This document shows, piece by piece, positions 1-64,000 of a stretch of DNA of 64,000 nucleotides. Every line of letters starts with the position of its first letter. Within the stretch, counting starts at the first letter, position 1. The position numbers and the translations under genes were made by a program. The stretch is from Clostridia bacterium (lineage in GTDB: Bacteria > Bacillota > Clostridia > TANB77 > CAG-465): positions 20,574-84,573 of the forward strand of contig JAZUNZ010000003.1 of NCBI GenBank assembly GCA_045604405.1, in the 5' to 3' direction. The notes beneath the pieces were generated by a model. It made no database searches, was not told where the DNA came from, and saw only the letters and a list, made by a program, of their open reading frames with translations.

Positions 1-1330
1 CTTCTTTTATTTTTTCTTCTGCTTTTCTGGTAATTATTTCTTTTATTGTTCCATTCATTTTATTCATTATTACCTTTAACATGGCTTCAGCACCTTCTAA
101 TGACCAGCTTGTTCTATTCTTTTTCATTCTGTCCCTACATACACAGTACATATGGCTTTCCTCTGAGCCTAGTGATGGTAACTTTTCTTTGTTTTCTTCC
201 AATTGTTCTTCTTTGTAGCCTAATTTATATTGATATCTTATTATGCTTTCTTTGTTGTTCTTCAAATATTCTTCTAATTCTTTTACTTTTTCTAATTCTT
301 CTATTTTGTTGTCCGTTTCTAGTTCTACTTTATAATTATATATTAAACTAAATATGTCTTGAGCTTCCTCGGTGTAAACTATTTCCTGCATCTTCTTTAA
401 ATATTCTTCATCACTTACTGCTAGGTATATTTTCTTTTGGATATGTGCCATATCTAATTGAAATATCTCTTTTGAACCTTCTACTATTGTTCCTGTCCAA
501 TCAGCCCCATCTCCATTTATTACTATATTTTTTATTGTATATTCCTTGTATGTCGTTCCTATTGTAGCATCTTCGATTCTTTTTAATTCACTTGCTTTTG
601 AGGCTGTTCCCACTATTATTTTATTTTTTAATTTAAAATCATTAGTATATCTTGGTGTTTTTCCTTCATGTATTACAGCTATTTTTAATTCAATTCCATT
701 TTTCTTCTTTTTACTTTTTTTCTTCTTAAAATGTTTTACTTTAAATTTCTTTTTCCCTTTATGTTTTTTTGACCTTTGTTTCTTAATATAAATCCCATCA
801 TGCTCGCAAAAAACATACTCTGTTTCTTTGGTTCCTTCGATTTTTCCTTGTTCATACAGTTTTATTTTTTCTTCTTCTAATTTCTTTATTTTTTCTCCTA
901 ATGCTATTACTATATTTCTTACTGCAGTATAGGTTATAATACTATCTGTATCTTCTGAAACTGTTTTGGCTGTTTCTCTATATGATTTTTTTGTTATTTC
1001 TCTCACTATCATTTCTACTACACTTTGAGAATACTGTCCTATATTATTTATTTCTAGTAATTCGTCCAGCAAATAGACATATTTTTTACCACCATTTATT
1101 TCCATTTGATATCTTCTTCTATAAAATTCTATTTCACCAAGTCTAGTTTTTATCGTTGTTTTCTGACTATCTTTTATCTTAAAAATTTCTTTATCTCTAT
1201 ACTTTTTTATTAATTTATCTATTAATTTTAATTCATCTTTGATTAGGTTTCTTCCTAATTCCATCATTTTTTTGTAAGTATTTTCTTCTAAACTATTGAA
1301 ATCCATTTTCTCTTTTGATATTATTTCCAT
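1..1330 (-). CDS. ISLre2-family (UPF0236-type) transposase, C-terminus cut off by the window edge
   Basis: Not in the ORF track because it runs off the edge. Hand translation from the ATG at 1330 gives an uninterrupted frame of more than 440 aa: MEIISKEKMDFNSLEENTYKKMMELGRNLIKDELKLIDKLIKKYRD...TRLGEIEFYRRRYQMEINGGKKYVYLLDELLEI...NGDGADWT...QLDMAHIQKKIY...SWSLEGAEAMLKVIMNKMNG. This matches my memory of UPF0236/ISLre2 transposases common in Clostridia. SD GAGGTG lies 9 nt upstream. Confidence 0.7.
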   Translation of the reverse strand, partial: MEIISKEKMDFNSLEENTYKKMMELGRNLIKDELKLIDKLIKKYRDKEIFKIKDSQKTTIKTRLGEIEFYRRRYQMEINGGKKYVYLLDELLEINNIGQYSQSVVEMIVREITKKSYRETAKTVSEDTDSIITYTAVRNIVIALGEKIKKLEEEKIKLYEQGKIEGTKETEYVFCEHDGIYIKKQRSKKHKGKKKFKVKHFKKKKSKKKKNGIELKIAVIHEGKTPRYTNDFKLKNKIIVGTASKASELKRIEDATIGTTYKEYTIKNIVINGDGADWTGTIVEGSKEIFQLDMAHIQKKIYLAVSDEEYLKKMQEIVYTEEAQDIFSLIYNYKVELETDNKIEELEKVKELEEYLKNNKESIIRYQYKLGYKEEQLEENKEKLPSLGSEESHMYCVCRDRMKKNRTSWSLEGAEAMLKVIMNKMNGTIKEIITRKAEEKIKE

Positions 1331-1398
1331 AAACAAAAGCACCTCACATATATATTGATTTGTAAGCTAAACCAATTATATATTTAGTGCTTTTGTTT
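1331..1398 (-). repeat. 12-bp perfect inverted repeat (AAACAAAAGCAC / GTGCTTTTGTTT) directly upstream of the transposase start
   Basis: Arms at 1331-1342 and 1387-1398. On the minus-strand mRNA the proximal arm covers part of the SD (GAGGTG) and the whole SD-ATG spacer. This could be an RBS-occluding hairpin or part of the IS terminal region. Confidence 0.4.
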
Positions 1399-1459
1399 TT
1401 CTATATTTATTTAAAATCTTTTTTATTTTTCCCCAAATTATTTAACTCATATAATTAGA

Positions 1460-1768
1460 TTAGCATCTTCCTATACATTCAAAAATCAAATTAATTGCAT
1501 CCATAAAACCTATACTATAAAACTTTTCATTTTCATAAGATCCAATTACATTTATTCTATCTATGTAGCTGTCTAAACTATCCTTTACTATTTCTTTAGC
1601 TTTTTCATCATCTGATAATCTATCAATTTTTTCTAATAACATTGTGTAAGTATCATTTTTAGTAACAAGTCTTTTTATTCTTTCTTTATCGGTTTCTGTT
1701 AAAGTACATAAGTTTTCCTCTCTACATTCAAATAATTCATTTAATACGGTTTTGTCTACATTATACAT
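1460..1768 (-). CDS. hypothetical small protein (102 aa), no recognisable domain
   Basis: ORF with a strong SD (AAGGAGGT) 7 nt upstream of the ATG. Acidic, helical-looking sequence with Cys at both ends. Confidence 0.55.
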   Translation of the reverse strand: MYNVDKTVLNELFECREENLCTLTETDKERIKRLVTKNDTYTMLLEKIDRLSDDEKAKEIVKDSLDSYIDRINVIGSYENEKFYSIGFMDAINLIFECIGRC

Positions 1769-1848
1769 ATTTACTACCTCCTTAATTTACTGGTAGTATA
1801 ACGTGCTCAATTTAATTTGTCAGCCCATTTAATTAAATTTTTCTAATT

Positions 1849-1889
1849 TTTTATAAAAGTATTTTTACTATCGTGTATAGTAAAAATAC
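1849..1889 (-). terminator. intrinsic terminator (13-bp stem GTATTTTTACTAT/ATAGTAAAAATAC, then UUUUAU on the minus strand)
   Basis: Perfect 13-bp hairpin at 1859-1889 followed by a T-run on the minus strand. Confidence 0.55.
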
Positions 1890-2040
1890 TCACAGCAAAA
1901 TTTTAATTTTGCGTTCGAATAACCAGGGTAATTTCTTTTACTCTTTATTCGCCAGCATGGCTCATAGAGCCACAAATTGCTGTTTAGTGAAAAATCCCTA
2001 ATACCCTTTTTAGCCCGCTGGGAGAATTTTTTATTTACAA

Positions 2041-2080
2041 AAATAAAAAAGAGAGAAGCGACCTCAGCCAACTTCTCCCC
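2041..2080 (-). terminator. intrinsic terminator (GAGAAG...CTTCTC stem followed by a U-run on the minus strand)
   Basis: Minus strand reads GGGGAGAAGTTGGCTGAGGTCGCTTCTCTCTTTTTTATTTTTG. Confidence 0.6.
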
Positions 2081-2111
2081 CCACTTTCTCGTGGAATTTA
2101 ATTGCATATAT

Positions 2112-2140
2112 ATTATACAATAAATAAAATTTATTGTAAA
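2112..2140 (-). promoter_or_regulatory. sigma-A type promoter, TTTACA - 17 nt - TATAAT
   Basis: -35 at 2135-2140 and -10 at 2112-2117 (minus strand), spacer exactly 17 nt. It lies downstream of the Abi stop codon and points at the structured region. Confidence 0.5.
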
Positions 2141-2188
2141 TACATATCTATAATATTTTATGATTTTTTTTTAAATTTATTATTATTT

Positions 2189-3718
2189 TTATACAATATT
2201 AATAAAAAATTTTTCATCAATACCTGTAAATTGTGTATATCTTTTTGATTCTAAAAATGGTTTATATTTAGATTCTTTAGTAACAACTTTTATTTTATTT
2301 GCTTTTTTTATAATAGAATTTTTTATAGTTTTTAATTGACTATTTTTTTCGTTTAAAATTCTTTTATATGAACTTTTATTCTCAATTTTAGCAATAATGT
2401 CTTTACATTCTAAATCGAATTGTTTTAATTGTTCTATCTCCTCTAGTAATTGAATACAATTTTCTGCATTTTCAATTTCTAATTTTTTCTCGTTTAATAA
2501 AACATTATACTTTATAAATATAGACTTTAATTCATTATAGAAATTTGTATTTTTATCTATATTCTTTAGGATTTTATATATTATATATATTATTTTTGAT
2601 AAATTAAAATTAGTATAATTATTTCTATTAAAATTATCTTCTCCAAAATAATCAGATAAATTTCTCATTAGTTTTGCATTTAAACTTATTTGTTGCTTAT
2701 ATTTTGGTATTGAATTTCCATCTGCAGTTTTTCTATTTTTACTTACCTTCGGTAATTCATATTCAAATGGATATCTTCTCGTTATGTCAAAAGAATCTAT
2801 ATTATAGCAATATATTGGCTGATTGTGTGCAAGCATATTTCTAAATTCACCTAAATAACACAATATTGTTTTAAATGTATTAATTTGTGATTCCTCTTTA
2901 TCTCTAATTTTCTCACTCTTTCCTTTTTTATCCTTAGTTATATTTAATTGAGTAAAAAAGTTTGTACAATTTAAAAATATATTTCTAGAATCTTCCTCCC
3001 TTAAATTTGCTATTGCATAATATGTTTGATTCATTGCTAATTCATTAATTATAATCCAATATGGTACTGTTAAATTTTGTTCTCTTTTTCTTTTTATTGG
3101 TTTTGATTTTGTATTATCATATTTGTCTATTATTAATTTCATAGTATCAAATGCTTTATTTTTTATTGATGATGTATTATAGTTATACATGTTAACTAAA
3201 TAATCTGCTTTAGCATTATTATCATTTAAATATGAGATAAAAATATTTTTCATGCTTTCCTCTATAATCAAAGTATATTTTAAAAGCATTAATCTTAGTT
3301 CATGTTCAAACTTATACATCCTTACAAAGTCACCATATTTTGTTGTATTGCTATACTTATGCAAATGATATTGGATTTGTCTTATGTTTTCCTCTTTTTC
3401 TGTTAATGAATTAGCTTTCAATCCATATTTTTCACATATTTTATCACATATTTTTTCATATAGTTGTTCTGGTTTTACATCTGGTTTTATTTTGAAAATA
3501 TCTCTATAGAAATCGATATTTTTATTTTGTAATATATTATTTCTAATTGTATCTATGTACTCAATATCTTTAACAAATAAATTCTTATATGCATTTACAA
3601 CTTGATAATAGCTATATCTTCTAAATAAAGCCTTTTCACCTTTGTCAAATTTTATTTGCTTTAATTCTAATGTTTCAATTAATTTATTTGTGCTATTAGT
3701 ATTCAAACTTTTTAACAA
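2189..3718 (-). CDS. Abi_2 family (AbiD/AbiD1/AbiF-like) abortive-infection protein, 509 aa
   Basis: N-terminal pattern LIETLELKQIKF...EKALFRRYSYYQVVNAYKNLF, mid motif FEHELRLMLLKYTLIIEESMKN, and C-terminal FRNMLAHNQPIY (RNxxAH, HEPN-like). All are typical of Pfam Abi_2 as I remember it. The exact start is uncertain: the TTG at 3718 abuts the SD, and the TTG at 3706 is an alternative. Confidence 0.8.
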   Translation of the reverse strand: MLKSLNTNSTNKLIETLELKQIKFDKGEKALFRRYSYYQVVNAYKNLFVKDIEYIDTIRNNILQNKNIDFYRDIFKIKPDVKPEQLYEKICDKICEKYGLKANSLTEKEENIRQIQYHLHKYSNTTKYGDFVRMYKFEHELRLMLLKYTLIIEESMKNIFISYLNDNNAKADYLVNMYNYNTSSIKNKAFDTMKLIIDKYDNTKSKPIKRKREQNLTVPYWIIINELAMNQTYYAIANLREEDSRNIFLNCTNFFTQLNITKDKKGKSEKIRDKEESQINTFKTILCYLGEFRNMLAHNQPIYCYNIDSFDITRRYPFEYELPKVSKNRKTADGNSIPKYKQQISLNAKLMRNLSDYFGEDNFNRNNYTNFNLSKIIYIIYKILKNIDKNTNFYNELKSIFIKYNVLLNEKKLEIENAENCIQLLEEIEQLKQFDLECKDIIAKIENKSSYKRILNEKNSQLKTIKNSIIKKANKIKVVTKESKYKPFLESKRYTQFTGIDEKFFINIV

Positions 3719-3787
3719 CTCCTTTATTTATAAGTCTGTTTTTTAACGCATTTATAATATCATATAATTAGTGAAATTTCTACAATT

Positions 3788-4291
3788 TTAACCCTTTTTA
3801 TCAAATAGATTTGCATTAGCATATAAACTTTCAAAAAATTCATCTGGATAATCTCGCCCCTTATATCCTGGATTATAATTTTTTTCTCCCTTTTTATTAG
3901 TTATATTATTATTTCTTATATTATTATCTTCCGTATTTTGATGGATAGCCTGTCCATTTTTTGATGGATACATATGTCCATTATTTAATGGATATGGTAC
4001 ATCATTTAAATAAATTTTTCTCTTAATTATTCGTTGATTTTCATTCCTAATAACGTCTCGAATTATAAATTTTTTCTCCTCTAAATGTGTTATCCAACTC
4101 GATACTGTTTTTCGATTTACACCTAATTTTTCAGCTAAATATTCATTGCTTGCAAAACAATATCCTTCTTTGCATGTAAGAGATGTTATTATTGCATATA
4201 TCAATTTTTCATTTGGTTTTAATTCTTTATTATATAAAACTGTTGCAGGAATTACTGAATAATATCCTATTCTATTTTCATTTTCTTTCAT
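3788..4291 (-). CDS. helix-turn-helix protein, phage/plasmid replication-organiser-like N-terminal wHTH
   Basis: YYSVIPATVLYNKELKPNEKLIYAIITSLTCKEGYCFASNEYLAEKLGVNRKTVSSWITHLEEKKFI is the pattern of HTH_36/DnaD-N-like proteins of mobile elements. Start moved to the ATG at 4291 (SD GGAGTGG). Confidence 0.5.
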   Translation of the reverse strand: MKENENRIGYYSVIPATVLYNKELKPNEKLIYAIITSLTCKEGYCFASNEYLAEKLGVNRKTVSSWITHLEEKKFIIRDVIRNENQRIIKRKIYLNDVPYPLNNGHMYPSKNGQAIHQNTEDNNIRNNNITNKKGEKNYNPGYKGRDYPDEFFESLYANANLFDKKG

Positions 4292-4399
4292 TTTTACCAC
4301 TCCAATTCTAGCAGCATTTTTTTGCATAAAAAAACAGAATATTTCTTTAATATCGAAATACTCTGTAACATAGATGATTACTGCGTTTTATTAAATTAT

Positions 4400-4894
4400 T
4401 TTTGTGGTTGGAAGTTTTTAAGGTCCACAGGCATTGACCTTAACCTACAATTCCCTGCACGTTGGGAAAACGCTCGAGAAATTAAATTTTCTCAAGGCTA
4501 TACAACTTATGCTCCAAGAGACTTTGTTGGAAACTTCCCTCTAGAAGCTCCAGAGTCATTAGCTCTTTATGACTTTACTTTAAATAACCGCTTTGACCTT
4601 ATGCTTACATATCATTCCCAAGGGGAAGTAATCTTTTGGAAATTTTTAGACTATGATCCTCCTTACGCCTTAGAAATAGGGGAAGTATTTGCAAATTTAA
4701 GTGAATATTCACTAGAAGACACCCCATATTCTTCTAGTTTTGCTGGGTTTAAAGATTGGTTTATTCAAAATTATAATTTGCCTGGATATACCGTTGAAGT
4801 AGGATCTGGTACTAATCCTCTACCTATTTCTCAATTTGATGTTATATATGAAGATAATATTGGTATTCTTGTTACAGCCCCATTCTTAATATAG
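4400..4894 (+). pseudogene. 5'-truncated M14 zinc carboxypeptidase (gamma-D-glutamyl-meso-diaminopimelate peptidase-like) gene fragment
   Basis: Only the C-terminal half is recognisable (GIDLNLQFPARWE...LMLTYHSQGEVIFW...GFKDWFIQNYNLPGYTVEVG). The N-terminal HxxE zinc-binding region is absent. The frame upstream of about 4400 is unrelated AT-rich sequence that overlaps the divergent HTH gene start. Confidence 0.6.
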
Positions 4895-4896
4895 AA

Positions 4897-4926
4897 AAAG
4901 TTCCTAGATAATAATCTAGGAACTTT
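4897..4926. terminator. bidirectional hairpin terminator (13-bp stem AAAGTTCCTAGAT/ATCTAGGAACTTT)
   Basis: Perfect 13-bp stem between convergent genes. Confidence 0.6.
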
Positions 4927-4930
4927 AGAT

Positions 4931-5329
4931 TTAAGCTACTGTTACAGCATCGAGGAACTTAGCTTTTTCTTCTTCAGGCAGAAGTTTAAATATTTGTGCA
5001 ATGTCTTCAGAATCGTATTCCTTTGTAGGAACCATAATACGTCTTAACATCTGTGCAAGCTCATCATTGTCGCCCGCATAAAGTTGATATCTGAAAAATT
5101 CAGATATACAATTCATGAAATCTGCATTTACAAAATTCATGTACTGTCTTACATCCTCTTCTGAAACCCCTAGCTTGTTTGCCGTTTCTTCGATGATTTC
5201 ATTGTAAAAGCGCTTTACATCTCTTAAGCCGATTCCGTACCGCTTTTCTTCTAACTCTATAGTAGCAGTCAAGCGACTTAAATCTTCAACCGGTTTCCAC
5301 TTCATTTTAAGTAAATCCATAGTATTCAT
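4931..5329 (-). CDS. hypothetical protein (132 aa), GC-elevated
   Basis: ORF with SD (GAAGGAGAAAAGG) upstream. No domain recognised. Confidence 0.5.
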   Translation of the reverse strand: MNTMDLLKMKWKPVEDLSRLTATIELEEKRYGIGLRDVKRFYNEIIEETANKLGVSEEDVRQYMNFVNADFMNCISEFFRYQLYAGDNDELAQMLRRIMVPTKEYDSEDIAQIFKLLPEEEKAKFLDAVTVA

Positions 5330-5551
5330 TTGCCTTTTCTCCTTCTAAATTATTAGTATTATGGTTAATGCACCATCTCAGGATTGCGCGCCGACATGCA
5401 ATAAAATTATATCACAAACGGCGTCAAATGTAAAGTGTTTATTTGTATTTTATGCCTTTTGGTCATATATTATTACTTTTTGTGCCTTTTTAATGTTTAA
5501 ATAGCTCCTAGATTAATATCTAGAAGCGATTATTTGTTTTATTTTAACATT

Positions 5552-6970
5552 TTACTTTCCAACGTTTTCTAGCATGTCTATATCTATTATTGGCACGTTG
5601 TTCTTTTCTAAAATTGGAATAATATTTTGTTTTATTTCATCAAATTCCATATAATAGAACAAATCTATTTTTTTACCATTATTAAGACTAATTACATAGG
5701 TTGGCAGGTTAATTATTTCCCCAAAATCATTGGTAATTGCTTTTGCACTATACACACAATCAACATTTTCATAAAGAATAGTTTCGCCTTTAATATTTAA
5801 GAAATTTAAATTATCCTTAAATCCATTCTCATAAAAAGAAATGTTAGTATTAGCAGCCAAAACAGATATAACCAAGCCCAATGCTATTACAAATTGCAAT
5901 AATTTAGCCATTATTGTATACGTCTTTTCACCATTTTCTATTTCATCTAAAGCAACAATTGTAGTATAATCTTTTTTAAACATCAACTTATATACACCTC
6001 TTCGTGTAAAAAACGCACTTACAATTGCCGTTAAGAATGCGGGCATAAATACCATAAACGCATCTGCACCGCCAACATATATAGCTCCTTTAGCTATATA
6101 ATGCAGGGAAATATAAAACACTAGAGAATATACAATATACCATATAGGTATAAGGGCAATCCATGATAATATCATCGGAAGCAATTCGATTTTAGCAGTC
6201 TTTAATCTTCTTGCCTGTTGCATGGTATTTAGTTTACCCTCTACAGGAATTTCAATATTATTATCCTCAATGTATGCTATTAATTTTTTCTCATATACAG
6301 TTAACTTGTTGCCTAATTTGTTGTATTTTTTAATAGATTTTTTATATTTTCCATTTATATAGTCTAAGTAACCTTCCATTGTAAATCTAGATATATCCAA
6401 TACATAATATAATTCCAACATTCTCATTAAATGCAAAATATTTTTTGATTCAAATATCTTTTCATCTAACAGTAAAGTCGTCTTTTCATCTACAATCTTT
6501 TCCAACATTGCAATTTGTTCAGCGCTTTTACTTATATCTTGTATTTTATCTTTATATTTTAAAAAAGTTTCTACCAAGTAATTTAACACTTCTATCATCT
6601 TGGTTTCACTAGTAACATAGGGAAATGTATAACATTTAAAGTTGTTATTATCTACTATGTCAAACAAATCATATATAGAATACTCTACTGGTAGTTTTCC
6701 ATCCTCAAACAAAAAACGCATTTCGATAGTAGATTTCGGAATTAGCATGCTTACATTTATTTTATAATCCAATTTCAACACGAACTTTTTAAAAATTATC
6801 CACGCGCCAACTGAATGATATCCCTTTTCAGGATTATTTTTCTTAAAGTATTCTTCAACTCTATAATTTATTACTCCTTCAAGTAAGTTGCTATATTTTT
6901 CTGTTTCTTGTTTGAACGTTTCAACTAATCTCTTAATTAAATCTTCCTTCATAATGTTTTCTCCATACAC
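5552..6970 (-). CDS. hypothetical membrane protein (472 aa): cytoplasmic N-domain, about 3 TM helices, C-terminal domain
   Basis: Long ORF with hydrophobic segments LLPMILSWIALIPIWYIVYSLVFYISL, FMVFMPAFLTAIVSAFF and LLQFVIALGLVISVLAA. No family recognised. Confidence 0.55.
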   Translation of the reverse strand: MYGENIMKEDLIKRLVETFKQETEKYSNLLEGVINYRVEEYFKKNNPEKGYHSVGAWIIFKKFVLKLDYKINVSMLIPKSTIEMRFLFEDGKLPVEYSIYDLFDIVDNNNFKCYTFPYVTSETKMIEVLNYLVETFLKYKDKIQDISKSAEQIAMLEKIVDEKTTLLLDEKIFESKNILHLMRMLELYYVLDISRFTMEGYLDYINGKYKKSIKKYNKLGNKLTVYEKKLIAYIEDNNIEIPVEGKLNTMQQARRLKTAKIELLPMILSWIALIPIWYIVYSLVFYISLHYIAKGAIYVGGADAFMVFMPAFLTAIVSAFFTRRGVYKLMFKKDYTTIVALDEIENGEKTYTIMAKLLQFVIALGLVISVLAANTNISFYENGFKDNLNFLNIKGETILYENVDCVYSAKAITNDFGEIINLPTYVISLNNGKKIDLFYYMEFDEIKQNIIPILEKNNVPIIDIDMLENVGK

Positions 6971-6997
6971 AAAAAGAACCGCTAAAAAGCGGTACTC
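6971..6997 (-). terminator. intrinsic terminator after rplA
   Basis: Minus strand reads GTACCGCTTTTTAGCGGTTCTTTTTGTG. Confidence 0.55.
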
Positions 6998-7000
6998 TTG

Positions 7001-7684
7001 TTATATTTTTGTTGTAATTTTTATTCCAGGTCCCATAGTTGTAGATATTGCAATTGATTTTAAGTAAGTACCTTTTGCTGCGGCTGGTTTTGCTTTAACT
7101 ATAGCATCTAATAAAGTTTCGTAGTTTTCTTTTATCTTTGCACTACCGAATGATACTTTACCAATTATTGTATGTATAATATTGTTTTTATCTAGTCTAT
7201 ATTCAACTTTACCAGCTTTAATTTCGTTAACTGCTTTTGCAGTATCAACTGTAACTGTTCCAGCTTTAGGGTTTGGCATTAATCCTTTAGGTCCTAGTAT
7301 CTTAGCTATTCTTCCAAGTGCCGGCATCATATCTGGAGTTGCTACAACAGCATCAAAATCTAACCAACCTTCGTTAGCGATTTTAGCTATCATATCATCA
7401 TCTCCAACATAATCTGCTCCTGCAGCTTCAGCAGCTGCTGCCTTTTCAGATTTAGCAAGTACTAATACTTTTTTAGATTTACCTGTTCCATTTGGAAGTA
7501 CTACTGTACCTCTTACTTGTTGGTCTGCTTGCTTAGAATCAACACCTAGTTTTATATGCATTTCTATACTTTCATCAAATTTAGCTTTTGGTAATTTTTC
7601 AATTAATGCTAAAGCTTCATCGATTTCGTATTGTTTCGCTTCAACTTGTGCTCTGGCTTCTGTCATTCTTTTGCTCTTATTCAC
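7001..7684 (-). CDS. rplA: 50S ribosomal protein L1
   Basis: Unambiguous L1 sequence ([10 protein letters not shown]...[22 protein letters not shown]...). Confidence 0.97.
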
Positions 7685-7729
7685 GATTTTCCCTCCTTTT
7701 GGTTTTAACGAGTATATTCTCTCCCATAA

Positions 7730-8158
7730 TTATTCAGTAACAACGATCCCCATTGATCTTGCAGTTCCTTTTATCATAGATACTGCTGACTCTAAAGAGG
7801 CTGCGTTTAAATCTTGCATTTTAGTTTTTGCAATTTCTTCAACTTGTGCAAGTGTTACTTTAGCAACTTTATCTTTGTGTGGTTTTGCTGATCCACTCTC
7901 TATACCAGCCGCTTTCTTAAGTAATACTGCTGCTGGTGGAGTTTTTATTATAAACTCAAATGATTTGTCTTGGTAAACTGTAAGCACTGCTGGGAATATC
8001 ATTCCTGCGTCCTTAGCTGTTCTTTCATTGAACTCTTTACAGAATTGCATAATGTTAATTCCTGTAGGTCCTAATGCTGGTCCAACTGGTGGTGCTGGGT
8101 TAGCTTTACCTGCTTCAATTTGTAGTTTAACAACATGAGTAACTTTCTTCTCTGCCAT
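7730..8158 (-). CDS. rplK: 50S ribosomal protein L11
   Basis: [44 protein letters not shown] is canonical L11. Confidence 0.97.
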
Positions 8159-8203
8159 CTTTTTTCACCCCCTTAAATATCTTAACATTTAAAATGTTAT
8201 TAA

Positions 8204-8743
8204 CTATATTTTTTGTATTTGTTCAAAGCCTAGTTCAACAGTAGTTTCTCTGTTAAACATATTAACTTTAACAACAACTCTTTGTTTTTCCTTGTCTATT
8301 GATTCTATAGTACCAGGATAATTGTAGAAAGGTTCTGTTATTATAGTTACAGAATCTCCTACTTCAAAATCTAAATTGATAACTTCATCACCAATTCCTA
8401 AACTTATCATTTCTTTTTCTGTAAGCGGTAATGGCTTATCCCCTGTTCCTACGAAACTGAATACTCCCTTTATGCTCTTTATAACATACCAAGTTTCATC
8501 AGTTAGAATCATTTTCACAAGTACATAACCTGGGAATACTTTCTTTATAGATGTTTTTTGTTTTCCATCTTTTATTTCGATTTCTTCCTCCATTGGTATT
8601 ATAATTTCTTCGATTTTATCTTCAAGTCCACGATTCGCTACAACTTTTTCTAGTGTAGTTTTTACTTTGTTTTCATAGCCAGAGTATGTATAAACAACAT
8701 ACCAATTAGATGCATTTTCTTTTATATCAGTTGCCTCTGACAT
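8204..8743 (-). CDS. nusG: transcription termination/antitermination factor NusG
   Basis: WYVVYTYSGYENKV... NGN plus KOW pattern. Start moved to the ATG at 8743 (SD AGGAGTGAGG), just after the secE stop. Confidence 0.95.
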   Translation of the reverse strand: MSEATDIKENASNWYVVYTYSGYENKVKTTLEKVVANRGLEDKIEEIIIPMEEEIEIKDGKQKTSIKKVFPGYVLVKMILTDETWYVIKSIKGVFSFVGTGDKPLPLTEKEMISLGIGDEVINLDFEVGDSVTIITEPFYNYPGTIESIDKEKQRVVVKVNMFNRETTVELGFEQIQKI

Positions 8744-8754
8744 AAACCTCACTC

Positions 8755-8955
8755 CTAACCTATCCAATTAGATATTAAATCCCATATTTTAGTATCAGCC
8801 ATCTCTAATACAAGGTCAATCCCTAATACTACAGCTGACACTACTATAACTAGTACTAATACCCATAAAGTATTATTTACTATTTGTTTTTTTGTTGGCC
8901 ATACTACTTTCTTAAGTTCAGCCTTTGTGTCTTTTAAAATACCCATAGTGTTCAC
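8755..8955 (-). CDS. secE: preprotein translocase subunit SecE
   Basis: ELKKVVWPTKKQ followed by a single TM helix, in the rpmG-secE-nusG context. The start may instead be the ATG at 8946. Confidence 0.85.
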   Translation of the reverse strand: MNTMGILKDTKAELKKVVWPTKKQIVNNTLWVLVLVIVVSAVVLGIDLVLEMADTKIWDLISNWIG

Positions 8956-8965
8956 ATCCTATTCA

Positions 8966-9115
8966 TTATTTTGTTTCTTTATGTGTTGTGTGTTTTTGAC
9001 AGAATTTACAAAACTTATTTAATTCAACTCTCTCTGTAGTATTTCTCTTATTTTTGCTTGTTTCATAATTTCTTTGTTTACATTCTGTACATGCTAATGT
9101 TATATTTTCTCTCAT
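8966..9115 (-). CDS. rpmG: 50S ribosomal protein L33 (49 aa, missing from the ORF track)
   Basis: Hand translation: [49 protein letters not shown]. This has the CxxC...CxxC L33 signature and SD GGAGGTG upstream. Confidence 0.9.
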
Positions 9116-9158
9116 CTTTACGCACCTCCGAATATTTGCCATTTACATATGCTATACT

Positions 9159-9187
9159 AGTTTACCATAAACAGACAAAAAAGTCAA
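9159..9187 (-). promoter_or_regulatory. putative promoter of the rpmG-secE-nusG-rplKA operon (TTGACT - 17 - TAAACT, with TGG upstream)
   Basis: -35 at 9182-9187 and -10 at 9159-9164 on the minus strand. The -35 sits inside the terminator hairpin of the upstream gene (9181-9213). Confidence 0.45.
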
Positions 9188-9224
9188 CAAAACTATTCAG
9201 TTTTATTGACTTTTTATTTATTTT

Positions 9225-9719
9225 TTAACTTTCAGTTAATTTTACTTTGCCTGTTTCCAATACACTACGTATAAGTCCATCATGTTTACCTGCAACCTTT
9301 ATAAGGGTTGATGCAGAGGTATTGGGATGATCTACGATCATTGCCGCATGTCGATATACGTCTATGTGACGTTCTGCAATTTTTTCAATATCTTCAGAAC
9401 AAACACTGTGATTTTCAAGCAACAAGCCCGCCATTACACAACTACACTCTGCCGCTAACTCGTGGAGTATTTCCTGGGGAGTAGACGAATTTCCGGCCAA
9501 AGAATAGTCTACCCTCTCCTTGTATTTATCATACAAATACTTTAAAGTCCTCTCATCTGCGTACCGGTTTTCAGCAATTGTCTCAGCCAACAGTACTTCA
9601 TTGAATTCAAGCAATTGTTTCAGATTTTCGGCGCTCCTACTTTCTTTTGCCATAATTTCAAGCAACTCATTTGAGCAATGATTCAAATCGAAGCTAATCA
9701 TTTTAATTCCTCCAAGCAT
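9225..9719 (-). CDS. hypothetical protein with HEAT/LRV-like helical repeats (164 aa), GC-elevated
   Basis: Repeated pattern ...N..T..E.L..LA... (AENRYADERTLKYL, GNSSTPQEILHELA, ENHSVCSEDIEKIA, DHPNTSASTLIKVA). About 40% GC against about 30% in the flanks. Confidence 0.45.
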   Translation of the reverse strand: MLGGIKMISFDLNHCSNELLEIMAKESRSAENLKQLLEFNEVLLAETIAENRYADERTLKYLYDKYKERVDYSLAGNSSTPQEILHELAAECSCVMAGLLLENHSVCSEDIEKIAERHIDVYRHAAMIVDHPNTSASTLIKVAGKHDGLIRSVLETGKVKLTES

Positions 9720-9912
9720 TTATATTATATTTAATTGTTTTGCCTTTTGCCAAGAAATTTATTATATCATCAAGATTATCCTCATCTTCTTTTCTCTTAA
9801 TGCTATCAATTAGTTCCTTGGACACATTGTTTTTTCCCGCTTTTGCAATGTTAAGCCACAACAAAGCAACCATTACTGGTATAAACGTTAGTATTATTAG
9901 AACCGCTACCAT
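9703..9912 (-). CDS. small membrane protein (69 aa)
   Basis: N-terminal TM helix. Overlaps the next ORF by 17 nt, which suggests coupling. Confidence 0.4.
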   Translation of the reverse strand: MVAVLIILTFIPVMVALLWLNIAKAGKNNVSKELIDSIKRKEDEDNLDDIINFLAKGKTIKYNINAWRN

Positions 9913-9993
9913 TTTATAATCTCCTTCTAAAGTTTTATTTGGATTGTATTTTTAACTTTGTTATTATACCACAATTACCTTCATATTGCAACT

Positions 9994-10016
9994 AAAACAG
10001 GGCATCGCCCTGTTTT
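9994..10016 (-). terminator. hairpin terminator AAAACAGGGC-gat-GCCCTGTTTT overlapping the amidase stop codon
   Basis: Perfect 10-bp stem. Confidence 0.6.
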
Positions 10017-11814
10017 AACGATATTCTCTATTTATCTGTCTTCTTTTTCTTGCTTGTGTAGTTTTCTTCTTTTTGCCCTTCTTTTTGCTTTTCTTTTTCT
10101 TTTTTAGCTTCGCTTTTATAATTGCAAAAAGAATTAATGTACCAATTATTCCTGCACCTATTTTTATCGCATTCATTTTTTGCTGTTGTTCTTTATCCTT
10201 AATTGCAGCTTCATTGTAATTATTAATTAATGTTATAGCTTCTTGCTCATGATTAGAATATGTATTGTAGTCTCTAAAAAACTCTTGCATATCTTGTTTT
10301 ACATCGCTATATGCTGATTTATTTAATGTTTCTTGATTTTCTTTATATAGTTCAACGAGTCTAGTTACGTCATCGTCTATTCCATACAAGTTTGGTGCAA
10401 GTTTAGACATATTAAATTCATCTTCAGTTACTAGAAAGTCGGATATTGTATAAAGAGTTTTTTCATCTGTTGATTTAGCTACAAATTCTATGCCATATGG
10501 CAAGCCATCTTTTCCAAATCCCATAGGAATAGATATTGCCGGCATTCCCGCGACTGGCGATATTGCGAAACTCGGCGACACAACAGAAGCGTCATTTATA
10601 CTTGTTATCTGGTTTTTAGTTGTAGGATATGCTAGAACATCTACATCATATTTATCCATTTGTGATTCAATATAATCTTCATATTCCTTATGTTTTTCTT
10701 GGTACGTATTTAATTTCGAAATATCATCTTCGCAAGCACCCTCGTAAAGCGGCAAATCTTGTATATATTTTCCAGTCTCTACAAGATCTGAAAAGCTTCT
10801 TTGTTTGCTGTTAGTATTTTGTATGTATTGATTAAAGAAATAGCACATGCTCCAACCGCCAATCGTGCTGTTATAATAGTTATATGCAGTACTGTTATAT
10901 AAATCGTCTATATATATTATTTCTACTCCTTTATCTTTCAAATTGTCTATATTTGTATTAAACAAATCTAATACAACTTCGTCTGTAGAGTTTGCAATAG
11001 GGATGTAACTTAAATTGCTGTCGCCTTCTACAAATTGAGACAATACTCCAATTTTTATTCCTTTTGCATAGTCTTTATACTCTATATATTTGCTCATATT
11101 ATCTGTTAATACATCTAATAAAATAGCATTGTCCGACGTATATTTCGTCATTGGTCCTGCCGTATCTCTTGATGTATCATAATTTATAATGCCTTCTGAT
11201 TTTAACAATTTGTATGTTGGTCTAAGTCCTATTAAATTTGCAGCAGATGCTGGTACTCTTATAGATGAATTGGTGTCTGTTCCAATACCTGCAACAGCCA
11301 TGCCTGTACTTACTGCAACTGCAGTTCCACCAGAGGAGCCATAAGACGTAAGACTGGTGTCATACGCATTTTTAACAGTGCCATATGAGCTTCTAGATAG
11401 CGACGCACTAAAGGCAAATTCACTCATGTTTGCCTTTGCTATAATCAACGCCCCACTATCCAAAAGATTTTGAACTATAGCAGCATTTTGTTTTGGATAA
11501 TTATCCGATAAAGCACTTGCCCCAGCAGTAGTAGGCATTTTTACATAATCTATATTGTCTTTTATTACAAGCGGCATTCCGAATAGCATTGATGTTCTTC
11601 CGCTTTTCTTGTATTGCTCATCCAACTTTTTTGCTTCATCTACTATATTTTCATTTATTGAAATTATGGCATTAAATTCGTCGTTATATTCTTTGATTCT
11701 TTCTAAGTATATCTTTGCAATTGTCTCATAGTTTACGAGTCCAAGATCAACCGCCTCTTGGATTTCTTTTATAGACAATTTTAAAATATCTATTGGTGCT
11801 TTAGTATACTCCAT
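10015..11814 (-). CDS. amidase-signature family enzyme with a C-terminal TM anchor and poly-lysine tail (599 aa)
   Basis: GatA-like amidase signature GSSGGTAVAVSTGMAVAGIGTDTNSSIRVPAS. C-terminus IGAGIIGTLILFAIIKA followed by KLKKKKKSKKKGKKKK. Confidence 0.85.
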   Translation of the reverse strand: MEYTKAPIDILKLSIKEIQEAVDLGLVNYETIAKIYLERIKEYNDEFNAIISINENIVDEAKKLDEQYKKSGRTSMLFGMPLVIKDNIDYVKMPTTAGASALSDNYPKQNAAIVQNLLDSGALIIAKANMSEFAFSASLSRSSYGTVKNAYDTSLTSYGSSGGTAVAVSTGMAVAGIGTDTNSSIRVPASAANLIGLRPTYKLLKSEGIINYDTSRDTAGPMTKYTSDNAILLDVLTDNMSKYIEYKDYAKGIKIGVLSQFVEGDSNLSYIPIANSTDEVVLDLFNTNIDNLKDKGVEIIYIDDLYNSTAYNYYNSTIGGWSMCYFFNQYIQNTNSKQRSFSDLVETGKYIQDLPLYEGACEDDISKLNTYQEKHKEYEDYIESQMDKYDVDVLAYPTTKNQITSINDASVVSPSFAISPVAGMPAISIPMGFGKDGLPYGIEFVAKSTDEKTLYTISDFLVTEDEFNMSKLAPNLYGIDDDVTRLVELYKENQETLNKSAYSDVKQDMQEFFRDYNTYSNHEQEAITLINNYNEAAIKDKEQQQKMNAIKIGAGIIGTLILFAIIKAKLKKKKKSKKKGKKKKTTQARKRRQINREYR

Positions 11815-11932
11815 ATATTACTCCCATACTATATAGTTACCATACTTTATTTGTTTTTGCAATTAATATAAATAAATTTACACAATTTAAATCAAAAAAG
11901 AAACAGTGTCTTGTACACCATTTCTTTTTTTG

Positions 11933-12355
11933 TTATACATATATAGAAACCAGCTTGTCTTTTATAGTGATAGGCAAAATATTATATGCGCCCAGTTCAC
12001 TTTTACTTATCCTTACTATTTCATACAACCCATATTTACTGTCTATATTCATGTTTTGGAATTCTTCTGCACTTCCTTGTTTAATCTTGCCACTTAATAC
12101 AGTTGCAAAATAGAAACATTCTTGTTTATCTAAATCCTCACTATATTCTTCTATCAAAAGTTCTTCAAGCTTAATATCTACATCCAACTCCTCTTTAGCC
12201 TCTCGCACCCCTGCTTGTTCCCATGTTTCGCCCTCGTCAAGATGTCCTCCAGGCAACACATAATATGTTTTTATTCCTCCATTTATTTTCTTAGTCCTTT
12301 TTATGAATATAATATTTTTTCCCTCTTCTATAATAAGTCTTGTGGCTTTTTTCAT
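11933..12355 (-). CDS. NUDIX hydrolase
   Basis: Nudix box GGHLDEGETWEQAGVREAKEELDV. Confidence 0.85.
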   Translation of the reverse strand: MKKATRLIIEEGKNIIFIKRTKKINGGIKTYYVLPGGHLDEGETWEQAGVREAKEELDVDIKLEELLIEEYSEDLDKQECFYFATVLSGKIKQGSAEEFQNMNIDSKYGLYEIVRISKSELGAYNILPITIKDKLVSIYV

Positions 12356-12364
12356 ATCTCACCT

Positions 12365-12799
12365 CTAGTGAGCGTGATCACACGCTTTACAACATCCTTT
12401 ACATTTGTTTACTTCAAATTCGCTTTCTCTACCCGTCTTTTTTAAATAGTCCATAATTGCAGCCTTTACAGCTTCTTCAGCAAGCACCGAACAATGAAGT
12501 TTTACAGGAGGCAAACCTTCCAACGCTTCAACAACCGCCTTATTTGTAAGTTTTAAAGCCTCTTGTATTGTTTTTCCTTTTATCATCTCAGTTGCCATAG
12601 AACTTGTTGCTATAGCCGCTCCACAACCAAAAGTTTTAAAAGATATGTCTTTTATTATATCATCTTCTATGTATAGATACATTCTCATTATATCTCCACA
12701 TTTTGCATTTCCAACTTCTCCTACAGCATTGTAGTTTTCAAGTTCTCCTACATTTCTTGGGTTTGAGAAATGATCCATTACTTTTCTTGTATATTGCAT
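12365..12799 (-). CDS. nifU: Fe-S cluster assembly scaffold NifU/IscU type
   Basis: VGNAKCGD...FKTFGCGAAIATSS...KLHCSVLAEEA are the three conserved Cys motifs. An extra C-terminal tail reads CKGCCKACDHAH. Confidence 0.9.
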   Translation of the reverse strand: MQYTRKVMDHFSNPRNVGELENYNAVGEVGNAKCGDIMRMYLYIEDDIIKDISFKTFGCGAAIATSSMATEMIKGKTIQEALKLTNKAVVEALEGLPPVKLHCSVLAEEAVKAAIMDYLKKTGRESEFEVNKCKGCCKACDHAH

Positions 12800-12826
12800 T
12801 TAATTGTACTTCCTTTCTGTGTTATA

Positions 12827-13120
12827 TTATTGATTAACGCTTTTTATATCTTGTAATTCAAATCTATATTTTTGTTTTACGTTTGGATATTTATTATGAT
12901 CTACTTCGCTTAAAAACATTTCTAAAGGCCTTATCCATAGACTAGCATCACCGTACAAACTTCTATAAACAACATATTTTTCTTTAGTTTCAGAGTGACC
13001 AGCGACACCCACAACTAAATAATAATCTCCCTTAAAATGTTTATAAATACCGTTTATTTTCAATTCATTCATAATTTTTTCTCCTATCGTTTTGTTGTTT
13101 CCAATATCTATATTATACAA
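12827..13120 (-). CDS. DUF1653 family protein
   Basis: [11 protein letters not shown]...[19 protein letters not shown] is the DUF1653 pattern. The start is probably the internal MNELKING. Confidence 0.65.
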
Positions 13121-13242
13121 TATTATGTTGAAAAAATCAATAAATATTGCGGCTTATGCTCTCTAAAGCTGCCACTAAAAACAGCTATATTACAATGACA
13201 GTGATTCATGTATTCCAGCACAATTGAAAACAATGTATTTTA

Positions 13243-13746
13243 TTATATCAAACTCTTATTTCTACATACATTATATAAAACATCATATTCTTCTTTAGTT
13301 GGTTCTTCCCAAAGAGATTCTAATTTTTTCATTAATCCTTCATCTAAATAAAAATCCGATCCGCCATTTCCCTCTTGAACCCTTTTATTTCTCTCTACAA
13401 TATTTCGTTTCCATGTTTCATCATCAACACAAACGTAATGAATTTCACATTCTATTCCTAATTTTTTATAATACTCTCTAACTTCTTGTCTTTCTTTTTT
13501 TGACCATAAACCTCTTTCAAAAATAACATTAGCTCCAGCTTGTGCAATTTCTCCAACTTTTCTAGTTAAGTAGTTATTTAATCTTTTTGAAAAAATATCA
13601 TAGAACTCTCCTTGTTCATTATTAAGTAATTCATAGGTTGCTTCGTCTGGAGATATAATTACTGCATTAAACTCATCTTTTAATTGTTTTGAATAGTAAC
13701 TTTTACCGCTACATATTTTCCCACATGTTAATATTACTTTTCCCAT
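13243..13746 (-). CDS. P-loop ATPase/kinase (AAA_33-like)
   Basis: Walker A GKICSGKS at the N-terminus; size about 165 aa. Confidence 0.65.
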   Translation of the reverse strand: MGKVILTCGKICSGKSYYSKQLKDEFNAVIISPDEATYELLNNEQGEFYDIFSKRLNNYLTRKVGEIAQAGANVIFERGLWSKKERQEVREYYKKLGIECEIHYVCVDDETWKRNIVERNKRVQEGNGGSDFYLDEGLMKKLESLWEEPTKEEYDVLYNVCRNKSLI

Positions 13747-13757
13747 AAAATCAACTC

Positions 13758-14294
13758 CTATATTTTCTTTTTGTAGAATATAATTACATTTTCCTCTTGC
13801 ATTGAAGGAACATCTTTTGATGGTTCATATTCTATCACCGTTTTTATATAATCTCTAAATCCTAAATGAAAATATATTTCAATGTTCCTAACTGCTTCTG
13901 GTCCAACACCTAATGATAATTCAGTATAACCTCGATTTTTCAAATCATTTTCAACAAATTTATATAATTTACTAAAATATCCTTTTCCTTCTTGTTCTTT
14001 GTTAGTCCTAAAAGCTGCTAAATATACCATATTATCACTTAATAAACCAGAAGGTTCACTTATATCACCAATAAAAGCCGAATTTTTAACATATGCGGTA
14101 GCTTCACATATAATTTCATCGCCTAAAAATCCTAAATATGAAATCGTACTTTTTTCATCATAGTGTTTTAGTGCATTTTCTTTAAATTCTACCCACTTAT
14201 TATTACCTGGATGTATTTCTACTAAATACTCCCATCTTTTTAACAATTCATCTCTGTTTGCAACTTTACAAATAAAATTTTCCATAATTATCAC
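13758..14294 (-). CDS. GNAT family N-acetyltransferase
   Basis: Acetyl-CoA binding pattern RTNKEQEGKGYFSKLYKFVENDLKNRGY. Confidence 0.7.
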   Translation of the reverse strand: MIIMENFICKVANRDELLKRWEYLVEIHPGNNKWVEFKENALKHYDEKSTISYLGFLGDEIICEATAYVKNSAFIGDISEPSGLLSDNMVYLAAFRTNKEQEGKGYFSKLYKFVENDLKNRGYTELSLGVGPEAVRNIEIYFHLGFRDYIKTVIEYEPSKDVPSMQEENVIIFYKKKI

Positions 14295-14434
14295 ATCCTT
14301 TATAATTATATCATATTAACATTTTTATGGCTGATTTGTTAAAAACTTATCTAAATATATTTTTTGATATAAAACCATAAAGTTCTTAAACAATAAAAAC
14401 CCCGCAAAATTTTATTTTACAAGGGTTTTATAAT

Positions 14435-17221
14435 TTATTTTCCGCAACATTGTTTATATTTCTTGCCAGACCCACAAGGACATGGTTCGTTTCTTCCAAC
14501 AGTTTTTTCTACTCTTACAGGTTCTCTTTTTTTAGGTGCTTCATTACTTGCAACAGCCTGTCTCATATTTGATAATTCTGCTTTATTAAAGCTATCTACT
14601 TTATTAATGCTTTGTCCAAGTTTATTCATTGTAGCATTTGTATTTTCTGCATTGTATTTTAAAGTAAATATTGCGCGTATTGTATCCTCTTTAATCTTAT
14701 TTGACATTTCATCAAACAAATCAAAGCTCTCCATCTTGTACGCATCTACCGGATTAGTTTGACCATACGCTCTTAAATGAATTCCTTCCTTTAAATGCGC
14801 CATATCATCAATGTGAGATTGCCATTTTTCGTCTACAGTTCTTAACATTATTAATTTTTCAATAACGTTGTACTGTTCTTCTAATCCTTGATTCTTAAAT
14901 GTCTCTTTTTTGTCGTCATAAATTTTGAATATTCGTTCAATTAATTTTTCTTGTAGTTGCTCCATACCCAACTTACTATCTTGTTCAGTCACCATGCTAT
15001 CTACTGCAAAAAGACTTTGAAGATTTGTATTTAATCCTTCTAAATCAACAGCTTCATGTCTATCTAAATGAGCCATATAAAGTTCTACTACATTTTCTAT
15101 TTTGTGTTTTGTTATATTCTTAACAACATCTTCAATAGATTCACTATCTAGTATTTGTCTTCTTTGTGAATATATAACATTACGTTGTTTGTTCATAACA
15201 TCATCGTATTCAAGCACACTTTTTCTAATGCTATAGTTTCTTCCCTCAACTCTTTTTTGAGCCGTTTCAATTGCACCTGTAAGCATTTTTTGTTCTATTG
15301 GCATATCCTCAGGAAGCCCCATCATATCTGCTAAATATTGAACTTTATCCGAGCCAAATAGTTTCATAAGATCATCTTCTAATGATATGTAGAATCGTGA
15401 TTCACCTACATCTCCTTGACGTCCTGCACGACCTCTTAGCTGGTTGTCTATACGTCTTGACTCGTGGCGTTCGCTACCAATTATTTTAAGACCTCCTGCT
15501 GCTATTACTTGTTCTTTTTCATCTTTTAGCTTTTCCTTAAAATCTTTTTCTAACTTATGATATTCTTCCCTAAGCGCAAGTATTTCTTGATCCATAGTAG
15601 GTATTGGACTTTGAGCTAGCTCTATTTTTTCAAGTTCTATACCTTTTTTCTCTAAAACTTTTCTTGCCATAAACTCAGGATTACCACCAAGCAATATGTC
15701 CGTACCACGACCCGCCATATTAGTTGCTATTGTTACTGCTTTATATTTACCTGCTTGAGCCACTATCTCAGCTTCTCTAGCATGATATTTTGCATTAAGC
15801 ACTTCATGAGGAATTCTCTGTGCTCTTAAAAGTTTGCTCAATTCTTCGGATTTCTCTATAGAAACCGTACCAACTAGAACTGGTTGGCCTTTTTCGTAAC
15901 TTTCTTTTACATCCTCTACTATTGCATTAAATTTTCCTTTTTCAGTTTTGTATACTACATCGTTTCTATCTTCACGAACAACCGGTTTATTGGTTGGTAT
16001 TTCTACAACATCTAAACCAAATATTCCTTTAAACTCAGCTTCTTCAGATTTGGCTGTACCTGTCATTCCTGCAAGCTTTTTATATAACCTAAAATAGTTT
16101 TGGAATGTAATTGTTGCTAATGTTTTAGATTCTCTAGCTATTCTTACTCCCTCTTTAGCTTCTATTGCTTGGTGAAGTCCCTCGCTATATCTTCTGCCTT
16201 CCATAATACGACCAGTGAATTCATCAACGATTAATATTTCTCCATTTTGTTCTATGTAGTCTATGTCTTTTTTCATTATTCCATAAGCTCGCAATGCTTG
16301 GTTTACATGGTGGGAAATTTCCATGTTTTCTACATCTGTTAAACACTCGATTCCAAAGTAATCTTCACATCTTTTTGTTCCGCGTTCTGTTAATGCTGTA
16401 GTTTTCGCCTTTAAGTCTACTACATAATCATAATCTTCGTCTGATTCGTCAAAATTTTTGTTGTCTGCTTCTACTATTATTTTTGGTTTTAGACTTTTTA
16501 CTAGCTTATCTGTTTTTGTATAAAGCTCCGTTGACTCCTTGCCCATACCAGAAATTATAAGTGGAGTACGCGCTTCATCTATTAATATACTATCTACTTC
16601 ATCGACAACAGCATAATTTAAATCTCTTTGCACCATGTCAGCTTTAGACATACACATATTATCTCTTAGATAATCAAAGCCAAATTCATTATTTGTTCCA
16701 TATGTAATATCACTTGCATAAGCCATTTGTTTTTGACTTGGAGTCATATTTGGTACAACTAGTCCTACCGTAAGTCCTAAAAATTTATATAATTTTCCCA
16801 TCCAAGCACTGTGATATGTTGCTAAGTAGTCATTTACTGTTATAATGTGCACTCCCTTTCCAGTTAGCGCATTAAGGTAAGCCGGCAATGTTACAACAAG
16901 TGTTTTTCCCTCACCCGTTTTCATTTCTGCAATTCTTCCTTGATGTAGTATTATTCCACCAATTAATTGTACTTTAAAATGCTTCATATTTAAAACTCTT
17001 GACGATGCTTCTCTTACCACAGCAAAAGCCTCTGGCAATATATCTTCTAGAGTTTGACCTTGTTCAAGTCTTTTCTTAAATTCTTCTGTTTTATTTCTTA
17101 ATTCTTCATCAGAAAGTTGTTGCATTGGTTCATCTAATGCCTCTATTTTTTCTACTATAGGCATTATTCTTTTTATTTCTTTTTCGCTATATGATCCGAA
17201 TATTTTTTCAATTAACCCCAT
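14435..17221 (-). CDS. secA: preprotein translocase ATPase SecA
   Basis: Full-length SecA with a C-terminal zinc finger ([14 protein letters not shown]). Confidence 0.97.
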
Positions 17222-17414
17222 AAAGTTCTTCCTTTCGTCCTTAAATACATGAGCTATTATATCACAGTCTCCGCTATTTTTAAAGGCATTTATTAAGTTT
17301 ATTAATAGCTATTATCCTCCGTTCGGATTTTATGTTGACTAAGCAGCGTAATTGTGTTATAATTTGGTTGTAGCTATTATTAGCTCCGAAAATAATTTTT
17401 AAGGAGGTCTTCCT

Positions 17415-17903
17415 ATGTTTGACTCAATAATAAAGAAAGTGGTGGCGCGGAATAGAGAAAGAGAAATAGTTGAATCTTCTTACGAAGAAATGCAACAATT
17501 TATATTAACTCCTATTCAGCCTGATTTCGATGATGAAACAATAATTGCTGTTAAATTTCTTGTTTGCTCTGACGAATCATTAGATGATGCTGATGAAACC
17601 TCATGGTTCATCAATCCTATATACACTCCTCAACTGCCAGAATTAAACTTTTATGAAATAGAGGAGGAGCTTTACGTCGAACCTACAAAATACTTTGATT
17701 CTCGTTATTTTTCATCTATTCATCCAAAGCTCGCTTCAGAGTTTTTGCCTGAGCTTATCTTAATCGCGCCAAGCTATCCTATGATATCTGTCTTTCAAGA
17801 ATATCAAACTTTTCGTAATGAATTGATATTAACTGGCCTTTTAGAAAAGGACGAAAGCGAAAGGTTTGATATGTTTATCGAATGGCTTTCAAAACGATAT
17901 TAA
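17415..17903 (+). CDS. hypothetical acidic protein (162 aa)
   Basis: ORF with SD AAGGAGGT. No domain recognised. Confidence 0.5.
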   Translation: MFDSIIKKVVARNREREIVESSYEEMQQFILTPIQPDFDDETIIAVKFLVCSDESLDDADETSWFINPIYTPQLPELNFYEIEEELYVEPTKYFDSRYFSSIHPKLASEFLPELILIAPSYPMISVFQEYQTFRNELILTGLLEKDESERFDMFIEWLSKRY

Positions 17904-17990
17904 CTTCATTATTAACCAAAGTGACTTTTCACTTTGGTTTCTTTTTTGCATAAATACTCTATTTAATGAATAGTATTTAGTAATTATAAT

Positions 17991-18485
17991 TTGAGGTGGA
18001 TTATGTTTGTATGTAATTTAAAATTAAATTTGAAAAAAGTCTTGATTGTCGCTGCTATTATAACAATCGGGATCGCTATGTTTTTTGAAATAACCAACAT
18101 GATAAAAGATAAAAACGTTACTTCTTTTGATTATGTGTTAGACAGCGAAAATTTTACAGAAATTCTTAAAACAGTTCATGATAACATAGATGCAAATGTC
18201 GGCAAAACTATAAAATTATCTGGATTTGTATTTAGGCTTCCGGATTTTAGAGCTGGTTATTTTGTTTGTGGTAGAAATATGGTTCTTGACGAATCCGAAA
18301 AGGTTGTAGGCTTCTTATGTACATATAACGGAGATATATCTCTTACCGATTCTGAATGGGTAGAAATTACTGGAACAATTATTAAAGGGTATTATGCTAC
18401 CGATATGCCTGTTATTGAAGTAACTACAATAAATAAAATTACGGCACCGCCAAATACTTTTGTAAAAACTCCAGATTTTTTATAA
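17991..18485 (+). CDS. membrane-anchored hypothetical protein (C-terminal domain reminiscent of TIGR03943/DUF1980)
   Basis: N-terminal TM helix, then a beta-rich domain ending ...WVEITGTIIKGYY...PVIEV. The family call is weak. Confidence 0.4.
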   Translation: MRWIMFVCNLKLNLKKVLIVAAIITIGIAMFFEITNMIKDKNVTSFDYVLDSENFTEILKTVHDNIDANVGKTIKLSGFVFRLPDFRAGYFVCGRNMVLDESEKVVGFLCTYNGDISLTDSEWVEITGTIIKGYYATDMPVIEVTTINKITAPPNTFVKTPDFL

Positions 18486-18536
18486 CTTTCATGCTATAAC
18501 GTTTATTTTGTGTTATAATGTTTATGAGGTGTTAAT

Positions 18537-19109
18537 ATGAGTAAATTAAAATGGAAGCCAGGAACTATGGTATACCCTTTGCCTCCAGTAATGGTATCTT
18601 GTGGCGACATGGAAAAGAGCAATATCTTAACAATAGCATGGACGGGAATAATCTGTACTGATCCTGCGATGACTTATGTGTCTATTCGTAAAGAAAGATA
18701 TTCTTACGATATTATAAAAGAAAAAGGAGAATTTGTAATAAATCTTGCAAGCAGCAACCTTGCGCATGTAGTAGATTTTTGCGGTGTTAGATCTGGAAAA
18801 AATATCGACAAATTTAAAGAGTGTAATCTTACAAAAGAACCTGCTACAGAAGTGTCTGCCCCTATGATAAAAGAGTGCCCTATAAACATAGAATGTAGAG
18901 TCAAAGAAATAAAAGAACTAGGTACTCATGATATGTTTATGGCAGAAATCCTAGCAGTAAATGTCGATGATAAATATTTAGATGATACTGGAAAATTTGA
19001 CATGGAATCTTGCAATCTTTTAGCGTATTCTCATGGTCAATACTACTCTTTAGGCGAAAAACTTGGCAAATTCGGCTTTAGTGTAGAAAAGAAAAATAAG
19101 AAAAAATAA
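18537..19109 (+). CDS. flavin reductase family protein
   Basis: Flavin_Reduct pattern PPVMVSCG...NILTIAWTG...FVINL. Confidence 0.8.
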   Translation: MSKLKWKPGTMVYPLPPVMVSCGDMEKSNILTIAWTGIICTDPAMTYVSIRKERYSYDIIKEKGEFVINLASSNLAHVVDFCGVRSGKNIDKFKECNLTKEPATEVSAPMIKECPINIECRVKEIKELGTHDMFMAEILAVNVDDKYLDDTGKFDMESCNLLAYSHGQYYSLGEKLGKFGFSVEKKNKKK

Positions 19110-19160
19110 CTCCGCTAAAAGCGGAGCTTTTTGTATAAAATATATCTTAAATTAGTAAAA

Positions 19161-20009
19161 TTAATCTAAGGAATTGGCATAATCTTTCATAATCTTACTA
19201 TCTATTGACTGAGTTCCGGCAGATTCACATATTATAGTCGGTTCAAGTTTTAATTTCTTTATAGCCTTTATAACTTCTTTATAATCTGGTCCAAAGCCTT
19301 CATCTGCAAAAGTTACATGACACTTTTCCCCACCATTAACAGTATACTCCATCTTGCTAAAGTGACTATGGAAATGTTTCATTCTATCATATCCAAGTTC
19401 ATCTATGTACATTTGTAGTTCTTTTTCAAAGTCCTCGCATGTCTTAAGCGCTCCAATGTGTCTACAATACAAATGTCCAAAGTCTATTGTAGGAACTAAT
19501 CTCTCGTCAACTTTACACATTTTTATAATTTCCTTGCTGTCTCCCAATTGGTTGATTTTACCCATAGTTTCTGGACAAATAGTAATATCTCCCAAGCCCA
19601 ATTTATCTGCTTCATCTAACGCCCTTTTTAACAAAGAACATGCACTGTCCACAGCGTATTCCCTTTCTAGTCCCAAAAGCGCTCCTGCGTGTACAACAAC
19701 TCTATTTGCTCCCATTTTTTTTGCAGCTGCCATAGAATCTGTAATATATTTTATAGTAGATATTTTCTTTTCTTCTTCTTGAGTGGACAAAGAAATGTAG
19801 TATGGACTATGCACGCTTAGAAAAATATTGTATTTCTCCGCAGCCTCTTTTATTTTTCTTGCTTTTTCATCCGAAACTTTAACGCCTCTTGAGCATTGAT
19901 ATTCATAGGCATCAAGGCCTATCTCACTCAAATACTTTGGCATATCTTCAGAATTTTTATATCCCGCGTTGTAAAACGCTTCATCGTTTCCTGCTGGTCC
20001 AAATTTCAT
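19161..20009 (-). CDS. TIM-barrel protein, AP endonuclease 2 / xylose isomerase-like family
   Basis: MKFGPAGN...YEYQCSRGV...SVHSPYYISL...VVHAG...IDFGHL is the endonuclease-IV-like metal ligand pattern. Confidence 0.75.
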   Translation of the reverse strand: MKFGPAGNDEAFYNAGYKNSEDMPKYLSEIGLDAYEYQCSRGVKVSDEKARKIKEAAEKYNIFLSVHSPYYISLSTQEEEKKISTIKYITDSMAAAKKMGANRVVVHAGALLGLEREYAVDSACSLLKRALDEADKLGLGDITICPETMGKINQLGDSKEIIKMCKVDERLVPTIDFGHLYCRHIGALKTCEDFEKELQMYIDELGYDRMKHFHSHFSKMEYTVNGGEKCHVTFADEGFGPDYKEVIKAIKKLKLEPTIICESAGTQSIDSKIMKDYANSLD

Positions 20010-20017
20010 AATTTACC

Positions 20018-20794
20018 TCACTTAATCATTTTAAACATCAAATCCGTCATTGCATTTGCAAGCCAAGTACACAAATTAAAGTACACATCTAAAAATGGTT
20101 TTGTTCCAAAAAATATAACTAAAATTGTTGCAATTACAATGTATGGTCCAAACGCCATATATTGTGATTTTTCTGTTTTATTTGTAGCTATTAATATTAT
20201 AGCTACAATTGCTGCTAGGAAAAATGCTATAACAGTAATTGTAAGTATAACCTCTGCTTGTGAAAAAAAGTCCATTATACTTGCCGGCATTGCTTTTATT
20301 CCAAATAGCAAGCCAAGCACAGCCATAAGTTTAATGTCCCCCATTCCCATTCCTTCTTTTCTAAATACAATCTTAGAAAAGAGAGCAATAAGACCAAATA
20401 TTGAAGCTCCTGTTAACATTCCTATTATGTGATTTAACCAATTTGTATAATCTACTGCTGTTACTATAATACCTAGTATAAGAACTACCACCTGTACAGT
20501 GTCCGGTATAAGTTGCATTTTAAAGTCTATTATAAGTGCAACTATAAGCATAGCTATTAGTATCATATATATATATATCATGTATGTTGATTGTACAAAA
20601 AATGTTAATAGGTTAAATAAAACAAGCAAAATCCCGCTATATACTATATCTATTTTAAACCCTGTTTTTAATGTCGGTATTAACTTTTTTATAGCATTAT
20701 TATCTTCAATTATTTCTGGTAGTCTTCTTATTAAGTGTGAAACTATTTGCCCCATTATAACCGCCACAATACTTGCAATTATATAATTAATCAT
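20018..20794 (-). CDS. A24 family prepilin peptidase
   Basis: Polytopic, with GMGDIKLMAVLG (second catalytic Asp motif) and IPD upstream. Confidence 0.8.
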   Translation of the reverse strand: MINYIIASIVAVIMGQIVSHLIRRLPEIIEDNNAIKKLIPTLKTGFKIDIVYSGILLVLFNLLTFFVQSTYMIYIYMILIAMLIVALIIDFKMQLIPDTVQVVVLILGIIVTAVDYTNWLNHIIGMLTGASIFGLIALFSKIVFRKEGMGMGDIKLMAVLGLLFGIKAMPASIMDFFSQAEVILTITVIAFFLAAIVAIILIATNKTEKSQYMAFGPYIVIATILVIFFGTKPFLDVYFNLCTWLANAMTDLMFKMIK

Positions 20795-21353
20795 CCTTTT
20801 CCTCTTTTTCTTTTCTTAATTTATTCAATATTATTTTTTCTATTGGTCTCTTTATTAATGTAAAAGGACCTTCTTTTTTGCTTATTGGACCAACTAGTAT
20901 GGATTTTATTCCAAATCTATTTGCACCCCATATATCTGTAAATATTTGATCCCCTACCATTATTACTTCTTCCTTTTTTAATTCTAGCAAGTTAAGAGCC
21001 ATTTCGAAGCCTTTTGTACTTGGTTTTTTAGCAAAACACAATCCCATTATTCCTAAGTCATTCATTATTCTTCTTACTTTTTTAACATTTACAGTATTGC
21101 TTAAGATACAAATTTTGTATCCCAAACTTTTAGCCTCTTCAATCCATTTATAACACTCTTCTGTAATACCCTTGCCCATTGTCGCAATGGTATTATCTAC
21201 ATCAAATATTAGGCCTTTTATATTATCTCTTTCAAGCAGTACAAAAGGAATTTTTTCTACACTTTTTATTATATAAGTTGGTTTAAACTTTTCCACGCTT
21301 AACCTCCCTTTTATCTTACCAAGTATATTATCATTTAAAGTCACATTTTTCAA
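20787..21353 (-). CDS. yqeG: YqeG-family HAD-IIIA phosphatase
   Basis: GLIFDVDNT...LSNT...VGDQIFTDIWGANRFG. Confidence 0.8.
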   Translation of the reverse strand: MKNVTLNDNILGKIKGRLSVEKFKPTYIIKSVEKIPFVLLERDNIKGLIFDVDNTIATMGKGITEECYKWIEEAKSLGYKICILSNTVNVKKVRRIMNDLGIMGLCFAKKPSTKGFEMALNLLELKKEEVIMVGDQIFTDIWGANRFGIKSILVGPISKKEGPFTLIKRPIEKIILNKLRKEKEEKDD

Positions 21354-21435
21354 TTATATCATTGAAAAAAATATAATTTATGATATACTTTTATATAAAT
21401 TGTACCAAAGATAGTACAAGAAAGGAGTGATAAAT

Positions 21436-22668
21436 TTGGATACAGTTTACGAAGAACTTAAGTCTCGTGACCTTATAAAGCAAATAGCTTTTGAAGATGA
21501 ATTTGAAAAATTAGCAAAGGAGGAAAAGTTTTCAGTATATCTAGGTATAGATCCTACTGCCGATAGTATTCATATTGGTCACTTTATTCCTTTAATGCTT
21601 ATGTCATATTTTCAAAAACATGGTCATAGGCCAATACTTTTAATGGGTGGCGGAACAGCTTTAATAGGAGACCCTTCTGGAAAATCTGATATGAGAAAAA
21701 TGCTAACTCGTGAGGATATTAATAACAACGTAGAAAAAATAAAAAAACAAGTTAGCAAATTCGTTTCATTTGAAGGAGAAAATGCAGCAATAATAGTTAA
21801 TAATGCTGATTGGATATTAAATCTAAACTATATGGAGTTTATACGCACATATGGTATATACTTTAACGTAAACCAAATGCTTGATGCTGAATGCTTCAAA
21901 ATGAGAATGGAAAAGGGGCTTACATTCTTTGAGCTTAACTATATGTTAATGCAAAGTTACGACTTTTTAAAATTATTTGAGACACAGAATTGTAGAGTAC
22001 AAATTGGCGGTGATGACCAATGGTCAAATATGTTAGCCGGTGTATCTTTAATTAGAAAGATACATAAAAGCGGTAGCTTTTGCTTAACTTGTCCTTTGCT
22101 TCTAAATTCTGATGGGACAAAAATGGGTAAGACAGTTAAAGGTGCTTTATGGTTAGATCCCCAAAAAACAACTCCATACGAATTTTATCAATACTGGAGA
22201 AATATTGGAGACAAAGAAGTAAATCAAGTATTAAGAATGCTTACATATCTTCCAATGGAAGAAGTAAATAGACTTTCAAATCTTGAAGGCGAAAATATAA
22301 ACGAAGCCAAAAAGATTGCTGCATATGAAATAACAAAATTAGTTCATGGCAAGCAAGCCGCAAACGAAGCTAAGAAAACATCTGAAGAATTATTTGAAAA
22401 TAAAAATAATGCTGAAAATATGCCACAAATTGCATTAAGCAAAGATAATTTTACAGATAATATAATATCATTGCTTGATGTAATGGTTACAGCAGGAGTA
22501 GCTAAATCTAAAGGCGAAGCTAAAACTTTAATTTCTCAAGGCGGTATTTCACTTGATGATGAAAAAGTGATTGATGTTTTCCACAAAATCCACACAAGCG
22601 ATTTTGAAAAAGGTCATATAGTACTTAAAAAAGGAAAGAAAATATTTATAAAATTAATTATAAAATAG
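21436..22668 (+). CDS. tyrS: tyrosine--tRNA ligase
   Basis: HIGH motif (DSIHIGH), KMGKT (KMSKS-type), C-terminal S4 domain. Start moved to the TTG at 21436, 8 nt after AAAGGAG. Confidence 0.95.
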   Translation: MDTVYEELKSRDLIKQIAFEDEFEKLAKEEKFSVYLGIDPTADSIHIGHFIPLMLMSYFQKHGHRPILLMGGGTALIGDPSGKSDMRKMLTREDINNNVEKIKKQVSKFVSFEGENAAIIVNNADWILNLNYMEFIRTYGIYFNVNQMLDAECFKMRMEKGLTFFELNYMLMQSYDFLKLFETQNCRVQIGGDDQWSNMLAGVSLIRKIHKSGSFCLTCPLLLNSDGTKMGKTVKGALWLDPQKTTPYEFYQYWRNIGDKEVNQVLRMLTYLPMEEVNRLSNLEGENINEAKKIAAYEITKLVHGKQAANEAKKTSEELFENKNNAENMPQIALSKDNFTDNIISLLDVMVTAGVAKSKGEAKTLISQGGISLDDEKVIDVFHKIHTSDFEKGHIVLKKGKKIFIKLIIK

Positions 22669-22678
22669 TATTAAATAT

Positions 22679-22703
22679 AAACAGCCACAATTTGTGGCTG
22701 TTT
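22679..22703. terminator. bidirectional hairpin terminator (AAACAGCCAC/GTGGCTGTTT)
   Basis: 10-bp stem between convergent tyrS and the 88-aa ORF. Confidence 0.65.
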
Positions 22704-22707
22704 ATAT

Positions 22708-22974
22708 TTAAATATCGTTTTGCATTGCTTCAATAATTTTTTCAGCATACAATTCACACTGAAGTTGGATTTGATCTACATATTCATCGAGCATCCTATG
22801 ACCTTGCATAAATATTTTCATATCATGGCAAGGATCTGCGTTAATGACTACGGTGCCAACAGGCAATGCCGCTGATGCGTCTGCATCTATCTTCATAATT
22901 TCAAACAGCAATACATTTGTAGAGATCTGGCCCTTAAATATTGGTGTGAATACTTCCATAACAAATTCCTCCAA
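22708..22974 (-). CDS. hypothetical protein (88 aa)
   Basis: ORF only; SD-like GGAGGAAT upstream. Confidence 0.45.
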   Translation of the reverse strand: MEEFVMEVFTPIFKGQISTNVLLFEIMKIDADASAALPVGTVVINADPCHDMKIFMQGHRMLDEYVDQIQLQCELYAEKIIEAMQNDI

Positions 22975-23100
22975 AAATTATTTTAGATTTATTTTACTTA
23001 CTATAACAAGTATTAATTTTATTATGCATGTATTATACCATAGGAGTAGCCTATTTTCAATCCGTATTATTCTTTCTAATATTTATTGTTAATATTATAC

Positions 23101-23547
23101 TTATTTATGAAATATTGCCGTTATTTTATTTATTAGTTTTATTAGAAAACTTTCTTTTTTAACTTCCTTAGGTAGATTTTGTTCCATTACAGTTTTGCTA
23201 GAATTATCTACTGTTTCTGTATTAAATTGCATAGATACTCTATCTTTGTATAATAGTTCATCCATTAATGAAAGATTTTTATCAAATTCTATTCTTTCTT
23301 CGTCTGTACATAAGTATTTCCTATATATAACCGCAAGTAATGCTATGGTTTCTTGCCTCAATTGAAGAGTAGATATATCATCATGAAAACCCTCAAACTT
23401 TTCTTCAACCCCCTCTAATTCAGATGCATTTTCCTTTATATTCTTTATTACCTCTAGCGGGATTTTTGAAATTACTTGTTTATCGCAATGTTTTAATACA
23501 CATAGCACTTCTGCCATGGCTTCCTTATACTTAGCACTAACCATCAT
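23101..23547 (-). CDS. hypothetical protein (148 aa)
   Basis: Overlaps the upstream 444-aa ORF by 11 nt (translational coupling). No domain recognised. Confidence 0.5.
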   Translation of the reverse strand: MMVSAKYKEAMAEVLCVLKHCDKQVISKIPLEVIKNIKENASELEGVEEKFEGFHDDISTLQLRQETIALLAVIYRKYLCTDEERIEFDKNLSLMDELLYKDRVSMQFNTETVDNSSKTVMEQNLPKEVKKESFLIKLINKITAIFHK

Positions 23548-24871
23548 ATTCTCCTTTTGTTCCCTTATCTATATTCTTTTTCCTTTGATCTATTTCATCT
23601 AAAACAGCATTAGCTTCTCGTACTTCCTCACATAAAGCTCTTTGTGCTAAAGATCCTATATCTGATGTTGTCAATTCTTTTTGTCCATACAACTTGTTTA
23701 AAATACTATTGTAATACCATTTTTGTTTCTCTATCTTTTCCGAGATCTTTCCTTCAAGTACAAATTGTATTTTAGCCGAATATTCTTCAATGTCCCCGTG
23801 ATTTATTCTAACTGCATTTTCTTCTTTCAAAAATTCATCATTAGACATTTCCAAATAATATTTTGAAACCTCTCCATATCTATCTGCATCTTCCGGTATT
23901 TCAAATGATTCAAATTCTTCGTTTGTCATATACACTAGCCTTGTACTATGTGAGCCCTCTAGAGGTTCCGCAACTAAAAGGCGCCCTTGTTTTCCTTTAG
24001 GATTTTCATATATAAACGCAGTATATACATTCGGAACTATATTGCCTTCTTCATCATATCCATTTACATTTATAACATGTGTTGGTTTCATTTGTCTTAA
24101 CAAGTTTTCTCTTTGAGTAAATGGATATATAGGACTTTTTCTACTAGGTGTATTCCCCTGCGTGATATGTGCCTTAGGAGCTTTTGTTCCTTGGCGTTGA
24201 TTTATAGTTATGGCATGTATATATGATTGCTTCTGTTCCTCCGATAAATATTCATAATACTCTGTTAAGTTTTCGGCAGCTTGTACCATACTATCTTTTA
24301 TTCCATTTAATGAAAACTCATCTAAAGGAGAATCTTGTCTAGCAGCAAATATTGTTTGCAAATGTTGTCTTTCTTCTTCACTTATATCTAATGCGTCCAC
24401 TATATTCTGTATACTATTTGACTTTAATACCCCTAGAATCTTTTCACAAAATTCATCCTCACTTATTTGAAGTATCTTGCCACCCTTATATGGATTTTCA
24501 CTAATTATAGCTTTTGTCCAATTATCTAATCCATTTACAATTAATTTTAATCCTTTATCGTCTATATTAAGTGAAATATCTTTTACTTTAGTGGATACTA
24601 ATTTTTTCATCGATTCTTTTCTGTCATCATCTTTGTCTTCAAAATATTTCCCTTGTTTTTCATTTCTTCTTAAATAATTTTCAATATAACCGGGATTATT
24701 TTCTTTTAGTGTCTCAACCATTGCTCTTTGTATAATTTCTCTGTCTATTTTTTCTGTAAAAATCCATTCCATAGGAATTACTATCCCTTTTTTATCTCCT
24801 ATTAATATTTCATTATCCGCTTTTAGTTCAAAATACTGTCTAAGTACTTTTAAAAAAGTTTTTTCTTCCAT
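23537..24871 (-). CDS. hypothetical protein (444 aa), soluble, no recognisable domain
   Basis: Long ORF with SD GGAGAGAG upstream of the ATG. Confidence 0.55.
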   Translation of the reverse strand: MEEKTFLKVLRQYFELKADNEILIGDKKGIVIPMEWIFTEKIDREIIQRAMVETLKENNPGYIENYLRRNEKQGKYFEDKDDDRKESMKKLVSTKVKDISLNIDDKGLKLIVNGLDNWTKAIISENPYKGGKILQISEDEFCEKILGVLKSNSIQNIVDALDISEEERQHLQTIFAARQDSPLDEFSLNGIKDSMVQAAENLTEYYEYLSEEQKQSYIHAITINQRQGTKAPKAHITQGNTPSRKSPIYPFTQRENLLRQMKPTHVINVNGYDEEGNIVPNVYTAFIYENPKGKQGRLLVAEPLEGSHSTRLVYMTNEEFESFEIPEDADRYGEVSKYYLEMSNDEFLKEENAVRINHGDIEEYSAKIQFVLEGKISEKIEKQKWYYNSILNKLYGQKELTTSDIGSLAQRALCEEVREANAVLDEIDQRKKNIDKGTKGEYDG

Positions 24872-25022
24872 AATCTCTCTCCATTATATAATTTACAATA
24901 TTATTAAATAACTAATTTCAAAAAATGTCAACTATTTGCTTTAGAATTAAATTGTGGTTCTTTCAATTATATAGCAAAAATCACAAACAGTTTATGACAT
25001 CACCGCTTGTGATTTTTTATTT

Positions 25023-25856
25023 TTATTTCTTTCTAAACACAAATGTTACAAAGAATATTATTGCACTTATTACAACTATTGTTGGTCCTGTTGCTATTTC
25101 AAATATGAAGGATAATATTAATCCTAATATTCCACTAAATAGAGATATTAACACTGAATAAAGTGTATATTGTCTCATATTACTAGATATGTTTCTACTA
25201 GCTGCTGCAGGAAGAATTAATAGAGCGTTTATTAAAAGTATTCCTACCCATTTTATAGTAAGCATTACAATTACAGCTATAAGTATGCCAAATATATTTT
25301 CAATTAAATTTACATTTATTGATTTGCTTTTTGCAAGTGTTGGGTTAGTACTTGTAACAACTAGCATATTGCATAACTTAAACCAAATTACTATTGTTAT
25401 AACTAGTATTATTAATAGTGTCAATATTTCCTCTATTGTTACGCTAAGTATATCCCCTACTAAATACTGTGAGTATTTGTTTATACCACCATACTTAGAC
25501 ATTAGCATTAAGCCTACAGCCACTGCGCTTGATGAAAACACACTAATAATCGTATCTGTAGATGCAGTCTTTTTGTTTTTTATATAATTTAAAAGTAAAG
25601 CAAATACTATAGCAAATATTATCATGGACATTGAATAGTTGCTAACACCTATTATTGTACCTAGAGCAATTCCTGTTAATGCAGAGTGTCCTAATGCGTC
25701 TGAAAAAAATGACATTTTATTGTTTACAATCATAGTCCCTACTATACCAAATAGTGGTGCTATTATAACTAAAGCTAAAAGTGCATTCTTCATAAATTCA
25801 TATTGCATAAATGAAAATGGTAAAATAGTTTCTATTATATTATATATTATATCCAT
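25023..25856 (-). CDS. znuB: metal (Zn/Mn) ABC transporter permease
   Basis: ABC-3 family pattern (FMQYEFMKNALLA...DALGHSALTG...). The symbol is tentative. Confidence 0.8.
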   Translation of the reverse strand: MDIIYNIIETILPFSFMQYEFMKNALLALVIIAPLFGIVGTMIVNNKMSFFSDALGHSALTGIALGTIIGVSNYSMSMIIFAIVFALLLNYIKNKKTASTDTIISVFSSSAVAVGLMLMSKYGGINKYSQYLVGDILSVTIEEILTLLIILVITIVIWFKLCNMLVVTSTNPTLAKSKSINVNLIENIFGILIAVIVMLTIKWVGILLINALLILPAAASRNISSNMRQYTLYSVLISLFSGILGLILSFIFEIATGPTIVVISAIIFFVTFVFRKK

Positions 25857-25858
25857 AT

Positions 25859-26584
25859 TTACACCATCCCTACTTTAAATTCATTAGAAAACTCTGGTGA
25901 CGAAAGGACTTCATCTGGCGTTCCTACTTTTAATATTTTTCTATTTAAAAGCACTACTTTATCTGCATAGTCTTTTATATATTCAAAATCATGAGATACA
26001 ATAAATATTGCTATATCATGTTTTTCTTTTAGTTTCTTTATTAGTTTATAAAACTCCCTCTTACCTTTAGCATCTATACCACTTACTGGCTCATCCATAA
26101 TTAGAAGTTCTGGATATGGCATGGTCGCCATAGCAATTAAAACCCTTTGAAGCTCCCCACCAGATAAGTCACATATTCTTTTATCTATAAGTTTATCTGC
26201 ACCAAATTCCTTTAAGTGGTTCCCAATTTCCTCATACTTTTTCTTAGACTTTCTAAAAAATACTGACGGCCCACTTGTTGCGCTACAAAGTAAATCATAT
26301 ACACTCATAGGTGATGATTCTACTTCTAGCTTTTGTGGTACGTAGCCTATAGTAAGCTTGGTACTATCTGTATGTTTACTAGAGAAAGTAACATTTCCTG
26401 TATAATTTTTCTCTCCCAACATCGCCTTAATTAGAGTAGACTTTCCAGCTCCATTTTTACCAACCAACATTGTAATTTCGTTACAATGCAAATGAAGCGA
26501 TATGTTTTCTAATATTTTATTGCTATCTATTTTTACTGTAAGCTTGTCTATCTTTGTACAGCAATGATTACAATTACCTTTCAT
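25859..26584 (-). CDS. znuC: metal ABC transporter ATP-binding protein
   Basis: Walker A GKNGAGKST, signature LSGGELQR, Walker B LLIMDEP. Confidence 0.85.
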   Translation of the reverse strand: MKGNCNHCCTKIDKLTVKIDSNKILENISLHLHCNEITMLVGKNGAGKSTLIKAMLGEKNYTGNVTFSSKHTDSTKLTIGYVPQKLEVESSPMSVYDLLCSATSGPSVFFRKSKKKYEEIGNHLKEFGADKLIDKRICDLSGGELQRVLIAMATMPYPELLIMDEPVSGIDAKGKREFYKLIKKLKEKHDIAIFIVSHDFEYIKDYADKVVLLNRKILKVGTPDEVLSSPEFSNEFKVGMV

Positions 26585-26595
26585 TTTATTCCTTT

Positions 26596-27525
26596 CTATC
26601 TTAATGCCTCTTTAAGCACGTTTAGATTTTCTCTCATTATATTTATATATTCATCCCTATTATTCTTACCAGACGTCACGGGATTTAACATATATACCTT
26701 TGCCCCTGTTTCTTTAGCAATCATATCTACAAGCTTTAAACTATATTCTGGTTCAACAAATATTGCTTTTACGTTGTTTCTCTTTATGCTCTCAATAATA
26801 TCTGCTATTTCTCCAGCACTTGGAATTTTACCATGTTCATTTTCTACTACAGCAATTACATTTAATCCATAGTCACCTGCAAAATAGTCAAAGGTGTTGT
26901 GGAATGTTACAATGTTTTTGCTATTTAATGTGGCTATAACACTCGTTATATCTTGTTCTAATTTGTTTAGTTTCGCTATATATACTTCTGTATTTGACTC
27001 ATACTTTTCTTTGTTTGCACTATCTAGTTTAACAAGCTCATCACAAATATTTTGTACTTGTTTTATATATTTTTTTATACTTACGAAAATATGTGGATTT
27101 GTTTCGTGAGAATGTTCTTCCTGTTCTTCATGATAACCATGTTTTTCCTCACATTCTTCATGTATAATTTCAATTCCATTTGATGCATCAATTATATCTA
27201 ACGATTCAAAATTTGATATAACCTTATCCATAAAGCCTTCCATGCCAGCTCCATTTATAACAAGCGTATCTGCCTTGGCTAAAGTTACAAGCTCAGATGT
27301 AGTTAAAATATAATCATGAATGCAGCCTGTAGTCTCTTGTGTTAAATTAGTAACTACTACATCTTCTATTCCGTCTGTTACGTTAAGTGTTGCAATGTAC
27401 ATTGGATAAAAAGATGTTACAATATTAAACTTAGATTCTTCCCTCTCATTTACATTTACTGCAAGTATAATTGTTACAATTATTACTACAACCAATACAC
27501 ATATTGTTATTATCTTACTTTTCAT
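26596..27525 (-). CDS. znuA: metal ABC transporter substrate-binding protein with a His/Glu-rich loop (zinc type)
   Basis: ZnuA/TroA fold pattern plus the loop HEECEEKHGYHEEQEEHSHETNPH. Start moved to the ATG at 27525 (MKSKIITICVLVV, SD GGAGAT). Confidence 0.8.
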   Translation of the reverse strand: MKSKIITICVLVVVIIVTIILAVNVNEREESKFNIVTSFYPMYIATLNVTDGIEDVVVTNLTQETTGCIHDYILTTSELVTLAKADTLVINGAGMEGFMDKVISNFESLDIIDASNGIEIIHEECEEKHGYHEEQEEHSHETNPHIFVSIKKYIKQVQNICDELVKLDSANKEKYESNTEVYIAKLNKLEQDITSVIATLNSKNIVTFHNTFDYFAGDYGLNVIAVVENEHGKIPSAGEIADIIESIKRNNVKAIFVEPEYSLKLVDMIAKETGAKVYMLNPVTSGKNNRDEYINIMRENLNVLKEALR

Positions 27526-27543
27526 TTTCAATCTCCATATAGT

Positions 27544-27598
27544 ATTATACAACATTTGCCATATTTTGTACAGTTTTTGACAGCACAGTTTACAAAAT
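27544..27598 (-). promoter_or_regulatory. putative znuA promoter (TGTACA - 17 - TATAAT) overlapped by the inverted repeat ATTTTGTA ... TACAAAAT
   Basis: -10 at 27544-27549, -35 at 27567-27572. 8-bp arms at 27563-27570 and 27591-27598. Also a direct repeat ACAGTTT at 27570-27576 and 27585-27591. Confidence 0.35.
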
Positions 27599-27663
27599 TC
27601 GACAAAAATAACTGCTAGAATTTAGTCTAACAGTTATTTTTATTATTCTTATTCATTTTTAGA

Positions 27664-28776
27664 TTATAATAATCCTCTAGCTTTTGCCACTACATAAGTT
27701 ATAAGAGGTACAGCCAATCCAAATATTAAGTTTATATTAGCCATAAATTTTGTAAATAACATTTGTAAGGCAAAAAAGTTATTTGCAATTAACATAGCAA
27801 ATATGAAAATTATAAACACAAGTGGTGTTACTGCAATTCTTCTTTTTGTGAGCTTAAATCTTTGTTTACATATATTGCTTGCTACTATTATATTATATGT
27901 AATTAATATAAAGTCTGCAACCACCCAAAACGTAACAAATATAGATTCTATTCTTTCAATTACTCCAAATACACTTATAACTTTTAATGCCATAAAGAAA
28001 GGTTGAGCAAGCGTTGGCAGCAAGTCTTTTCCAAATGTACCTAATGTTACAAATACTCCTATTAGCCCTATTATTGCTATAACGACAGATGCTATTATTC
28101 CATATTTTTTAATATTTTTCCTGTCTTCGATTTTTTCTGTAAAAAACATTCCTATTGTTAATGTTCCAAAAATACTTGTTCCCCTAAGAATAGCTCGCGG
28201 AATACCCATTATCTCTTGTTTATTTACTGGCCAAACGTTTTTTATTTCAAAATTAGAAGCTGATGCTATTACAACAAAAACTATAATTATTAAAAACAAC
28301 TCAAAAAATATTTCCGCGAATCTACCAAAATTAGATATTCTGCCTCTTGCAACAAAAAATGTTAGTATTAACATTGTAGTCAAAAGAAATATAATTGGTG
28401 TGTATATGTATGTAGTAGAAATTAATCTTTCACCAAAAAATCTTAATTGTGCAGCTACAAATATTAAAATCCATAATAGATATGCAAAAGAGAGAATTTT
28501 TCCCATTACTTTCCCGTATACCGTATCAAAAACATTATTTAGGTTTTTTGGTTTTCCCTCTTTACTTTTTATCTTATTAATTAATTCGTGCAATACGCAC
28601 ACAAGAAGTATCGCAGGAATAATCGTAAGGAGTGCTCCAATCCATGCTCCTCTACCGGCAGTATCTGTCAAGCTAATAGGGAAATATCTAACTATTGGAA
28701 CAATCGATACCAGTATGCATATTATTGCTAGTTGATACATTGACACTTTATCGTCCCTCATATTAAATTCCTCCAA
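27664..28776 (-). CDS. spore germination protein, GerAB/GerKB-type permease
   Basis: 10-TM APC-like protein with the typical MYQLAIICILVSIVPIVRYFP start, in the ger operon. Confidence 0.85.
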   Translation of the reverse strand: MEEFNMRDDKVSMYQLAIICILVSIVPIVRYFPISLTDTAGRGAWIGALLTIIPAILLVCVLHELINKIKSKEGKPKNLNNVFDTVYGKVMGKILSFAYLLWILIFVAAQLRFFGERLISTTYIYTPIIFLLTTMLILTFFVARGRISNFGRFAEIFFELFLIIIVFVVIASASNFEIKNVWPVNKQEIMGIPRAILRGTSIFGTLTIGMFFTEKIEDRKNIKKYGIIASVVIAIIGLIGVFVTLGTFGKDLLPTLAQPFFMALKVISVFGVIERIESIFVTFWVVADFILITYNIIVASNICKQRFKLTKRRIAVTPLVFIIFIFAMLIANNFFALQMLFTKFMANINLIFGLAVPLITYVVAKARGLL

Positions 28777-28966
28777 ATCTAAACATTTTCACAAATATTT
28801 CCGCAACACCTTCTCTGTTTGGATTTAAAAAAAAGAAAACACCAAGCGCAGCACATACAGTCATTGCTATAATGTAAAATACAATATCTGATTTTTTACT
28901 ACTTGTCTTTAAATCTTTAAAATCTATAAGTATTCCCGTAGTTAGTAAAATTAAATAATATATCAC
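28763..28966 (-). CDS. small 2-TM membrane protein inside the ger operon (67 aa)
   Basis: Overlaps both neighbours; two hydrophobic helices. Confidence 0.4.
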   Translation of the reverse strand: MIYYLILLTTGILIDFKDLKTSSKKSDIVFYIIAMTVCAALGVFFFLNPNREGVAEIFVKMFRFGGI

Positions 28967-30210
28967 TACTTTTCTCCTTTCTGGTGCTCATTGCTGTCTA
29001 TAATGTCATATGTTGTTTTTATTTTTCCATTACCGTTTATTGTTATTTTAGAGTTCTTTAGAATGTCTATAAAGTCTCCTTTGCTGTTCTCATATTTAAA
29101 TGGATGTTTAAACTCCAAACTTTGACTTAAATTTAAAAAATCCACTCCTCTTTCTATTTCAATATTTATTATTTCTCTTAATTGTTCGGCTACCTTGTCA
29201 TTTAATTTATCCTCAAAGTAATCTATTTTGTCCTGAGTAAATATTGGCACTTGAGCATTTGTTTCTTCATAATCTGCTTGAAAATCTACGTCAATAACAA
29301 GTTCATTTATAACACCTTTGGGGTTAAACTTAAAACTTATATCTGTATTTAACTTTTCTACTCTAAATGAGACAAAGTATTCATCATCATATACCTGTAA
29401 TACATTTACATTGTCTTCTTTTAATATATAGTTTGCAAAAATTGTTTGATCCTCACTTAAATATTCTATTAAAACATTATTAGCAATAACCGCCGCCCCA
29501 CCATAAGTAAAAGAAGTTACTGCTTTTTTTGTGCTACTTTTATCTGAACTCGAACCTTGATTGTTTTCTTCTTCCTCCATCTGGCTGTCATAAAATTCCA
29601 AAGAATTTACTAATCCATCTCCTCTCTTAGAAAAAGTAATATGTCCTAAATCTACAATACTCGTCTCTACACTAGCGCTTGAAAGCCAATAATTTTCTTC
29701 CATATTTCTTATTTTTTCTGCAACTTTAAAATCTAATTTAGAAGCCTTTTCTAAAAATTCTTTTGCACTCATTCCTTTTGATATATATATTTTAGAATTA
29801 AGTCTTGTTTGGTAACCTCTTGCAACTGCGTCCGTAACATGCTCTATATCCGTTTTTAAGGTGTCTTCTCCTATTATAAAGTACTTTATATGACTTGCTG
29901 TAAGAAATTTGTCTGTAGTTGTTTGTAGCTGCCTTAGTGCCATGGAATAACTGTCTGCTGTCATATGTATTACTTTGCTTTCACCAGAATTTGCGCCCGA
30001 TTCACTACCCGAACTACTTTCTGAAGATTGATTTCGTTTTAGAAGAGTAATTCTATATCCATTATCCACTCTATCTAGTCCTGCTACCATTATAATTTCT
30101 GTATTTGATATATCACGTCTTAAAGGCATTAACTCCGCATTAAAAAGCGTGACTGCCACAATTCCTATTATTGTTATAGCTAATATAATTTTTGTTCTCA
30201 TATCTACCAC
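28966..30210 (-). CDS. Ger(x)C family germination protein
   Basis: Position between the A and B subunits. Typical GerC N-terminal (ELMPLRRDISNTEIIMVAGLD) and C-terminal patterns. No lipobox Cys seen. Confidence 0.8.
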   Translation of the reverse strand: MVDMRTKIILAITIIGIVAVTLFNAELMPLRRDISNTEIIMVAGLDRVDNGYRITLLKRNQSSESSSGSESGANSGESKVIHMTADSYSMALRQLQTTTDKFLTASHIKYFIIGEDTLKTDIEHVTDAVARGYQTRLNSKIYISKGMSAKEFLEKASKLDFKVAEKIRNMEENYWLSSASVETSIVDLGHITFSKRGDGLVNSLEFYDSQMEEEENNQGSSSDKSSTKKAVTSFTYGGAAVIANNVLIEYLSEDQTIFANYILKEDNVNVLQVYDDEYFVSFRVEKLNTDISFKFNPKGVINELVIDVDFQADYEETNAQVPIFTQDKIDYFEDKLNDKVAEQLREIINIEIERGVDFLNLSQSLEFKHPFKYENSKGDFIDILKNSKITINGNGKIKTTYDIIDSNEHQKGEK

Positions 30211-31658
30211 CTTGCCATTTTATCCTTACTTTTATTTATAGGTTCTCTAAACACCGTGTCAGATAAAATGTTTTTTCCGTTATTTGATGTGAATGGCTTT
30301 AGATATGGCACACCAAAACTTTCTATAGAACACATATAATAAAATAGTGCGATCAACGCAATAGAAAGCCCAAAAAATCCTGCTATAGAAGCGCATATTA
30401 CAAGAAGCAATCTATTTATTCTAATTGTATTTGCAAGGTCTTGATTCGGTATAACAAAACCACATATTGCAGCTATAGCTACAATAACAACAACAGCTGG
30501 CGAAACAAACTTAGCATTTACCGCAGCTTCTCCTACAATCAAAGCTCCAACAATAGATACTGTCTGCCCTGCCGTCTTTGGCATCCTAGCACCTGCCTCT
30601 AATAATATTTCAAATGCAACAAGCATTATTATAACTTCTAAGAAAGCTGGTAGTGGTACATTCTGTTTACTCTGTATTATACTTTCTGCAAGCGTCGTAG
30701 GTAGCATTTCTTGGTGGAAAGTAGTAACAGCAACATAAAGTGCCGGAAGTAACATTGATACAAACATACACACATATCTTAATGCACGTATAAATGAGCT
30801 TACAAAATAATTTATGTTGTACTCTTCAGTAGCTTGCATAAACATTGCAAGAACTGCTGGTGCTAAATAGCAACAAGGAAATCCATCTAAAAAAATTGCG
30901 ACCTTTCCCTCAATCAGATTTGCCGCGACCTTATCTGGTCTTTCCGTGACAATGGTTTGTGGAAATATACTAAATTTTCTATCAATAATATGTTCTTCAA
31001 AGTCTCCTACAGATACAATGCTTGGAACTTTGACACTTTTTATCCTTTCTTTTATACTTAAAACTAAATCTTCGCTAGCCACCCCTTCAACGTACATAAT
31101 GTTAACTTTAGTTTTTGTTTCTTCTCCTATCTCTTGTTCTAACACTTTTAACTTATCTGTTTGTAATCTTCTTCTAACTAACGACACGTTTATTGCACTT
31201 GCCTCTATAAAGCTTTCTCTTGCACCCTTTACAGCAATTTCATTTTCAGGCTTTTCAACGGCTCTTTTACTAAATCCCACCGCATTAAATATGTAACCTT
31301 CACTTTCACATACCAAAACAAAGTTTGCTGCAAGTATATTTGATACTATCTTGTCTACATCTGTTTCAACCTTTATATCCAAGTGATAAATTTTACCGCT
31401 TTTTATAACCCCCAAAAGGTCTGTAGAATTTTCAATATTTTGAATCTCGTCTGCTATTGGCATTAAAACCGCCTCATCTATTAATAGCTTATCTATAAAC
31501 TGGTCTATATACATTTTATATATCTCTACGTTTGTAGTCTCTGACACAATTTTTTGGCACACAAAATCACTACAGTTTTTAAATCTATCGCAAATAGCGC
31601 TTACTAAATTCAATTTATTTTCGTTACTTTTTTCCTTCTTCTTTTTAATAAATTTCAT
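30204..31658 (-). CDS. spore germination protein, GerA (A subunit) family
   Basis: GerA family core (...KGARESFIE...LVRRRL...FPQT...ERPDKVAANLIEGKVAIFLDG...) plus C-terminal TM helices. Confidence 0.9.
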   Translation of the reverse strand: MKFIKKKKEKSNENKLNLVSAICDRFKNCSDFVCQKIVSETTNVEIYKMYIDQFIDKLLIDEAVLMPIADEIQNIENSTDLLGVIKSGKIYHLDIKVETDVDKIVSNILAANFVLVCESEGYIFNAVGFSKRAVEKPENEIAVKGARESFIEASAINVSLVRRRLQTDKLKVLEQEIGEETKTKVNIMYVEGVASEDLVLSIKERIKSVKVPSIVSVGDFEEHIIDRKFSIFPQTIVTERPDKVAANLIEGKVAIFLDGFPCCYLAPAVLAMFMQATEEYNINYFVSSFIRALRYVCMFVSMLLPALYVAVTTFHQEMLPTTLAESIIQSKQNVPLPAFLEVIIMLVAFEILLEAGARMPKTAGQTVSIVGALIVGEAAVNAKFVSPAVVVIVAIAAICGFVIPNQDLANTIRINRLLLVICASIAGFFGLSIALIALFYYMCSIESFGVPYLKPFTSNNGKNILSDTVFREPINKSKDKMARW

Positions 31659-31725
31659 AATATACTCCTAGCATTATTATTTGTAAAATATATTTATATA
31701 TGCAAAAAGAGTGGCTGACCACTCT

Positions 31726-32157
31726 TTAATTTTGTTCGCCGTTTTGAACCTTTAACCTTTGACTAGATTTTAATAGGCTCTTATCCACAGTATCCACTAA
31801 CTTGTTTGCCAATTCTGGAAGCGCATCTACTAGTTTGTCTAGTGGTCTATCCGCATCTACTGTTAGTAGTTTAATTGTTCCATCTTTTACTACCAAGAAA
31901 GCAACTGGTGTAATTTTTACACCAGCTCCACTACCTCCACCAAATGGAAGCTTTGGATTTTCTGAGAATTTATTCAGTTTATTTGTGTTAAACTCACTTC
32001 CTCCTGCTGCAAAACCAAAACATACTTTAGATACTGGTATTATAGTAGTCCCGTCCGGGGTTTCCACTGTATCTCCTACTATTGTGTTTACATCAATCAT
32101 ATCTCTAAGTGAACTCATTGCTGTTACCATTAAATTTTCAATCGGATGCTCTGCCAT
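31726..32157 (-). CDS. ytfJ: sporulation protein YtfJ/GerW
   Basis: HPIENLMVTAMSSLRDMIDVNTIVGD...IIPVSKV.FGFAAGG is the canonical YtfJ pattern. Confidence 0.85.
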   Translation of the reverse strand: MAEHPIENLMVTAMSSLRDMIDVNTIVGDTVETPDGTTIIPVSKVCFGFAAGGSEFNTNKLNKFSENPKLPFGGGSGAGVKITPVAFLVVKDGTIKLLTVDADRPLDKLVDALPELANKLVDTVDKSLLKSSQRLKVQNGEQN

Positions 32158-32776
32158 ATTCTTCTCTCCTTTTCTTAAATACTAATATCTTATTCTTTCC
32201 ATTTTCTTCTTTTAAAAGCTTAAAATATTCTTTTCCAATTACTTTTATAGTATCTGCAATACTTATTTTAATTATACCCTCCAGCTTTAAATTTGCTAAT
32301 TTTTCACCTATATATGTTTGATAGTACAATCTTTTCATATTAAATTTATCTTGATTTAAATTTATATACATGCAAATTATTGTGTTCAATGCAGCATTAA
32401 CGTAAGAGTTTGCAATTGGCTCCCCTAAATTGAACCCTAGTGATAAAACAAATTTGTCTATATAGCTTTTCTTAATCAACTGATAAATAGTATCACTATT
32501 ATTAAATAGTTTCTTTATTTTATTTTCTTTTTGTTTTTTAGTGACCTTTTTGTTTTCTAATATTTTTTTATGAAAAACTGGTATTAATCCACAAAGCTTA
32601 AATGTAATTTTGCTTTCTACGCCTTTTATTTTTTTTACATCCAAAAAATATTTATCACAAGTAATATATAGCGTAATTTGTATACTTGATCGTACAAATA
32701 ATATTAAAAATAGCACAAAAAATATAGCTAATGAAAGTTTTAAAATCATACTATCACCAGCCATATTATTTTCCAA
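32138..32776 (-). CDS. DUF2953 (YtfI-like) protein
   Basis: N-terminal TM, located upstream of and overlapping ytfJ as in other sporeformers. Confidence 0.6.
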   Translation of the reverse strand: MENNMAGDSMILKLSLAIFFVLFLILFVRSSIQITLYITCDKYFLDVKKIKGVESKITFKLCGLIPVFHKKILENKKVTKKQKENKIKKLFNNSDTIYQLIKKSYIDKFVLSLGFNLGEPIANSYVNAALNTIICMYINLNQDKFNMKRLYYQTYIGEKLANLKLEGIIKISIADTIKVIGKEYFKLLKEENGKNKILVFKKRREEYGRASD

Positions 32777-32786
32777 ATTTTATGAA

Positions 32787-33584
32787 TTATTCTTTTATAA
32801 GAGAAATATCTATTTCAGATTTTGAAATTTTATTTACTAAAATATCTCCATAAAGTTTATCTTGTTTTATGCTAACATGTTTAAGTCTAGATAATTCAAG
32901 AACACTTAAAAATGCTGTAACTATATCTATATTAGTTGCATTCTTTTTATTAAATATATTACTAAATACAAAGCTTGTTTTTTTCTTAAACACTTCTATA
33001 ATTTGTTTTACCTTACTTTTTACTGTAACCTTTTCATACAACGCAATTTTTTTAATTTCTTCAGATTTAACGTTTATTTTATCAAATTTTCTTTTTAGCA
33101 CTGCATTATACATTTCAAGAAGATTCTCTTTCGTTGTCATTGTGCTTATGTCTAATTCTCTTTTTATTTTTATATTTTCTGGAAGCTTTTCAAAAGTACC
33201 AAAATTGGAATTATACATATCTCTCAGTTCTTGTTGTTTTTCTTTATACATTTTATATTTGGCTATTTTTTCAATTAGTTCTTCCTCTGTAATCTCGCAT
33301 TCCACCTCATCCTCTGGCTCTGCTATTGGTAGAAGCTTTTTAGATTTTATATAAAGTAGAGTTGTTGCCATTACAATAAACTCTGTTGCAATTTCCATGT
33401 CTAGCTCTTGCATCTCATTTATATATTCAATGTATTTATCTGTAAGCTCACTTAAAGAGATCTCAAAAATATCCATTTTGTTTTTGCTTATTAAAAAGCA
33501 TAACAAATCTAGCGGCCCTTCAAAATTTGAAATGACCACATTATATTTTTTGCTATTTTCTGCGTAGTCTGTCACATTTTCCAT
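32787..33584 (-). CDS. scpA: segregation and condensation protein A
   Basis: FEGPLDLLCFLISKNKMDIFEISLSELTDKYIEYI is the ScpA N-terminal signature. Confidence 0.85.
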   Translation of the reverse strand: MENVTDYAENSKKYNVVISNFEGPLDLLCFLISKNKMDIFEISLSELTDKYIEYINEMQELDMEIATEFIVMATTLLYIKSKKLLPIAEPEDEVECEITEEELIEKIAKYKMYKEKQQELRDMYNSNFGTFEKLPENIKIKRELDISTMTTKENLLEMYNAVLKRKFDKINVKSEEIKKIALYEKVTVKSKVKQIIEVFKKKTSFVFSNIFNKKNATNIDIVTAFLSVLELSRLKHVSIKQDKLYGDILVNKISKSEIDISLIKE

Positions 33585-34018
33585 TAGACTTTAAACCCTC
33601 TCCTATATAAATAGTTCTTTTGTTTCATTTCGTCGTATGACTTTAATTTTCCACATTTAAGTTTTTCTACGACTCTTTCTTCATAGTCTGCTTCCTTCAA
33701 AACATCTATTTCTTGTTCGATTATACTAGCTTTTATGCCCTTTTGCAATAGTTTGTTGGATATTTCGTATATTGAATAGTTTTGCATTTTTTCGCACTGC
33801 TTTATATATGATTTAACATAACCTATATCGTCTATATATCCCAAGTCCTTTAAGTACTCTATTTCCTCTTCAATAACTGAAGGGGCCACCTTTAACCCCT
33901 TCAGCTTAGTTCTTACTTCATATTCAGTTTTTTTAGAAATTCCTATATATCTTATTGCTTTGTCTCTAGCATATATATTTTCTTCACTATTATTCAAATT
34001 AGTTCTCCTCTTCAACAA
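33584..34018 (-). CDS. recX: RecX family regulator (short, 144 aa)
   Basis: Immediately downstream of and overlapping recA. Repeated helical units ([19 protein letters not shown]...GYIDD..Y). Confidence 0.7.
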
Positions 34019-35063
34019 GATCTATTGTATCATCATCATCAATTTCTTCTATTTCACCAAGACTCTTTTCAAATGCTAAGTTAAAGTTATCTCTTACTTT
34101 TTCTTCTATTTGCTTCATTGCTTCAACATTTGCTTCTAAATATGCTTTAGCAGCTTCTCTACCCTGACCTATTTTCTCTCCATTATATGAGAACCAAGCT
34201 CCGCTTTTATTTACTATATCTAAATTTACTGCTAAATCTAGTATACAACCAGACGTAGATATACCTTTTCCATACACTATATCAAATTCAGCTTCTCTAA
34301 ATGGAGGTGCAACTTTGTTTTTAACAACTTTAACTTTAGTTCTAGATCCCATAACTTCTCCGTTTATTTTTATTGCTTCTTGTTTTCTAACTTCTAATCT
34401 TACTGAAGAATAGAATTTAAGTGCACGTCCTCCTGGTGTTGTTTCAGGATTTCCAAACATTATGCCTACCTTTTCACGTAATTGGTTAATAAATACCGCA
34501 ACAGTTTTAGACTTAGCAAGAACACCTGTAAGTTTTCTTAATGCTTGAGACATAAGTCTAGCTTGAAGACCTACATGCGAGTCTCCCATTTCACCGTCTA
34601 TTTCAGCCTTTGGAACAAGTGCTGCAACGGAGTCAATTACTATAATATCTATTGCTCCACTTCTTACTAATTGTTCTGTAATTTCTAATGCTTGTTCTCC
34701 AGTATCCGGTTGTGATACAATTAAATTGTCCACGTCAACTCCAAGATGTTTAGCATAAACAGGATCTAGCGCATGCTCTGCATCTATGAAAGCAGCAATG
34801 CCGCCCATTTTTTGAGCTTCAGCTATCATATGAAGTGCTACTGTAGTTTTACCTGAAGATTCTGGTCCATATACTTCAATTATTCTACCACGTGGCACAC
34901 CGCCAATTCCTAACGCTATATCTAAACTTAGAGCACCTGTAGGTATAGCGTCAACATTAACACTTCCTACTTCACCTAATTTCATTACTGATCCTTTTCC
35001 AAAATTTTTCTCAATTTGTGACAAAGCTATATCCAATGCTTTTTTTCTTTCTTCTGATATCAT
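33999..35063 (-). CDS. recA: recombinase RecA
   Basis: Canonical RecA (GPESSGKTT Walker A, L1/L2 loops). Confidence 0.98.
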
Positions 35064-35083
35064 ATATATTACCTCCTATAACC

Positions 35084-35131
35084 AGAACGTTTGTTTGAAT
35101 GTATTATACAATACGTACATTTGTTTGTCAA
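35084..35131 (-). promoter_or_regulatory. recA promoter (TTGACA - 17 - TATAAT) with Cheo/LexA-type boxes
   Basis: -35 at 35126-35131, -10 at 35103-35108. Box AGAACGTTTGTTTG at 35084-35097 has one mismatch to GAAC-N4-GTTC. A weaker box CGTACATTTGTTTG at 35113-35126 lies in the spacer. Confidence 0.6.
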
Positions 35132-35314
35132 CAATAATTTTATATTTTTTTAATATTTTTTCACGACACCATTATATCACCATAAAAGCCATTTAACAAA
35201 TGGTTTTTGAAAATATCTATACTCAGTAAACTTCGCCTTTACAGCCTCTAGCAAACTATTCATTTACAAATAACGACAAAAAATAACGCATTCAAAAGAA
35301 CACGTTATTTCTAT

Positions 35315-35614
35315 TTACAGCTGAACAAACTTTTTGCTAGTGTCAAATTCATAGTTTAATAAAGGTTCTCCATTATCAACTTTTGTAATTTCTAGCGAAT
35401 TCATTAAAACATCTGCATAACTATATGACAATTTTCTAGTACTGTCAGCTTCCCTTACTACAAACAAATTTGAATACGCACTATCTATTGTTCCTCTTTT
35501 GTTTACTTTTTTATTCCTACCGACGTTAGACTTGATGTCTATTTCCTGTCCAATGTAACTTTCAACATCTTGTCTTATCTTTTGCATAGACTCTTTAGAA
35601 ATCACTGTCATCAC
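35315..35614 (-). CDS. veg: Veg family protein
   Basis: ...IKSNVGRNKKVNKRGTIDSAYSNLFVV...SYSYADVL... aligns with B. subtilis Veg from memory. Confidence 0.75.
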   Translation of the reverse strand: MMTVISKESMQKIRQDVESYIGQEIDIKSNVGRNKKVNKRGTIDSAYSNLFVVREADSTRKLSYSYADVLMNSLEITKVDNGEPLLNYEFDTSKKFVQL

Positions 35615-35776
35615 CTCTTAATGCCTGAATTATAGCACGCTGCGCGTATTTTGTCAAAGTAGCGCGAAGCCTGTAACAGTTTAATATTTCAATATTATGT
35701 TTATGCCGTATTTGGTTTTTGCTTAAAAGTGAGCAACACCTCGCTTGATGTTGCTCATTTATTACAATTTGATTAA

Positions 35777-37030
35777 TTATTTCATTTCGTTTAGAGTTTT
35801 TATTGCTTGCTCTAATTGCGCGTCTGTTTTTGGATTAGCAGAATAATCTATCGACTGTCCTTGGTTTAAAGTTTTTTCTACATCCGGAGCAATTCCTTGA
35901 CCATGAATTTCAACGCCTGATGCCGTATAGTATTTAGCTACAGTAATAGCTACTCCACCACCGTTTTCTAAAGCTATGTAACTTTGCATTATTCCTTTTC
36001 CAAATGTAGTTGTTCCTACCAACTTACCAGCGCCTAAATCTTTTATAGATCCAGCTAATATTTCAGAAGCACTAGCACTATTTTCATTTATCAATACTAC
36101 TAATGGAACTTTAGATTTATTTGCATCCGATGTGTAGATTCTTGTTGTTCCATCTCCATACTCTTGCTTAATAATTGTTCCGCTTCCGCATAACAAGTCA
36201 GCTATTCGTACTGTTTCATCAACAAATCCACCAGGATTATCTCTTAAATCTATTATTATGCCTTTAACCTTTTCTTTATTTATCATGTTATAATATTCTT
36301 CTTTAAAGTTTTCGTAAACTCCTTGCTCAAATGAGAATATTTTTATATATCCTACATTATTGCCTATTAAAGAAGATGATATATCACTGCTTACTATCTT
36401 TGCTCTTATTACATTAAATTCTAATTCTTTACCTTCCCTTTCAAGTATTAATTTTACCACAGTTCCTTCTGGACCTTTTATTGCATTAGAAGCTTCATAA
36501 TAGTTATCTGCATTTACTACTATACTGTCTACTTTTTTAATTATATCTCCCGCTTTTATTCCTGCCTTTTTAGCCGGTGTATCTGGCATCACTCCTACTA
36601 TTATTGCTTCTCCACTATCTCTTGTCAAGGATATATGGATGCCTATTCCATAATATTCTTCATTACCCGAATTTACCGCCTCATCGAATTCTTCTGGTGT
36701 TAAATATCTTGTATACGGATCGTCTATATTTTCAAATATACCATTTATTGCGCCATCAATTAAGCTTTCTACATCAAGCTCTCCCATATATTTGCTCTGA
36801 AGCAACGTTAATACTTCAGATATTTTATCTGTTCCTTTTGACACAGCAATTTTATCACTTGGATTATATATATCTACATCTTGTCCTGATATAACTATAA
36901 ATGATATTATAGCTATAGCTGAAATTATTATTATTAGCGAGGCTGTTATAACCTCAGACCACATCTTCTTGTAATTCATATTACCCACTCTCCATTTAAT
37001 AATATTACTACAGTTGCCGGTTTTAGTCAA
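35777..37030 (-). CDS. S41 family C-terminal processing peptidase
   Basis: PDZ (GIKAGDIIKKVD) plus the S41 core (DLRDNPGG...SASASEILAG...GTTTFGKG). Confidence 0.9.
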   Translation of the reverse strand: MTKTGNCSNIIKWRVGNMNYKKMWSEVITASLIIIISAIAIISFIVISGQDVDIYNPSDKIAVSKGTDKISEVLTLLQSKYMGELDVESLIDGAINGIFENIDDPYTRYLTPEEFDEAVNSGNEEYYGIGIHISLTRDSGEAIIVGVMPDTPAKKAGIKAGDIIKKVDSIVVNADNYYEASNAIKGPEGTVVKLILEREGKELEFNVIRAKIVSSDISSSLIGNNVGYIKIFSFEQGVYENFKEEYYNMINKEKVKGIIIDLRDNPGGFVDETVRIADLLCGSGTIIKQEYGDGTTRIYTSDANKSKVPLVVLINENSASASEILAGSIKDLGAGKLVGTTTFGKGIMQSYIALENGGGVAITVAKYYTASGVEIHGQGIAPDVEKTLNQGQSIDYSANPKTDAQLEQAIKTLNEMK

Positions 37031-37100
37031 TTCATTTGATATTTTTTTGTTTTATTTTACATATTTTATCCATTGTTATTTTAAAAGATGTACTCAAGCT

Positions 37101-37129
37101 ATTGACTTGTACAAGCTTATGTAGTATAA
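37101..37129 (+). promoter_or_regulatory. rpsU promoter TTGACT - 17 - TATAAT
   Basis: -35 at 37101-37106, -10 at 37124-37129. Confidence 0.6.
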
Positions 37130-37189
37130 TTTTACAAGTAATTTAGAAATACGAATAATTGTATTTCCCACTGAGGGGAGGGAATATAA

Positions 37190-37363
37190 ATGCCAGGAAT
37201 AAAAGTAAAAGAAAACGAGACTTTAGATAACGCTCTTCAACGTTTTAAAAGACAATGTGCTAAGTCTGGTGTTCTTGCTGAAATAAAGAAAAGAGAACAT
37301 TATGAAAAGCCAAGCGTAAAGAGAAAAAAGAAATCTGAAGCTGCAAGGAAAAGAAAACATTAA
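37190..37363 (+). CDS. rpsU: 30S ribosomal protein S21 (57 aa, missing from the ORF track)
   Basis: Hand translation: [69 protein letters not shown]. Confidence 0.93.
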
Positions 37364-37364
37364 A

Positions 37365-37388
37365 ATAAGCCCATATGGGCTTATTTTT
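37365..37388. terminator. bidirectional terminator AAGCCCATATGGGCTT
   Basis: Palindrome followed by a T-run on the plus strand; between convergent genes. Confidence 0.7.
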
Positions 37389-38080
37389 TATTCATATATT
37401 TTCCTTATCTCATTGCTATTTAACGTCTTGTATTCTCCCGTTTTTAGCCCGTCCAACGTTAAATTGCCTATAGCAATTCTTCTTAAAGATATCACTTTAT
37501 TTCCTACCGCCTCACACATTTTTCTTATTTGCCTATTCTTTCCTTCTTGTATTATAATAATAAGTTTTTTGTTGTTTATTTTCTCAACTATAGCCTGCCT
37601 TGTTATATAGCCTCCTATATCTATTCCACTTCTTAACTTGTCTATTTCATCATTAGAAATATCTTTTTTTAACTCAACCTCATACTTTTTAGATATATGC
37701 TTCGTTGGATGAATTATCTTGTTTGCAAATTCCCCATCATTAGTAAGCAATATAAGCCCTTCAGAATCCATATCCAATCTTCCTACAGGAAATACTCTTT
37801 CGCTTACCTTAATTAAATCTAATACTGACGGTCTATTAAATTGTTCTTTTGAAGTAGTAACATATCCCCTTGGCTTATTTAACATTATATATACTTTATT
37901 AATTTCTAGAAAAATTCTTTGCTCATCTACCTCTACTATATCATTTTCTGTTATTTTCATTCCTAGCTCTGTAACAGCTTGTCCATTAACTTTTACTCTG
38001 CCTTGTAAAATAATCTCATCCGCTGTTCTTCTAGAACATACTCCTGCACTTGCTATAAATTTATTTATTCTTAACTCCAA
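37388..38080 (-). CDS. RsuA/RluB family pseudouridine synthase
   Basis: S4 domain (RINKFIASAGVCSRR) plus the catalytic GRLDMDSEGL motif. Confidence 0.85.
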   Translation of the reverse strand: MELRINKFIASAGVCSRRTADEIILQGRVKVNGQAVTELGMKITENDIVEVDEQRIFLEINKVYIMLNKPRGYVTTSKEQFNRPSVLDLIKVSERVFPVGRLDMDSEGLILLTNDGEFANKIIHPTKHISKKYEVELKKDISNDEIDKLRSGIDIGGYITRQAIVEKINNKKLIIIIQEGKNRQIRKMCEAVGNKVISLRRIAIGNLTLDGLKTGEYKTLNSNEIRKIYE

Positions 38081-38171
38081 AAACTCACCACCTTTTTAAT
38101 TTTGCATATACTATATTATCATAGGCCTATGTTTTATATAGATTCGAGCAGACGGTTTTCGTTTGCTCTTG

Positions 38172-39104
38172 TTATTGTTCTTTTTTTCTCAAAGTCTCTA
38201 GGATCTCTTCAAATTGTTTTGGCGCCTGTTGATTAAATTCTAGGTACTCTTTTGTTGTTGGATGATTAAATCCTAATGTCATGGCATGTAACATTTGTCC
38301 ACTTATTCCAAATTCATTTTTTCCCTTGCTATATAGTTCATCACCTAAAAGCGGATGACCAATGTAAGACATGTGCACTCTTATTTGATGTGTTCTTCCG
38401 GTTTCTAGTGTAGCTTCTATTAGTGTATAACCAGACTTTTTAAATCTTTCTATTACTTTTATATATGTTACAGCATTCCTAGAATTCTTTTCCGTAACAG
38501 CCATCTTTATTCTATCATTTTGCGCTCTACCTATAGGAAGATCTATTTTTACATTATCCTTGTCCAATACTCCCTTAGCTATTGCTATATATTTTCTTGT
38601 TATATTATGCACCTTAAAATCGTCTGCAAGTGTTTTGTGTGCCTTGTCATTTTTTGCCACTACAAGTATTCCACTAGTATCCTTATCTATTCTATGCACA
38701 ATCCCCGGCCTAACCATTCCATTTATTGCAGAGAGTTTGTCCTTATGGCTATACATTAAAGAGTTAACTAATGTCCCTTCATAATTTCCATTACCAGGAT
38801 GGACTACCATTCCTTTTGGTTTGTTTATAACTATAACATCATTATCTTCATAAATAATATCTAGCTTAATATCTTCAGGTAATATTTCTAGTTCTTTGAT
38901 CTCTGCTTCTTCAATTGTTATTTTATCCCCCAGTTTAACTTTATATGAAGATTTTACATAATTATCATTTACGGTTATTTTTCCTTCATCTAATAATTTT
39001 TGCACATATGAACGAGTATATTCAGTATTAATTAAGCTTAAAATTTTATCTATTCTTTCACCAACATATTGGGTCTCTATTGTGTATTCCAAAACTACCT
39101 CCAA
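38172..39104 (-). CDS. rluD: RluA family (RluD-type) pseudouridine synthase
   Basis: S4 domain plus the HRIDKDTSG catalytic motif and GRTHQIRVH. Confidence 0.85.
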   Translation of the reverse strand: MEVVLEYTIETQYVGERIDKILSLINTEYTRSYVQKLLDEGKITVNDNYVKSSYKVKLGDKITIEEAEIKELEILPEDIKLDIIYEDNDVIVINKPKGMVVHPGNGNYEGTLVNSLMYSHKDKLSAINGMVRPGIVHRIDKDTSGILVVAKNDKAHKTLADDFKVHNITRKYIAIAKGVLDKDNVKIDLPIGRAQNDRIKMAVTEKNSRNAVTYIKVIERFKKSGYTLIEATLETGRTHQIRVHMSYIGHPLLGDELYSKGKNEFGISGQMLHAMTLGFNHPTTKEYLEFNQQAPKQFEEILETLRKKEQ

Positions 39105-39164
39105 AAAAAGTTCATATTATAGTATATATAATACCATTATATGAGCTTTTTTGCAATAAAGGAG

Positions 39165-39446
39165 CTATACTTGTCTGTCTTTTACTATGTCTTCTAAAGT
39201 TATTGGAGTCACTTTTCCGTCATTTAGCGATTTTATAAACGACCTTACATCATTTTCATTTATACCTACATTGTTTACACATACACTAGACAAGAGTTTT
39301 CCACTGTGACTAATTTTATCTATCTTTACACCAAAACTACTTACTGTATCATTGTCATCTATAAATTTTTTTGTTGTTTTTGTCATGTAATATTTGCATC
39401 TAAAATTCTTTATAAATCTATCATATAAACATTCTATTTGTTCCAT
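39165..39446 (-). CDS. hypothetical protein (93 aa) occupying the position where sigF is expected
   Basis: ORF with SD; no sigma-70 regions recognisable. Confidence 0.45.
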   Translation of the reverse strand: MEQIECLYDRFIKNFRCKYYMTKTTKKFIDDNDTVSSFGVKIDKISHSGKLLSSVCVNNVGINENDVRSFIKSLNDGKVTPITLEDIVKDRQV

Positions 39447-39456
39447 TTAATCCCCC

Positions 39457-39900
39457 TTATGACTTTATAGTTTTAAGTTTTTTTGTCATTATAACAGACG
39501 TTCCTTCATTAGATTTAGAGTCAATCACAACCTCATCCATAAACGTTTCCATTATTGTAAACCCCATACCAGCGTGTTCTAGTTCGGGTTTTGTTGTATA
39601 TGTTGGAGTTGTTGCAAGAGCTATATCTTCTATGCCAATTCCTTGGTCTATGATCTGTACCCAAAAATATGTCATGTCGTCAAGTTTTCCTAGTTTTATT
39701 ATAACCTCTACTTCACCAGAATTTTCTAAATTATATCCATGTTCTATACTATTTGTTACAGCCTCTGAGACCGCCGTTTTTATATCTGATAATTCATCTA
39801 GAGTAATATTAGTTCTGCTTAAAAAAGATGCCACCATAACCCTTACCAAACTAACATTCTCCAGTTTAGAATCTATTTTTATGCTTGCTTTATTTAACAT
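39457..39900 (-). CDS. spoIIAB: anti-sigma F factor (serine kinase) SpoIIAB
   Basis: Aligns closely with B. subtilis SpoIIAB from memory (VRVMVASF...ELSDIKTAVSEAVTNSIEHGY...TTKPELEHAGMGFTIMETFMDEV). Confidence 0.85.
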   Translation of the reverse strand: MLNKASIKIDSKLENVSLVRVMVASFLSRTNITLDELSDIKTAVSEAVTNSIEHGYNLENSGEVEVIIKLGKLDDMTYFWVQIIDQGIGIEDIALATTPTYTTKPELEHAGMGFTIMETFMDEVVIDSKSNEGTSVIMTKKLKTIKS

Positions 39901-39901
39901 T

Positions 39902-40207
39902 CTACATCACCTTTATTCCATTTCCCGTTTTATACATCGCCAAAAGCTTCTTTATACTGTTATCTGGATTAGTTACAATTAAATTGCATCCTAACATTTG
40001 AGCTAAATTGTATCTTCCCATTATAAAGCCCAAACCAGAGCTATCCATAAACTTTACATTTGCCATGTTTATTTCACAAATATTTGGACTATACCTCATT
40101 ATATAACCATCAACTATAGTTCTAAGCGATCTACAGCTATTCATATCTATATCTTCATCTAACTCTATTTTTAACTTTTTTAATTTTTCCTCATATGTAT
40201 ATTTCAT
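39902..40207 (-). CDS. spoIIAA: anti-sigma F factor antagonist SpoIIAA (STAS domain)
   Basis: STAS pattern with FMDSSGLG (phosphorylatable Ser). Start moved to the ATG at 40207 (SD GAGGTG); the upstream part of the track ORF is AT-rich read-through. Confidence 0.8.
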   Translation of the reverse strand: MKYTYEEKLKKLKIELDEDIDMNSCRSLRTIVDGYIMRYSPNICEINMANVKFMDSSGLGFIMGRYNLAQMLGCNLIVTNPDNSIKKLLAMYKTGNGIKVM

Positions 40208-40341
40208 TTTAAACACCTCAATAAAAGTATAACAAATGTATATTGTGTATCTTGTCGAAATATACATGACATGTATGAAAAAAAGAGCGAAAAAAGGCAA
40301 AAGAAATCCCTCCGATCTAATAAATCGGAGGGTACCAATTG

Positions 40342-41937
40342 TTATTCGTAGCAGGGCTCGAGGGTAACAATGTGGTAATTGTTGTTGCTGTCAAGGCCAA
40401 TAGTGAGATCTACAGCCATTGTCCAAAGGTTTTCATCAACCACAAGACGATACTGATTGTCACCAATTGCTTTGAGTGTTGCGCCGCCGTTTACCCATTC
40501 TCCAGTATAAGGATCAACGTACTTGATAACTACGTTAGATACATCTGCATCTTCGAGTATAACAATTACAGTATCACCCTTTACCATATAATCGGTAGAA
40601 ACGGTAATGGTAGGATTCTTCGGCATAGGAAGCTTATCTGTGTAGTTATCCTTATAAGAATGACCACATACAGTGCAAGTGTAAATGGTATAACCTTCAG
40701 AAGAAGTAGTAGGTTCTATAACCTTGGAAGTGTACTTATGACCAAGCGCTGCAACTTTGTCGCCAGTGTAGCTGTGTCCACACTTACAAGTATATACAGT
40801 ATAACCATCGGTTGTGCAAGTTGCTTCTACAACTTTTGTAGTATAGCTGTGAACATGCTCAGTTACAGGAGGCTCGGTTACAGGAGGCTCGGTTACAATT
40901 ATATCTCCGCCTACATTTACATCGCCGCCTACGTTTACATCGTCACCTACGACTACGTCATCAGTTACGAGTACATCATCTCCTACGATTACGTCATCAG
41001 TTACGAGTACATCATCTCCTACGATTACGTCATCAGTTACGAGTACATCATCTCCTACGACTATGTCATCAGTTACGAGTACATCATCTCCTACGACTAT
41101 GTCGTCAGTTACGAGTACATCATCTCCTACGTTTACGTCATCGCTTACAACTACATCACCGTTTACAATAAGGTCGCCGTCAATAATAGCATTTCCATTA
41201 TTAGCTGTTTTCATAATTCCAAAAACTCCAAGAAGAGTTAATGCAACTACAAGAATCAGGCTAGGAATGCCAACAAACATTGTTTTGACCTTAAGCAGTG
41301 TGAGTAGCCATATAACCGTAGCACAAAGAGCCATAACGGGAATCATTGCCCACCAGCCAAAACAAATTGCTACAATAATTGTTGCAATTACAAGCATTAC
41401 ATTTACAATTATAGCAATTGTTAATGTTTTATTTGCACCAAACATTGCACAAAGAAGAATGAGGTATGCAAAAAACAGTGCTGCAGGAATGATAGCAAAC
41501 CATCCAAAGAGAGTAGCTACTCTTATTGTTGTAATAAGAAGCATTATGCCCAAAATTACAGCAAGAGCCTTTGCGACCTTTTTGCGCTTCTTAAGTGCGA
41601 TAAACGTAACACATGCAAAAAACAGAGTTGCTGCAATAGTTAACATCCCAGAATTGAGAGGGAGAAACAAAAGAGCCCAAACCGTTGCTGAAAGAAAAAG
41701 AACACTTAATACTGTTGCAATTGCCAAAGATGTATTTCCCTTTTTCTTAGGCGATGAATTAGCGTTTGCATTGTTTGCTTTATTATTCCGCAGTGCGGGA
41801 ATAAGTAACAAAGCTCCTACTGTCGCAGGAATCAAAGCAAATGCCTGACCTATAAAGGGAGATGCGAGAATCATACCTACCAAGACTGCGCAGATTACTA
41901 TGCCTATCCAGGCCACAACATTTTTCCGAATTTTCAT
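40342..41937 (-). CDS. GC-atypical polytopic membrane protein with a (V/I)VGDDVLVTDD(I/V) repeat array, a TEPPV duplication, two Cys-containing HxYT...C..CGHSY modules and a C-terminal beta domain (531 aa)
   Basis: About 10 predicted TM helices at the N-terminus with internal duplication (FGWFAIIPAALFFAYLILL / FGWWAMIPVMALCATVIWLL). Then the repeats. GC is roughly 42% against about 30% for the neighbours. Confidence 0.7.
   Translation of the reverse strand: MKIRKNVVAWIGIVICAVLVGMILASPFIGQAFALIPATVGALLLIPALRNNKANNANANSSPKKKGNTSLAIATVLSVLFLSATVWALLFLPLNSGMLTIAATLFFACVTFIALKKRKKVAKALAVILGIMLLITTIRVATLFGWFAIIPAALFFAYLILLCAMFGANKTLTIAIIVNVMLVIATIIVAICFGWWAMIPVMALCATVIWLLTLLKVKTMFVGIPSLILVVALTLLGVFGIMKTANNGNAIIDGDLIVNGDVVVSDDVNVGDDVLVTDDIVVGDDVLVTDDIVVGDDVLVTDDVIVGDDVLVTDDVIVGDDVLVTDDVVVGDDVNVGGDVNVGGDIIVTEPPVTEPPVTEHVHSYTTKVVEATCTTDGYTVYTCKCGHSYTGDKVAALGHKYTSKVIEPTTSSEGYTIYTCTVCGHSYKDNYTDKLPMPKNPTITVSTDYMVKGDTVIVILEDADVSNVVIKYVDPYTGEWVNGGATLKAIGDNQYRLVVDENLWTMAVDLTIGLDSNNNYHIVTLEPCYE
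40951..41130 (-). repeat. five near-perfect 36-bp in-frame tandem repeats (12 aa unit), flanked by degenerate copies (about 40900-41166)
   Basis: Units at 40951, 40987, 41023, 41059 and 41095 differ by 0-3 nt. An adjacent 15-bp duplication ttacaggaggctcgg lies at about 40863-40892. Confidence 0.9.
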
Positions 41938-42042
41938 TTTGAAAATCCTCCTTTTAAAAAAATTATTTTTTTGTGTATATAAAAGGTCATATATGACCTA
42001 TTACAAAGATTTATATAATATAATTTTATCATACAAACGCAT

Positions 42043-42072
42043 AAAAGTCAACATAATAATATGTTGACTTTT
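42043..42072 (-). terminator. terminator AAAAGTCAACAT-loop-ATGTTGACTTTT downstream of the SLH gene
   Basis: 12-bp stem with flanking A/T runs. A second small hairpin GGTCATATATGACC lies near 41985-42000. Confidence 0.65.
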
Positions 42073-42097
42073 ACATTTTATTGTAATATTTTTGTAA

Positions 42098-45000
42098 TTA
42101 TTTCACTTCAACAATTTGTTGCCATAATCTATAATCATAAGTGTATGTGTATGAATTTGATGCTCCTACTATATTATAGAAGAATACGCTATCCTCTCTG
42201 ATATCTGCAAATTTTAATGTGTTTTCTGGTAATGTCTCTACATAAGGTCCTCTAAATGTTAAGCTATTTACCATTGCTACTACATCTTTTCTTAATGCAT
42301 AAGTATCTGGATTTGATTCATATTTTACTACAACATTTTGTCTCATAAGTTCCATTATATAATCTTTCTTAGGAGATACTTTCTTATCATTTCCAGTTAA
42401 TGCCTTTGTGTATAAAAATACTGGCTTGTAAACTGTTAATTTTTGATCAGATATATATGTAGCTGCTTGAGCTAACATTTGCATTGCATCTTCCATAAGT
42501 ATTGGATTATTTGGTTTAAATGTTCCATCTGGGAAAGCTTGAATTATATCTGTATTAGCAAGTGCAGATACTGCATTTCTTGCATAAGCAGGTATTTTAT
42601 CATGATCTTTAAATGTTTTGTACTCATTGCTTCCTACTTTAACATCTAATATTCCTGAATCTGCTAATAATTTTGCAAATTCTGCTCTTGTTATTTCATC
42701 GTCTGGTCTTACTTGGTTTGTTGTATCTACAGTTGTTAAGTATTTTGTATATGTTCCTGTCTTTCCTTCAGTTGTATCAATAAATAATTGTCTCATATAT
42801 GAGTAAGAATTATTTCCTCCAGCTGTAGTTTTAAGTGTAGGATAAAATACCTCTGAAATGTTTTTACTCTTTTCTAAAGCTTCATTTTCTAAGAATTTTA
42901 CTCTTACATATAATCTACAATATCCTGCACCTTGTGAAGCCACATAACTTTGAACTGTTCCTATATCCCATGTAATTACTGTTTCATTTTCAGTTTGCTT
43001 TGTTATTTTTCCGTTTCCGTTTATTTCTTCAACAATTACTTTATATGGTATTGTTAATTCAAATTTAACCTTTGGAGCTGGTGCAGTACTTCCATTGTAG
43101 TACTCTACCATATATGTCATTCTTTCATCTTCTGCCGCATAGTTGTTTTCTTGTACATGTGTTGCTGTATATTTTTCAGCTCTCAACCATGATGCAAAAT
43201 ATGTTATTTCTTCATTTATATCCCCTAATAGAGATAAATCGTCTATACAATTTACTGTATATTTAGTTTGAGTTGGTTTTGTATTAACTATTGTTGATGC
43301 TTTTTGTGCTATAGCAAACTTTGTAGATATTGCTTGCGCTGATCTGTTTCCTGGTTCATCTAATGCAACTCCTGCATCTATTTTTATATATTTGTTTACA
43401 CCAACATTTCCTTTAATATTTTTAAGTGTTATAACTGCAGATTTTACTCCATCTATACTTACTGATACATCTGCTGTAAATCCTACTAAATCGATCTTGC
43501 TTGCTATTAAGTTTACATCTGTAACTTTTACATTGTCTGTAAATGTTACATTGTATTTAACTGTTCCGCCTGCGTATACAGATTTAGGATTTGCCGCACC
43601 AATTTTTACCACTGGTGGTATTGTATCTTTTACTTCTGGTTCTGGCTCAACTGGTATAATTACTTTCTCTTTTATTTTAAACGCTGGTGAGGTCTTTTGA
43701 ACGCTCTTATTTCCAGCTGCATCTGTTGCAACTCCTTCTGCTAACACAAAGTATTTGTTTTCAGCAGTATTTGTTTCTTTTACATTTGAGAATGTTACTA
43801 CTTTAACATTTCCGTTATCTGTTATAGCTATATCTGCTGTAAATCCAACTGGAGATATATCCTTTGATGTAACTATAAACGTTTTAATTCCTACATTATC
43901 GTTTGCAGAAATTGAGTATCTTACTGTTTCGCCTTCATAAATAGAAGTTGGGTCAGCCGCACTTATTGTTATAGCTGGTCTGCTTGTGTCCTTTACAGGT
44001 TCAACTACTGCTTCTATTTTAAATGCAGGTGATGTCTTTTGAACACTCTTGTTTCCAGCTGCATCTGTTGCTACTCCTGTCGCTAAAGTGAAATATTTGC
44101 TAGCTGAATCAGTTGTGCTTTTTACGTTAGAAAATACTACTGTCTTTGTATTTCCTGTTCCTGTTATAGCTATATCTCCTGTAAATCCTACTGGTGATAT
44201 GTCTTTTGAGGTAATGTTAAAAGTTTTTACTCCCACATTGTCGTTTGCAGAAATTGTATATGTTACTGTTTTTCCTGAAATTACCATTTGAGGATCAGCA
44301 GCGCTTATAGTTATTGCAGGTTTACTTGTATCTTTTACAGGCTCAACGACTGCCTCTATTTTAAATGCTGGTGATGTCTTTTGAGCACTCTTGTTTCCAG
44401 CTTCATCTATTGCAACTCCTTCTGCTAACACAAAGTATTTGCTAGCTGAATCTGTTGTGCTTTTTACATTAGAGAACACAACGGTCTTCGAATTTCCTGT
44501 TCCTGTTATAGCGATATCTGCAGTAAAGCCTACTGGCGATATATCTTTTGATACAATATTAAAAGTTTTAACTCCTACGTTATCATTTGCACCAATAGTA
44601 TATGTTACTGTTTTTCCTGAAACTACAGTTTGAGGAGCTGCTGCACTTATTGTTATTGCAGGTCTGCTTGTATCTGCTGGTTTAACTGGAACTTCTGGTT
44701 CCGGTTCAACTACTGCTTCTATTTTAAATGCAGGCGATGTTTTCTTTACAGAAAGATTTCCTGCTGCATCTTTAGCCGCCTCCGCCGCGATTGTAAAATA
44801 TTTATTTGGCGAATCAGAAGTACTTACTATGTTTGAGAATGTTACCTTTCTTGAAAAGTCCCCCGTCTCAGTTATAGTTACCGTGGCATCAAACCCGTTC
44901 AGTGTTATATTATTCTTATTTAATCTAAAGAACGTTACTCCTACATTGTCATTAACTGATACATTATACGATACTGTTTCTCCCGCTTTAACCGCGCTCG

Positions 45001-45133
45001 AACTTGGCGCGCTGATTGTCATAGCAGGTCTACTTGTATCTGAGTCAGTAGCAAAAACATAAACTGGTATGTTAGTAAAGATTATTGCTACTAAAGCTAT
45101 CATTGCCATTGTCTTTTTTAATAATTTATTCAT
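42098..45133 (-). CDS. cell-surface protein: signal peptide, five tandem Ig-like domains, middle domain, C-terminal SLH anchoring region (about 1011 aa)
   Basis: Start moved to the ATG at 45133 (MNKLLKKTMAMIALVAIIFTNIPVYVFA, SD GGAGGT). SLH-type motifs are present (ITRAEFAKLLADSG..., FKDHDKIPAYARNAVSALANTDIIQAFPDGTFKPNNPILMEDAMQML). Confidence 0.85.
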   Translation of the reverse strand: MNKLLKKTMAMIALVAIIFTNIPVYVFATDSDTSRPAMTISAPSSSAVKAGETVSYNVSVNDNVGVTFFRLNKNNITLNGFDATVTITETGDFSRKVTFSNIVSTSDSPNKYFTIAAEAAKDAAGNLSVKKTSPAFKIEAVVEPEPEVPVKPADTSRPAITISAAAPQTVVSGKTVTYTIGANDNVGVKTFNIVSKDISPVGFTADIAITGTGNSKTVVFSNVKSTTDSASKYFVLAEGVAIDEAGNKSAQKTSPAFKIEAVVEPVKDTSKPAITISAADPQMVISGKTVTYTISANDNVGVKTFNITSKDISPVGFTGDIAITGTGNTKTVVFSNVKSTTDSASKYFTLATGVATDAAGNKSVQKTSPAFKIEAVVEPVKDTSRPAITISAADPTSIYEGETVRYSISANDNVGIKTFIVTSKDISPVGFTADIAITDNGNVKVVTFSNVKETNTAENKYFVLAEGVATDAAGNKSVQKTSPAFKIKEKVIIPVEPEPEVKDTIPPVVKIGAANPKSVYAGGTVKYNVTFTDNVKVTDVNLIASKIDLVGFTADVSVSIDGVKSAVITLKNIKGNVGVNKYIKIDAGVALDEPGNRSAQAISTKFAIAQKASTIVNTKPTQTKYTVNCIDDLSLLGDINEEITYFASWLRAEKYTATHVQENNYAAEDERMTYMVEYYNGSTAPAPKVKFELTIPYKVIVEEINGNGKITKQTENETVITWDIGTVQSYVASQGAGYCRLYVRVKFLENEALEKSKNISEVFYPTLKTTAGGNNSYSYMRQLFIDTTEGKTGTYTKYLTTVDTTNQVRPDDEITRAEFAKLLADSGILDVKVGSNEYKTFKDHDKIPAYARNAVSALANTDIIQAFPDGTFKPNNPILMEDAMQMLAQAATYISDQKLTVYKPVFLYTKALTGNDKKVSPKKDYIMELMRQNVVVKYESNPDTYALRKDVVAMVNSLTFRGPYVETLPENTLKFADIREDSVFFYNIVGASNSYTYTYDYRLWQQIVEVK
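43298..45040 (-). repeat. five tandem coding repeats of 110-122 aa (DTSRPAITISAA...TSPAFKIEAVVEP); copies 2 and 3 (about 43991-44674, 342 bp each) are nearly identical
   Basis: Seen in the translation and mirrored by the near-identical plus-strand shadow ORFs 44049..44291 and 44391..44633, offset by 342 nt. Confidence 0.85.
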
Positions 45134-45349
45134 TTTTACCTCCATCATTGCAATCCACAAGTAAATCTTAACACACTTTACATAAAAAGTCAATGATGTG
45201 GTCGTTTTTTTGTGCTTTTATTTCAAAAATTTTGATTTTTCTTTACATTTATTTCCACGTATTTTTTTATTTTTTTTTCACAAATTATTACTGTAAAACA
45301 AATTGTTGTGTTTTGCAAATTATTTTATTAATAGGAGGTGAACTATACA

Positions 45350-45544
45350 ATGGCAAGTAATTCAAATCAATATGTAAACCCAAACGCTAAAGCTGCTTTA
45401 GAAAAAATGAAATACGAAGTTGCAAGTGAAATCGGTGTTAACTTAAAACAAGGTTACAATGGTGACTTAACTTCTAAGCAAGCTGGTTCTATAGGTGGAA
45501 CTATGGTTAGAAAACTTATAGAAAGAGCTGAATCTCAAATGTAA
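45350..45544 (+). CDS. alpha/beta-type small acid-soluble spore protein
   Basis: MASNSNQYVNPNAKAALEKMKYEVASEIGVNL...DLTSKQAGSIGGTMVRKLIE is the canonical SASP signature. Start at the ATG at 45350 after AGGAGGTG. Confidence 0.92.
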   Translation: MASNSNQYVNPNAKAALEKMKYEVASEIGVNLKQGYNGDLTSKQAGSIGGTMVRKLIERAESQM

Positions 45545-45572
45545 TTATAGTTTAAATTTTATTTGAGTTTTT

Positions 45573-45603
45573 AAAAGCAACGGACTATTTTCCCGTTGCT
45601 TTT
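45573..45603. terminator. bidirectional terminator (AAAAGCAACGG / CCGTTGCTTTT)
   Basis: 11-bp stem between the convergent SASP gene and the unknown operon. Confidence 0.7.
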
Positions 45604-45638
45604 AAATATTGTTATTTGTTTTTATATTTGGTTATAAT

Positions 45639-46013
45639 TTATTCATCTGACTGCACCTGTCTGGTTTTAAAAAACTCATATACCCTTTTTTCATTTTCTA
45701 ATTCCTGTTCATAAGTCGGTATTAATTTGTCATATAAATCATTTAATTTCTCAACTTGTTCATCTGCTAAATCGTCTATATCAACAAGACCTTTTTCAAA
45801 ATCTTCCCTTAACATCTTTAACTCATCTGGCACTTCAGGGGTAACTCTCAAACTATTTATAAAATCATTTTTCTTGGTATCAATATTACTATTTTCATTG
45901 CTATTTATTTCATTATTGCTTTGTTCTTTAGTTCCCTGTACCTTTCTTCTTATGTAGTTTATAATCTTTTTAAATATATTTTCTTTTCTTACTTGTAAAT
46001 AATTGTTTCCCAT
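45639..46013 (-). CDS. hypothetical protein (124 aa), last gene of the unknown operon
   Basis: ORF 7 nt after the upstream stop. Low-complexity N/S-rich linker and an acidic helical C-terminus. Confidence 0.5.
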   Translation of the reverse strand: MGNNYLQVRKENIFKKIINYIRRKVQGTKEQSNNEINSNENSNIDTKKNDFINSLRVTPEVPDELKMLREDFEKGLVDIDDLADEQVEKLNDLYDKLIPTYEQELENEKRVYEFFKTRQVQSDE

Positions 46014-46020
46014 AAATCAA

Positions 46021-47445
46021 TTATCTCCCCATCCCCCTACTTTTAGTTGGTTGTTCTATTTTTTTCGCTTTTTCTTTCTCTGACATAACCATATACATAC
46101 ATGTTTCTTGTTGTAAATTAAGAGAACGACTTTTGTTATTTAGAAGTTTTTTTCTTGCTTCACTTGATTTATAACCTCTCTTAAACTTATCTGATTTTTT
46201 AACAGTTTCTACTTCATCTATATTTTCATCGCTTATATTTTGTCTTTGGGTTAAATTTTCAGGATTTGCAATACTTTCCCTTTCATTTCTTTCTTCTCTT
46301 TTAATTATTTCTTGTTGTTCTTCTTGTTCCAATTGTTCTGTTTGTCCTCGGTTAATCAATATAGTTTTTCCATTTTTCATAAACCCATCATCTGAAATTT
46401 CTACATCCTCCACAACATGTCCATTTATTATTTTGTCATAATCTCTGCATGACACTTCTGGATATTTAGGGACATTGCTAGATTTAACATTTTGAATTGC
46501 TTGATCTTTTATACCTTTCAAAACACCATTCTTGTCTTGCTTAATGGTAAGTAATATTTGATTCACGCTCGGTTGGTTAAGAAACGCCTCCAAATAATCT
46601 TCTCCCGTTTTTTCAGACATAATCTTTGCTGTTTTTAGCATTTGAGTCATTTTCTTTATTTCTGTTGATGAATAAAACTTATATTGTTTGCCATTACTAT
46701 CGTAATCCATAAAACCATTTATATCAGGTGTTCTATCTCCTGCAAAATAATTTTCTTTAATCGCTTTAACCACTCTTTCAGAATCCATCATATGATCTTC
46801 TCTTCGTTTTTGATAATCTTCTGGACTCTCTGTGGTATCATAGGCCATAATTAAACTGTCTACAAACCTTCTCCTTCTTGCAGATTCTTCTGGCGTTAAA
46901 CTTAAATATTCACCTTTATCATAATCTTCTGGCTTGTATGATTTAATCTTATCTAATTTTGAAGCCATTTTCTTTTCACCTTCTTTAACTCTTTCATAAT
47001 CGACTACATCAAATTTTACATAATCCATAAATGTTCCATGTTTTTTTATATAATCGTTTGAGCCATCACTTACTATTAATTGTATATTTTTTGCATCTTT
47101 GCCGACCCTCCTTAAATTATATCTTAATGATGCGGTTGCTAAATCTTCACATTGACTAAAATCATCTGTATAATTTTTAAGCAAACCTTGATTTCTACTA
47201 AATTGCCTTGAGTAAAAATCTTTTAACTTTTTAATAGTATCCTCTGGTTTACCACCTGTTTTTCCGTTAGTTATTCTTCTTCTTTCTTTTTCATCATCAT
47301 CTATTCTGTATTTATAATAGAATGCTGTCTTTAACTCTAATAATTCGTTTTCATCAGTTATTTGTTTGCCTGTTTGCTTTTCAGTCACCTCACCTGTTTT
47401 TGAATCATAATCATATGTAGCCAATACATCTCTTATACTTCTCAT
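46021..47445 (-). CDS. hypothetical protein (474 aa), soluble, charged, no recognisable domain
   Basis: Long ORF, SD-like AGGAGTGG upstream. Confidence 0.55.
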   Translation of the reverse strand: MRSIRDVLATYDYDSKTGEVTEKQTGKQITDENELLELKTAFYYKYRIDDDEKERRRITNGKTGGKPEDTIKKLKDFYSRQFSRNQGLLKNYTDDFSQCEDLATASLRYNLRRVGKDAKNIQLIVSDGSNDYIKKHGTFMDYVKFDVVDYERVKEGEKKMASKLDKIKSYKPEDYDKGEYLSLTPEESARRRRFVDSLIMAYDTTESPEDYQKRREDHMMDSERVVKAIKENYFAGDRTPDINGFMDYDSNGKQYKFYSSTEIKKMTQMLKTAKIMSEKTGEDYLEAFLNQPSVNQILLTIKQDKNGVLKGIKDQAIQNVKSSNVPKYPEVSCRDYDKIINGHVVEDVEISDDGFMKNGKTILINRGQTEQLEQEEQQEIIKREERNERESIANPENLTQRQNISDENIDEVETVKKSDKFKRGYKSSEARKKLLNNKSRSLNLQQETCMYMVMSEKEKAKKIEQPTKSRGMGR

Positions 47446-47473
47446 ATTTCACCTTACCACTCCTTTTTCTTGT

Positions 47474-47839
47474 TCAATAGTTCTTTGATATGTTATACCT
47501 TTTAACAAAAACCAGTATAAATCTTTTTAATATCGGAACGTCTTTATACTTTTCTAGCTTCTGTTCCCTTGGACTCTTTTCGCCTTCACCATATTCTGTT
47601 CTTTTTGTAAGTGCACGATGATCCAATTCGTGATATATTGTTGATCGTTCTCTGTCTTTGCCACTTATAATTCTAAATAGCGGGTTTATACTAATTTTTC
47701 CCTTATGATATTGGTACTCACCTCTTAACATAGGATTAAAATTATCATACTTTATTCCACCTGATAAATTAGTAGAAACATTGTCTATTAGCGTGTCAAC
47801 ATCTACTATACCACTAAATAATTGCGAATTCATTTCCAT
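47474..47839 (-). CDS. HExxH-motif protein, anthrax-lethal-factor-like (ATLF) metallopeptidase core, possibly truncated (121 aa)
   Basis: GEYQYHKGKISINPLFRIISGKDRERSTIYHELDHRA parallels the LF active-site segment GLYVPESRSILLHGPSKGVELRNDSEGFIHEFGHAV, with the same Gly-x-Tyr to HExxH spacing of 27-28 residues. The downstream third-ligand region (EFFAE-type) is not recognisable. No good SD. Confidence 0.4.
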   Translation of the reverse strand: MEMNSQLFSGIVDVDTLIDNVSTNLSGGIKYDNFNPMLRGEYQYHKGKISINPLFRIISGKDRERSTIYHELDHRALTKRTEYGEGEKSPREQKLEKYKDVPILKRFILVFVKRYNISKNY

Positions 47840-47847
47840 ATATGTTT

Positions 47848-47928
47848 CTACATATTTTCTTGTATTGCATCAAATTTACTAGCTCCCATACAACTATCTG
47901 GTTTTTCTCTTTGTGCATCTGTCAACAT
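47848..47928 (-). CDS. 26-aa small ORF with a good SD, ending 8 nt before the HExxH ORF start
   Basis: AAAGGTGA-7nt-ATG; MLTDAQREKPDSCMGASKFDAIQENM. It could be a coupling leader ORF or the remnant of a longer gene broken by a frameshift. Confidence 0.25.
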   Translation of the reverse strand: MLTDAQREKPDSCMGASKFDAIQENM

Positions 47929-47970
47929 TTATTTTCACCTTTCTGCTAGATATTTAGTAGTATCTTTTGT

Positions 47971-48816
47971 CTAATTCCACTCTAAATCTTGCTCTGATAT
48001 TATATTTGATATTCCTTCATTTTCAGCATACTCTGCAAACTCTTCATCTGTTGCACATTGTTTTTGAATTGATTCTATAAACAAGTTTGATTTAGCACGG
48101 TGGATTGATTTGGTGTCATCATCCCAACTCAACTCTCCATCTTCTATATCCGCCCCCTCCAATAATATGGCTTTCTCTTCTTTAAAGCTTTCTTTTCGGC
48201 TAAAAAGCGGATCTTCCTCATCGTATTCTTGTAATTGTCCAAGTTCCTCATCTGTTATAGGAATCTCCATTCCAGCCTCTTTCATTGCATTTTTGTATCC
48301 ACTTAAACTTATTTTAGCCTCTTTTAGTGTTTTTATATATTGTTCTTTTACGCCATCCATTAATTGTTGTTCTTCAACGCTTAAATTTTCATAATATTTA
48401 TCATTTATTCTTAATGATTTCATTTTTGTATCATATACACCTTTTATAAACTCTGGTCTTAAATATTTGCCTGGAGCCACTTTTAATTGTTCCGCTTCGT
48501 TTTCAGTTATTTCCACATGATATGCATCGTGTCTATAGTGAGGATCTAAATAATGCATTTCATATTTTTTAGGTATACTTACTATAATTATTTGCTCTGA
48601 ATTTAAATGCGTCCAATTATCCAGCATTGCTTTGCTTTCATCAAAAAGTGTATGTGATCCAATGCCTAGATACATTGTCGTGTGTTCTAACGTTCCATGA
48701 CTAAACCTTAAACCATTTTTAAAAATTGATTCTACTGTCTTATTATTTCGTCCTCCTATTCCGTGTCCGTAATATAAGTTTCCTATATTTGCAAAATTTT
48801 CTCTTATATCCTTCAT
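47971..48816 (-). CDS. hypothetical protein (281 aa); N-terminal about 100 aa possibly an H-Y-E type ADP-ribosyltransferase fold, acidic C-terminal half
   Basis: LYYGHGIGGRNNKTVESIFKNGLRF...TMYLGIGSH...KKYEMHYLD can be laid over the PARP catalytic signature [21 protein letters not shown]...GYMFGKGIYF...LYNEYIVYD. SD GAAGGGGGT upstream. The coding call is solid; the function call is tentative. Confidence 0.5.
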   Translation of the reverse strand: MKDIRENFANIGNLYYGHGIGGRNNKTVESIFKNGLRFSHGTLEHTTMYLGIGSHTLFDESKAMLDNWTHLNSEQIIIVSIPKKYEMHYLDPHYRHDAYHVEITENEAEQLKVAPGKYLRPEFIKGVYDTKMKSLRINDKYYENLSVEEQQLMDGVKEQYIKTLKEAKISLSGYKNAMKEAGMEIPITDEELGQLQEYDEEDPLFSRKESFKEEKAILLEGADIEDGELSWDDDTKSIHRAKSNLFIESIQKQCATDEEFAEYAENEGISNIISEQDLEWN

Positions 48817-58607: not shown

Positions 58608-59921
58608 ATGAAATTTAAGATTATATTGTTTACATTAGTGTTTATTACTTGTTTTAGTTTCGTATTTGCAAGCAGCTCTCCAAATATTAATGCAAAATCA
58701 GCAATAGCAATGGATGCTGACAGTTCCATTGTTCTATATAACAAAGATATGGACACACAAATATATCCAGCTAGTACAACAAAAATTCTTACAGCAATAC
58801 TTGCTATAGAAAACTTAAGTTTAGATAAAAATGTAGTTGTGTCTAAAACAGCAATAAGCATTCCTTGGGATAGCTCATCTGTGTATTTACAAGAAGGCGA
58901 AATAATTTCTATAAACGACTTGTTGTATTGTTTGCTTTTAAACTCAGGAAATGACGCGGCAAACGTACTAGCAGAAGCCGTTTCTGGAGATATTGCTACA
59001 TTTGTAGAACTTATGAATGCTAAAGCAAAAGAATTAGGATGCGCAGGAACTCATTTTAATAATGCTCATGGATATTCTGATGACAATCACTATACAACTG
59101 CACTGGATATGGCTAAAATATTTAGTTATTGCATAAAAAATGAAACGTTTACTAAAATAATATCTACAAAGTCTTACATTGTAGATGAAACAAATAAAAC
59201 AAATGAAAAAAGATATTTAAGCAACACAAATCGTTTAATACTTCAAAAGGAAGATAGCATATATGCTAGATATTATGAATATTGTATTGGTGGAAAAACA
59301 GGATATACAGACGAAGCCGGAAGAACCTTAATTACATTTGCCAAAAAAGATAATAAAACAGTTATAGTTGCAGTATTTGGTGCAAGTTCAAGCGGAAGTG
59401 TAGATGTTCGTTATACCGACGCTATAAACTTATTCGAATATTCATTTAATAACTTTTCTAAGAAAACTATAGCCGAATCTCAAGATTATAACTTTAATTA
59501 TATAAACATAGAGAAAGAATTAAATTACACTGTTGGTCTAAAAGAAAATTTCGAAATAATGTATAACAATAATGAAACACCATATTTTTCATATACAATA
59601 AACATTGATGAAAAAAATTTGGAAAACATAGATAAATCAAACTTTAAAGAAGTTCCAACAGGAACAATTACCTTTAGTTTTAGTGATAACAATGGAAACT
59701 TATACTCATCTGATCAAACATTATATCTTAAAGGAATCGAGAAATACCGCATTGTTACAGGCACACAAGTTATAACTACTATGTTTATTGTCCTAGCCGT
59801 TATTCTTATATTAATTTTGATTCTGTTTGTAATTAAAAACAATAATCACAAAGAATTATTCAACAATAATTCTAGAAAGAATAGAAGAAAACACAAACAA
59901 CAAAAAATTAAGAAGTCTTAA
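58608..59921 (+). CDS. serine-type D-Ala-D-Ala carboxypeptidase (S11, DacB/DacF-like) with a C-terminal TM anchor
   Basis: Signal peptide, ASTTKILTA (SxxK), SGND (SxN), KTGYT (KTG). Confidence 0.88.
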   Translation: MKFKIILFTLVFITCFSFVFASSSPNINAKSAIAMDADSSIVLYNKDMDTQIYPASTTKILTAILAIENLSLDKNVVVSKTAISIPWDSSSVYLQEGEIISINDLLYCLLLNSGNDAANVLAEAVSGDIATFVELMNAKAKELGCAGTHFNNAHGYSDDNHYTTALDMAKIFSYCIKNETFTKIISTKSYIVDETNKTNEKRYLSNTNRLILQKEDSIYARYYEYCIGGKTGYTDEAGRTLITFAKKDNKTVIVAVFGASSSGSVDVRYTDAINLFEYSFNNFSKKTIAESQDYNFNYINIEKELNYTVGLKENFEIMYNNNETPYFSYTINIDEKNLENIDKSNFKEVPTGTITFSFSDNNGNLYSSDQTLYLKGIEKYRIVTGTQVITTMFIVLAVILILILILFVIKNNNHKELFNNNSRKNRRKHKQQKIKKS

Positions 59922-59940
59922 GGTTTTTCCTTAAGACTTC
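59912..59940. terminator. bidirectional terminator GAAGTCTTAAGG-ttttt-CCTTAAGACTTC
   Basis: 12-bp perfect stem between convergent dac and tsf. Confidence 0.7.
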
Positions 59941-59947
59941 TTTTAAA

Positions 59948-60592
59948 TTATCCATTAATTTGTTTCATTACTTCTTCAGCAAAGTTTTCTTGTCTCTTTT
60001 CAAGACCTTCGCCTCTTTCAAATCTAACAAATCTTCTTATAACTATATTTTCACCAATAGTTGCTATTTTTTCATTTAAAACTTCTTTAACAGTTTTATC
60101 TGGATCTTTTATAAATGGTTGGTCTAATAAACATATTTCCTCGAAAAATTTGTTTATTCTTCCTTCTACCATTTTTTCAACTACTGCTGCTGGTTTTCCT
60201 TCATTTAAAGCTTGTGCTTTAAGAATTTCTTTTTCAGATTCTACAACATCAGCTGGAACTTCTTCTCTAGATACATATTTAGGATTTGCTGATACAACAT
60301 GCATAGCAACGTCTCTTACAAATGTTCTAAATTCTTCGTTCTTAGCAACAAAGTCTGTTTCAGAATTAACTTCAACTAAAGCTCCATATTTACCATTGTG
60401 AATGTATGCTTCAACTAAACCTTCAGCTGCTATTCTGCTAGCTTTCTTAGCTGCTTTAGCTATTCCTCTTTCACGTAGTAATTCTATCGCTTTGTCTATA
60501 TTTCCATCAGTTTCAACTAAAACTTTTTTGCAGTCCATTATTCCTGCACCTGTTCTGTCTCTTAACTCTTTAACTAATTCTGCTGTTATCAT
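59948..60592 (-). CDS. tsf: elongation factor Ts (short 214-aa form)
   Basis: [24 protein letters not shown] is the UBA-like N-terminus plus core. Confidence 0.95.
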
Positions 60593-60595
60593 AAA

Positions 60596-61444
60596 TTATT
60601 CCTCCTTTGTTGTTTTTTCTTCTACTACTTCTTCAGTAGCTTTTCTTGGCTTTCTGTTGTTTGGTCTTGATTGTTTTCTTTCTATTTTGTCTTCGCCCAT
60701 TTCTTTAACTAGTTGTTCCATTGTTTCAACTTCACCATCTAGTTCTAGATCTTCCATAGGTTCTCCGCTCTTACCATGTAAAACAGCGTCTGCCATTTTA
60801 GCTGTTATTAATCTTACAGCTCTTACTGCATCATCATTACCAGGAATTACATAATCTACATCGTTAGGGTTACAATTTGAATCTATTAAACCAATTGTTG
60901 GTATTCCTAATTTTCTTGCTTCCTTAGTACAAATCAACTCTTTTTTAGAGTCTACTAAGAAAATAAGTGATGGAAGTTTTTCCATATTCTTAATACCGCC
61001 AAGGTTTTGATTTAATTTTTCCATTTCAAGTTTTAACTTACTAACTTCTTTCTTTGGAAGCACATCGAATGTTCCATCTGCTTCCATTGTTTCTAATTCA
61101 ACAAGTCTAGCAATTCTTGCTCTTATTGTTTTAAAGTTAGTTAAAGTTCCACCTAACCATCTACTGTTGATGTAGTACATTCCACATCTTTCTGCTTCTT
61201 CTTTGATACATTCTGCTATTTGTTTTTTAGTTCCAACAAATAATACTGTACCACCTTCACTAGCCACTTTGTTAACTAGTTCGTAAGCTTCAACAGCTTT
61301 CTTTAATGTTTTTTGAAGGTCAAGAATGTATATTCCATTTCTTGCTGTGAATATGTATGGAGCCATTCTTGGATCCCATCTTTTTGTTTGGTGTCCGAAG
61401 TGTACACCAGCTTCTAGTAATGCTCTCATAGGTATAATTGACAT
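60596..61444 (-). CDS. rpsB: 30S ribosomal protein S2 (with a charged C-terminal extension)
   Basis: [19 protein letters not shown]... is canonical S2. Confidence 0.97.
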
Positions 61445-61555
61445 TTTTCTTCCTCCTTTTTTATTCCTCCACAGACATTTTCATCTACATAACCTCTTTC
61501 GAGGAAAGGCAATAGACTGTGCCTGTGTGTGTATTATCGCACATGCGACATCGTT

Positions 61556-61584
61556 AGTATACCATATTCAAATTGCTTTTTCAA
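61556..61584 (-). promoter_or_regulatory. putative rpsB promoter TTGAAA - 17 - TATACT (TGG extended -10), followed by a structured leader of about 110 nt
   Basis: -35 at 61579-61584, -10 at 61556-61561. The leader contains the CCTC-GAAA-GAGG hairpin, and CACAGAC/GTCTGTG pairing next to the SD. Confidence 0.5.
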
Positions 61585-61602
61585 GTTTTTTTAGTATTTT
61601 TG

Positions 61603-61631
61603 TTGACATATATTAAAATTTGTTGTATAAT
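61603..61631 (+). promoter_or_regulatory. perfect consensus sigma-A promoter TTGACA - 17 - TATAAT, back-to-back with the rpsB promoter
   Basis: -35 at 61603-61608, -10 at 61626-61631, spacer exactly 17 nt. No protein gene lies downstream on the plus strand. Confidence 0.6.
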
Positions 61632-61637
61632 ATCTTC

Positions 61638-62010
61638 ACTGTTTATAGTTTTGTAAACACGCAATTGCATGTTTAGTTATTTGTTTGCTATCACCATGGC
61701 ACTTGTTTTGGTATCCTCCGAAGTCTTTAAGTGTCGTGTTGGTATTAATATATAAAACTCCAGCCCGCCTCCCGTTCTATCTTGTTCATAGGCTCAAACC
61801 ATTTCTAAGTTTTGCCACAAAACTCTCACCTCCTCGTCCTTTATAACGCAAAATTTTCACACTCCGGGCTGGCCGTGTACTAGTTTAATGTTGCTTGTTT
61901 ACAACAGTTTAAAAGTACACAAATAGATGTTCATCCAGAACATCTTCTCATCGCCGGTTGTTCAATAGAGCAACCAACTTAAGAGACCGCTCATTTTTTG
62001 AGCGGTCTTT
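61638..62010 (+). ncRNA. candidate novel structured RNA of about 370 nt (family not recognised)
   Basis: Consensus promoter upstream and an intrinsic terminator with a U-tail on the plus strand. GC is about 38-40% in a roughly 30% background. Many helices: 8-bp CCAGCCCG/CGGGCTGG enclosing about 100 nt, GATGTTC/GAACATC, and a long GTAC..TTTAA..TGTTG hairpin. Two helices contain G-U pairs only if read on the plus strand; one favours the minus strand. Strand call is tentative. Confidence 0.35.
61982..62010. terminator. hairpin AGACCGCTCA-ttttt-TGAGCGGTCT; U-rich tail on the plus strand
   Basis: 10-bp perfect stem. It also lies 22 nt downstream of the minus-strand LCP gene. Confidence 0.7.
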
Positions 62011-62032
62011 CCATTTGAATTATATTGTATGT

Positions 62033-62986
62033 TTATTGTTCATTTTCTTCTATTTTTCTAGTATATATCCAGTCTTCAGATATAATCCTTCTAGCTTCCT
62101 CTTCATCAACTAAAACGCACGACGTTCCATTTACTGTATATGAGATATTTTCTATAGGCATGTTAACTGACGTTATATCTTTAAGATCAATCTCTTTTAT
62201 TTCGGAAATATATTTCATTGCTTCTCTTACAGTTACGTTTGTGTTTGTATTTTCTAGTATAACGTTTGCTACTTGTGGTAATTTTAATATGTTTTTTGCA
62301 GACATCATGTTATCTATTAAAGCTGTCATTACTTTTCTTTGCATCTTTCCTCTAGAAATATCCCCATCAGCATAGTCTCTATTTCTTACTAATATTTCCA
62401 CCTGCTCAGCGTCTAATATTTGTTCGCCCTCTGGAAATGCAAAATACCACTCGCCAGTTTTTTTGTTAAGTCTCCATATTTCCTCATCAAGCGTTATCTT
62501 TAGTCCACCTATTTCGTCTATAATAGCAGGAATCGCATCTAATTTTATTATAGCGTAGTAATCTATTTCAACATCCAAAATATTCTCAACTTCCCAAATA
62601 AATTCCTCAGTATGTTTTCCGCCATAATATATAGAATTTATTTTATATGTTGCTAGTGGATTTTCTGTATATGTGTCTCTTGGAATGGACATCATGTATA
62701 ACTTGTTGTTTACGGTGTCATATTTTGCATAAATTATACTATCAGTTCTTAAGCCGTCTTTATCTACGCCCGCAAACAGCACTGAAACATTTTCCTTTTT
62801 TGGTTCCGTTAAGTAATCATTTTCCAGTATGTTTGAGCCGGCTTGTACATAACCAACGTCCATTATGCTGTTTACTCTGTATAACAAAATCCATAACAAT
62901 ATAGACATAGCCGTTGCCGCAAACGAAAACATTGTTATTTTACTACATAAACTTCTCTTGTTTTTCTTTTTCAAATCTTGTCTCAT
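62033..62986 (-). CDS. LytR-CpsA-Psr (LCP) family protein
   Basis: N-terminal TM, then NVSVLFAGVDKDGLRTDSIIY...MSIPRDTY...NSIY...YYAIIKLDA is the LCP pattern. Confidence 0.85.
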   Translation of the reverse strand: MRQDLKKKNKRSLCSKITMFSFAATAMSILLWILLYRVNSIMDVGYVQAGSNILENDYLTEPKKENVSVLFAGVDKDGLRTDSIIYAKYDTVNNKLYMMSIPRDTYTENPLATYKINSIYYGGKHTEEFIWEVENILDVEIDYYAIIKLDAIPAIIDEIGGLKITLDEEIWRLNKKTGEWYFAFPEGEQILDAEQVEILVRNRDYADGDISRGKMQRKVMTALIDNMMSAKNILKLPQVANVILENTNTNVTVREAMKYISEIKEIDLKDITSVNMPIENISYTVNGTSCVLVDEEEARRIISEDWIYTRKIEENEQ

Positions 62987-62992
62987 CCCCTG

Positions 62993-63607
62993 TTAAATAA
63001 TTTTATTCATTATTAAGTTTGTAAATATATTATGATCATATAGAGCTTTAGTTATTACACTTGTTTGTATAGTATTTATAGCGCTGTTCATAAAAGCAAG
63101 AGATGAAATACTCTTTATTACGGCTAAAATAATACTAATTTCTATTATAAACAAAATAGCCGATGTAATAACTCCGCCCAATTTGTTAAAGGCTTTAAGA
63201 ACAGGTAGCTCAAATATGCTTTCCAAAATCTTTTGAGCTATCCACAAAACAATTCTTGCGATTATGAAGACAGCTACAAACCCAATACCCGTAAATACAT
63301 ACTCTGTGATTTTGCCAACAATATCTATTTCATTTTCAAGACTTAACTGTTCTTGTATCATAGATATAACTGTATTTTCTTCTAGGCTGTTTAGCTTGCC
63401 TAATACATTATTCTCAATACTTGTGGTTATATTCATTCCCCAGCTAGTATTCGCTATATATCCACCCACCGTACCTGCTAGAAGATATGCAAGCACAAAA
63501 GCCAGTACCAAGGACACTAGTTTTGCAACAATTCCAATACAGCCTTTTTTGTAACCATATAACATCATAAATATAAATAATACTATTAAAATAATATCTA
63601 AAATCAT
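62993..63607 (-). CDS. CvpA family membrane protein
   Basis: MILDIILIVLFIFMMLYGYKKGCI... with 4 TM helices, typical of CvpA. Confidence 0.75.
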   Translation of the reverse strand: MILDIILIVLFIFMMLYGYKKGCIGIVAKLVSLVLAFVLAYLLAGTVGGYIANTSWGMNITTSIENNVLGKLNSLEENTVISMIQEQLSLENEIDIVGKITEYVFTGIGFVAVFIIARIVLWIAQKILESIFELPVLKAFNKLGGVITSAILFIIEISIILAVIKSISSLAFMNSAINTIQTSVITKALYDHNIFTNLIMNKII

Positions 63608-63628
63608 ATATACCTCTTTACTTTTGTA

Positions 63629-64000
63629 TTAAATAGTAAACATTATTAACTTATTTGATATACACATAGCCAAGCTTCTTCCGTTATTAAATATAACTGG
63701 TTCTGTAATTACCATGTTGCTATCATATTTTTTTATTTTCATGCCAAAATTATTATATGCTTCTATCTTTTTAGCATAGCATACATAAGCTATTCCATTT
63801 TCATATTTAAAATACTTTGGAACATCATCTATATTCACTGTTTTAACCTTTTCCGAATTCATTTTAGCAATACATAGTATATAGTTTCCAGTCCCATCCA
63901 ACTTAGTATAAGCATACTTTTTGTTATAATCCGCTATATTTACTATCTGTCCTGCTTCTACTTCAACCATTTCTTTTTTATCCAAAGCAGTATCGTAAAT
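63629..64000 (-). CDS. hypothetical protein, C-terminal part only (the frame stays open to the window edge)
   Basis: The frame upstream of the track ATG (63985) continues without a stop to position 64000, so the N-terminus is probably outside the window. Confidence 0.4.
   Translation of the reverse strand: MYDTALDKKEMVEVEAGQIVNIADYNKKYAYTKLDGTGNYILCIAKMNSEKVKTVNIDDVPKYFKYENGIAYVCYAKKIEAYNNFGMKIKKYDSNMVITEPVIFNNGRSLAMCISNKLIMFTI

What the first reader, a model, noticed from the sequence alone, without database searches (positions are those of the whole stretch)
1..4430. Mobile/defence islet abutting a truncated peptidase gene: ISLre2 transposase, orphan 102-aa gene, RNA region, Abi_2 protein, HTH protein
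The M14 gamma-D-glutamyl-DAP peptidase-type gene at 4400-4894 retains only its C-terminal half. Immediately upstream, on the opposite strand, sit an HTH gene typical of phage/plasmid replication modules, a 509-aa Abi_2 (AbiD/F) abortive-infection gene, a stand-alone promoter/terminator RNA region, a 102-aa orphan and an ISLre2-family transposase. This is the signature of an integrated or decayed mobile element that carries an anti-phage gene and has deleted the 5' half of a cell-wall recycling gene. The Abi protein is about 150 aa longer than classical AbiD/F members, with an insertion between the N-terminal and RNxxAH regions.
Basis: partly seen in the sequence, partly recalled or inferred. 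Interest (0 to 1): 0.65.

Follow-up and report, generated by a model that had tools for sequence, protein, structure and literature searches.

The report
Defence island splitting a spore peptidase gene
Window 1-4431 is the right-hand end of a site-specifically integrated mobile element that splits, rather than deletes, a spore-related cell-wall peptidase gene, and its cargo is an AbiF-type RNA-regulated anti-phage toxin with an unusual small-RNA partner.

Summary
The interpretation needs correcting in three places.

1. The M14 gene is not 5'-deleted. It is cut at one exact codon (Gly224 of a 376-aa protein) by an attR site of a large-serine-recombinase (LSR) element: P arm 4406-4429, central GG 4430-4431. 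The same cut is seen in 10 of 81 surveyed sequences (80 related genome loci plus the window). Complete relatives (L016, L011, L092, L095) keep the N-terminal half beyond the other end of the element. Their layout is HTH_36, variable defence cargo, an accessory gene, the LSR. Empty-site alleles coexist with occupied ones in the same metagenomes.

2. The 102-aa "orphan" is a conserved accessory gene of this element family.

3. The "RNA region" holds two separate elements:
- A ~60-nt small RNA gene (2040-2105, promoter 2112-2140) that travels with the 505-aa Abi_2 gene as a nested 1.78-kb cassette (2035-3814). It is still present next to a homologue only 51% identical. It is probably the RNA antitoxin of an AbiF-like type III toxin-antitoxin pair, but it lies downstream of the gene and lacks the Rfam abiF motif.
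- A ~150-nt structured motif (1877-2026) that follows the HTH gene across the family and matches nothing in Rfam.

An ISLre2-type IS (left edge to ~1452) sits where the recombinase region should be. The host is a spore former, and M14 genes carry sigma-K-like promoters, so a skin/SPbeta-like excision that restores the gene is possible but unproven.

The parts
1..1452 (-). ISLre2/UPF0236-family insertion sequence. Transposase ORF runs from 1330 to the window edge (443 aa visible); the right IS end is at about 1452.
   Evidence: Pfam UPF0236 6e-48 and NCBIfam ISLre2 1.9e-54. Contigs from three runs match 1400-1452 and then diverge. Other contigs match from 1459 on with unrelated sequence before it. 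No second copy in the window or loci.
1460..1768 (-). 102-aa conserved accessory gene of the element family (weakly DUF6809-like), with a sigma-A-like promoter at 1823-1795.
   Evidence: tblastn homologues: L107 95%, L097-L100 90%, L092/L088 64%, L073 62%, all inside M14-inserted elements. Pfam DUF6809 E 0.011, below cut-off. Promoter.
1877..2026 (-). About 150-nt structured motif of the element backbone. P1 CCAGC/GCUGG closes a junction with hairpins P2 and P3; then P4/P5 and a terminator-like P6. The strand is inferred, not proven.
   Evidence: Starts 20-60 nt after the HTH stop in L016, L088, L091-L094, L097-L100 and L103-L107. Model R1 hits of 115-147 bits occur only there. 11 distinct sequences keep the helices through compensatory changes. 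7 pairs with double changes against 2.9 in shuffles, 0/500. No Rfam family.
2035..3814 (-). Nested 1.78-kb Abi cassette (promoter, Abi_2 ORF, small RNA gene), inserted between the HTH stop and the structured motif.
   Evidence: L016 and L092 join window 3815 to window 2033 with about 60 nt between them. The same cassette, 79-86% identical, sits in unrelated contexts in L081-L087.
2040..2140 (-). Candidate antitoxin small RNA gene. Promoter TTTACA-N17-TATAAT at 2140-2112. About 60-nt RNA at 2105-2040: 5' AUUAAAUUCCA, hairpin 1, GGGGA, terminator hairpin, U-run.
   Evidence: Promoter boxes invariant and hairpins kept with compensatory changes in L081, L083 and L086. Also kept in L108, whose Abi is only 51% identical and sits in a different context. 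Fold z -2.6 on this strand against -1.1 on the other. No RF03085 match.
2189..3706 (-). Abi_2/AbiF-like HEPN protein, 505 aa from the second TTG (ORF open from 3718), stop at 2189-2191. HEPN motif RNMLAH.
   Evidence: Pfam and PADLOC. 214 homologues, mostly 503-505 aa. R289, N290, A293 and H294 invariant in 31 sequences. AF2 pLDDT 89.7; only significant PDB match is 8vz6_A 'PbAbiF dimer bound to ncRNA', E 2.6e-5, TM 0.66.
3788..4291 (-). HTH_36 protein, 167 aa. Resembles the N-terminal DNA-binding domain of replication initiators and DnaD-like loaders. It is the terminal backbone gene next to attR. Its last 8 codons were altered by the cassette insertion.
   Evidence: Pfam HTH_36 6.6e-17. PHROGs replication initiation proteins down to 7.7e-22. 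756 homologues. Almost always adjacent to an M14 C-terminal half.
4406..4431 (+). attR: element-derived P arm GGTTGGAAGTTTTTAAGGTCCACA (4406-4429) plus central GG (4430-4431).
   Evidence: Comparison of attR, attL and intact attB sequences; the reconstructed attP is a near-perfect inverted repeat around GG. Metagenome contigs that match the element diverge exactly after 4431 into another M14 allele.
4430..4894 (+). 3' half of the M14 gamma-D-Glu-DAP-type peptidase gene (Gly224 to the stop). Intact reading frame, followed by a bidirectional terminator at 4897-4926.
   Evidence: tblastn of the intact 376-aa L001 protein: q216-376, 81%. Pfam M14 positions 125-283 of 286. Terminator.

Best explanation
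Window 1-4431 is the right-hand portion of an integrative element that a large serine recombinase (LSR) inserted into a fixed site inside a PG_binding-M14 peptidase gene (a yqgT / endopeptidase-I type gene). The site lies in the conserved sequence GWKANIxG(I/V)DLNLQFP.

The family backbone runs: attR, HTH_36 (a replication-initiator-like DNA-binding protein), a ~150-nt structured motif, variable defence cargo, a ~100-aa accessory gene (position varies), a 48-aa ORF in some members, the LSR, attL. Insertion separates the HxxE zinc ligands in the N-terminal half from the third His and the catalytic Glu in the C-terminal half, so the gene is off while the element is in place. attL x attR recombination would restore it in frame.

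In this genome the only cargo is a nested cassette. It encodes a 505-aa AbiF-like HEPN RNase and a ~60-nt small RNA transcribed from its own promoter just downstream. By analogy with AbiF/AbiFr and AbiFCd/RCd22, the RNA probably binds and silences the toxin, and phage infection would release the RNase.

An ISLre2-type IS has landed immediately after the 102-aa gene, where relatives have the region leading to the LSR. The element here may therefore be immobilised.

Shown here: gene identities, attR, intact attB, attL in relatives, the cassette boundaries, conservation of both RNA elements, and empty-site alleles. Inferred: RNA antitoxin function, RNase toxicity and anti-phage activity, and the presence of the LSR and the N-terminal half to the left of the window.
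For: - Same break point (q215-234) in the window, L008, L011, L016, L020, L022, L023, L031, L038 and L073. All other loci have intact genes.
- L016, L011, L092 and L095 show N-half, element with a 543-554-aa LSR (Resolvase + Recombinase + Zn_ribbon_recom), C-half.
- attL and attR share the core around GG, and the reconstructed attP is palindromic.
- Abi+HTH contigs matching at >=90% (several closely) join a different M14 allele exactly after 4431.
- One identical HTH protein occurs in at least three host backgrounds.
- An intact M14 allele on the same host flank coexists with the occupied allele in three runs.
- Cargo in relatives: Eco47II and Eco57I-type restriction-modification, ThsB/TIR, AbiEii, KAP-type and YobI ATPases, a Gabija-like pair, NS_2 nuclease.
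- Abi.
- Small RNA.
- AbiF as a type III toxin with an ncRNA antitoxin: PMC12373285, PMC12737573, PDB 8vz6.
- Low G+C of the islet.
Against: - The LSR, attL and the N-terminal M14 half of this genome are outside the window, so integrity and mobility here are unknown.
- The IS may have caused a deletion to its left.
- The small RNA lies downstream of the Abi ORF and does not match the Rfam abiF motif, whereas the characterised AbiFCd antitoxin RCd22 lies upstream (PMC12373285). Its antitoxin role is by analogy only.
- No match in the phage, plasmid or viral-contig collections, so nothing shows how the element moves between cells.
- One family member (L094) does not show an obvious M14 half next to the HTH gene.
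Confidence: 0.8

Rival explanations
1. One reading: a decayed islet whose arrival or decay deleted the 5' half of the M14 gene, so the gene is permanently dead in this genome.
For: The 5' half is not in the 64-kb window. An IS sits where the recombinase region should be, and IS elements can cause adjacent deletions. L008 has a frameshifted LSR and no 5' half within 10 kb. L073 has a degraded C-terminal half.
Against: The junction is an exact attR, not a ragged deletion end. Every complete relative keeps the 5' half. The C-terminal half here is an intact frame with the His and Glu active-site residues.
Confidence: 0.15
2. A developmentally regulated gene-intervening element, like skin, SPbeta, gin or yin. 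The element is excised only in the sporulating mother cell, which restores a late sporulation peptidase gene, while the spore keeps the defence island.
For: - The host encodes GerXA and a germination permease. Related hosts carry spoIIR and spo0A.
- B. subtilis yqgT is listed in the sigma-E sporulation regulon (PMC3416734).
- AC-N16/17-CATAnnnTA (sigma-K-like) lies upstream of 14 of 72 M14 genes, against 0.43% of background windows.
- It has the same architecture as known LSR intervening elements (PMC4191935, PMC5595907, PMC10747680).
- Gene halves stay open in most carriers.
Against: No sigma-E or sigma-K motif upstream of the LSR or the 48-aa ORF; their promoters look sigma-A-like. Empty sites in metagenomes are equally explained by strain polymorphism. 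Retention of open halves could simply reflect recent insertion.
Confidence: 0.3
3. The 1877-2026 motif works as DNA rather than RNA: a single-strand or double-strand origin, or a binding platform for the adjacent replication-initiator-like HTH protein on the excised circle.
For: The HTH protein matches replication initiators and DnaD-like loaders. Both strands fold about equally well, z -2.0 to -6.6. The position next to the HTH gene is fixed.
Against: It ends in a terminator-like hairpin in the HTH orientation and has G-U pairs on that strand. Related sequence is present in two libraries labelled transcriptomic, though DNA carry-over is possible.
Confidence: 0.25
4. The 2040-2140 segment is only the 3' UTR and terminator of the Abi mRNA, not a separate small RNA gene.
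For: It is co-oriented with Abi and ends in the only terminator after the ORF. Promoter-like hexamers are not enriched in this AT-rich DNA: 28 found against 37.8 expected.
Against: The -35 and -10 boxes and their 17-nt spacing are invariant in five versions, including one whose Abi is only 51% identical. The intervening and hairpin sequences change but stay paired. This non-coding block is more conserved than the ORF.
Confidence: 0.2

Closest known systems
Sporulation gene-intervening elements with serine recombinases: skin in sigK, SPbeta in spsM, vfbin in spoVFB, vrin in spoVR, gin in gerE, yin in yabG
   Same: An LSR element is inserted inside the coding sequence of a probably mother-cell-expressed gene of a spore former. 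The att core is short and flanked by inverted repeats. Excision would restore the frame. gin also carries restriction-modification genes and no phage genes.
   Different: The target (a yqgT-like M14 peptidase) is not among the targets named in the papers read. The cargo is a swappable set of defence systems. No sporulation-specific promoter or recombination directionality factor was identified. Regulated excision is untested.
AbiF/AbiFr and AbiFCd/RCd22 type III toxin-antitoxin systems (PDB 8vz6; PMC12373285)
   Same: Abi_2 domain, invariant Rx4H HEPN motif, fold match to PbAbiF, and a tightly linked small structured RNA with its own sigma-A promoter and terminator.
   Different: The protein is about 200 aa longer than PbAbiF (297 aa), with extra N-terminal and C-terminal helical regions. 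The RNA lies downstream rather than upstream, is a single ~60-nt two-hairpin RNA, and does not match Rfam RF03085.
SCC-like LSR islands that carry anti-phage defences in staphylococci (PMC11470126)
   Same: Non-phage LSR-mobilised islands at a single conserved chromosomal site, with variable defence cargo.
   Different: Insertion is in the middle of a coding sequence and inactivates it. The recombinase family, host clade and backbone (HTH_36 plus structured motif) are different.
ISLre2-family insertion sequences
   Same: The transposase matches UPF0236 and the ISLre2 model over nearly its full length.
   Different: Only one end is visible. The score is just under the NCBIfam cut-off because the ORF is cut by the window edge.

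Membership tests
LSR integrative / gene-intervening element | Element encodes a large serine recombinase (Resolvase + Recombinase + zinc ribbon) | not testable with these tools
   Not in window 1-4431; it would lie to the left of position 1. Present in complete relatives L016, L011, L088, L092, L095 and L103/L104.
LSR integrative / gene-intervening element | attR/attL share a short core flanked by imperfect inverted repeats, and an intact attB exists in uninterrupted genomes | tested here: met
   attR at 4406-4431. attL in L016 and L011. attB in about 70 intact genes. The reconstructed attP is palindromic around GG. An independent break occurs exactly after 4431.
LSR integrative / gene-intervening element | Precise excision restores the target reading frame | tested here: inconclusive
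   Joining attL and attR in silico restores GWKANIxGVDLNLQFP. An intact allele on an identical host flank coexists with the occupied allele. However, excision and strain polymorphism cannot be told apart.
LSR integrative / gene-intervening element | Sporulation-specific (mother-cell) excision | not testable with these tools
   Only indirect evidence: spore-former host and sigma-K-like promoters on M14 genes. No such promoter near the LSR.
Abi_2 / AbiD / AbiF HEPN toxins | Abi_2 profile match above the curated cut-off | tested here: met
   60.6 bits against 25.6. PADLOC AbiD 2.8e-12. PHROG abortive infection protein 6.6e-18.
Abi_2 / AbiD / AbiF HEPN toxins | Conserved Rx4-6H HEPN catalytic motif | tested here: met
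   FRNMLAH. R289, N290, A293 and H294 are invariant in 31 homologues.
Abi_2 / AbiD / AbiF HEPN toxins | Fold similarity to a solved AbiF | tested here: met
   Foldseek 8vz6_A E 2.6e-5, probability 1.00, TM (target) 0.66. It is the only hit below E 1.
AbiF type III toxin-antitoxin (protein plus ncRNA) | Cognate ncRNA with the abiF motif (Rfam RF03085) upstream of the gene | tested here: not met
   No RF03085 hit at E<=10 in 1780-2200 or 2025-2125, nor at E<=1 in 1-12000. Only about 70 nt lie upstream of the ORF. A different conserved small RNA lies downstream.
AbiF type III toxin-antitoxin (protein plus ncRNA) | RNA neutralises the toxin; the system protects against phage | not testable with these tools
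   Needs expression and phage assays.
ISLre2 family IS | Transposase reaches the NCBIfam ISLre2 equivalog cut-off | tested here: inconclusive
   185.4 bits against 200. The ORF is truncated by the window edge. Pfam UPF0236 164 bits against 24.3.
ISLre2 family IS | Terminal inverted repeats and target-site duplication | not testable with these tools
   Only the right end (~1452) could be placed, from metagenome contigs. The left end is outside the window.
M14 gamma-D-Glu-DAP peptidase (YqgT / endopeptidase I type) | Complete catalytic domain with HxxE, the third His and the catalytic Glu | tested here: not met
   Only profile positions 125-283 are present. The HxxE ligands lie in the missing N-terminal half (compare L001). 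The fragment alone cannot be active.
Any Rfam family (for both RNA elements) | Covariance-model match | tested here: not met
   Searches give only chance-level hits.

The most novel reading that the evidence does not exclude
A widespread family of LSR defence islands in gut Clostridia uses a sigma-K-type sporulation peptidase gene (yqgT-like M14) as its attachment site and is excised in the mother cell to rebuild the gene. That would add a new target, and a defence-island lifestyle, to the skin/SPbeta class. In addition, its Abi cargo would define a new arrangement of the AbiF-ncRNA toxin-antitoxin (the lineage ancestral to Cas13): a downstream, non-abiF-motif RNA partnered with a 505-aa toxin. 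The backbone would also carry an undescribed ~150-nt structured RNA.
Probability: 0.25. Interest if true: 0.8.

Novelty: new variant of a known kind. Interest (0 to 1): 0.62.

Why it matters
- It replaces a "gene decay" annotation with a reversible, site-specific gene split. The split recurs in many uncultured gut Clostridia and marks a dedicated hot spot where defence systems are exchanged.
- If excision is tied to sporulation, it links anti-phage island carriage to spore development in gut commensals.
- The Abi cassette suggests that AbiF-type RNA-controlled HEPN toxins have more RNA partners and gene layouts than the single Rfam abiF motif captures. This bears on how Cas13 guide RNAs arose.
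- The ~150-nt motif is a candidate new RNA (or origin) family. It has clear covariation and a fixed genomic address, so it is easy to test.

Tried and rejected
- Exact-protein look-ups for the 132-aa and 102-aa proteins found nothing. The source genome is not in the collections, and the closest species in the genome collection has only 84% identity in M14.
- BLAST of the islet against the plasmid and phage collections: no match.
- Viral-contig scans for the RNA motif and for the Abi protein or profile: nothing. The element is not recognisably viral.
- tRNA scan: none, so there is no tRNA attachment site.
- Inverted and direct repeats within 1-7000 gave no IS ends or target duplication. No second IS copy.
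- RNAalifold on the plain MAFFT alignment missed most helices because the indels were mis-registered. The covariance-model realignment stayed partly mis-registered, so per-sequence constrained folds were used instead.
This prevented a direct search for attL-attR skipping joints or circle junctions.
- A search for sigma-E or sigma-K motifs upstream of the LSR and the 48-aa ORF was negative.
- The idea that M14 naturally starts near 4400 (gene fission) was rejected, because N-terminal halves are found at the other end of the element.
- The 79-aa ORF 1868-2107 was rejected as a gene. It has no family hit and overlaps both conserved RNA elements.


Full report
**What is in the sequence**

On the minus strand of window 1-4430 lie, in order:
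- An HTH_36 gene (4327/4291 to 3788).
- A long Abi_2 gene (3718/3706 to 2189).
- 420 nt without a credible ORF.
- A 102-aa gene (1768-1460).
- A transposase gene that runs off the left edge (1330 to 2).

Profile searches confirm each identity:
- UPF0236 and ISLre2 for the transposase.
- Abi_2 at 60.6 bits, PADLOC AbiD and a PHROG "abortive infection" family for the 509/505-aa protein.
- HTH_36 for the 179/167-aa protein.
- Peptidase_M14 profile positions 125-283 of 286 for the plus-strand ORF ending at 4894.

G+C is 18-23% across 2000-4000, against 33-34% in the M14 and host DNA.

**The M14 gene is split at a recombination site, not eroded**

A scan of one genome per species returned 80 relatives of the M14 fragment. 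The closest is L001, at 84% identity. It has an intact 376-aa PG_binding_1 + M14 gene, with rplJ-rplL divergent upstream.

I compared that intact protein with all loci and the window by tblastn. The gene is interrupted at the same place (query residues 215-234) in the window and nine loci, and is continuous in the rest.

In L016 the two halves are 8 kb apart and in L011 3.9 kb apart. The intervening DNA encodes a 548-554-aa protein with Resolvase, Recombinase and zinc-ribbon domains, which is a large serine recombinase.

Aligning the junctions gives the attachment sites:
- attB: ...GGTTGGAAAGCAAATATnnnnGG|TATTGAyTTAAAT...
- attL and attR share the core around GG.
- The reconstructed attP, GGTTGGnnnnTTTTAAAATCCACA-GG-TGTGGATTTTAAAAACTyCCAACC, is a near-perfect inverted repeat.
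- In the window the P arm is 4406-4429, the central GG is 4430-4431, and host sequence (GGC ATT GAC = G-I-D) resumes there.

The apparent "GWK" just upstream of the fragment belongs to the P arm, which mimics attB. It is not residual gene sequence.

Independent support comes from faecal and gut metagenomes. Their contigs match window 2200-4431 at >=90% identity (several closely), then diverge exactly after 4431 into a different species' M14 sequence.

**The element family**

The HTH protein has 756 homologues. In almost every context recovered, its gene lies next to an M14 C-terminal half.

Complete elements (L088, L092, L095; L103 and L104 extend only to the LSR) have this layout: M14 C-half, HTH_36, a conserved non-coding motif (absent in L095), variable cargo, a 93-107-aa gene, a 48-aa ORF in some members, the LSR, M14 N-half.

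Cargo differs from element to element:
- Eco47II-type and Eco57I-type restriction-modification.
- ThsB/TIR proteins.
- AbiEii.
- AAA_13, YobI and KAP-type ATPases.
- A Gabija-like TOPRIM-ATPase plus UvrD pair.
- An NS_2 nuclease.
- NikA-like relaxosome proteins.

One identical HTH protein sits in at least three different chromosomal backgrounds.

For the L092 element, three runs contain contigs 99% identical to the host flank that run straight from the C-terminal half into the N-terminal half (...FPSGWKANFN). This is an intact, empty-site allele beside the occupied one. It shows gain or loss of the element at the exact site, but cannot separate active excision from strain polymorphism.

The 102-aa "orphan" has 62-95% identical homologues inside these elements. 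It resembles DUF6809 only weakly.

**State of the element in this genome**

The window begins inside an IS. Contigs from three runs match 1400-1452 and then diverge. Others match from 1459 onward with unrelated sequence before it. This places the right IS end at about 1452, directly after the stop codon of the 102-aa gene.

In L088/L092 and L103/L104 the DNA after the corresponding 93-107-aa gene leads to the 48-aa ORF and the LSR. The recombinase module here is therefore at least displaced. Whether it and the M14 5' half survive is unknown. They are not elsewhere in the 64 kb.

**The Abi cassette**

Relative to L016, L092 and others, window 2035-3814 is a clean 1.78-kb insertion between the HTH stop and the conserved motif. 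It also replaced the last codons of the HTH gene.

The same cassette, 79-86% identical, occurs in unrelated places:
- An integrase and methylase island (L081).
- Inside a split EPSP-synthase-like gene (L083).
- Directly against a P-arm-like site without an HTH gene (L086).

The protein belongs to a large subfamily of constant length, 503-505 aa, with an invariant RNxxAH. An AlphaFold model (pLDDT 89.7) has a single significant PDB neighbour, 8vz6, "PbAbiF dimer bound to ncRNA".

AbiF proteins are now known to be HEPN RNase toxins of type III-like toxin-antitoxin pairs. A cis-encoded structured RNA silences them. In the C. difficile system that RNA lies upstream of the gene and carries the Rfam abiF motif RF03085 (PMC12373285, PMC12737573).

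Here there are only about 70 nt upstream of the ORF, and no RF03085 match anywhere. Instead, about 50 nt after the stop codon there is an invariant TTTACA-N17-TATAAT, followed by a ~60-nt RNA: 5' AUUAAAUUCCA, hairpin 1, GGGGA, terminator hairpin, U-run.

This block is better conserved than the ORF in L081, L083 and L086, with compensatory changes in both hairpins. It is also present after a homologue only 51% identical in a different genomic context (L108). There both hairpins have changed sequence and length, but the promoter boxes, the flanking single-stranded motifs and the pairing are kept. It folds well only on the Abi strand.

I therefore read it as the cognate small RNA of this long Abi_2 subfamily, most probably its antitoxin. 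That function is inferred by analogy and has not been shown.

**The second RNA-like element**

Window 1877-2026 (minus strand) is a ~150-nt motif. In relatives it begins 20-60 nt after the HTH stop.

Eleven distinct versions keep these helices:
- A closing helix CCAGC/GCUGG.
- Two internal hairpins, for example GGUGU/ACACC versus UGGUCC/GGACCA versus UGGCUC/GAGCCA.
- A second domain, for example CGAAUAA/UUAUUCG versus CGAAUG/CAUUCG versus GAAUUUUGG/CCAAAAUUU.
- A terminator-like hairpin.

A covariance model finds it only at this address. Even on an imperfect alignment, double-sided changes exceed every shuffle: 7 pairs against 2.9, 0 of 500.

It matches no Rfam family. Related sequence appears in two libraries labelled transcriptomic.

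Both strands fold equally well. Because the neighbouring protein resembles replication initiators, a DNA-level role such as an origin remains a live alternative.

**Is this a sporulation "intervening element"?**

Evidence in favour:
- The window encodes GerXA and a germination permease. Related hosts carry spoIIR and spo0A.
- B. subtilis yqgT, the M14 homologue, is listed in the sigma-E sporulation regulon (PMC3416734).
- A sigma-K-type AC-N16/17-CATAnnnTA lies just upstream of 14 of 72 M14 genes, including distant Lachnospiraceae, against 0.43% of background windows.
- The design matches skin, SPbeta, vfbin, vrin, gin and yin (PMC4191935, PMC5595907, PMC10747680). None of those papers names this target.

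Evidence against: the LSR and the upstream 48-aa ORF have sigma-A-like promoters, and no mother-cell motif was found.

I give regulated excision about 0.3.

**Verdict**

The finding is real and more structured than described. It is the attR-proximal part of a recurrent LSR defence island in a sporulation-type peptidase gene. It carries a nested AbiF-like toxin and small-RNA cassette, and an IS interrupts it.

Each component belongs to a known kind. Three things appear new:
- The target gene.
- The downstream RNA that lacks the abiF motif.
- The ~150-nt backbone motif.

Noticed in passing
window 4931-8158; L001 8155-10465: rplK-rplA (7001-8158) are followed by a 472-aa and a 132-aa protein of unknown family and then by the convergent M14 gene, instead of rplJ-rplL. 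In L001, rplJ-rplL lie divergently upstream of the intact M14 gene. The ribosomal L11-L1 / L10-L7/L12 cluster therefore seems to be split by a variable insert in this clade.
   Followed up: partly
window 8204-31658 (one or more of the 20 ORFs scanned): Strong matches to spore germination protein GerXA (1e-95) and an endospore germination permease (7e-44), so the host is an endospore former. The individual ORFs were not mapped.
   Followed up: partly
window 1795-1823 and 4368-4385; L092 ~10400-10510; L103 ~18750-18850: The promoter of the 102-aa gene shares a GAGCACGTTAyA block with the LSR promoters of relatives. An ATAGATGATTAC block near attR recurs in the LSR 5' leaders. These may be common operator sites of the element.
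   Followed up: no
L092 9780-9900; L103 18150-18200: Direct repeats of the form TTCATTTTACCCGTCATAnTTTT...GCTGTTAAGGTTA lie between the ~100-aa gene and the 48-aa ORF/LSR in complete elements. That region is displaced by the IS in the window.
   Followed up: no
L092 3984-4528 in run X26: Contig depth over the HTH and motif region is 2000-8000, against 9.6 for the host flank. A closely related element is far more abundant than this host: either many hosts carry it or it exists as an extrachromosomal form.
   Followed up: no
L083 3221-11081: The Abi cassette sits at the end of a ~6-kb insert between fragments of an EPSP-synthase (murA-like) gene, next to the ftsA-ftsZ region. This is another gene split by an element, with no recombinase recognised by Pfam.
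   Followed up: no
L081 1-16289: The Abi cassette lies in an island with a tyrosine integrase, a C5 methylase, DUF6339, two DUF6809 genes and a serine recombinase broken into three ORFs.
   Followed up: no
L094 6892-7184: An 84% identical HTH gene followed by the structured motif, but with no recognisable M14 half upstream. A P-arm-like TTTAAAATCCACA is present in the opposite orientation. This may be a secondary site or a rearrangement.
   Followed up: partly
window 4897-4926: A 13-bp perfect hairpin between the convergent M14 and 132-aa genes, probably a bidirectional terminator.
   Followed up: no
runs X39 and X26, loose ends at L092 4478-4495: Variants of the structured motif with a different 5' helix (for example ...UUCCCUCGGAGAGCCAAAAAGGGUAUUAGGGCG). 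The family is broader than the 11 versions analysed.
   Followed up: no

Follow-up and report, generated by a model that had tools for sequence, protein, structure and literature searches.

A predicted family of structured non-coding RNAs encoded between rpsB and an LCP-family gene in uncultured gut Clostridia

Results

The interval between rpsB and the LCP-family gene

The stretch of DNA analysed here (the window) is 64 kb long and comes from an uncultured gut member of the Clostridia. Within it, rpsB and a gene of the LCP family are separated by 588 bp. For this gap the original prediction had claimed two back-to-back promoters, one of them a perfect TTGACA-17-TATAAT on the plus strand with no open reading frame (ORF) downstream, followed by about 370 nt of GC-elevated sequence with many helices and by a terminator with a 10-bp stem and a U-tail. 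The genes and signals concerned, including two genes elsewhere in the window, are as follows.

33999-35063, recA, preceded by a perfect promoter (Pfam)
35315-35614, Veg-family gene (veg), preceded by a perfect promoter (Pfam)
60596-61444, minus strand, rpsB (Pfam Ribosomal_S2)
61584-61556, minus strand, rpsB promoter, TTGAAA-17-TATACT (promoter scan)
61603-61631, plus strand, sigma-A/sigma-70-type promoter, TTGACA-17-TATAAT, 12 of 12 matches
61982-62016, plus strand, intrinsic terminator, a 12-bp stem (61982-62010) followed by CCAUUUG
62033-62986, minus strand, LCP-family gene (Pfam LytR_cpsA_psr), stop codon at 62033

The two promoters are indeed present and divergent, and the plus-strand one has exactly the sequence claimed for it. 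Transcription from it is predicted to start near A61638, about 7 nt past the promoter. Three perfect TTGACA-17-TATAAT sites occur in the window, against 0.16 expected from shuffled sequences; the other two, at 35103-35131 and 35629-35657 (both minus strand), lie upstream of recA and the Veg-family gene, so a perfect promoter here marks genes that are expected to be strongly expressed. The RNA promoter is kept in all eight of the homologous units described below, and GC content in the RNA region is 0.40-0.42 compared with 0.25-0.35 in the flanks. The claim that no ORF follows the promoter needs qualifying, as a 53-amino-acid plus-strand ORF with a TTG start, the only one of any size on this strand, exists at 61685-61846; it lacks a Shine-Dalgarno sequence and is not conserved in relatives. 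The terminator hairpin was also found, with a stem of 12 bp, but the U-tail claimed for it is weak and interrupted in the window (CCAUUUG), where the consensus terminator scan made no call; homologues have clear T-tailed hairpins at this position. The window hairpin probably serves the convergent LCP gene as terminator too. For the LCP protein of the window, the database entry (P0001) has 276 amino acids compared with 317 for the ORF listed at 62033-62986; the annotated start is therefore 41 codons further downstream, and the start given for the ORF is provisional. No second copy of the RNA gene was found in the 64-kb window.

The proximal part of the gap is accounted for by the rpsB promoter and leader. 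This 5' leader (61445-61560, minus strand) hardly varies among the relatives, whether or not they carry the RNA; an example, read on the plus strand, is UAGACUGUG..UGUGUGUGUAUUAUCGCA. It matches the Rfam t44 model, the Escherichia coli rpsB leader, at 61460-61549 (minus strand) with 20 bits against a gathering score of 44, and probably serves S2 autoregulation, with poor coverage of this clade by the present t44 model.

Known RNA families and coding potential

The whole window gave no match to Rfam 15 at gathering thresholds, a collection that includes OLE, ROOL, GOLLD, raiA, RsaE and RNAIII. At E <= 10, the region 61400-62100 gave only the weak t44 match to the rpsB leader on the minus strand and two chance matches, and at E <= 1 the eight related loci gave only a chance match to CyaR, on the wrong strand. 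The family is thus new and absent from Rfam, which agrees with the earlier view that the RNA is not a tmRNA, RNase P RNA, SRP RNA or common riboswitch. A literature search for rpsB-adjacent non-coding RNAs in Clostridia returned nothing specific. The suggestion that the RNA might be a divergent 6S-like RNA was rejected: it folds into several domains and not into one long hairpin with a central bubble, and no 6S family was matched at E <= 10. Among the eight family RNAs, no ORF on either strand keeps its position, length or sequence, and the plus-strand ORFs of the homologues have no Shine-Dalgarno sequence and, for the most part, a TTG start. A small-protein gene was rejected on these grounds.

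Conservation, duplication and loss in relatives

The rpsB flanks of 80 GTDB species representatives (the best with 74% identity) held no homologue detectable by blastn or nhmmer, and in none of these 80 is there a similar gap upstream of rpsB that is free of ORFs and contains a divergent consensus promoter. Relatives were reached via homologues of the LCP protein with 60-82% identity. Syntenic contigs have the gene order RarA, DUF5711, CvpA, LCP, gap, rpsB, tsf, and fall into the following groups.

L083, L084, L086-88 / L093-98 and L104: LCP-rpsB gap of 569-650 bp with a single unit
L099: a single unit, on a contig that breaks off inside rpsB
L101-L103: LCP-rpsB gap of 1191 bp (2958-4148 in L101), two tandem copies
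L092: LCP-rpsB gap of 252 bp (2126-2377), RNA absent, with the terminator hairpin and traces of a decayed promoter still present
L105: gap of 217 bp (region 2971-3811), an FGase gene between LCP and rpsB, no RNA

The unit found in relatives comprises the promoter, the 5' hairpin, conserved linkers, four helices and a T-tailed terminator. Syntenic species are close at rpsB (93-97% amino-acid identity), yet neutral sites are saturated, with about 44% identity at fourfold degenerate positions of the LCP gene. In L101-L103 a TTGACA-17-TATAAT or TATACT promoter precedes each copy and a T-tailed terminator ends it. Comparison of the L101 paralogues gives the picture seen between species, a mosaic in which the scaffold is conserved and the loops have diverged. 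The spacer of about 90 nt between the L101 copies contains a further promoter-like site, TTGACA-17-TAAAAT.

The LCP protein of L092 is the closest long match (81% identical), yet this locus has no RNA. Its empty site, with a decayed promoter and a retained terminator, resembles a deletion and not a clean insertion site, and a mobile element was rejected as an explanation. The gene that lies between LCP and rpsB in L105 belongs to the N-formylglutamate amidohydrolase family (FGase). At L089-L091 (LCP 63% identical), rpsB-tsf does not adjoin LCP, an S11 peptidase gene follows directly and frr/cdsA/rseP are nearby; in the wider group, therefore, the rpsB-tsf pair has either joined or left this locus. 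The RNA is absent at every more distant rpsB locus examined. A metagenome scan with the LCP alignment returned only two short, distant loci, and viral contigs scanned with a pattern for the 5' module gave no matches.

The RNA gene is thus conserved in a restricted group of gut Clostridia that are uncultured, where its place is invariably between rpsB and the LCP-family gene, and it has been both duplicated and lost. The conservation of promoter, 5' module, helices and terminator, in sequence and in structure, together with the tandem duplication, bears out the claim of a novel structured RNA. The RNA had also been proposed to be an abundant housekeeping or regulatory RNA. Its absence from L092 and L105 shows that it is dispensable and, with its absence from all distant rpsB loci, points to an accessory RNA and not a universal housekeeping one; the regulatory half of the proposal fits better.

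Fold and anatomy of the RNA

The predicted transcript is about 375 nt long in the window, close to the length first estimated, and 365-446 nt in relatives; the anatomy given here is based on eight distinct sequences across that range. The plus strand of 61638-62012 folds with -106.4 kcal/mol compared with -68.6 +/- 4.8 for dinucleotide shuffles (z -7.85), and all eight family RNAs fold better than their shuffles (z -3.5 to -8.8). Minimum free energy (MFE) and centroid folds agree on seven separate stem-loop domains, counting the terminator. Upstream of the terminator the plus-strand elements are as follows.

61638-61654, plus strand, A/U-rich single-stranded 5' leader with consensus GUUAAAAUUUUGUA (alignments; unpaired in the fold)
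61655-61674, plus strand, P1, an 8-bp hairpin with a 4-nt loop, interrupted in the window copy by one C.A mismatch
61675-61688, plus strand, U/G-rich single-stranded linker with consensus UUGAUGUUCGUUUGU (alignments)
61689-61744, plus strand, P2, a long hairpin with six G.U pairs (fold)
61745-61759, plus strand, conserved A/U-rich linker of the AUAUAUAAAAC / AUAUAUAAAC type (alignments)
61760-61872, plus strand, P3 domain, closed by a helix of 61760-61767 with 61865-61872 (fold)
61875-61920, plus strand, P4, an outer helix GUGUACU/AGUACAC with a variable inner hairpin (fold, RNAalifold)
61925-61945, plus strand, P5, a hairpin of 8 bp with the loop AUCCA (fold); kept with an altered loop in L099
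61956-61975, plus strand, P6, a hairpin of 8 bp (fold); L099 has a hairpin of other sequence in the same place

The 5' module has a mean pairwise identity of 71%, against the approximately 44% at LCP fourfold sites. In the P1 alignment 95% of cells are paired, both sides have changed in three of the eight pairs, and no slid register is comparable. The base of P2 is conserved (UAUCACCG / CGUUGAUA type), its upper stem and loop are variable, and the apical loop is pyrimidine-rich in most members, the window loop bearing UAUCCUCC. The P3 helix of the window clamps about 97 nt that are C-rich, G-poor, mostly unpaired and contain two CCUCC motifs; across the family this closing helix has 8-14 bp, is wholly different in sequence from species to species and clamps 90-170 nt. 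The internal loops of P4 are conserved as AGUUUAAU and AGUUUAAA in the window, with the family form AGUUUAAU and AGUUUUA, and RNAalifold predicts 12 pairs for P4 with compensatory changes in seven of them. One to three further hairpins lie between P4 and the terminator in the family. The consensus terminator scan called the P5 hairpin (61925-61945) terminator-like on the minus strand, with the tail AUUUGUGUAC, and this site could slow LCP read-through towards rpsB.

P2 and P3 were too divergent for column-wise alignment, and duplexes of cognate and non-cognate strands were therefore compared. Strands were taken from position-defined windows, and each was paired with its own partner or with the partners from the other seven RNAs. 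The P3 closing helix gave -17.3 kcal/mol with its own partner and -8.3 with others, and the P2 upper stem -10.9 and -6.5; for each, one of 20000 permutations reached the observed sum. The P4 outer helix gave -9.9 and -6.6 kcal/mol, its sum being reached by 15 of 20000 permutations. A generic count of long-range stems against shuffles was dropped as too permissive in AT-rich sequence. Four helices (P1-P4) are thus kept through compensatory changes or cognate pairing, and the best-conserved parts of the RNA are its A/U-rich single strands and the internal loops of P4.

The central C-rich domain

The central domain of the eight RNAs has 24-33% C and 10-18% G, and the MFE fold leaves roughly half to two thirds of its bases unpaired. 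No 5-mer or 6-mer is common to the species beyond chance. The window RNA has three CCUCC motifs and the family seven, a marginal excess over the 3.2 expected (p ~0.04), and several homologues have none; UCCC and CCCC show no enrichment in the eight RNAs. GGA is depleted on the plus strand (14 observed, 26.1 +/- 4.6 expected). The flanking genes have a GC skew of the same sign on the plus strand as the RNA region, and some of the surplus of C over G could thus be background; the raised C content of the central domain itself is not. Duplexes predicted between the RNA and 56 translation-initiation regions gave no signal above shuffled RNA, a weak test as these regions came from 64 kb only, and a search for antisense matches to targets within the window likewise gave no signal.

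Strand and expression

Folding energies and z-scores did not discriminate between the strands of the eight RNAs. Summed helix energies (-355 kcal/mol for the plus and -323 for the minus strand) and the numbers of G.U pairs (32 and 21) modestly favour the plus strand in these predicted helices. The gene signals provide a stronger argument for this strand than the energies: the conserved promoter, the T-tails and the duplicated unit all belong to it. Upstream of the element on the minus strand there is nothing promoter-like and nothing conserved. No public run contained this organism: searches matched at most 5% of the sampled words or none at all, and four mapped runs gave no real coverage of the RNA body. 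Overall, the element is very probably a real non-coding RNA gene that would be transcribed from the plus strand.

Discussion

The interval between rpsB and the LCP-family gene has, as judged from sequence comparison, what bacterial small RNA (sRNA) genes generally have: its own conserved promoter and terminator, no conserved ORF and a structure maintained by compensatory changes. The explanation that we consider best overall, and hold with about even confidence, is that it encodes an independently transcribed, structured, non-coding riboregulator that acts in trans. We propose that transcription would start about 7 nt past the consensus sigma-A promoter and stop at the intrinsic terminator, and that P1, the base of P2, the A/U-rich linkers, P4 and the terminator would form a conserved scaffold. 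This scaffold would display two pyrimidine-rich, G-poor and largely unpaired regions, the apical loop of P2 and the large loop clamped by P3, and these exposed C/U-rich loops may base-pair with the purine-rich ribosome-binding sites of target mRNAs. Pairing of C-rich unpaired motifs with Shine-Dalgarno regions is an established mode of action of sRNAs in Firmicutes (PMC2790875, PMC6158497, PMC5419742), and the Rsa RNAs with UCCC motifs, RsaE/RoxS and IsrR all direct exposed C-rich RNA to G-rich ribosome-binding sites (PMC2790875, PMC6158497, PMC5419742, PMC9410917). We take base pairing as the leading mechanism because exposed C-rich RNA has this established use in low-GC Gram-positive bacteria, and by that analogy we regard it, tentatively, as possible. 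The C-rich unpaired central domain, the count of CCUCC and the depletion of GGA all count in its favour; the lack of a conserved loop seed counts against it, as does a duplex scan that stayed at the level of shuffled RNA, although that scan covered 64 kb only.

Another possibility, which we consider almost as likely as base pairing and would still call doubtful, is that the RNA serves as a sponge or scaffold for a protein, with the A/U-rich strands docking the protein and the C-rich domain being read by its composition. It stands so close to base pairing because composition is conserved in the centre where sequence is not, and because conservation across the RNA peaks in A/U-rich single strands and internal loops. 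Composition and lack of pairing persist in the central domain with no motif common to species or to tandem paralogues, which recognition by composition fits better than a conserved seed does; conservation is highest in the single-stranded A/U-rich segments and the P4 internal loops; and the consensus promoter suggests the high abundance expected of a titrating RNA. Candidate partners are Rho, through rut-like sequence, ribosomal protein S1, a KH-domain protein (KhpB) and Hfq, and a thrice-repeated (A)GUUUAA-type motif is a further candidate for protein docking. However, none of these proteins is encoded beside the RNA gene, the repeat was noticed by eye, and since the gene has an intrinsic terminator of its own there is no need to invoke the RNA as a simple Rho termination site. 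It is rather unlikely, though worth stating, that the family represents a new kind of abundant titrating RNA in which a conserved scaffold carries a fast-evolving, helix-clamped, C-rich and G-poor single strand read by composition; this would cover two forms, a sponge for Rho, S1 or a KH protein and a general anti-Shine-Dalgarno mimic that damps translation initiation broadly, and the two taken together are still rather unlikely. We know of no compositional sponge of such a type in Clostridia.

The remaining explanations are unlikely. One is that the minus strand is the functional one, as a purine-rich RNA with GGA/GGAGG motifs that titrates CsrA or ribosomes, or as a 3' untranslated region of LCP or an extended rpsB leader produced by read-through. 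The helices are present in either orientation, the minus strand too is more stable when folded than its shuffles (z -4.7), it would bear 3-10 GGA motifs per RNA, and the two P1 mismatches, in the window and in L084, become G.U pairs there. Such a reading is nevertheless improbable given a minus strand with no promoter-like or conserved site upstream of the element, consensus promoter and T-tails that all face the other way, and a tandem duplication that copies the plus-strand unit; moreover, TCC, the plus-strand counterpart of a minus-strand GGA, is not above the expectation from composition, and rpsB retains its own promoter and leader at loci without the RNA element. We find it slightly more improbable still that the plus-strand promoter acts in cis on the convergent LCP-cvpA operon, by collision or by read-through antisense RNA, with the structured body being secondary. 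The RNA gene does converge on LCP, the two have a common terminator hairpin and the U-tail is weak in the window; the compensatory changes in the helices, however, argue for a function of the RNA itself, and in L101 the rpsB-proximal copy has a T-tailed terminator to itself, some 560 bp away from LCP. That the element encodes a small protein, such as the 53-amino-acid ORF at 61685-61846, seems hardly credible: ORFs of 20-67 codons occur on both strands in every homologue, but they show no conservation, those on the plus strand have TTG as the usual start codon and no Shine-Dalgarno sequence, and the central region cannot be aligned while the helices covary.

The trans-acting, structured RNA that we prefer is new as a family and unusual in architecture, and is of a known kind, the trans-encoded bacterial regulatory RNA. 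To our knowledge, almost nothing is known of the regulatory RNAs of uncultured gut Clostridia, and a well-delimited gene with a consensus promoter, covarying helices, natural knock-outs and a natural tandem duplication offers a tractable entry point. The combination of a conserved scaffold with a domain that is clamped by a helix, constrained in composition and divergent in sequence is unusual among bacterial sRNAs, and could mean either fast-diversifying recognition of targets or a protein sponge read by composition. If the RNA is an ordinary C-rich base-pairing sRNA, it would be a useful yet routine addition to the catalogues of RNA families.

Comparison with known systems sets the family apart from each of them while showing where it has parallels. 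With 6S RNA it shares a strong promoter and presumably the abundance of a non-coding RNA, and it differs in its several-domain fold, in having no Rfam 6S match at E <= 10 and in being absent from close relatives. CsrB/RsmZ resemble it in size, in the high abundance to be expected and in a poorly conserved sequence that is constrained in composition or in short motifs; however, the GGA repeats that define their loops are depleted here on the transcribed strand (14 against 26). Like RsaE/RoxS, the UCCC-motif Rsa RNAs and IsrR, this is an RNA of low-GC Gram-positive bacteria with unpaired C-rich regions (three CCUCC in the window RNA), but those RNAs have about 90-180 nt and strictly conserved C-rich seeds, whereas the present family has 365-446 nt, no C-rich sequence in common, only marginal motif enrichment and no Rfam match.

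A closer parallel in form is RNAIII of Staphylococcus aureus (Rfam RF00503), a multi-hairpin RNA of 514 nt with its own strong promoter and an intrinsic terminator, whose C-rich loops pair with Shine-Dalgarno regions; among staphylococci the ends of RNAIII are conserved and its centre is divergent. The present RNA is likewise a large, multi-hairpin Firmicute RNA with its own promoter and terminator, conserved ends and a divergent centre. Unlike RNAIII, it has no embedded ORF such as hld and no agr locus nearby, its C-rich regions have no conserved motif, it belongs to a different bacterial class and the two are not similar in sequence or by covariance model. Multicopy tandem sRNA families are represented by Listeria LhrC1-5, Pseudomonas RsmX and Vibrio Qrr. 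Although the RNA described here occurs singly in most relatives as in the window, exceeds LhrC and Qrr several-fold in size and has no homology to these families, the two tandem copies of L101-L103, each with its own promoter and terminator, repeat their pattern of conserved scaffolds and diverged loops.
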